11,612 bases of DNA from a virus. This document shows, piece by piece, positions 1 through 11,612 of the stretch; positions within the stretch are counted from its first letter, which is position 1; every line of letters starts with the position of its first letter. The notes below the pieces were generated by a model that was not told the DNA's origin, did no database searches, and was given only the letters and a program-made list of their open reading frames with translations. The stretch lies in the UHGV virus genome UHGV-1980575. One strand, written 5' to 3'. Both the position numbers and the translations under genes were made by a program.

Positions 1-1377
1 TCATACGTCAGCCCCTTGTGCATATCGTCTGCCACGCGCAGCAGGTGCATTTGATGCTGTGCAAATCTGTCTGGCTTCGTCTTGGTCACATGCAACAAAG
101 TGTCCGTTGCAGAATCGCTGGTAAACCGTACCAAGCGAGCCAAAACGGTTTTTCGTCACGATGATTTCAGCAAATGGCGCGGCGCTACTGTTCTCGTCAT
201 ATACCGCTTCCCGATAGAGCATGATGATTGAGTCTGCGTCCTGTTCAATGCTTCCTGAATCACGCAAATCTGCGTTTGTCGGGCGTTTGTTTGGTCGCTT
301 CTCAACATCGCGCGAAAGCTGACTCAGGGAGATAACAGGCGTTTTCAGGTCTTTCGCCATCGCCTTAAGGCTTCCTGAGATGTGAGCAATTGCGAGGTCG
401 TTACGGTCTGCTTTCGGCTTCTCAATCAGGCCAAGATAATCCGCCATGATTAGTGACAGGTTTGGATTTTCCTGTTTATGCCGTTCTGCGATTGAGCGTA
501 TTTCTTCGACCGATAACCGCGAGGCATCGACTACCCATACATCCAAATCTGCAAGCTGACTCATGCCGTTAGCAACACGCGCCCAGCCTTCGTCATCCAT
601 CGATGCAGGATTTCGCAGCACGCTAACCGACATCCTCCCGGCGTTGGCAATGCTCCGCTCTGCAATCTGCAATGCGCTCATTTCCATCGAAAAAATCAAC
701 ACTCCGCGCCGGACGTCAGAACCAGGAATAACGCGGCTTGCAACGCCTTCGGCAATCTTCAGCGCCAGTTCGGTTTTCCCCATACCAGGACGAGCGGCGA
801 TTATCACCAGGTCTTCCGCGTTCATCCCTCCGGTGATAGCGTCAAGTTCTTCGATTCCGGTCTTCAGGGTATCGGACTCTTCTCCGTTCCTCAGACGCCT
901 GTCAAGCGTGTCAGTGTAGTCAGTTATGATTTCCCCTAACCGTACAGGTTTAACCTCGTCACGGGGCTTTCTGATGGCTGAAAGACGCTTTACAAGTTCA
1001 TCCATCGCCTGACTCGATGCGTCGATGGTTCCGCTCTGAATTGGTTCACGCATTTCATCCATGATTTCCAGCACCAGACGGCGGTGATAGTTATCCGCGA
1101 CCATTCCGGCATATCCCTTCAGGTTTGCGGAACTCGGGCAGTTTTTGCTGGTCATCAGGATTGACGTGAAATGCTCCTCTCCGCATTCCTCAGCAACCAT
1201 CAGCGCGTCGATTAGGTTTCTGTTTCGCGCCTGCTTGCGGATAACCTCGAAGGCTTTCCGGTAGAGCGGAATTGAAAACGCCTCCGGCTCCAGCGTTGCC
1301 AGAACGTCGCTGGCAGTTGGCGTTAATCCACCAATCAGCAGGCCACCGATAACGCTCGCTTCGATATCCTGTCTCAT
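1..1377 (-). CDS. DnaB-family replicative helicase, phage-encoded (P22 gene 12-like)
   Basis: 458-aa ORF with Walker A-like ARPGMGKTE and typical DnaB C-terminal domain. Its start overlaps the O-like stop (ATGA at 1374-1377); its stop codon is bases 1-3 of the window. Confidence 0.85.
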
Positions 1378-2204
1378 GCTATCCCCCTGTCTGCAAACTT
1401 CCCTTCCCGAACTCCCGTTAACGAATCTTCCCTCAGCAGGTAATCAAAATCTGCCGTCCAGCCCGTGTCGTTGTCTCCGAAGTAAAACGGCTTGGCCTGA
1501 TGCACAAACGCCCTGACATACGCTCTGAAACCGTCCACGTTTGGCGTTTTCAGTTGCGGGATGATTTTCTTCAGGCGGCGTTTGCGTTTCTCGTTGACCG
1601 CAACAGCGTGTGGAAGTCTGTCACCGACTTCGGTGTTGTAGGCGTTCAGGAAGGATTCGTAGTCGATTCGTTCTGCCTTGCGACGTTCAGGTTTAACCTG
1701 CCCATCGCCGCCCCCGTTAGGGGGTAAGGGGGTATTTGTATTTATTGTCTTTTGTATATTGTCTTTTGTGTTTGACTGATTCGGTAAATTGCTTTTTACC
1801 GATTTGGTGAAGGTTTGTTTTACCGAATTGGTAAATGTTTTACCGAATCCGTTAACTTTCGTTTTCCACTCGGAAATGTTTGTATTCATACCAACTTGAC
1901 GCCCCACCTGAATGAGAACTCCCATTCTGATAAGCTCGTTTTTGGCGGTAGAGCATTTGGTTGGTGCCATGCCAGTGAGTTCAGCGAACTGTTCGTTTCC
2001 GATCCAATCTATTTTTTTGTTGTAACCGTATGTCTTGCGCCACACAGCCATAACAATCAGTAACTGATGTAGAGTAAGTCCAGAAAGCATGGCGGCTTCT
2101 AACAGTGTGTTTGCAGTCCGAGTGTAGCCATCTTCGAGTTCTGCCACGCGATGCTCCACGACCTCCAGTTGAGGCCTGTAATCAGCTAACTTAACGACGC
2201 CCAT
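1374..2204 (-). CDS. Replication initiator, lambda O-like (P22 gene 18-like)
   Basis: N-terminal domain resembles lambda O ([27 protein letters not shown]). AGGAG sits 6 nt upstream of the ATG. The low-complexity linker is encoded by the iteron DNA. Confidence 0.8.
1738..1856. repeat. Candidate replication origin: 20-bp-periodic iterons plus AT-rich repeat block inside the O-like gene
   Basis: TTTTACCGATTTGGTGAA (1794-1811), TTTTACCGAATTGGTAAA (1818-1835, perfect palindrome) and TTTTACCGAATCCGTTAA (1838-1855); partial inverted copy TTCGGTAAA at 1780-1788. Adjacent AT-rich block carries ATTGTCTTTTGT twice (1744-1769). Same arrangement as lambda ori within O. Confidence 0.55.
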
Positions 2205-2352
2205 GTTTCACTCCTGCTTTGGCTAGTCTGTAAACACCAACAAGGCGCTCTGCGAACGCCCTGTTATTTGCTGCGGCTACCACTAATCCCTCAGGTGAAT
2301 CAGGGTGTCGAATCTCTTCTTTTTCCTGGTATTTCTTACGACGTTTTGTCAT
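2191..2352 (-). CDS. Small basic hypothetical protein (53 aa) between cII and the O-like gene
   Basis: Hand-translated [61 protein letters not shown] is 5 nt upstream of the ATG at 2352; the 3' end overlaps the O-like start by 14 nt. Below the 60-aa cut-off of the ORF track. Confidence 0.4.
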   Translation of the reverse strand: MTKRRKKYQEKEEIRHPDSPEGLVVAAANNRAFAERLVGVYRLAKAGVKHGRR

Positions 2353-2386
2353 AATTACTCCTGTGGATTGATCCAGTCTTTCTACA

Positions 2387-2665
2387 TCAGGCCTCGAAGA
2401 ATTCGCCGTTCTTCGGGGCTTTTTCTTTTGTCAGCATTCTGGCTACTTTCTTAGCCAGTTCCGCCAACTCCTCGTCTTCAACACCCCATTCAAGAACAGC
2501 CAGAAGCATTCCCATTTTTGGGATGAAGCTGTCTTTCCATCGCGAAATTTGCGATTCATTAATCCCTAACGCGTCGGCAACCTTTCGCTGACCACGCACA
2601 GCAATTCTATTCAGGATGTTGCTTGTAATTGCATTCGCTTTCTTGCGAGTACTTGTAAGTTCCAT
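2387..2665 (-). CDS. cII: CII transcriptional activator (92 aa)
   Basis: ESQISRWKDSFIPKMGMLLAVLEWGVEDEELAELAKKVARML closely parallels lambda CII. Start chosen at MELTSTRKK (ATG at 2663-2665) with AAGGA upstream; the longer 121-aa ORF from 2752 would overlap nutR. Confidence 0.8.
   Translation of the reverse strand: MELTSTRKKANAITSNILNRIAVRGQRKVADALGINESQISRWKDSFIPKMGMLLAVLEWGVEDEELAELAKKVARMLTKEKAPKNGEFFEA
2392..2429 (+). terminator. Intrinsic terminator on the plus strand overlapping the cII 3' end; candidate terminator of an oop-like antisense RNA
   Basis: 10-bp stem CCTCGAAGAA / TTCTTCGGGG (one G-U pair) with 7-nt loop, followed by CTTTTTCTTTT. On the minus strand the hairpin is preceded, not followed, by the T-run, so it terminates only the plus-strand transcript. 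Confidence 0.5.
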
Positions 2666-2685
2666 ATGTAAGTATTTCCTTAACA
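2640..2685 (+). promoter_or_regulatory. Candidate PRE (CII-activated promoter for repressor establishment)
   Basis: TTGC-N6-TTGT (2643-2656) resembles the lambda CII site TTGC-N6-TTGC. The adjacent CATATGTAAGTATTTCCTTA (2663-2682) matches the lambda PRE / cII start region as I recall it. Confidence 0.45.
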
Positions 2686-2716
2686 AATAAGAAGTTATGC
2701 GCATCAACTTATGCGC
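2680..2716 (-). terminator. Possible tR1-like element between nutR and cII
   Basis: On the minus-strand RNA: hairpin GCGCAU-AAGUUG-AUGCGC followed by the U-rich AUAACUUCUUAUUUGUU. Position matches lambda tR1. Weak as an intrinsic terminator. Confidence 0.3.
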
Positions 2717-2722
2717 GTTGTA

Positions 2723-2767
2723 TTCCCGCATTTCGGCGGGAATGAGGACCATGACTGTTAAAGAGCA
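2723..2767 (-). promoter_or_regulatory. nutR (boxA plus boxB) on the rightward transcript
   Basis: Minus-strand RNA reads UGCUCUUUAACA (boxA, plus coordinates 2756-2767), a 13-nt spacer, then hairpin UUCCCGC-CGAAAU-GCGGGAA (2723-2742). The identical hairpin occurs in nutL. Confidence 0.6.
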
Positions 2768-2773
2768 ATTTGC

Positions 2774-2959
2774 TTATGCCGCTTTGCGGTAAGCGCTTTC
2801 TTGATACTTCAGGGCGCCAGCTGTAACGACTTCCAGTCGATAGGCGTCTTTCTCTGGGATGACTTCCTTCCACTGAGAGACTGCTGCGTCGCTAATGCCT
2901 AACGCTTTAGCTACAGCACGCTGGGTTCCGAAGTGGTCGATAACATCTTTCTTGTACAT
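2774..2959 (-). CDS. cro: Cro repressor (61 aa), P22 Cro-like
   Basis: MYKKDVIDHFGTQRAVAKALGISDAAVSQWKEV... with HTH, recognised from memory as near-identical to P22 Cro. GGAG upstream of the ATG; divergent from cI across the operator region. Confidence 0.85.
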   Translation of the reverse strand: MYKKDVIDHFGTQRAVAKALGISDAAVSQWKEVIPEKDAYRLEVVTAGALKYQESAYRKAA

Positions 2960-2973
2960 AGACTCGCTCCGAA

Positions 2974-3039
2974 ATTAAAGAACACTTAAATTATCCACTA
3001 AAGGAATCTTAAGTCAAGTTTATTTAAGATGTCTTAACT
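2974..3039. promoter_or_regulatory. Right operator OR1-OR3 with divergent PR and PRM
   Basis: Three 18-bp imperfect palindromes: ATTAAAGAACACTTAAAT (2974-2991), ACTAAAGGAATCTTAAGT (2997-3014), ATTTAAGATGTCTTAACT (3022-3039), spaced 23 and 25 bp centre to centre. PR on the minus strand: -35 TTGACT (3012-3017), 16-bp spacer, -10 GATAAT (2990-2995). The cI ATG abuts OR3, consistent with a leaderless PRM transcript. Confidence 0.7.
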
Positions 3040-3690
3040 ATGAAAACTCAATTGATGGGAGAGCGCATTCGCGCTCGGAGAAAAGAACTCAAGATCAGGC
3101 AGGCCGCACTTGGAAAAATGGTCGGCGTGTCTAATGTTGCCATATCTCAGTGGGAACGCTCTGAGACAGAGCCAAATGGAGAGAATCTTCTCGCCCTGGC
3201 TAATGCGTTGAAGTGTTCCCCTGACTATCTGATGAAAGGAGAGGAAAGTCTTTCAAACATTGCCTATCACAGTAGGCATGATCCAAGAGGGTCATACCCT
3301 CTGATTAGCTGGGTGAGCGCAGGATGCTGGATGGAAGCTGTAGAACCATATCATAAGCGTGCAATAGATAACTGGTACGATACAACCGTAGACTGTTCAG
3401 AAGATTCGTTTTGGTTGGACGTGAAGGGAGACTCAATGACGGCTCCGGCCGGTCTCAGTATCCCTGAAGGAATGATAATACTCGTCGATCCTGAAGTAGA
3501 GCCGCGTAACGGGAAACTGGTAGTTGCAAAGCTCGAAGGAGAAAACGAGGCAACTTTCAAGAAGTTAGTTATTGATGCAGGCAGGAAGTTTCTAAAACCA
3601 CTTAACCCACAATATCCGATGATCGAGATCAACGGAAACTGCAAAATCATCGGCGTAGTTGTCGATGCAAAACTAGCAAACCTTCCATAA
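3040..3690 (+). CDS. c2: Prophage repressor CI (P22 C2-like; LexA/S24 autocleaving family)
   Basis: 216 aa with N-terminal HTH (QAALGKMVGVSNVAISQWE), Ala94-Gly95 (VSAGCW) as putative RecA-stimulated cleavage site, and a GDSM serine motif with downstream lysines. From memory near-identical to P22 C2. Confidence 0.9.
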   Translation: MKTQLMGERIRARRKELKIRQAALGKMVGVSNVAISQWERSETEPNGENLLALANALKCSPDYLMKGEESLSNIAYHSRHDPRGSYPLISWVSAGCWMEAVEPYHKRAIDNWYDTTVDCSEDSFWLDVKGDSMTAPAGLSIPEGMIILVDPEVEPRNGKLVVAKLEGENEATFKKLVIDAGRKFLKPLNPQYPMIEINGNCKIIGVVVDAKLANLP

Positions 3691-3713
3691 GGGGGCATTC
3701 GCCCCTTTTTTTA
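3691..3713 (+). terminator. Intrinsic terminator after the repressor gene
   Basis: GGGGC-ATTC-GCCCC hairpin immediately after the stop codon, followed by 7 T. Confidence 0.6.
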
Positions 3714-3755
3714 TTTCCTTTAAAAATCAAAGCCAAACTTAAGTTACGAAAGAAA

Positions 3756-3809
3756 ATTTAAGTTTTCTTCAAAAATACTCTTGACCATTAATTAAAGAGA
3801 TCTTAAATT
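3756..3809 (+). promoter_or_regulatory. Left operator and candidate PL
   Basis: 18-bp palindrome ATTAAAGAGATCTTAAAT (3791-3808) of the same family as OR1-3, plus a weaker copy ATTTAAGTTTTCTTCAAA (3756-3773). Plus-strand -35 TTGACC (3781-3786), 17-bp spacer, -10 TAAATT (3804-3809), overlapped by the operator. Confidence 0.5.
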
Positions 3810-3854
3810 TAAGCCATCAGCAGGACGCTGGAAGCCAAACGGAACAGATTGGCA

Positions 3855-3896
3855 GGCTCTTTAACATTGATGGGGTTGTCCCGCCGAAATGCGGGA
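3855..3896 (+). promoter_or_regulatory. nutL (boxA plus boxB) on the leftward transcript
   Basis: GGCTCTTTAACA (3855-3866), 12-nt spacer, hairpin TCCCGC-CGAAAT-GCGGGA (3879-3896). Same boxB and same spacing as nutR. Confidence 0.6.
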
Positions 3897-4207
3897 ACCA
3901 AAGAGTAGTTGGCTTTGGGGTGACGTGAAGTGCAGCTGCACGACGGCAACCGGAAGATAAGCACCCGGCGCGTCACCGCCAAAGTCAATTCCATGGGCGA
4001 AATGCAGCCGCCAAACACAGCCAATGCTGCACATGCAACAGGAGGATTTATGTGAATGCATAACTTCAAAACCGAGGTTAATTAAATCTCTCGATCCGAG
4101 CATCGACCTATTAGTTGGCGAGATGCTCTTTCTGCCCCTCAATTCGAGGGGCCAGAAACCACTTTGCAATCACTATCAATTCCAAAGTTGTTTCATCGGA
4201 GGTCAAC

Positions 4208-4507
4208 ATGACAGTAGTCATTACATATCTGGCTGACGATAACGCCAGAAATCGCCGCAGAGCACGCAGACAGGCTCAACGTGAACAGGCAATGCAAGAG
4301 CAGCGACTGGCGCAAAAAATTGCGCTAAAGCTCTCTGGTTGCGTCAGAGCAGACAAAGCAGCATCACTCGGAAGCCTTCGCTGCAAGAAGGCAGAAGAAG
4401 TCTATCATAAACAGAATCGTATTTACTACCGCAAGCCACGCAGTGAAATGGGTGTGACTTGTGTTGGTCGCCAGAAAATGAAATTAGGCAGCAAACCACT
4501 TATTTGA
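4208..4507 (+). CDS. N-like antitermination protein (99 aa) with N-terminal arginine-rich motif
   Basis: MTVVITYLADDNARNRRRARRQAQREQ... gives an ARM within the first 25 residues, as in lambda N. GGAGG is 5 nt upstream of the ATG at 4208. First gene downstream of PL and nutL. Confidence 0.7.
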   Translation: MTVVITYLADDNARNRRRARRQAQREQAMQEQRLAQKIALKLSGCVRADKAASLGSLRCKKAEEVYHKQNRIYYRKPRSEMGVTCVGRQKMKLGSKPLI

Positions 4508-4515
4508 GGTGAGAT

Positions 4516-4986
4516 ATGACAAAATCATGGAGCGTACCTTTTTCTGAATCAGAAACTGAACATGATGGAATGCCTGTTTTCTGGAGATTCCAGGCGACAG
4601 TTGAAGAAGATGGGATAAAAATATTCGCACTTCAATATATAGCTTTTCATCAGACAGAGCATTATGCATGGTTGGTTCCTGCGCATTGGATTGTTAATTT
4701 TAAACCAGCACCAAATCAGTGGTTACAGGAATGGAAACAAAGGAGAAATAGATATGCAATTAAGAAAGTAGCAAAAAATGCAGAAAGATCTTTTGCATTC
4801 CCAACGAAGAAACTTGCTATTGAAAGTTTATTGCGCCGGAAGAAATACCATTTAATGAGAATAAAACAAGATTTGGCTGTTGTATCAACTCTTGTTGATG
4901 GGATGAAAAATATTGATACATCAACACCAGATATTGAATATAACTTTGGACACAACCAAGAAACAGAAAATTGGGTATTTTATTAG
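4516..4986 (+). CDS. Hypothetical protein (156 aa), AT-rich orphan gene in the N-cIII accessory slot
   Basis: GAGGTGAG is 2 nt upstream of the ATG, directly after the N stop. Codon composition is visibly far more AT-rich than the flanking genes. No family recognised. Confidence 0.55.
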   Translation: MTKSWSVPFSESETEHDGMPVFWRFQATVEEDGIKIFALQYIAFHQTEHYAWLVPAHWIVNFKPAPNQWLQEWKQRRNRYAIKKVAKNAERSFAFPTKKLAIESLLRRKKYHLMRIKQDLAVVSTLVDGMKNIDTSTPDIEYNFGHNQETENWVFY

Positions 4987-5017
4987 TACGAATAAGCACT
5001 GTGTATTCATTCCAACG

Positions 5018-5129
5018 NNNNNNNNNNNNNNNNNNNNNNNNNNNNNNNNNNNNNNNNNNNNNNNNNNNNNNNNNNNNNNNNNNNNNNNNNNNNNNNNNNN
5101 NNNNNNNNNNNNNNNNNNNNNNNNNNNNN
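5018..5129. other. Assembly gap (run of 112 N)
   Basis: Literal n characters in the sequence; every ORF crossing it in the six-frame track is an artefact. Confidence 0.99.
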
Positions 5130-5178
5130 GCTTCACTTGAGGCGTTTTCGTTATGCAATCAAACAGAAGGAGCATCCT

Positions 5179-5349
5179 ATGCAACAGTTCGCTATTGCAG
5201 GGGCGGCATCGGTTCGCCCTTTCAACCCAATTTTATCGGTGCAGCATTCACGAAAAAACATTTTAACCGGAGCAGACTTTAAACAACCAAGAATGAAAAG
5301 TTTGCTCGAAAAGCTTTGGGATATTTTGAAACAACAAGGCCGTCCATGA
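5179..5349 (+). CDS. cIII: CIII-like protein (56 aa), putative FtsH inhibitor
   Basis: MQQFAIAG... N-terminus and SLLEKLWDILKQQGRP C-terminus parallel lambda CIII (MQYAIAG... RLIDILNQPGVP). AAGGAG is 6 nt upstream of the ATG at 5179. Confidence 0.65.
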   Translation: MQQFAIAGAASVRPFNPILSVQHSRKNILTGADFKQPRMKSLLEKLWDILKQQGRP

Positions 5350-5504
5350 GTTTTACAGATAACTGGTCAGACGAAGAATTCATTCGTCAGATGAAAGAAT
5401 TAATCGGCAACGAAGGAGATATTCATGTCACTTGCAACCACAGTGAAGGAGAGCAAGTTACAGAGGCGCATGTACACGCAGAAAGCTCTCTGGTATCGCC
5501 ATAA
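5346..5504 (+). CDS. Small acidic hypothetical protein (52 aa) in the position lambda kil occupies
   Basis: Start overlaps the cIII stop (ATGA at 5346-5349), suggesting translational coupling. The call rests on position alone; I do not recognise the sequence. Confidence 0.4.
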   Translation: MSFTDNWSDEEFIRQMKELIGNEGDIHVTCNHSEGEQVTEAHVHAESSLVSP

Positions 5505-5603
5505 TGGCGACCGCGAAGGAATGCGGGTATGCCTTAATTTGTCCCGAGTCGAAGTATTAAATCAGCGTTATTTCCTTGGGCCGTGTCCATTCTGAGGTGA
5601 ATT

Positions 5604-6311
5604 ATGGATTTGAACAAATTCGATGAGCCATTCAGCCCTGAAGATATCGAATGGCGAATACAGCAAAGCGGTAAAACACGCGATGGCAAGGTGTGGGCTA
5701 TGGTGCTGGCTTATGTCACGAACAGGGCAATCATGAAACGCCTGGACGATGTTTGCGGCAAAGCAGGATGGCGCAATGAATACCGCGATATTCCCAACAA
5801 CGGCGGAGTTGAATGCGGCATATCAATCAAGATTGATTCCGAATGGGTAACCAAATGGGATGCTGCTGAAAACACGCAGGTAGAAGCCGTCAAAGGTGGT
5901 CGTTCCGGTGCAATGAAGCGTGCTGCCGTTCAGTGGGGAATCGGTCGGTATCTGTATAACCTTGAGGAAGGTTTCGCACAAACATCTCTCGATAAAAAGC
6001 AGGGATGGCACAGGGCAAAACTGAAAGATGGAACAGGATTTTACTGGTCCCCTCCATCGCTGCCGGGATGGGCAATGCCAGCATCTGGCAATCAACCATC
6101 ACCAGAAAATACCAACCAGAAATCTCCATCGGTTGACTGCGAACAAATCCTGAAAGACTTCAGTGATTATGCTTCGACAGAAACTGACAAGAAAAAACTC
6201 ATAGAACGTTATCAGCATGACTGGCAATTAATGGCTGGCAATGAGGATGCGCAGGCTAAATGCGTTCAGGTAATGAACATCAGAGTTAACGAACTAAAAC
6301 AGGCGGCATAA
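5604..6311 (+). CDS. Single-strand annealing recombinase (Rad52/Erf-like superfamily)
   Basis: 235 aa; the N-terminal core (YVTNRAIMKRLDDVCGKAGWRNEY, GVECGISI) resembles Rad52-fold annealing proteins. Sits in the bet/erf position immediately upstream of ssb. GAGGTG upstream of the ATG. Confidence 0.65.
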   Translation: MDLNKFDEPFSPEDIEWRIQQSGKTRDGKVWAMVLAYVTNRAIMKRLDDVCGKAGWRNEYRDIPNNGGVECGISIKIDSEWVTKWDAAENTQVEAVKGGRSGAMKRAAVQWGIGRYLYNLEEGFAQTSLDKKQGWHRAKLKDGTGFYWSPPSLPGWAMPASGNQPSPENTNQKSPSVDCEQILKDFSDYASTETDKKKLIERYQHDWQLMAGNEDAQAKCVQVMNIRVNELKQAA

Positions 6312-6818
6312 ATGGCAAGCAGAGGCGTAAATAAGGTGATTATCCTTGGTCGGGTAGGACAAGACCCGGAAGTTCGATACTCACCATCAGGAACAGCGTT
6401 CGCTAACCTGACAATAGCCACGTCAGAACAATGGCGAGATAAAAATACTGGCGAGCAAAAGGAATTGACTGAATGGCATCGTGTTGCTGTATCCGGGAAA
6501 CTGGCTGAGGTCGTGGGGCAGTATGTGAAAAAAGGTGATCAGATTTATTTCGAGGGAATGCTGAGAACCAGAAAGTGGAAAGACCAGTCAGGACAAGACC
6601 GTTACACAACCGAGGTTCATGTCGGAATTAATGGCGTGATGCAAATGCTTGGCGGCATTGGCGACAGCAAACAACAAGCAGCCAGCAGGCAATCACAGAA
6701 GCCACAGCAGCAATCATCACCAGCACAACACAACGAACCTCCGATGGATTTTGACGACGATATACCCTTTGCACCAGTAACTCTCCCCTTCCCTCGTCAC
6801 GCTATTCACGCAATTTAA
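6312..6818 (+). CDS. ssb: Single-stranded DNA-binding protein with a 15-aa C-terminal extension
   Basis: OB-fold N-terminus ([37 protein letters not shown]), Gln/Pro-rich linker and the acidic motif [11 protein letters not shown], followed by [15 protein letters not shown] before the stop. The ATG directly follows the SSAP stop (TAAATG). Confidence 0.9.
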
Positions 6819-6826
6819 GGACTTAC

Positions 6827-7375
6827 ATGAATCACTTGATGGTTGACCTTGAAACAATGGGCAACGGGCCATACGCGCCAGTTATTTCTATTGGGGCAGT
6901 ATTCTTTGACCCGAATACCGGAGAAACAGGAGAAGAGTTCTCGGTAAATATCTCGCTTGAGTCATCAATGCGATATCGGGCGCGTCCTGACGCTTCAACG
7001 ATTTTATGGTGGCTGGAACAGAGTGAAGAAGCCAGAAAATCGCTAACCAGCAACACTCAGGAGCTTTCAACGGCTCTTTCATGGTTATCTGAATTCATCA
7101 TAAAGAACGCTAACCACAAATTCGTTCAGGTTTGGGGGAATGGAGCATCATTTGACTGCGTTATTCTCCGCAACAGTTATTCGCTGACAGGGCAGCCAGT
7201 TCCGTGGCAGTGGTGGAATGACCGCGACGTAAGAACAATCGTCGAACTTGGGAAGGTAATAGGATTCGACCCTAAGCGAGATATGCCATTCAAAGGAACT
7301 CGCCACAACGCGCTTGATGATGCCATTCACCAAGCAAAATACGTTTCAGCGATCTGGAAAAAGTTAGCTAAATAA
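6827..7375 (+). CDS. DEDDh-type 3'-5' exonuclease (DnaQ-like fold)
   Basis: Motifs MVDLET (Exo I), WGNGASFD (Exo II) and HNALDDA (Exo III with His). AAGGA upstream of the ATG. Confidence 0.75.
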   Translation: MNHLMVDLETMGNGPYAPVISIGAVFFDPNTGETGEEFSVNISLESSMRYRARPDASTILWWLEQSEEARKSLTSNTQELSTALSWLSEFIIKNANHKFVQVWGNGASFDCVILRNSYSLTGQPVPWQWWNDRDVRTIVELGKVIGFDPKRDMPFKGTRHNALDDAIHQAKYVSAIWKKLAK

Positions 7376-7391
7376 TCAACAGGAGAAAACC

Positions 7392-7685
7392 ATGCCAGCG
7401 CCTCTGTATGGTGCGGATGACGCGCGCCGCTGTTCCGGCAATTCCGTATCGGAGGTGCTGGATAAATTCAGAAGAAACTACGATCGGATAATGTCGCTAC
7501 CACAGGAAACGAAAGAGGAAAAGGAATTTCGCCACTGTATATGGCTTGCAGAGAAAGAAGAACGCGAGCGAATTTACCAGACATCAATCCGACCATTCCG
7601 CAAAGCCACATATACCCACTTCCCTGAAATTGACCCGCGCCTGCGTAATTACCGCTCACGCTATGGCGCTATCAGTAATGACTGA
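7392..7685 (+). CDS. Hypothetical protein (97 aa)
   Basis: AGGAG is 8 nt upstream of the ATG; co-oriented within the early-left operon. No family recognised. Confidence 0.6.
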   Translation: MPAPLYGADDARRCSGNSVSEVLDKFRRNYDRIMSLPQETKEEKEFRHCIWLAEKEERERIYQTSIRPFRKATYTHFPEIDPRLRNYRSRYGAISND

Positions 7686-7695
7686 GGAATTAACA

Positions 7696-7986
7696 ATGAA
7701 AACAATGAAGCTAAACATCGACCTCGGCAAATACGTTATTACCGGAACCAAACACGACCTGATTCTTAATGAAAGAGGAATTATCAAAGAAGGTGAGAAT
7801 GCAGGGAAAGAAACACTAAGCCGTATCGGTTATTACAGCAAGTTTGAGCATCTGGTCAAAGAGTTATGCAACCGTGAAATCCTGTTATCTCAGGCGCAGA
7901 CGCTACAGGATATTCAGCAGCATATCGAAACTTTAGGTATGTCACTTAGCATGGCTATTGACCAGTTCGTTGAGAGTAAATCATGA
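7696..7986 (+). CDS. Hypothetical protein (96 aa)
   Basis: Start chosen at MKTMKLN, with GAGGA 7 nt upstream; the longer 7546 ORF would overlap the previous gene and lacks an SD. Confidence 0.55.
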
Positions 7987-8150
7987 GAGGACTTGCATAC
8001 AATCCCGGCATTCTTCCGGCAGAAATGATTATTCGCCAACGCGTAAAGCCAATGCCATCGAGAGAGGAATTGCTTAAAAGAAAGAGTTTCGGTTCTGTTA
8101 ATGACAACAAATATCTGAATGCTATGTGGCGCAAAGGAGGCAACCAGTGA
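7983..8150 (+). CDS. Small hypothetical protein (55 aa)
   Basis: Hand-translated [59 protein letters not shown] overlap with the upstream gene, and its stop overlaps the GTG of the next gene (GTGA). Below the ORF-track length cut-off. Confidence 0.35.
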
Positions 8151-8401
8151 GTAATTCAGCACGACTACAGCTTGGTTTTTCACCGCTATCAAAAACTATC
8201 ATGCTGGCAAAAATGCGCGATGTTGAAGGTGGACGTATGCGCGTTGGCAATGATCCAGGTCGTGATGTTACCAATGAGGCTGCTCAATTGGTATGGCGAC
8301 TGGTCATGGCTGAAGGTGGTGAGATCGCGCGGGAGCTGGATGATGGTTCTCGCATGGTGTTGAAGGCAGAAAAGCAGGAGGCAACCAGTGAGCGAAATTA
8401 A
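8147..8401 (+). CDS. Hypothetical protein (84 aa), GTG start
   Basis: AAGGAGG is 6 nt upstream of the GTG at 8147. The listed 8126 start has no SD. Confidence 0.5.
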
Positions 8402-8786
8402 TTACCAGGCACTGCGTGAGGCGGCAGAACGTGCAATTCCGGCAATGGAACGCCTGTTAATGTTGCCAGTTGATGATGATCTGATAAGTGAACAGGAACT
8501 TAAAGATTACGGTGTGGATATTGATGCGCTCAACGCCTTCAAATTTCTGGCCGGACCAGAAACCGTGCTGGCACTGCTGGATGAAATAGAAGCTAAAGAC
8601 AGACGCATTACAGAACTGGAAGCGAGGGAAGTTCAATTACCGACTCGCTACGACCTTCGATATGGGCACCCAATAAATGCTGATAAGCGACATGTCATGA
8701 TACCTAAAGAAAATGGCAGCTGGCTTTGCCTGATTGACTTAGAACACGCACTACGCGTCGCTGGCATTCGCATCAAAGGAGAGTGA
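8388..8786 (+). CDS. Ead/Ea22-like phage protein (132 aa)
   Basis: N-terminus [16 protein letters not shown]... is characteristic of proteins annotated Ead/Ea22-like in lambdoid and P22-like phages (from memory). GTG start preceded by AGGAGG. Confidence 0.6.
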   Translation: MSEINYQALREAAERAIPAMERLLMLPVDDDLISEQELKDYGVDIDALNAFKFLAGPETVLALLDEIEAKDRRITELEAREVQLPTRYDLRYGHPINADKRHVMIPKENGSWLCLIDLEHALRVAGIRIKGE

Positions 8787-8787
8787 G

Positions 8788-8979
8788 ATGAACGGACAAA
8801 TCTCAATTGTTCGACCGGGAGCATGTGACGATCGCGAGATACGAATGATTATTCGTCTGTCGATGGGGAAAACAATAACGGCTCTCATTACTCCAGAAAA
8901 TCTCGCATTAGCATTAACCGGAAAGTCAGACCTGCCAGTAGAGCTAAAGCTGCGAAATGTTGAGATTAAGGTGAAATAG
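8788..8979 (+). CDS. Hypothetical protein (63 aa)
   Basis: AAAGGAGAGTGAG upstream of the ATG, which lies 1 nt after the previous stop. Confidence 0.5.
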   Translation: MNGQISIVRPGACDDREIRMIIRLSMGKTITALITPENLALALTGKSDLPVELKLRNVEIKVK

Positions 8980-8981
8980 CT

Positions 8982-9521
8982 ATGACCACTATAACCGATA
9001 AGAAACAGTATCCCAGCGAGCAATATCTTAATGAGCTGATCACCAACATAGAGTTTGCTGCAAGGGCACCAGTTGAAGTCGTGAGAGCGATGGCAGCAGA
9101 GCTACAGAAGCGGCGCGAAGCTGATAGTGCAGAACCTGCAAGTAATCATGAAGAGTTGCCGCTTGATTATCTCCAAGGTCAAAAAGATGGTCTTGAATGG
9201 GCTGCGCAGCTTGCAGAAGCAAATCACCCACAAACTGGCGACTGGCTTTACGATGACCCGCTGGAGCTTGCAAAGGCTATTCGCAAAGGTCCGGATATGC
9301 CCGAGGCCGCTGGCAACTCTCCGGTAATTCCGGATGGTTGGATAAGCTGTAGTGAGCGAATGCCAAGCGAAGAAGATGTTTTGGTTTATTGCTCAGACAC
9401 AAAAGAGCAGATGGTAGGGTTTCACAAAGGTAAAGGGTTATTTCAATTCTTTTACATGAATGGTGTTGAGGGGGTATGTGAGCCGTCACACTGGATGCCG
9501 CTACCAGAGCCTCCACTTTGA
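8982..9521 (+). CDS. Phage protein with C-terminal DUF551-like domain (179 aa)
   Basis: C-terminal ...GVCEPSHWMPLPEPPL resembles the conserved DUF551 terminus of small lambdoid early proteins (from memory). Confidence 0.55.
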   Translation: MTTITDKKQYPSEQYLNELITNIEFAARAPVEVVRAMAAELQKRREADSAEPASNHEELPLDYLQGQKDGLEWAAQLAEANHPQTGDWLYDDPLELAKAIRKGPDMPEAAGNSPVIPDGWISCSERMPSEEDVLVYCSDTKEQMVGFHKGKGLFQFFYMNGVEGVCEPSHWMPLPEPPL

Positions 9522-9617
9522 AAGCGAAGCTTATACATATCTTTTACATCAGCAATCTATTGTTAATCTCCAATCAATGTTACGTTGTCATCTCACTCAT
9601 GCTTTGGAGGTAGTGAT

Positions 9618-9797
9618 ATGTCTTGTCCAAAATGCGGTTCTGGAAATATTGCAAAAGAAAAAACAATGCGTGGATGGTCTGGTGATTATGTGTGCTGCGA
9701 TTGCGGATACAACGACTCTAAAGACGCATTTGGAGAGCGTGGTAAAAACGAGTTTGTTAAAATTAATAAAGAACGCGAAGGCAACGAAAAAAGCTAA
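9618..9797 (+). CDS. Small zinc-ribbon protein (59 aa)
   Basis: CPKCGSG ... CCDCG four-cysteine arrangement. GGAGG is 7 nt upstream of the ATG at 9618, which I prefer to the listed 9585 start. Confidence 0.55.
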   Translation: MSCPKCGSGNIAKEKTMRGWSGDYVCCDCGYNDSKDAFGERGKNEFVKINKEREGNEKS

Positions 9798-9891
9798 TTT
9801 ATTTATTCATATATTAAAACAATGTAACCAATATTCGCGGTTTTTTATTGCCTGATTTGCAGGTTCGATTCCCTATTCGGAGATAGCACTC

Positions 9892-10092
9892 ATGCAACAC
9901 GAACTACAACCTGATTCACTGGTTGATTTGAAATTCATCATGGCTGATACTGGCTTTGGTAAAACCTTCATCTACGACCGGATTAAGTCCGGCGACCTGC
10001 CTAAAGCCAAAGTTATCCACGGTCGAGCAAGATGGTTATATCGTGACCATTGTGAATTCAAAAATAAGCTCTTAAGCCGCGCCAATGGGTAA
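9892..10092 (+). CDS. torI: AlpA/TorI-family excisionase (recombination directionality factor, 66 aa)
   Basis: Winged-helix AlpA-type pattern (FIMADTGFGKTFIYDRIKSGDLPKAKVIHGRARWLYRDHCEFKNKL). Length and position next to an argW-like att core match TorI of the KplE1 (CPS-53) prophage; the sequence itself is not remembered, so the symbol rests on context. Confidence 0.65.
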   Translation: MQHELQPDSLVDLKFIMADTGFGKTFIYDRIKSGDLPKAKVIHGRARWLYRDHCEFKNKLLSRANG

Positions 10093-10165
10093 AATAGCGG
10101 GTAAAATATTTCTCACACCTAAAAAACACCATTCTAATCAATCCCCTGCTGCTTCAAGTAGATGT

Positions 10166-10180
10166 CTGCAGGGGACACCA
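10166..10180 (+). other. Candidate attR core: 15-nt match to the 3' end of tRNA-Arg (argW)
   Basis: CTGCAGGGGACACCA has the form of a tRNA 3' terminus (T-stem 3' strand, acceptor 3' strand, discriminator, CCA) and matches the argW 3' end as I recall it. No complete tRNA lies upstream, so this is a duplicated core, not a gene. Confidence 0.5.
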
Positions 10181-10619
10181 GATACCCTTCAAACGATATC
10201 TACCTTCACCCCGTAAAAGATAAGTTTGGCAGCACATTTGCCCTATCTACTCATTTTTCCTGCAACAGGTTGAAATCTCAACACGGTCAGAAAACGCTGA
10301 TGACTAAACAGCCCTGGGCTGGGCGATGTAACCATCACACACAATCCTGATCGCGAAATATGGCGTGACTTGATACTTCACTCCACAATGCTTTCCTTGA
10401 TGAATTCGCAGGCCCGTGATACACGGGACAGGTCGCTGAATTACGACAATGCCCTGGAAATCAGCGAGCCGTGTATCCGGAGTACATTTGAGCGACTGTA
10501 CCAGAACATGAATGAGGCGTTTGGATTAGGCGATTATTAGCAGGGCTAAGCATTTTGGTATTATTATTTTCCGGTTGAGGGATATAGAGCTATCGACAAC
10601 AACCGGAAAAAGTTTACGT

Positions 10620-11612
10620 TTATATTGCTGAAGGTACTGGCGTTTCCATCACTATTTGCTCACGTTTTTTACTCAGGAAGAAAATGCCAAATAGCAACAT
10701 CAGGCAGACAATACCCGAAATTGCGAAAAAAACCGTCTGGTAGCCTGCGTGGTCAAAGAGTATCCCAGTCGGCGTTGAAAGCAGCACAATCCCCAACGAA
10801 CTGGCAATTTGAAAACCAATCAGAAAGATCGTCGACGACAGGCGCTTATCAAAATTTGCCACGCTGTATTTGAAGACGGATATGACACAAAGTGGAACCT
10901 CAATGGCATGTAACAGCTTCACTAATGAAATAATCCAGGGGTTAACGAATAGCGCGCAGGAAAGGATACGCAACGCCATAATCACAACACCGATAAGTAA
11001 TGCATTTTTTGGCCCTACCCGATTCACAAAGAAAGGAATAATCGCCATGCACAGCGCTTCGAGTACCACCTGGAATGAGTTGAGATAACCATACAGGCGC
11101 GTTCCTACATCGTGTGATTCGAATAAACCTGCATAAAAGACAGGAAAGAGTTGTTGATCAAAAATGTTATAGAAAGACCACGTCCCCACAATAAATATGA
11201 CGAAAACCCAGAAGTTTCGATCCTTGAAAACTGCGATAAAATCCTCTTTTTTTACCCCTCCCACATCCGCCGCTACGCACTGGTGTTCCTGATCTTTAAA
11301 ACGCATGTTGATCATCATAAATACAGCGCCAAATAGAGAGACCAACCAGAAGTTGATATGGGGACTGATACTAAAAAATATGCCAGCAAAGAATGCGCCA
11401 ATAGCATAGCCAAAAGATCCCCAGGCGCGCGCTGTTCCATATTCGAAATGAAAATTTCGCGCCATTTTTTCGGTGAAGCTGTCAAGCAAACCGCATCCCG
11501 CCAGATACCCCAGACCAAAAAAGAGCGCACCCAGAATTAAACCTACAGAAAAATTGCTTTGCAGTAACGGTTCATAAACGGTCCGGTCAAGACCAAGATG
11601 AAACTCATACAC
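10620..11612 (-). CDS. cscB: LacY-family oligosaccharide:H+ symporter (MFS), host gene, N-terminus cut by the window edge; probably sucrose permease
   Basis: About 50 percent similar to LacY across the visible 330 aa (FNRVGPKNALLIG vs LacY INRIGGKNALLLA; FEYGTARAWG vs FEFGRARMFG). Context next to an argW att core fits the csc locus of sucrose-positive E. coli. Symbol is context-based. Confidence 0.6.
   Translation of the reverse strand: MYEFHLGLDRTVYEPLLQSNFSVGLILGALFFGLGYLAGCGLLDSFTEKMARNFHFEYGTARAWGSFGYAIGAFFAGIFFSISPHINFWLVSLFGAVFMMINMRFKDQEHQCVAADVGGVKKEDFIAVFKDRNFWVFVIFIVGTWSFYNIFDQQLFPVFYAGLFESHDVGTRLYGYLNSFQVVLEALCMAIIPFFVNRVGPKNALLIGVVIMALRILSCALFVNPWIISLVKLLHAIEVPLCVISVFKYSVANFDKRLSSTIFLIGFQIASSLGIVLLSTPTGILFDHAGYQTVFFAISGIVCLMLLFGIFFLSKKREQIVMETPVPSAI

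Follow-up and report, generated by a model that had tools for sequence, protein, structure and literature searches.

A small gene of the HK97 Gp53 family overlapping the O-like replication gene in a mosaic lambdoid prophage

Introduction

Whether a short reading frame located between two larger phage genes is itself a gene, and what its product could do at that place, is not obvious from its length. This question is raised by a frame of 53 codons between the cII-like and the O-like gene in the virus genome UHGV-1980575. The window analyzed here is the whole stretch of 11,612 nt from this genome. Its sequence identifies the window as part of a mosaic P22-like/lambdoid prophage, namely the region for immunity and replication, which is read on the minus strand. 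Its best matches over the whole length are E. coli chromosomes, none of which covers more than 78% of the window. The genes around the junction are the following:

3040-3690, plus strand: cI/c2-type repressor gene
2774-2959, minus strand: P22-type cro gene
2387..2665, minus strand: cII/c1-type activator gene, 92 aa (PF05269 match from residue 30 of a 121-aa ORF)
1374..2204, minus strand: O-like replication initiator gene of the P22 gene-18 type (PF04492 Phage_rep_O, phrog_345)
1769-1865, within the O-like gene: iteron-like direct repeats TTTTACCGAAT..., spacing 20-24 nt
1-1377, minus strand: DnaB-type helicase gene

The start of the cII gene is taken as the ATG at 2665 and not the one at 2752, because the Pfam match begins only at residue 30 of the listed 121-aa ORF and the annotated homologues in mEpX2 and vB_EcoP-611R6 have coding sequences of 279 nt. 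The 29 extra codons of the listed ORF would run over the nutR/PRE region. The repeats at 1769-1865 are probably the replication origin, in line with its annotation inside gene 18 of P22. Elsewhere in the window, the translations of the region from about 4960 to 5100 consist of runs of X in all frames. This suggests, as judged from the translations, a masked or undetermined stretch, probably of Ns.

Results

The small ORF and the signals that surround or overlap it are the following:

2191..2352 (stop included), minus strand: 53-aa ORF, member of the HK97 Gp53/Sf6 gp42/PHROG 1331 family (ORF list, profile match and comparison)
2358..2362, minus strand: Shine-Dalgarno sequence AGGAG of the small ORF, read from the sequence, with a 5-nt spacer (2357-2353) before the ATG
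2211..2215, minus strand: Shine-Dalgarno sequence AGGAG of the O-like gene, 6 nt before the O ATG and within the small-ORF codons A-G-V
2191..2204, minus strand: 14-nt overlap between the small-ORF end and the O-like start, ATGGGCGTCGTTAA, made up of the last codons and the stop of the small ORF
2236-2266, minus (sense) strand: hairpin of 12-13 bp, found by folding, at codons 30-38 (NRAFAERLV), with the 12-bp stem AACAGGGCGTTC-GCA-GAGCGCCTTGTT at 2239..2265
2327..2355, plus strand: putative oop-type (Po-like) promoter, TGGTAT, 17 nt, TGtCATAAT, matching the promoter annotated in P22-pbi
2363..2430, plus strand: putative oop-like antisense RNA, overlapping the cII 3′ end and ending in an intrinsic terminator

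The ATG of the frame is at 2352-2350 on the minus strand, and its TAA, at 2193-2191, lies 10 nt beyond the O ATG. The first-pass annotation had described an ORF at 2191-2352 between cII and the O-like gene, preceded by a strong ribosome binding site and overlapping the O-like start by 14 nt. Reading of the sequence confirmed these coordinates, as well as the AGGAG with its 5-nt spacer at 2362-2353 and the overlap at 2191-2204. The product had been called rich in Lys and Arg, and 14 of its 53 residues are indeed K or R. The Shine-Dalgarno sequence of O is retained as GGAG or GGGG in those divergent homologues whose sequence was read. Sequestration of the O start in an mRNA structure was considered and is not supported by the local fold (z = -1.6).

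The small ORF was also said to lie opposite the promoter region of an oop-like RNA. The plus strand carries an extended -10 element, TGtCATAAT, at 2347-2355 (TG at 2347-2348, CATAAT at 2350-2355), in which CAT is the complement of the ORF ATG, and a terminator follows downstream. The same layout is annotated in P22-pbi, where the homologous promoter and terminator take the same relative places. The position given in the claim is thus correct. The Po-like -10 covers the small-ORF ATG and the -35 covers codons 8-10. The -35 element TGGTAT is poor, a generic sigma-70 scan gave no site, and the annotation in P22-pbi was made by homology. The terminator scan and folding placed an intrinsic terminator stem at 2389-2421 on the plus strand, followed by a T-run (-27.2 kcal/mol, z = -5.6); among the hairpins of the window it ranks in the top two. 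Alignments and the scan therefore show an oop region that is conserved with lambda and P22 and has a strong intrinsic terminator in the cII 3′ end. The 5′ end of the putative RNA was placed by homology to lambda oop, to which it presumably corresponds. Rfam holds no oop family, and none of its families matched the oop-like region of the window.

The segment around the small-ORF start is shared with lambda and P22 in the alignment (ACTGGATCAATCCACAGGAGTAATTATG.CAAA). Its ATG starts O in lambda, the 53-aa ORF here and in HK97, and Orf48 in P22. The cII-oop-O junction of lambda resembles that of the window in the sequence ACTGGATC.ATC.ACAGGAGT.ATTATGACAAA, with Shine-Dalgarno sequence and ATG opposite the oop promoter, and in the position of the oop terminator inside the cII 3′ end. 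It differs in that the ATG starts O directly, without a small ORF, as stated by Hayes et al. (PMC3349717). P22 Orf48 and its HK022 homologue (DUF2740, PF10872) occupy the same slot behind the same upstream 33-nt boundary, which includes the Shine-Dalgarno sequence, the ATG and the first codons. Orf48 further resembles the window ORF in its overlap with the Po promoter, in a stop that overlaps the O start (by 8 nt in Orf48), in its length of about 50 aa, in the predicted two-helix hairpin of its product and in the presence of a sense-strand hairpin. The two ORFs share ACCAGGA (codons 8-10) at the opposite-strand Po -35 and no similarity beyond it. Remote homology was considered and rejected: BLASTP gave no alignment, hhalign gave a probability of 0.7%, and the window ORF has no Pfam match, whereas P22 Orf48 matches the Pfam DUF2740 profile with an E-value of 2e-28.

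The ORF list of the window contains many spurious ORFs of the same size, so a frame of 53 codons is by itself not beyond chance. It is the comparative evidence, not the length, that identifies the small ORF as real. Related loci (n = 100) were collected by tblastn from 80 IMG/VR contigs, from 17 genomes that belong to various species of Enterobacterales and from phage records. The reading frame is intact in all 100 of them. The products are 52-55 aa long and represent 16 distinct proteins, and indels among the homologues are in frame only. By the Nei-Gojobori method, the pooled pS is 0.56 and pN 0.18, which gives a pN/pS of 0.31 and a dN/dS of about 0.19, with synonymous sites near saturation. 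Pairwise dN/dS values against the window copy are 0.08-0.30, with pS reaching 0.6-0.75. The other five frames of the same alignment have pN/pS values of 1.3-2.2 or contain stop codons and show no coding signal; the small-ORF frame is the only one free of stops in all 23 distinct sequences. Variable columns are distributed as 36/29/54 over the three codon positions. Purifying selection is seen in every sub-region of the ORF and is strongest in codons 13-38. Only in the last ~8 codons, where the Shine-Dalgarno sequence and start of O are also encoded, is pS lowered (0.29). Six nucleotide variants coding for the identical protein each differ by one synonymous and no non-synonymous substitution. 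These data show that the frame is under purifying selection at the protein level. The check that the first-pass annotation had proposed, conservation together with the synonymous versus non-synonymous pattern in relatives, clearly favours a coding gene.

Loci chosen by the upstream 23-nt boundary alone (see below), a choice without bias to intact copies, contained 61 intact gp53-type frames and one frameshifted one. The latter, in the IMG/VR locus L149, has a 22-aa product and is followed by intact O and helicase genes. Either this frameshift arose in sequencing, or it indicates that the phage can do without the gene.

A frame that is open by chance could be conserved through the DNA and RNA signals that overlap it, namely the oop promoter, the hairpin and the ribosome binding site of O. 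Such signals are present: the first ~10 codons overlap the Po promoter, and ACCAGGA is common even to the unrelated orf48 of P22; codons 30-38 form the hairpin; and the last ~8 codons hold the Shine-Dalgarno sequence and start of O, with the reduced pS. Between these signals, however, third positions vary highly and first and second positions are nearly fixed. The absence of stops in this frame only, the restriction to in-frame indels and the dN/dS of about 0.2 also speak against this explanation. It is effectively refuted by the selection and frame comparisons, and we regard it as extremely improbable. Limited literature searches found no ribosome-profiling or proteomics data for the small ORF; that the protein is made is supported indirectly by the purifying selection.

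The product of the small ORF matches phrog_1331 over its entire length (E-value 1.4e-37, residues 1-53 on profile positions 1-53 of 53), a family labeled 'unknown function' in PHROG. It is 100% identical to Gp53 of HK97 and gp42 of Sf6, and the gene is therefore referred to as gp53 below. Homologues in many Stx-converting phages are likewise 100% identical and are annotated as hypothetical proteins. The exact protein is encoded on at least 1000 contigs in public data. The 271-nt region is found in 958 of 5426 complete E. coli genomes, and in 523 of these the match spans 80% of the query or more. The first-pass annotation had regarded the ORF as unlisted and likely to be missed by default annotation. 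This was mistaken, since the ORF is gene 53 of HK97, gene 42 of Sf6 and PHROG 1331, and RefSeq calls it as 'hypothetical protein' in the E. coli records listed. The ORF did fall below the length cut-off of the ORF track, which was only the limit of that first stage itself. It is almost certain that the small ORF is a real, already catalogued gene. The gene call as such adds nothing new: annotation of this protein dates back to the deposition of the HK97 genome, and the gene is called by current pipelines.

The relatives of gp53 in HK97 (gene 53), Sf6 (gene 42), ES18 (gp58) and epsilon34 (gp49) agree with it in length, in position between cII and O and in the 14-nt overlap with O. The window copy differs from those of HK97 and Sf6 in being joined to an O gene of the P22 gene-18 type and not of the HK97 or Sf6 type, and otherwise in nothing of substance. 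The organization 'cII-oop-orf-O-P' is already described by Hayes et al. (PMC3349717), where the orf is given as naturally absent from lambda and HK97 gp53 homologues are mentioned. An exhaustive HMM search of 1.84 billion representative proteins returned 24 clusters at 50% identity, all equally short, and no fusions of the family to O or other domains. The gp53 family is restricted to lambdoid phages and prophages of Enterobacterales. Nothing relevant came out of literature searches on gp53/HK97, hkaW, DUF2740, 'boundary sequence' or the peptide sequence. A possible match, the 'orf48' of Silas et al. (gnarl1, PMC12373910), proved to be a library number, and the sequences of gp53 and P22 Orf48 are absent from the supplements.

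No match to gp53 was found in Pfam, NCBIfam or the PDB sequence profile. AlphaFold2, run with the family alignment, gave a model with a disordered basic tail at residues 1-19 and helices at 20-29 and 31-49, at a mean pLDDT of 68 (77-85 in the helices), which corresponds to modest confidence. We infer from this model that the product may consist of a disordered basic tail (1-19) and a two-helix hairpin (20-49). Foldseek searches with the model against BFVD and PDB returned nothing at E <= 0.001; four BFVD matches at E-values of 3.6-9.8 and none in PDB were obtained with this model of modest confidence. An N-type arginine-rich RNA-binding peptide and a Rop-like helical hairpin were considered as candidates, and there was no Pfam, PDB sequence or PDB Foldseek match for either. 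A two-helix hairpin is also predicted for DUF2740, with a pLDDT of 82, an analogy of limited weight for proteins of 50 residues.

The sense-strand hairpin inside gp53 has a folding energy of -18.4 kcal/mol and is among the four strongest 31-nt hairpins of the window on either strand. Its codons, NRAFAERLV, encode the most conserved part of the protein. In 18 distinct homologues, 88% of the cells pair, compared with 83% in shuffles, none of 500 of which reached 88%, and with 38-47% for slid partners. Pair 7-21 is G-C in seven homologues, C-G in six, G-U in four and U-G in one, and the change from G-C to C-G is compensatory. The C-G version goes with an Ala-to-Pro change and may reflect a single evolutionary event. 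The gp53 peptide alone already favours about 8.5 of the 12 pairs. The native codons give a stabler stem than synonymous recodings in 14 of the 18 sequences (P 0.001-0.05), which are not phylogenetically independent. The hairpin is missing from the two most divergent homologues; in one, a hairpin forms in a shifted register.

Similar elements are found in the other genes that start at this boundary. The DUF2740 ORF forms the hairpin CAGCCTGG-N6-YCGGGCTG at codons QPGRFRAE (in P22 orf48 at about 1850-1875 of locus L001). The third positions of its stem hardly change between Salmonella, Klebsiella, Pluralibacter and Cronobacter, and those of the loop vary. Lambda O contains a 10-bp hairpin at codons 9-17 (about 413-436 of locus L226). 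In gp53, DUF2740 and lambda O alike, the stability of the hairpin in the sense strand is about double that in the antisense strand, and the hairpin beats synonymous recoding (P 0.001-0.03). An identification with the lambda element 'ice' was given up, since ice lies within cII according to the lambda record. Two more very strong local hairpins of about -18 kcal/mol were noticed in the window. One, at 4128-4159 on both strands, is located directly before or inside the start of an N-like ORF (4115-4507), whose product contains NARNRRRARRQAQ; the other, at 1678-1734, adjoins the origin repeats.

It is conceivable, although improbable, that the hairpin at the cII-O junction of the pR mRNA is an undescribed cis element, maintained by codon choice in gp53, in DUF2740/Orf48 and at the 5′ end of lambda O. 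Such an element would regulate the message of the replication genes at the level of processing, stability or translation. The gp53 and Orf48 products could then be its RNA-binding partners, acting as Rop-like or N-like mini-regulators of O expression or of oop-cII antisense control.

The hairpins and overlaps also bear on the possibility that gp53 is a cis-acting leader cistron with a functionless peptide. Its translation would then matter in itself: it would supply the O start with ribosomes, open the hairpin and prevent Rho-dependent polarity. Consistent with this, the stop overlaps the O start in both unrelated families, by 14 and 8 nt, gp53 begins at the initiation region of lambda O, and a translating ribosome would open the sense-strand hairpins in gp53, DUF2740 and the lambda O 5′ end. 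In its sequence the arrangement resembles the translationally coupled overlapping cistrons of the ATGA/TAATG type known from phage and bacterial operons: the first cistron stops shortly beyond the start of the second and contains the Shine-Dalgarno sequence of the second in its coding sequence. It differs from them in that O has a strong Shine-Dalgarno sequence of its own, so that coupling would not be obligatory. Selection at the amino acid level and near-saturated synonymous sites in codons 13-38 are unexpected for a mere spacer and argue against a pure leader, which we consider rather unlikely.

Every gp53 homologue, including the most divergent, lies directly upstream of a Phage_rep_O gene and overlaps its start. 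The overlap is 14 nt in essentially all of them; Rahnella has 17 nt, and the most divergent member has 26 nt. The gene upstream of gp53 is usually cII-like, with exceptions in loci L006, L009, L016 and L019. DUF2740 also stays with O, at an 8-nt overlap, even when another gene intervenes before cII. When gp53 lies upstream, the first 10 codons of O (2175-2204, minus strand) are shared across at least three different O types; with DUF2740 upstream, O has a different N-terminus, MSN.... The N-terminus of O is thus co-inherited with gp53, which places a mosaic junction about 10 codons into O. In the window, an HK97-type gp53 and this N-terminus precede the remainder of an O of the P22 gene-18 type. 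The N-terminus contains a V-V-K-L motif, which may resemble the N-terminal ClpX recognition motif of lambda O (TNTAKI). The three main O clusters that occur with gp53 also occur with DUF2740, each small gene is found with several types of helicase, and a search for specificity of gp53 for a single O or helicase type found none. Its pairing with at least three O clusters and several helicases indicates that gp53 is an independent module and not the partner of one initiator type.

The 23-nt boundary upstream of gp53 (ATCAATCCACAGGAGTAATTATG), which comprises the oop 5′ end and Po -10, the Shine-Dalgarno sequence and the ATG, is found in more than 120 viral contigs of IMG/VR. In 120 contigs with the exact 23-mer (loci L101-L219, for example L188, L201 and L160), the gene behind it is of the gp53 type in about 62, of the DUF2740 type in about 48 and of the T5orf172 type in 6. 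The T5orf172 gene encodes a 214-aa protein with this GIY-YIG-like domain, and the next gene belongs to a different O cluster, with a 29-nt overlap. The Sf6 record labels the conserved segment as 'bsq5 boundary sequence'.

These data raise the main rival explanation, that gp53 is a cargo gene in a recombination hot-spot. The Po/SD/ATG boundary would be a plug-in site, the product would target the host or competing phages (takeover, anti-defence or exclusion), and the tie to replication would lie in the operon only. Three unrelated cargos behind an identical 23-mer fit this proposal, and so do the shared O and helicase clusters of gp53 and DUF2740, the lack of any such gene in lambda, the boundary annotation in Sf6 and the 100% identity of gp53 across phages that differ in their cII and O genes. 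Against it, gp53 lacks a promoter and a terminator of its own, its stop and the O start overlap in every case, and the module includes the first ten O codons. Furthermore, the small ORF remains with O where another gene parts the slot from cII (L230; L006, L009, L016 and L019). PADLOC profiles gave no match to gp53 at E <= 1, in a library that holds defence proteins and not anti-defence proteins. Overall we hold the cargo explanation to be possible but less than probable.

Discussion

We consider that the data as a whole are best explained by a bona fide gene of the gp53 family that is expressed early, is coupled to O and has an accessory role in trans, and we lean slightly towards this explanation. 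As read from the sequence, gp53 starts at the conserved Shine-Dalgarno sequence and ATG that initiate O in lambda and is the first cistron of the O-helicase block. Its position immediately upstream of O, with overlap of the O start, places it on the early rightward (pR-type) transcript, from which it would be translated early together with O. Ribosomes that end at the TAA (2191-2193) could re-initiate on the O ATG 10 nt upstream, and we infer that O synthesis may be coupled to that of gp53 by termination and re-initiation at the overlap. The basic two-helix peptide would probably serve early development as an accessory factor that acts in trans and is dispensable.

The likeliest site of its action would be replication initiation, since the linkage is invariably to O rather than to cII. 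The peptide could act there via nucleic acid or via a factor common to all O types, for example a host factor, and would not be a cofactor of one particular O type. A role that is both replication-linked and in trans is put forward tentatively. Lambda replicates without any such gene. Unrelated DUF2740 and T5orf172-domain genes fill the same slot, which suits a general cargo slot as well as a role in replication. Part of the sequence conservation of gp53 is owed to the overlapping nucleic acid signals, namely the Po promoter, the hairpin and the Shine-Dalgarno sequence and start of O.

The only leads to something new are the hairpin common to three unrelated coding contexts and the exchangeable, O-coupled slot. 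With its region present in 958 of 5426 complete E. coli genomes, gp53 is among the most widespread small genes in the lambdoid prophages of E. coli, Salmonella and Shigella, including Stx-converting phages. It is located where the lysis-lysogeny switch (cII/oop) meets the replication genes. Under strong purifying selection and always coupled to O, yet replaceable by an unrelated 48-aa gene and missing from lambda, gp53 is a clean case for experiments.

Follow-up and report, generated by a model that had tools for sequence, protein, structure and literature searches.

In phage lambda the segment PL-N-tL1 gives the N-independent immediate-early leftward transcript, and ral lies beyond tL1. The gene discussed here has described counterparts in HK97 (gp45, AAF31125), 933W (ST933Wp19, NP_049479) and phi24B (vb_24B_11c, ADN68407): the encoded protein and its length are the same as in our locus, and in all of them the gene stands directly after N and is followed by a hairpin-terminator. 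In this sense it is an ordinary sequence feature, which has been in GenBank for years as HK97 gene 45 and as an ORF of 933W. The N allele in front of it differs, however: our locus has an N of 99 aa and an 8-nt spacer, while HK97 and 933W have an N of 127 aa and a 58-nt spacer.

Looking for the 156-aa protein in the literature under its accessions, locus tags, peptide strings and gene names gave unrelated matches only and no relevant paper. Silas et al. (bioRxiv 10.1101/2023.04.06.535777) described orf184, a trigger of gop-beta-cII from an accessory region that also includes ral. We considered orf184 as a candidate for the 156-aa protein, but the orf184 model begins MEALVVERSEDGYW and it is therefore a different protein. 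The 200-gene table of the accessory-gene screen in the same work contains no match to three peptide strings of the 156-aa protein.

The locus and the family of the 156-aa gene

The window, by which we mean the whole analyzed stretch of 11,612 nt (UHGV virus genome UHGV-1980575), comprises the immunity and early-left region of a lambdoid prophage of P22/CUS-3-like type. At the DNA level it best matches E. coli prophages and the Lederbergvirus vB_EcoP-611R6, with 95-97% identity and in mosaic pieces. The features are as follows.

3040-3690, plus strand in the gene order: cI/LexA-like repressor gene
3781-3809, plus strand: PL-like sigma-70 promoter candidate, TTGACC-17-TAAATT, downstream of the cI terminator (pattern scan, consensus match only)
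4124-4152, plus strand: putative nutL, boxA-like TGCTCTTT followed by a boxB-like hairpin GCCCCTC-AATTC-GAGGGGC (regular-expression search of the window)
4208-4507, plus strand: N-like antiterminator gene, 99 aa, with the arginine-rich motif NARNRRRARRQ (phrog_271, "anti-termination protein N-like", E 2.9e-35)
4506-4512, plus strand: Shine-Dalgarno sequence GAGGTGA of the 156-aa ORF, overlapping the N stop codon TGA at 4505-4507
4516-4986, plus strand: 156-aa gene of the HK97 gp45 / 933W p19 / phrog_1636 family (full-length profile match)
5001-5017, plus strand: part of hairpin 1, namely the left arm GTGTATTCATTC, the loop CAAC and the first base of the right arm; the remaining right arm falls in the N-run
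5018-5129, no strand: N-run of 112 nt, content inferred by homology
5130-5178, plus strand: cIII leader with a weak terminator-like hairpin GCTTCACTTGAGGC + GTTTTCG and the cIII ribosome binding site, kept in relatives
5179-5349, plus strand: cIII gene, 56 aa (phrog_550, E 1e-22)
5346-5504 and 5425-5595: two small PHROG-family ORFs of 52 and 56 aa labeled "recombinase", in overlapping frames after cIII
Further downstream: genes for a Rad52-like annealing protein, SSB, a 3'-5' exonuclease, Abc2 (anti-RecBCD), Ead/Ea22 and DUF551
10620-11612, minus strand: host LacY-type MFS gene

The putative nutL is assigned by analogy, as it lies upstream of N like the annotated nutL of 933W and phi24B. The two ORFs after cIII match PHROG families 2123 and 1723, whose "recombinase" label looks to be carried over from the annotation of neighboring genes and not to denote a real function. 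The early-left operon ends in small ORFs (9892-10540) and is directly followed by the LacY-type MFS transporter gene, with no integrase gene between the two in the window. In the related ATCC 11775 prophage torI is the last phage gene, followed by host dsdC.

The earlier note on this DNA had pointed to a 156-aa ORF after N with a good ribosome binding site and a much higher AT content than its neighbors, and both observations hold. The ORF starts with ATG at 4516 and stops with TAG at 4984-4986, and the Shine-Dalgarno sequence ends 3 nt upstream of the start codon. Its GC content is 35.0% and its GC3 25.5%, compared to 43-50% GC and 44-59% GC3 in the neighboring genes (GC is 48.2% in N, 43.5% in cIII, 46.9% in cI and 46.2% over the entire window). 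The AT-richness is common to the family, with the homologue lying 2-11 GC points under its own locus in six of six distant loci.

The further claim of the note, that the ORF is an orphan of no assignable family, was overturned. Residues 1-156 of the protein align to positions 1-156 of the 156-position profile of phrog_1636 (E 2.8e-111; PHROG function "unknown"), and amino acid identity to the proteins of HK97, 933W, phi24B, BP-4795 and Min27 is 98.7-99.4% (98.7% to HK97 gp45, 99.4% to that of 933W). By this comparison the gene is almost certainly HK97 gene 45 / 933W ST933Wp19 / phi24B vb_24B_11c, a lambdoid early-left accessory gene of phrog_1636, and HK97 and 933W, syntenic with the window after N, have the order N, 156-aa gene, terminator, cIII. 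What stood after the profile and structure checks is that no library or literature searched assigns the protein a function. Neither Pfam, NCBIfam nor PADLOC gave more than chance-level matches to the protein and to 41-47 family members; among the defense models of PADLOC-DB v2 the best was Cas1_II at E 0.0033 (7 of 47 members; E 0.018 and 12 bits for the window protein). Profile searches of PDB sequences with the 156-aa protein returned nothing under E 0.1. The sequence family, judging from these searches, is already known: it is catalogued, common and uncharacterized.

The gene occurs in 83 of 50,697 phage records (tblastn), in 79 of the 83 at 95% identity or more. The carriers include HK97, where it is annotated as Gp45, 933W, H-19B, phi24B, BP-4795, Min27 and many Stx1a- and Stx2a-converting phages. 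It was also found by megablast in 598 of 5,426 complete E. coli genomes, in up to four copies per genome; since this amounts to about 11% of the genomes, the "orphan" label is wrong and should be dropped. These frequencies, and the presence of sieB or other genes in its stead in Sakai prophages, mark the gene as accessory. Close homologues with 54-84% identity are present in Pectobacterium, Cronobacter, Brenneria, Rosenbergiella and Symbiopectobacterium, and a profile search of 1.84 billion representative proteins retrieved 88 relatives at E <= 1e-3, mostly of 130-155 aa and about 20-27% identity. All relatives tested belong to phrog_1636, phrog_13631 or phrog_25384, and phrog_1636 is matched by each of the 41 close and distant members tested.

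Comparison of seven E. coli and phage alleles gave pN/pS values of 0-0.24, mostly 0.03-0.12, which indicates that the gene is under strong purifying selection. The E. coli protein and its close homologues share 39 invariant columns at identities down to 54%. Together with the low pN/pS this makes the ORF a real gene and no chance ORF. A spurious or decaying ORF without function would have only the missing annotation in its favor, and this explanation can practically be dismissed given 156 codons in DNA of 35% GC, a strong Shine-Dalgarno sequence, the conservation just described and a confident AlphaFold2 fold. The earlier note had said that lack of conservation in related prophages would speak against its reading; the gene turned out to be highly conserved there. 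The window allele carries Ser at codon 10 (4543-4545), a position at which the family nearly always has Pro (at least 90% of 21 sequences). This Ser10 allele is common and not a sequencing error, because the exact window protein is found on 358 contigs, from Enterobacteriaceae.

The N-run and the variable N-cIII slot

The earlier note had placed a 112-nt gap 31 nt past the stop of the ORF, which is accurate (a single N-run, 5018-5129), and had suggested that any partner gene is hidden there. We examined this suggestion with collinear relatives, of which 43 genomes cover at least 80% of a 1.6-kb query. Collinear complete genomes (e.g. CUVET21-H2, ATCC 11775, S88 and APEC O1) have exactly N, the 156-aa gene, an intergenic region and cIII, and where the window has 112 N, four collinear relatives (L001, L002, HK97 and phi367) have 114 nt. 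The left edge of the N-run is continued by AGTGAATACAC in all six relatives compared (L001 to L005 and L015), and one base differs in phi367. In the relatives the stretch supplies the right arm of a perfect 12-bp hairpin, of which the window shows the left arm (5001-5012), and further contains a second hairpin plus an intrinsic terminator. The latter was identified by terminator scans as GCCCTCCARTGTGAGGGC followed by T6, and the HK97 record annotates a "putative terminator" there. Five of the six relatives have it, in the case of 933W with an interruption in the T-run that follows the stem; in 611R6 a diverged, weaker hairpin inside an intact 77-aa ORF aligns with the terminator sequence. This ORF (L003, i.e. 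vB_EcoP-611R6, 3843-4076), the C-terminal half of which matches phrog_15754, persists in L001 as a 31-codon remnant (5936-6031) in the stretch matching the N-run.

From these relatives, the N-run most probably hides the right arm of hairpin 1, the second hairpin, the 31-codon remnant and the terminator, and its sequence would be expected to be about 112-114 nt long and to read AGTGAATACACGGAGCAATGTCGCTCGTAACTAAACAGGAGCCGACTTGTTCTGATTATTGGAAATCTTCTTTGCCCTCCARTGTGAGGGCTTTTTTATATGCATACCAATAAC. As 112 nt can accommodate 37 codons at most, the idea of a hidden partner is unsupported, and the collinear relatives have hairpins and a terminator in its place; the N-run, in our reading, hides no gene.

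The predicted RNA fold of the 3' region has an energy of -46.3 kcal/mol compared to -27.6 +/- 3.3 for shuffled sequences (z = -5.6). The hairpin-hairpin-terminator unit (L001 5901-6015; HK97, L005, about 3485-3599) is kept nearly base for base in most of the six relatives despite differing flanks. It could act in RNA processing or stability, or give rise to an RNA derived from the 3' UTR. Rfam searches of the window, L001 and L003 stayed below gathering score, the best sub-threshold match being STnc100 with 15 bits against a cutoff of 47 bits. Known small RNAs were considered for the hidden region and rejected: AgvB and AsxR map to PR' and the Pas sRNAs to the late region, and of the Sakai Hfq peaks, EcOnc20 falls in the PL leader and EcOnc22 in the tail region. 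The two Sakai prophages examined, Sp5 and Sp15, do not have the 156-aa gene in the N-cIII slot. EcOnc20 is an Hfq-crosslinking peak (Tree et al. 2014, Table S2). With coordinates compared across genome versions.1 and.2 without correction, it is placed at NC_002695.2 1255628-1255753 (Sakai Sp5, L021), some 330-450 nt ahead of the Sp5 N gene, in the PL leader/nutL region; it is a transcribed leader and not a free-standing sRNA gene. A weak antisense promoter-like match, TACACA-17-TAAAAT (9/12), lies on the minus strand of the window at 5005-4977, overlaps the hairpin and points into the 3' end of the gene. It is kept in HK97 (L005 3490-3462) and L001, and the count of such matches in the region does not exceed chance expectation.

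The N-cIII interval had been described beforehand as a variable accessory slot, and comparison across phages agrees with this description. In phi367 N is followed by two small ORFs, ral and then the 156-aa gene; 933W and phi24B have N, the 156-aa gene, an ea10/ssb-like gene and cIII; 611R6 has N, the 156-aa gene, the 77-aa ORF and cIII. Sakai Sp15 has N, sieB on the opposite strand and ssb, and Sakai Sp5 has N, a gene for an 83-aa hypothetical protein and ssb. The 156-aa gene with about 95 nt of 3' structure occurs beside two N alleles and various downstream genes. Because it stands next to two different N alleles, we regard the gene and its 3' hairpin-hairpin-terminator as a mobile cassette.

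Expression, predicted structure and possible roles

Promoters and terminators were called by simple consensus scans, which are blind to Rho-dependent terminators and weak promoters. Within this scope there is no terminator-like site from the PL-like promoter/nutL to the 156-aa gene in the window and in the collinear E. coli prophage L001, and no plus-strand promoter-like site from PL to the ATG at 4516, the PL-like candidate being the sole such site from cI to the ORF. HK97 has one weak terminator-like match with a 5-bp stem in the 3' part of N, which is absent from the annotation of its record. Otherwise the first terminator-like site in the scans of the window, L001 and HK97 is the terminator directly after the 156-aa gene. 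By analogy with lambda, N and the 156-aa gene would form the N-independent immediate-early leftward transcript. As these two genes alone precede the first recognizable terminator, the protein would be made before N-dependent readthrough, and since the gene has no promoter-like site of its own within the repressor-controlled PL operon, a repressed lysogen should not express it. The arrangement of the locus points to very early lytic expression and not to expression in the lysogen.

The protein has a mass of 18.6 kDa, a pI of 9.1, a GRAVY of -0.58, seven Trp and no Cys. Its charge is unevenly distributed: residues 1-60 are acidic (pI 5.1), residues 61-130 very basic (pI 10.9) and the tail 131-156 acidic again. 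No transmembrane segment is expected, since the highest 19-residue Kyte-Doolittle mean is 0.56. An AlphaFold2 model from a shallow Enterobacterales alignment reached a pLDDT of 60.4 and was discarded in favor of one based on 47 aligned sequences including distant relatives, with a pLDDT of 92.9 and a pTM of 0.79. In the latter, residues 19-30, 33-46 and 50-55 form a three-stranded meander; there are also short helices, a fourth strand at 83-86 and a helix of 33 residues (98-130), and the C-terminal tail is ordered but non-regular. The tail is conserved and is predicted to pack back onto the domain. Foldseek found nothing at E <= 1e-3 among 350,542 PDB chains. Against BFVD it gave 12 matches at this threshold, all to uncharacterized phage proteins, including those of lytic Erwinia phage phiEa2809, Achromobacter phage phiAxp-3, Delftia phage RG-2014 and of Rhizobium, Tenacibaculum and Cellulophaga phages.

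Across the 47-sequence alignment only G33, T47, K87, R91, A94, A101, K109 and F155 are invariant. The set includes a Thr and three basic residues but no Asp, Glu or His, and we therefore read it as a binding surface and not as a catalytic site. Such a surface would suit a non-enzymatic protein that binds a phosphate-bearing ligand (nucleic acid or nucleotide), a host protein or an acidic partner.

The surroundings of the distant homologues were inspected in ten loci. In five of them the homologue is placed distally in a leftward early operon, with xis/int one to three genes downstream, and in a sixth (L013) it is nine genes upstream of int. These xis/int-side operons also carry RdgC, orphan C5 or Dam methylases, YopX and once an Acb2/Tad1-hairpin protein. 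Elsewhere the homologue stands alone and in opposite orientation among tail genes (L010) or among unannotated small genes (L018 and L020). In a metagenomic phage (L014 4642-5453) it opens an operon that runs divergently from a gene for a 64-aa Cro-like HTH protein, which would be the place of a repressor or of a first early gene. Neighbors of the distant homologues were tested as tandem paralogues, and no paralogy was found. The theme of the distant loci is early and accessory. Only in the E. coli lambdoids is the gene linked to N, and this speaks against its product being an N cofactor.

The reading we tentatively prefer, as a possibility and not as an established role, is that of a non-enzymatic binding protein made very early for counter-defense or host takeover. 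PL would transcribe the gene together with N, and the protein would appear within the first minutes after infection or induction and be absent from the repressed lysogen. The soluble 18.6-kDa product, acidic and of beta-sheet structure in its N-terminal part, very basic and helical in its center and with a conserved C-terminal tail, would bind a phosphate-bearing ligand or a host protein rather than catalyze a reaction, and would act as a non-essential factor that neutralizes its target in the host as soon as lytic growth begins. The position before the first terminator is consistent with this proposal, and so are the presence of ral immediately upstream in phi367, the sharing of the distant homologues' operons with orphan C5/Dam methylases, RdgC and the Acb2/Tad1-hairpin protein, the structural relatives in lytic phages, and the combination of dispensability with strong purifying selection. 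Against it, the homologue lies near xis/int at the distal end of the operon, and not in an immediate-early position, in six of the ten distant loci; early-left operons are moreover a mixed bag, which makes evidence from the neighborhood weak. In the Foldseek search of the PDB the fold had no significant match to any solved anti-defense protein.

One would argue that the same proximity to xis/int, taken together with the basic center and a weak AP2/Tudor-like resemblance of the predicted fold, fits a nucleic-acid-binding developmental regulator, which would tune early transcription, RNA stability, integration/excision or the lysis-lysogeny decision via this center. We consider such a regulator possible but doubtful, and it and the counter-defense or takeover protein are not mutually exclusive. 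Many phage early accessory genes are toxic on overexpression, and the gene shares the early-left operon with kil and cIII and encodes an early, small, soluble and non-enzymatic protein, so a host-takeover or growth-inhibiting protein of the Kil or Icd type, blocking division, replication or transcription, was also weighed. Nothing specific favors it and the protein has no similarity to Kil or any known inhibitor, and we hold this explanation to be unlikely.

The earlier note had called this the most likely place in the window for an undescribed host-interaction or defense function, which can be read as a prophage function of defense or superinfection exclusion that protects the lysogen. The same slot does hold sieB in Sakai Sp15 and in Salmonella phage VSe13, and the AT-rich, moron-like composition and the frequency of the gene in prophages are in line with this view. 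The gene, however, lies behind N in the PL operon and lacks a promoter-like site of its own, its product has no transmembrane segment, none of 47 family members has a significant PADLOC match, and the structural relatives occur in strictly lytic phages. Lysogen protection is for these reasons very unlikely.

Returning to counter-defense, a bolder version would cover the whole gp45 family, including the relatives in lytic N4-like, Erwinia and marine phages: its members would be very early effectors of a new fold that neutralize a component of host immunity. An example route would be the sequestering of a nucleotide signal or the shielding of nucleic acid via the conserved T47/K87/R91/K109 patch. 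We regard this generalization as rather unlikely; if it were true, gp45 in Shiga-toxin phages would influence which E. coli strains are productively infected or lysogenized.

The gene is among the most widespread uncharacterized genes of the immunity-proximal early region in Shiga-toxin and P22/HK97-like phages. Its importance is modest and lies in an apparent place on the earliest transcript together with N, in strong purifying selection and in a confident predicted fold without a solved relative. Genes of such a profile have repeatedly proved to be counter-defense or takeover factors. Knockout of gp45 followed by a plating study would be a sensible undertaking.

Comparison with Ral, SieB and early anti-defense proteins

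Lambda Ral is the classical occupant of the position after N, and it resembles the 156-aa protein in operon and slot, in early expression and in being a small soluble accessory protein. The two have no sequence relationship, with Ral being about 66 aa long, and no Ral match was obtained for the 156-aa protein in Pfam, PHROG or NCBIfam. Whereas ral is located beyond tL1 in lambda, the 156-aa gene precedes the first terminator. The two genes co-occur in phi367, and thus neither substitutes for the other.

SieB, the lambda/P22 superinfection exclusion protein acting by abortive infection, is the alternative occupant of the slot in Sakai Sp15 and VSe13. It is a membrane protein, often made from its own transcript, and is encoded on the opposite strand in Sp15. 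Contrastingly, the 156-aa protein is predicted to be soluble, its gene is co-oriented with N and has no recognizable promoter, and Pfam and PHROG gave no SieB family match.

The fold has no significant match to Tad1, Tad2, Acb2, Ocr or ArdA, and sequence similarity to Ocr, Tad1, Tad2 and Acb2 was not found. Being basic, the 156-aa protein is no DNA mimic. What it would have in common with Tad1, Tad2, Acb2 and T7 Ocr, the product of the first gene expressed by that phage, is the proposed logic alone: a small non-enzymatic protein made at the start of infection.

Follow-up and report, generated by a model that had tools for sequence, protein, structure and literature searches.

The acidic tip of a phage ssDNA-binding protein (SSB), normally its last residues, was found to lie inside the protein: the sequence DDDIPF (residues 148–153) is followed by 15 more residues, and this extension recurs as a conserved peptide across a large family of phage and prophage SSBs. 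The gene occupies 6312–6818 (+) of the window (the whole 11,612-nt stretch of virus genome UHGV-1980575 that was analysed) and encodes 168 amino acids. Its OB-fold domain (residues 1–112, 6312..6647, +), to which DNA binding and tetramerisation are assigned by prediction, is matched by Pfam SSB PF00436 over residues 6–104 (E=1.6e-36), and an AlphaFold2 monomer model places a confident beta-barrel at residues 7–112. There follow a Gln/Pro/Ser-rich linker, predicted to be disordered (residues 113–142, 6648..6737, +), the acidic SSB-Ct tip (residues 143–153, 6738..6770, +), the extension of 15 codons (residues 154–168, 6771–6815, +) and a TAA stop (6816–6818, +); pLDDT is <50 from residue 114 to the end, tail included. 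The NCBIfam model TIGR00621 scored 166.9 bits (cut-off 53.95), and its profile stops exactly at F153, in agreement with the initial annotation, which had described an internal tip and 15 residues beyond it. By its OB fold (PF00436, TIGR00621 and AlphaFold2), and by a disordered linker leading into an acidic DDDIPF tip, the protein is an SSB of bacterial type, but one in which the tip Phe, F153, is not the C-terminal residue.

The window comes from a lambdoid/P22-like prophage, of which it spans the immunity and early-left region. Directly 5′ of the SSB gene is a gene for a Rad52/Rad22-family single-strand annealing protein (5604..6311, +; Pfam PF04098, E=5.1e-26), the stop of which abuts the SSB ATG. 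On the 3′ side, a ribosome-binding site, AAGGA (6817–6821, +), overlaps the SSB stop and serves a gene with its ATG at 6827, encoding an Rv2179c-like (DnaQ-type) 3′–5′ exonuclease (6827..7375, +; Pfam PF16473, E=2.9e-73), after which comes the gene for the anti-RecBCD protein Abc2 (7392..7685, +; Pfam PF11043, E=1.9e-62). Together these four genes make up a recombination module of the lambdoid early-left operon, of a kind described for lambdoid phages in a survey of such modules, which names the lambdoid SSB type SSB-1 and states that its members have yet to be studied by experiment (PMC12315714). Other phages have the same tail ahead of a different junction, with an abc2 gene next in line in place of the exonuclease gene. 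One gap in the assembly falls within the window, as a run of N from 5018 to 5129.

The extension is far from peculiar to this genome. Comparison of a 519-nt query at the nucleotide level recovered end-to-end matches, extension included, from independently sequenced phages at 99% identity (mEp235, mEpX2 and HK75), 89% (epsilon34, g341c and NM-3), 73–75% (ECP1 and HZ41) and 72% (CP-1639), and on translation epsilon34, ECP1, CP-1639 and a DH5alpha prophage proved to have the identical 15 residues. Complete E. coli genomes gave a match in 412/5426 cases, and one with ≥80% query cover in 299/5426; the tailed SSB is present in roughly one of every 18 of these genomes, and also in a prophage of DH5alpha, a laboratory strain. 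In a collection of 5.8 billion proteins, the extension was present in 112 of the best 120 homologue clusters, some of the tail-bearing clusters having 588–1030 members and the set deriving from Klebsiella, Citrobacter, Enterobacter, Salmonella, Kluyvera, Phytobacter, Pluralibacter and others. The window allele itself is ordinary and common.

Such a distribution leaves next to no probability that the extension is due to faulty sequencing or assembly of this one genome, or to a pseudogene recently made in it by a frameshift. The assembly is admittedly imperfect, as the run of N attests, but the same extension, which the initial annotation had suspected of being a sequencing error, recurs in at least nine phages sequenced independently of one another and in E. 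coli genomes by the hundred; many finished genomes of independent origin contain the ORF unchanged or almost so, and its frame is intact. There is indeed a TAA in the +1 frame at 6778–6780 (+), after g-cac-cag, from which it had been supposed that a 1-nt indel could have created the extension. Such a shift, however, would give a protein ending ...IPFHQ and so would not restore the canonical ...IPF end, and the related SSB genes that do end in IPF owe that end to an HNH gene of ~470 nt inserted at that place and not to an indel. A programmed frameshift that exposes the tip was also considered and rejected: at ATA CCC TTT GCA, neither a −1 nor a +1 slip puts a stop directly after Phe.

The tail is conserved in sequence as well as in presence. 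The enterobacterial form, here termed class 1, follows directly after IPF and has the pattern [AS]P[VILA][TG]L[PQM][FY]P[RS]H.[IV][HY].[IL]; the window tail is its modal sequence, and variants across genera include APVGLPYPRHCIYLI, APIGLQFSRHSIHAI and SPVGLQYGKHRVYAL. In an alignment of 48 extended homologues with 68–90% identity to the window SSB, P155 and L158 were invariant and A154, P159, F160, R162, H163 and I168 were conserved at ≥90%; in the tip, F147, P152 and F153 were invariant and D148–I151 conserved at ≥90%, while the linker was highly variable. The conserved tail residues are spelled by several synonymous codons each (four for A154, P155, L158 and R162, three for P161), and those of the tip likewise by many. 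Nei–Gojobori estimates from 23 unique canonical-scaffold genes gave dN/dS values of 0.11 for the OB fold, 0.31 for the linker, 0.011 for the tip and 0.175 for the tail. For 30 unique class-1 tails from all scaffolds pS was 0.71 and dN/dS 0.13, with synonymous sites saturated. Part of the sequences behind the codon counts and both sets of estimates had been picked by patterns fixing the tip and first tail residues, so that conservation at those positions is inflated. These data show that purifying selection acts on the tail peptide. Conservation of the DNA or RNA itself, as a functional element, was considered and set aside, as a search of the window against Rfam returned no match and the peptide is kept with diverse codons. 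The position of the tail in a disordered region (pLDDT <50) is what would be expected of a short linear motif, and the AlphaFold2 monomer model showed no confident contact between tail and OB fold, pLDDT being <50 there.

That related phages share the extension under purifying selection makes it a conserved variant and no lesion, an outcome which the initial annotation had itself named as refuting its reading. An inactivated protein, which the initial annotation had entertained, is very unlikely, given both that selection and the presence of the tail in viable phages, carriers including the phi80-like prophage of DH5alpha, epsilon34 and HK75. It is somewhat more probable than otherwise, as part of the explanation we consider best, that the window SSB is an intact and functional member of a large phage/prophage SSB clade.

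Extended tips are not confined to this clade, nor to one type of protein. Scans of viral contigs and of contigs from one genome per species, in which ...DDDIPF followed by a sense codon was sought, yielded at least 194 distinct proteins with an internal DDIPF and an extension of 1–25 aa among the de-duplicated matches listed; AP stood right after the Phe in 93/135 extended matches, again among those listed. The class-1 tip and tail were found on canonical SSBs with the PF00436 OB fold, on a divergent PF00436 OB fold (MAINTITISGNVGKD...), on phrog_743 ‘SSB’ proteins of ~245 aa without a Pfam match, and on one phrog_4477 protein. Comparison of these proteins shows tip and tail to be a portable module, shared among three or four unrelated ssDNA-binding scaffolds.

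Other tails differ in sequence. A Pseudomonas tail has the form AP[LM]HHL[AN]GA (for example APLHHLAGA), and 9/9 named genomes among the matches listed for it were Pseudomonas. A second enterobacterial form is [ILM]GFGYGxx[RK]xAI[HY]A[IL], and further classes include xDPYRGARSLLI, HGKxGAGVSWRAM and, in Vibrio, RDTFARGARTAYACS. Short tails (APAWLI, APEWR and APCM) were also seen, as were single-residue caps (N, D or G) after the Phe. Judged by their genomes of origin, the tail classes are lineage-specific. Host-restricted phage gene pools would by themselves predict that tail class tracks host lineage, and such tracking does not prove a host target. A partner encoded next door was sought and discarded, no consistent neighbour gene having emerged across the occurrences of a tail class: one tail class is found with many different upstream and downstream gene clusters, so that no adjacent gene is obvious as a cognate partner.

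In some close relatives of the window, tip and tail belong to different genes. The match to the window SSB gene is split by ~450–470 nt in Sf6, IME10, N7, Huey, CurroJimenez and several E. coli prophages. In these genomes the SSB ends at ...DSDIPF or ...DDEIPF, and an HNH ORF of 155–159 aa starts 9–15 nt after the SSB end, the inserted gene sitting, in terms of the window allele, precisely after F153 and before P155; codon A154 (6771..6773, +) is, by junction alignments, the site of the stop and HNH gene in the sister phages. The HNH ORF has no stop of its own and uses the last 14 SSB codons (P155...I168) and their stop, with the result that the HNH proteins of Sf6 and Huey end in these 14 residues. 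Collinear sister genomes (Sf6, Huey, IME10, N7 and the E. coli prophages L009 and L010) identify the window as the HNH-free counterpart. Huey differs from the window SSB gene by one mismatch in nt 1–431 and by ten in nt 432–461, and the Huey junction is thus an abrupt cassette boundary at which the tip has been recoded. In Klebsiella phage phiKp_30 the HNH copy is decayed, with both ends kept, while in ES18 and its relatives an unrelated, T7-gp7.7-like HNH gene follows an SSB that ends in IPF. Homing, although putative, has indirect signs in the recoded flank, in the decaying phiKp_30 copy and in an HNH gene after a Vibrio phage SSB gene. PGAP omits the HNH ORF beside the SSB gene, and the Sf6 annotation went no further than recording that 14 contiguous residues of gp26 also occur in an ‘E. 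coli SSB’.

Two histories could give rise to this arrangement. Either the HNH gene was inserted into a gene that already had the extension, or the tail is a scar, left when an HNH gene was deleted and the SSB was fused in frame to the nuclease's last 14 codons, in which case it would be functionless and conserved at the DNA level. The sharing of the 14 residues with the HNH ORFs of Sf6 and Huey, the decay in place of the phiKp_30 gene and the sharp boundary in Huey all accord with a scar. So does the 45-nt tail block, in which E. coli/Salmonella phages hardly differ in nucleotide sequence and which within that set has a dS of 0.26, compared with 1.2–1.5 elsewhere in the gene (~5-fold lower). 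Against it, the tail is foreign to the nuclease family: the phrog_2340 profile runs out at residue 143 of Sf6 gp26, HNH homologues recovered by tblastn from 533 phage records mostly align only to ~residue 133 of 155, and the closest outgroup HNH, that of Vibrio phage vB_VpP_1 (48% identity), is directly preceded by an SSB with a terminal DDDIPF and itself ends ...EWHAENGEGKNAK, without the tail. Tails of the same class on other scaffolds show heavy synonymous divergence with the peptide conserved, AP-initiated tails exist in Pseudomonas, in other lineages and on scaffolds that showed no nuclease of this kind, and no simple deletion between HNH-containing junctions yields IPF-A-PVTL. A deletion scar was rejected as the main explanation on the strength of the tail-less profile, homologues and outgroup and of the breadth of tails, and we regard it as most improbable.

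Since the tail is absent from the HNH profile, homologues and outgroup, and AP tails occur elsewhere, the extension is ancestral and the HNH insertion derived. The comparisons show an extension that predates the HNH gene, and a window that carries the uninterrupted, HNH-free allele. The low dS of the tail block indicates that part of the local identity comes from recent recombination or homogenisation and not from selection on the peptide, and is attributed to such exchange around the HNH site, a hotspot; this homogenisation is a second phenomenon atop the cross-genus conservation of the peptide. The HNH polymorphism, moreover, supplies near-isogenic natural pairs, for example the window/mEp235 type and Huey.

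What a residue beyond the tip does to an SSB is known from E. coli, where the addition of a single Gly (SSB+Gly) abolished DnaG binding, severely impaired chi binding and slowed growth (PMC3632105), and where an SSB with a C-terminal GFP had no detectable ExoI binding and was dominant-negative from a plasmid (PMC7293020). Whatever follows the Phe, these experiments show, canonical docking is lost, and the extended SSBs would be disabled likewise, those with one-residue caps included. The length of the tail and its class-specific conservation make a positive function likely too, either as a second linear motif or as a degron. We favour, by a modest margin over even chances, a bipartite disordered C-terminus in which an acidic tip is joined to a lineage-specific terminal peptide that caps the tip and engages another partner. 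With its Phe no longer C-terminal, the tip would be unable to dock canonically in the pockets of chi, DnaG, ExoI and other partners, and the phage SSB could coat phage recombination and replication intermediates without calling in the proteins that interact with host SSB; the tail would be an additional short linear motif, by which a different partner is recruited, probably a host-lineage-specific or common phage factor. Altered partner recruitment, which the initial annotation had offered alongside error and inactivation, thus survives and is strengthened by the conservation of the tail, through which binding would take place, and that annotation as a whole is partly supported.

Two observations sit awkwardly with a capped tip. 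The internal tip is still very strongly conserved, which would be surprising were it merely disabled; it would have to act still, and may do so by binding a partner from its internal position, by an intramolecular contact with its own OB fold, or once processing has exposed it. In addition, Sf6, Huey and ES18 are viable phages with tail-less SSBs, and under laboratory conditions at least the tail can therefore be done without. As to a possible partner, the beta-clamp motif (QL[SD]LF/QLxLx[LF]), which binds the clamp cleft, has hydrophobic residues at positions 2, 4 and 6 and usually Gln at position 1. The P[VI][TG]L[PQM][FY] portion of the class-1 tail presumably resembles this hexapeptide, fitting at positions 2, 4 and 6, with Pro and not Gln at 1; the Pseudomonas tail APLHHLAGA, by our reckoning, does not fit it.

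The nonpolar, basic-flanked ends of the tails invite a different reading, in which the tail is a C-terminal degron for ClpXP, ClpAP or a similar protease and keeps the phage SSB, and the tailed HNH nuclease, short-lived. Hydrophobic or small residues close almost every tail class (...RHAIHAI, ...HLAGA, ...SLLI, ...WRAM). Known ClpX C-terminal signals, in which the last residues and a free carboxylate confer degradation by ClpXP, include ...KKAI of MuA and ...LAA of ssrA, and in E. coli nonpolar C-termini destabilise proteins; ...RHAIHAI and ...HLAGA bear what we take to be a loose resemblance to such signals (MuA-like RRKKAI and ssrA-like LAA). A short life could be useful because a phage SSB could poison host replication, and the dominant-negative behaviour of over-expressed capped SSB (PMC7293020) gives a reason to limit its level. 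All 15 residues are conserved, however (P155, L158, P161, H163 and I165 among them), far beyond the need of a terminal degron, and one-residue extensions (N, D, G) cannot serve as such; we consider a degron unlikely, while giving it more weight than the other alternatives to a capping peptide with a partner of its own.

Less probable still, and to be doubted, is a removable pro-peptide, trimming of which to ...DDDIPF-COOH would let the tip act canonically. This would account for an internal tip conserved as in cellular SSBs, and the prevalence of AP after the Phe in the matches listed (93/135, as above) might be a processing mark, but other classes start with M, D, I/L, R or G in place of AP, and conservation extends over the whole tail, more than a leaving group would call for. 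We know of no cytoplasmic protease of F|AP specificity.

The rule that a bacterial-type SSB ends in ...DDDIPF-COOH underlies models of how replisome and repair factors are recruited, and also the design of recombineering tools in which annealing proteins are matched to SSB tails. Here a large natural SSB family, and an experimentally tractable one, departs from the terminal-tip rule, and does so in conserved fashion. The full-text literature available without subscription yielded no account of natural SSBs extended past the tip, and the available portion of the survey of lambdoid recombination modules makes no mention of the extension (PMC12315714). The tail is apparently an undescribed second motif and, as a class, apparently an unrecognised deviation from the textbook rule; PGAP and curated SSB models class tailed proteins as ordinary SSBs. 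A broader proposition can be put forward tentatively, and with rather less than even confidence: that in many proteobacterial phages and prophages a short lineage-specific motif caps the SSB tip, ends host docking and recruits another hub or a protease, with the HNH gene, in lambdoid phages, toggling the capping by insertion at the boundary of tip and tail. If true, phages would have here a general means, overlooked until now, of insulating or redirecting their ssDNA intermediates. Were the cap to block docking and the tail to recruit, a new layer of phage ssDNA control would come to light, along with a new interaction hub, and it would become clear why some phage SSB/annealase pairs behave unlike host SSB.

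Among known systems, the chromosomal SSB of E. coli is like the window SSB in its OB fold (PF00436/TIGR00621), its disordered Gln/Pro-rich linker and the sequence of its tip, but in the E. coli protein the Phe is last, a terminal position needed for docking, where the window SSB adds 15 conserved residues. SSB+Gly and SSB-GFP, in which residues are added after the terminal Phe, are the only experimental analogues found (PMC3632105, PMC7293020); they are artificial and loss-of-function, whereas the window SSB is natural and its appended peptide conserved. Sf6 gp27/gp26 and the SSB/HNH pair of Huey, from lambdoid SSB-1 recombination modules (PMC12315714), have the same recombination module, SSB family and 14-aa peptide in the same place as the window, except that in them the HNH gene parts tip from tail, the SSB ending at IPF and the nuclease bearing the tail. 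This arrangement recalls the free-standing HNH homing endonuclease genes of phages in its presence or absence at one precise site, its recoded flank (10 changes in 30 nt), its decaying copies (phiKp_30) and a homologous HNH gene after a Vibrio phage SSB gene; it differs from them in that the ORF, for which homing is putative, is stop-less and borrows the last 14 codons of its host gene. Further parallels are phage ssDNA-binding proteins with a C-terminal hexapeptide that recruits the phage's own recombination or replication partner: T7 gp2.5 and the SSB of HK620 (HkaK), of which the hexapeptide NDYPPF recruits the phage's own partner, with Sak4 (PMC5928155). Both of these have one motif only, with the aromatic residue at the very end, whereas the window SSB combines an internal motif with a second one.

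The boundary between the acidic tip and the C-terminal tail of the SSB, at window 6771–6773, is the exact site of a presence/absence polymorphism for an HNH homing-endonuclease gene, as seen by locus comparison. The gene lies at the tip/tail junction in comparison loci L003 (1975–2463) and L005 (1963–2445), and also in prophages of two RefSeq E. coli genomes (L009 and L010), where the 159-aa HNH ORF is intact and was left unannotated by PGAP. Two divergent types of HNH, one Sf6-type and one Huey-type, use this one junction.

The 45-nt block encoding the tail (window 6774–6818) was near-identical in nucleotide sequence to its counterparts in L001–L005, while the remainder of the SSB genes was 11–28% divergent; in the SSB gene comparison, dS was 0.26 for the tail block versus 1.2–1.5. 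Between the window and these loci the gene 3′ of the block differs, being either an exonuclease gene or abc2, so that the block behaves as an independent mosaic unit or as a boundary sequence. A 51-aa ORF on the minus strand (window 6717–6872) overlaps the tail block, and merits mention only because synonymous divergence there is unusually low; it is an open frame without evidence of being a gene.

Endonuclease genes also follow ssb in other phages. In Vibrio phage vB_VpP_1 (L012, 925–1926), a homologue of the HNH protein with 48% identity is encoded directly 3′ of a canonical SSB ending DDDIPF*, suggesting that the HNH family of this junction targets the ssb 3′ flank across distant phages. 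ES18-like phages carry an endonuclease of an unrelated, T7-gp7.7-like HNH type in the same post-SSB position (2310–2831 in ES18, L006; 2334–2831 in L008), so that different endonuclease genes appear to share a hotspot at the ssb 3′ terminus.

Elsewhere in the window, the early-left operon contains an assembly gap of 112 N (5018–5129), flanked by an ORF at 4516–4986 and by genes upstream of the annealing protein gene. Near the prophage end lies a 66-aa excisionase-like ORF (MQHELQPDSLVDLKF..., 9892–10092), which we take to resemble TorI; a torI gene is annotated at the matching position in L009. Next comes a truncated ORF on the minus strand (10620–11612), from its sequence a putative membrane transporter. 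Neither an integrase gene nor a tRNA gene was found within the window, and the integrase is thus presumably at the other prophage end.

The acidic tip of the SSB, joined to a class-1 tail, also forms the C-terminus of a PHROG family 4477 protein of unknown function (~393 aa; L040, 408–480, on a 145,964-nt viral contig), which by Pfam is not an OB-fold SSB. Shorter extensions occur in natural SSBs with one residue past the tip (DDDIPFN*, ...D* or ...G*; L145, L146, L157, L162, L164, L165, L173, L218 and L224), and these single-residue-capped proteins are the counterparts of SSB+Gly, the engineered loss-of-docking mutant of E. coli SSB.

Follow-up and report, generated by a model that had tools for sequence, protein, structure and literature searches.

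Organization of the attR locus

The window is a stretch of 11,612 nucleotides from the viral genome UHGV-1980575. Many prophages of E. coli match the region examined in it at their right ends with 96 to 99% identity, as does phage HK620. Eag, TorI and, past the core, the sucrose permease CscB are the annotated genes in these matches. A P22/HK620-like prophage sitting in argW has its attR end here, and the locus adds one more ordinary member to the KplE1/HK620 module family; alignments to the attR of KplE1 and the attP of HK620 bear out the initial annotation, which had pointed to KplE1 (CPS-53) and other argW-integrated prophages for comparison. The best-matching complete E. coli genome covers 78% of the window, and none contains all of it. 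A run of 104 N occupies positions 5018-5121. The window ends inside the prophage, and the far prophage end was looked at in the closest complete relative (L161), where argW lies at 7031-7105 and intS at 7267-8424. The order in that prophage is intact argW, then intS and, at the other end, the leader element described below (piece 1), torI, the core and cscB.

Table 1 Features of the attR end in the window
Feature	Position	Strand	Description and evidence
Module left edge	9837-9856	+	Terminator 3' half and T-run (GCGGTTTTTT, as in HK620), then ATTGCCTGAT
Piece 1	9857-9872	+	TTGCAGGTTCGATTCC, 16-nt exact copy of argW nt 46-61
torI spacer and ribosome-binding site	9873-9891	+	CTATTCGGAGATAGCACTC; ATTCG at 9875-9879, GGAG at 9879-9882
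torI	9892-10092	+	Recombination directionality factor (RDF; excisionase), 66 aa; ORF and translation, annotation of RefSeq relatives
TorI-like 8-mer in torI codons 3-5	9899-9906	-	TAGTTCGT; match to position weight matrix (PWM)
P arm of attR/attP	10093-10165	+	73 bp; arm-type repeats, left core-flanking segment AGTAGATGT
Piece 2	10166-10180	+	CTGCAGGGGACACCA, exact match to argW nt 61-75; attR core, pawZ-type pseudo-tRNA fragment
Host chromosome flank	10181-11612	.	Non-coding stretch, then cscB 3' part

At about position 9837 the homology to the P22 eaG type gives way to homology to Kapi1 and KplE1, so this position is the left edge of the mobile recombination module. Piece 1 lies approximately 20 nt inside this boundary and belongs to the mobile torI-attP-intS module. 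The terminator at the module edge is without its 5' half owing to a 37-bp deletion, whose junction was placed by alignment at 9836/9837 and which is unique to the window among approximately 90 E. coli-type copies compared. A terminator search of the window detected none. The protein encoded by the torI ORF is 100% identical to the products of E. coli TorI loci, including TorI of K-12, and is an RDF of the TorI family (AlpA-like winged-helix proteins). On the host side, the 3' part of cscB (ORF at 10620-11612, minus strand) runs off the window; all close matches annotate this flank gene as an oligosaccharide/sucrose MFS transporter.

Matches to argW and the attachment site

Two segments of the locus match the 3' end of argW, which in K-12 (NC_000913.3) reads ...GGGCTAATTGCAGGTTCGATTCCTGCAGGGGACACCA. 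Both matches are exact, and the pieces are collinear and on one strand, overlap by 1 nt (one C) in tRNA coordinates and lie 293 bp apart with torI between them. The initial annotation had noticed both matches, their common order and orientation, their contiguity in the tRNA and the torI-like gene enclosed by them. These statements hold, as do its coordinates for piece 2; for piece 1 the match is real, but it had been placed at 9855-9870, 2 nt too low. Piece 1 consists of the last 2 nt of the variable loop, the 5' strand of the T-stem (GCAGG), the T-loop (TTCGATT) and the first CC of the 3' strand. As had been stated, no tRNA 5' half lies ahead of either piece. ARAGORN predicted no tRNA gene in the whole window, which contains neither a cloverleaf nor the contiguous acceptor and T-arm halves that define a tRNA gene or pseudogene. 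A chimeric argW/torI query was run against 5426 complete E. coli genomes; on the torI side, the homology starts precisely at nt 46 of argW. After masking of piece 2, 1000 dinucleotide shuffles of the whole window, counting both strands, gave one case of an exact argW match of at least 16 nt, and the 16-mer occurred only twice in a 48.5-kb relative locus, at argW and at torI, where 0 copies were expected. Given its position near the core, its strand and its abutment to piece 2 in tRNA coordinates, a chance origin of piece 1 is negligible.

Piece 2 is the already known attR core of the KplE1/CPS-53, HK620 and Sf6 module, the site of IntS strand exchange. The duplicated core of 16 nt is CTGCAGGGGACACCAT (PMC2951348); in the window 15 of its 16 bases are found unchanged, and the 16th is a host-derived G (T in K-12). 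The equivalent in K-12 is annotated as pawZ, an argW pseudo-fragment at the right end of the cryptic prophage CPS-53/KplE1. IntS arm-type repeats (GGGTAAAA) are located at 10087-10094 and 10099-10106, and IntS arm-type sites are known to contain TAAA (PMC2951348). In relatives the left core-flanking segment is TTCGATGT, which is T-loop-like and stands in the same register as the tRNA T-loop TTCGATTC. The torI-attP-intS module is common to KplE1, HK620, Sf6 and CUS-3 (PMC2951348), and the same arrangement is present in Kapi1 (PMC8787464). An attR of 135 bp, amplified with the left primer CTCTTAAGCCGCGCCAATGG, recombines in vitro (PMC3509656). This primer maps to window positions 10069-10088, 197 nt 3' of piece 1, and since an attR without piece 1 recombines, piece 1 is dispensable for excisive recombination in vitro.

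Conservation of piece 1 upstream of torI

The identical 16-mer is present at equal distance to torI in the KplE1 attR of K-12, the HK620 attP, Kapi1 and SW07096. In the literature on KplE1, HK620 and Kapi1 (PMC2951348, PMC3509656, PMC8787464) we found no description of it; Panis 2007, Menouni 2013, Clark 2001 and Casjens 2004 may mention it. Piece 1 is a real conserved detail and apparently an undescribed one, K-12 included.

TorI homologues of about 60 to 100% identity (lowest 59%) were collected from contigs representing one genome per species, from IMG/VR and from an assembly index. The alignment scan of IMG/VR yielded only 100%-identical E. coli copies, and diverged single-protein queries reached the others. 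Every relative with flanking DNA that was examined (word-based protein search, at least 59% identity) has an argW-type core. A block cagGTTCGATTyCc precedes the torI ATG by 15 to 18 nt in 18 diverged lineages (24 nt in Serratia), among them E. coli, Enterobacter, a Citrobacter type, Serratia, several Pantoea, Edwardsiella, Hafnia and P. stewartii. Its family-wide conserved core is CAGGTTCGATTCC (9860-9872). Within it, GTTCGATT (9863-9870) and a C two bases 3' are invariant in all 18 motif-bearing lineages, an invariance that is inflated inasmuch as these lineages were counted because they carry the motif. For comparison, 14% of the third codon positions of torI are invariant in the same 18 lineages, with a mean pairwise identity of 59%. 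Free variation among the relatives is seen 5' of CAGG and in the spacer leading to GGAG. At shorter range, the 88 E. coli-type copies showed only singleton variants within 9857-9872, with common polymorphisms adjoining piece 1 at 9850 (G/A, 25%) and 9873 (C/A, 9%). Piece 1 is thus conserved far beyond neutral expectation.

About one third of the TorI lineages are without the motif (Cronobacter, a Klebsiella type, Tatumella, Rouxiella, Arsenophonus, Proteus and several Pantoea), and piece 1 is therefore not essential. These lineages have unrelated DNA upstream of torI, and Dryocola shows a clean deletion; partly decayed copies of the motif were seen in none of the lineages examined. Tandem duplications of the motif occur in three lineages, with units of 17 nt in L128/L129/L131 (CAGGTTCGATTCCCGT CAGGTTCGATTCCCAT), 13 nt in L125 (GTTCGATTCCCGC GTTCGATTACCAGC) and 13 nt in L010. 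Since the unit lengths differ between lineages, the duplications arose independently.

Resemblance to TorI binding sites

The TorI sites I1 to I5 in the P' arm of attL are the 8-mers CAGTTCGC, CAGTCCGC, CAGTTCGT, TGGTTCGC and CAGATCGT, and mutation of their GTTCG, GTCCG or GATCG abolishes them (PMC2951348). The promoter of intS (PintS) has been mapped in the same arm, and I4 and I5 mediate its repression by TorI (PMC2951348). Piece 1 holds GTTCG (9863-9867), the pentamer of sites I1, I3 and I4, and its GGTTCG equals the central hexamer of I4. When scored with a PWM derived from the five K-12 sites (8-mer consensus about CAGTTCGY), the window 8-mer AGGTTCGA reached 3.84 bits, which is within the top 1% of 8-mers, compared with 8.2 to 11.4 bits for the validated sites; the upstream sites of relatives scored 5.4 to 8.6 bits. 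The minus-strand 8-mer within torI (Table 1) fits the TorI consensus strongly, at 9.34 bits, a value attained by only 8 sites in the window. It is inverted with respect to piece 1 and specific to the E. coli lineage, codon 4 of torI being Q or N in relatives.

Relatives carry a second TorI-like 8-mer over the ribosome-binding site, namely CAGTCCGG, CTGTTCGG or TAGTTCGG, which in E. coli is degenerate (CTATTCGG). The two 8-mers of such leaders follow a period of 12 nt. The leader of L126 combines CAGTTCGA (8.6 bits) with CAGTCCGG (7.0 bits), and AGGTTCGA is paired with CAGTCCGG in L130, with CTGTTCGG in P. stewartii and with TAGTTCGG in L010. The base following GTTCG is always A in the motif of the torI leader and C or T in I1 to I5. 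The invariant ATT after GTTCG fits a tRNA or IntS site and not the TorI consensus. Because the segment left of the core in relatives shares its register with the T-loop, the comparison suggests that the core-binding domain of IntS may read TTCGAT, and IntS would be an equally good candidate binder as TorI.

Origin of the two argW pieces

The exact tiling of the two pieces on argW in the E. coli type invites an explanation that was one of two offered by the initial annotation, namely a contiguous tRNA segment interrupted by insertion of the excisionase module. The relatives contradict it. In Serratia (L012) and Pantoea (L015) the motif runs on as ...ATTCCTG, like the tRNA, and in Edwardsiella and P. 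stewartii it forms a full hairpin, ACAGG-TTCGATTC-CCTGT. The ancestral element would thus have been a whole T-arm including the 3' strand of the T-stem, overlapping piece 2 in tRNA coordinates. Because relatives keep this strand, which is the start of piece 2, the pieces are best read as two overlapping partial copies and not as one split copy, and an insertion scar was rejected on these grounds. The exact tiling in E. coli is, by this comparison, apparently a later, lineage-specific change (CCTG to CCCTAT). A simple gene insertion between the pieces is also contradicted by the intervening DNA, because it holds a whole functional P arm, that is, half an att site. As for an earlier integration, we infer that no legitimate series of IntS reactions, tandem integrations included, would yield a T-arm directly upstream of torI. 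A contiguous arrangement of the argW 5' half, piece 1 and torI was found in 0 of 5426 complete E. coli genomes, and remnants with torI alone inside argW, as would be left by deletion between the two 16-nt repeats, were likewise found in 0 of 5426.

A candidate operator of torI

The position, conservation and duplication of piece 1 are consistent with its being a candidate operator, derived from the T-arm or mimicking it, for TorI and/or IntS and controlling torI, the likeliest of the readings considered, although we regard it as evenly balanced between right and wrong. Candidates for binding it come from the module itself, namely TorI and/or the core-binding domain of IntS. TorI is a candidate in that its mapped sites are built on GTTCG, GTCCG or GATCG and piece 1 carries GGTTCG; IntS is one in that its core-binding domain must recognize the same T-arm sequence in attB. 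By binding beside or over the ribosome-binding site, such a protein would restrict or time production of the excisionase, presumably the step that decides excision in the KplE1/HK620 module. Panis et al. concluded that excision in this module is controlled through expression of the RDF, which was then uncharacterized (PMC2951348). The ultimate origin of piece 1 may have been a copy or a mimic of the T-arm of attB.

What is conserved is primary sequence, because no conserved RNA pairs were predicted by RNAalifold (0 in 17 torI leaders), no Rfam match was obtained for the torI leader beyond an 11-nt T-loop fragment (E=1.7), and no sigma-70 promoter was found upstream of torI in the window or in HK620. 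We tentatively raise the more specific and rather doubtful possibility of an 'attB mimic' operator, in which the module would have set a copy of the T-arm of its own chromosomal target before the excisionase gene and through which the proteins that read the T-arm, the core-binding domain of IntS and/or TorI, would also set the level of TorI. As a corollary of this last reading, the T-loop of argW could itself be a sixth candidate site for TorI in attL. The distance from its GTTCG to I1 is 31 bp, the mapped sites being 20, 43, 10 and 10 bp apart, and it stands roughly in helical phase with them. The GTTCG-type RDF sites of the family may even all descend from the tRNA T-loop.

Alternative explanations

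Piece 1 might instead be a passive relic with no present function, left when torI and the P-arm block were inserted into a longer argW 3' segment or remaining from an old integration junction. The exact tiling in the E. coli type, the in vitro excision without piece 1 and the many lineages without the motif, one of which has deleted it, all agree with such a relic. Tandem occupancy of argW does occur, too, as in Hafnia (L156), where torI and the core are directly followed by a second, P4-type integrase. However, the tiling is confined to one lineage, the ATTCCTG or full hairpin of the relatives overlaps piece 2, and after a simple insertion the ancestral arm sites would no longer be where they were, whereas a whole P arm is in place. 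Schemes of tandem integration would put the T-arm beside core-P'-intS and would require an additional precise deletion, and the genome search recovered no contiguous argW 5' half, piece 1 and torI. GTTCGATT is invariant in lineages whose synonymous sites are near saturation. The lack of decayed copies, the three independent tandem duplications and the fixed distance to the torI start likewise speak against a relic, which we consider unlikely, though not remotely so. The relic of an earlier integration, the other option of the initial annotation, thus stands as a possible ultimate origin, but as a passive remnant it leaves the invariance, the duplications and the fixed distance unexplained. A promoter activated by cII for 'phage integration', with piece 1 as its spacer and the likeness to the tRNA incidental, is improbable. 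It has in its favor that the GenBank record of HK620 (Clark et al. 2001) marks TTGCCTGATTTGC as a cII-binding site and 39 nt over piece 1 as a PI-like promoter (the two annotations occupy L001:1902-1940 and 1903-1915), and that the window prophage has a CII-family protein according to the annotation of relatives. Yet the first TTGC of this repeat is TTAC in 25% of the 88 E. coli-type copies and in K-12, and the second is TTCC, TGAC, TTAC or TCAT in relatives, next to the invariant GTTCGATT. The canonical cII site of lambda and P22 is TTGC-N6-TTGC and straddles the -35 region. The repeat at the present locus is TTGC-N5-TTGC, and with its wrong spacing and repeats that are not conserved it was rejected as a cII site. 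There is no conserved -10 element, any start site would have to lie at the ribosome-binding site or past it, the module is exchanged among phages whose cII genes differ, and the match of 16 of 16 nt to argW would be left unexplained. Moreover, a separate promoter has been mapped for intS within the P' arm (PMC2951348).

Control at the RNA level, by a T-arm mimic or by UUCC/GGAG pairing in a read-through mRNA that would affect translation or processing of torI, is very improbable. In most lineages, pairing of UUCC or UUUCC with the GGAG(A) located 4 to 7 nt 3' of it is possible, and Edwardsiella, P. stewartii and Serratia retain a T-arm-like hairpin of 4 to 5 bp. The E. coli version, however, is without the 3' strand of the T-stem, the possible helix masking the ribosome-binding site has only 4 bp and is broken in L125, and a structured RNA leader was rejected on the RNAalifold and Rfam results given above. 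Finally, piece 1 could resemble a generic T-arm by chance. The family-wide core GGTTCGATTCC(C) resembles other T-arms as well, GGTTCGAnnCC being near-universal in tRNAs; in E. coli, the T-arms of glyU and glyT presumably carry GGGTTCGATTCCC and those of tRNA-Lys and argU GCAGGTTCGAATCC. Against this stand the 16 of 16 match to argW on the same strand and near an argW-derived core, the single match in 1000 shuffles of the whole window and the two copies of the 16-mer in the 48.5-kb relative locus with 0 expected, and such a coincidence is extremely improbable.

Comparison with known systems

The closest known counterpart is KplE1 (CPS-53) of K-12, organized as argW-attL-intS ... torI-attR(pawZ). 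Its TorI is identical, its P arm and arm-type repeats are the same, 15 of the 16 core bases are shared, and an identical 16-nt piece 1 is found at the same distance upstream of torI. In contrast to the window, a P22/HK620-like prophage end beside cscB, KplE1 is a 10-kb defective remnant beside dsdC; the window further differs in its truncated terminator upstream of torI and in the G at the 16th core position. The attP region of HK620 (xis/torI-attP-int; also Sf6, CUS-3 and Kapi1) shares 98.7% identity over eag-torI-core and an identical piece 1. Unlike that of the window, its terminator preceding torI (L001:1879-1898) is intact, and the cII-site and PI reading given to the piece 1 region in the HK620 record is unsupported by conservation.

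With the TorI sites I1 to I5 (Panis et al. 2007, 2010) piece 1 shares GTTCG and, in its GGTTCG, the centre of I4, relatives possess two 8-mers of consensus grade ahead of torI, and the operator formed by I4 and I5 at PintS is a precedent for TorI as a repressor. Piece 1 differs from these sites in lying upstream of torI and not in the P' arm, in its flanks (A after GTTCG, then TTCC) and in the spacing of motif repeats, which is 12 to 17 nt as against 10 or 20. Piece 2 is exactly the kind of duplicated tRNA 3' fragment represented by attR pseudo-tRNA pieces such as pawZ. Piece 1, unlike them, was not made by integration: it lies inside the phage module, corresponds to the part of the tRNA 5' of the crossover and is carried in the attP of free phage genomes (HK620, Kapi1).

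Implications for excision control

Even if piece 1 were a relic, its analysis corrects the tempting misreading of an exact tiling as an insertion scar. The argW phages (KplE1, HK620, Sf6, CUS-3 and Kapi1) have uncoupled int and xis genes, and whether they excise is believed to depend on how the RDF gene is expressed; a description of control of torI in cis was not found in the KplE1, HK620 and Kapi1 literature (PMC2951348, PMC3509656, PMC8787464). A conserved element that abuts the ribosome-binding site of torI and is duplicated in relatives offers a concrete candidate for such an operator, and one that is present in K-12 too.

Attachment core and putative protein-binding sites

In most relatives (L012 from Serratia, L015 from Pantoea, L013, L125, L126 and L128), the attP segment adjoining the core on the left reads TTCGATGT(A), which resembles a T-loop and is in register with TTCGATTC of argW. 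At this position, GTAGATGT is found in the E. coli type. The segment is probably the left core-type site of the integrase IntS. On the other side, the base following ACCA (window 10181) is G, as in other cscB-flanked prophages, versus T in K-12 and attP. This limits the identity at attR to 15 nt instead of 16 and puts the crossover left of window 10181. Small ORFs were called over the core, hkaB in HK620 and a 62-aa ORF in the window. They vary with the flank, the latter extending into host DNA, and are unlikely to be real genes.

In K-12 attL, the argW T-loop GTTCG is separated by 31 bp from TorI site I1, and the spacings beyond I1 are 20, 43, 10 and 10 bp, all five being roughly in helical phase. 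Site I1 with its flank (CAGTTCGCTCCCAT) is similar to the T-arm-like motif located upstream of the excisionase gene torI (CAGGTTCGATTCCCAT). The argW T-loop may be a previously unrecognised, putative TorI site in attL.

Coordinates of the features discussed
Feature	Location	Strand	Remark
Run of N	window 5018-5121		104 N, mid early-left region
37-bp deletion	window 9836/9837		counterpart L001:1852-1888 (HK620 attP region)
TAGTTCGT, near-consensus TorI 8-mer	window 9899-9906	minus	9.34 bits; inside torI codons 3-5, inverted
Segment left of core, E. coli type	window 10157-10165
62-aa ORF	window 10162-10350	+
hkaB	L001:2140-2280		HK620
K-12 attL	L004:861-979		
Hafnia element	L156:2501-4134
vB_EcoS-733R5 argW region	L003:1076-2512

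Other elements and sequence records

Immediately beyond torI and the core, the Hafnia chromosome has a second P4-type integrase, together with a Phage_P4_cII gene. The two represent a satellite-like element that integrated in tandem at the attR of the prophage. The record of phage vB_EcoS-733R5 holds a complete argW beside cscB, with a different integrase immediately upstream and convergent with argW. Here the argW locus is used by a further element, from its opposite side, and this "phage genome" record contains host DNA. Enterobacterial-type TorI (85-92% identity) was also encountered on two contigs, L011 and L028, whose labels assign them to MAGs of Actinomycetes and Parachlamydiaceae; on both, the same T-arm-like motif lies upstream of torI. 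This DNA probably comes from enterobacterial prophages, through mis-binning or contamination. The run of N in the window is an assembly gap or a masked stretch, and ORFs called across it are unreliable.

Sequences around the start of torI

Only eight 8-mers in the window reach the score of TAGTTCGT, this site included. Within torI it occurs in the E. coli lineage only, where codon 4 is GAA. The argW T-arm copy lies on one side of the ribosome-binding site and ATG start codon of torI, and this minus-strand 8-mer on the other. Further upstream, 37 bp are missing that are present in HK620 and all other E. coli-type copies examined. Through this deletion the intrinsic terminator ahead of torI has lost its 5′ half, and more transcription from the early-left operon might therefore read through into torI in the window prophage.
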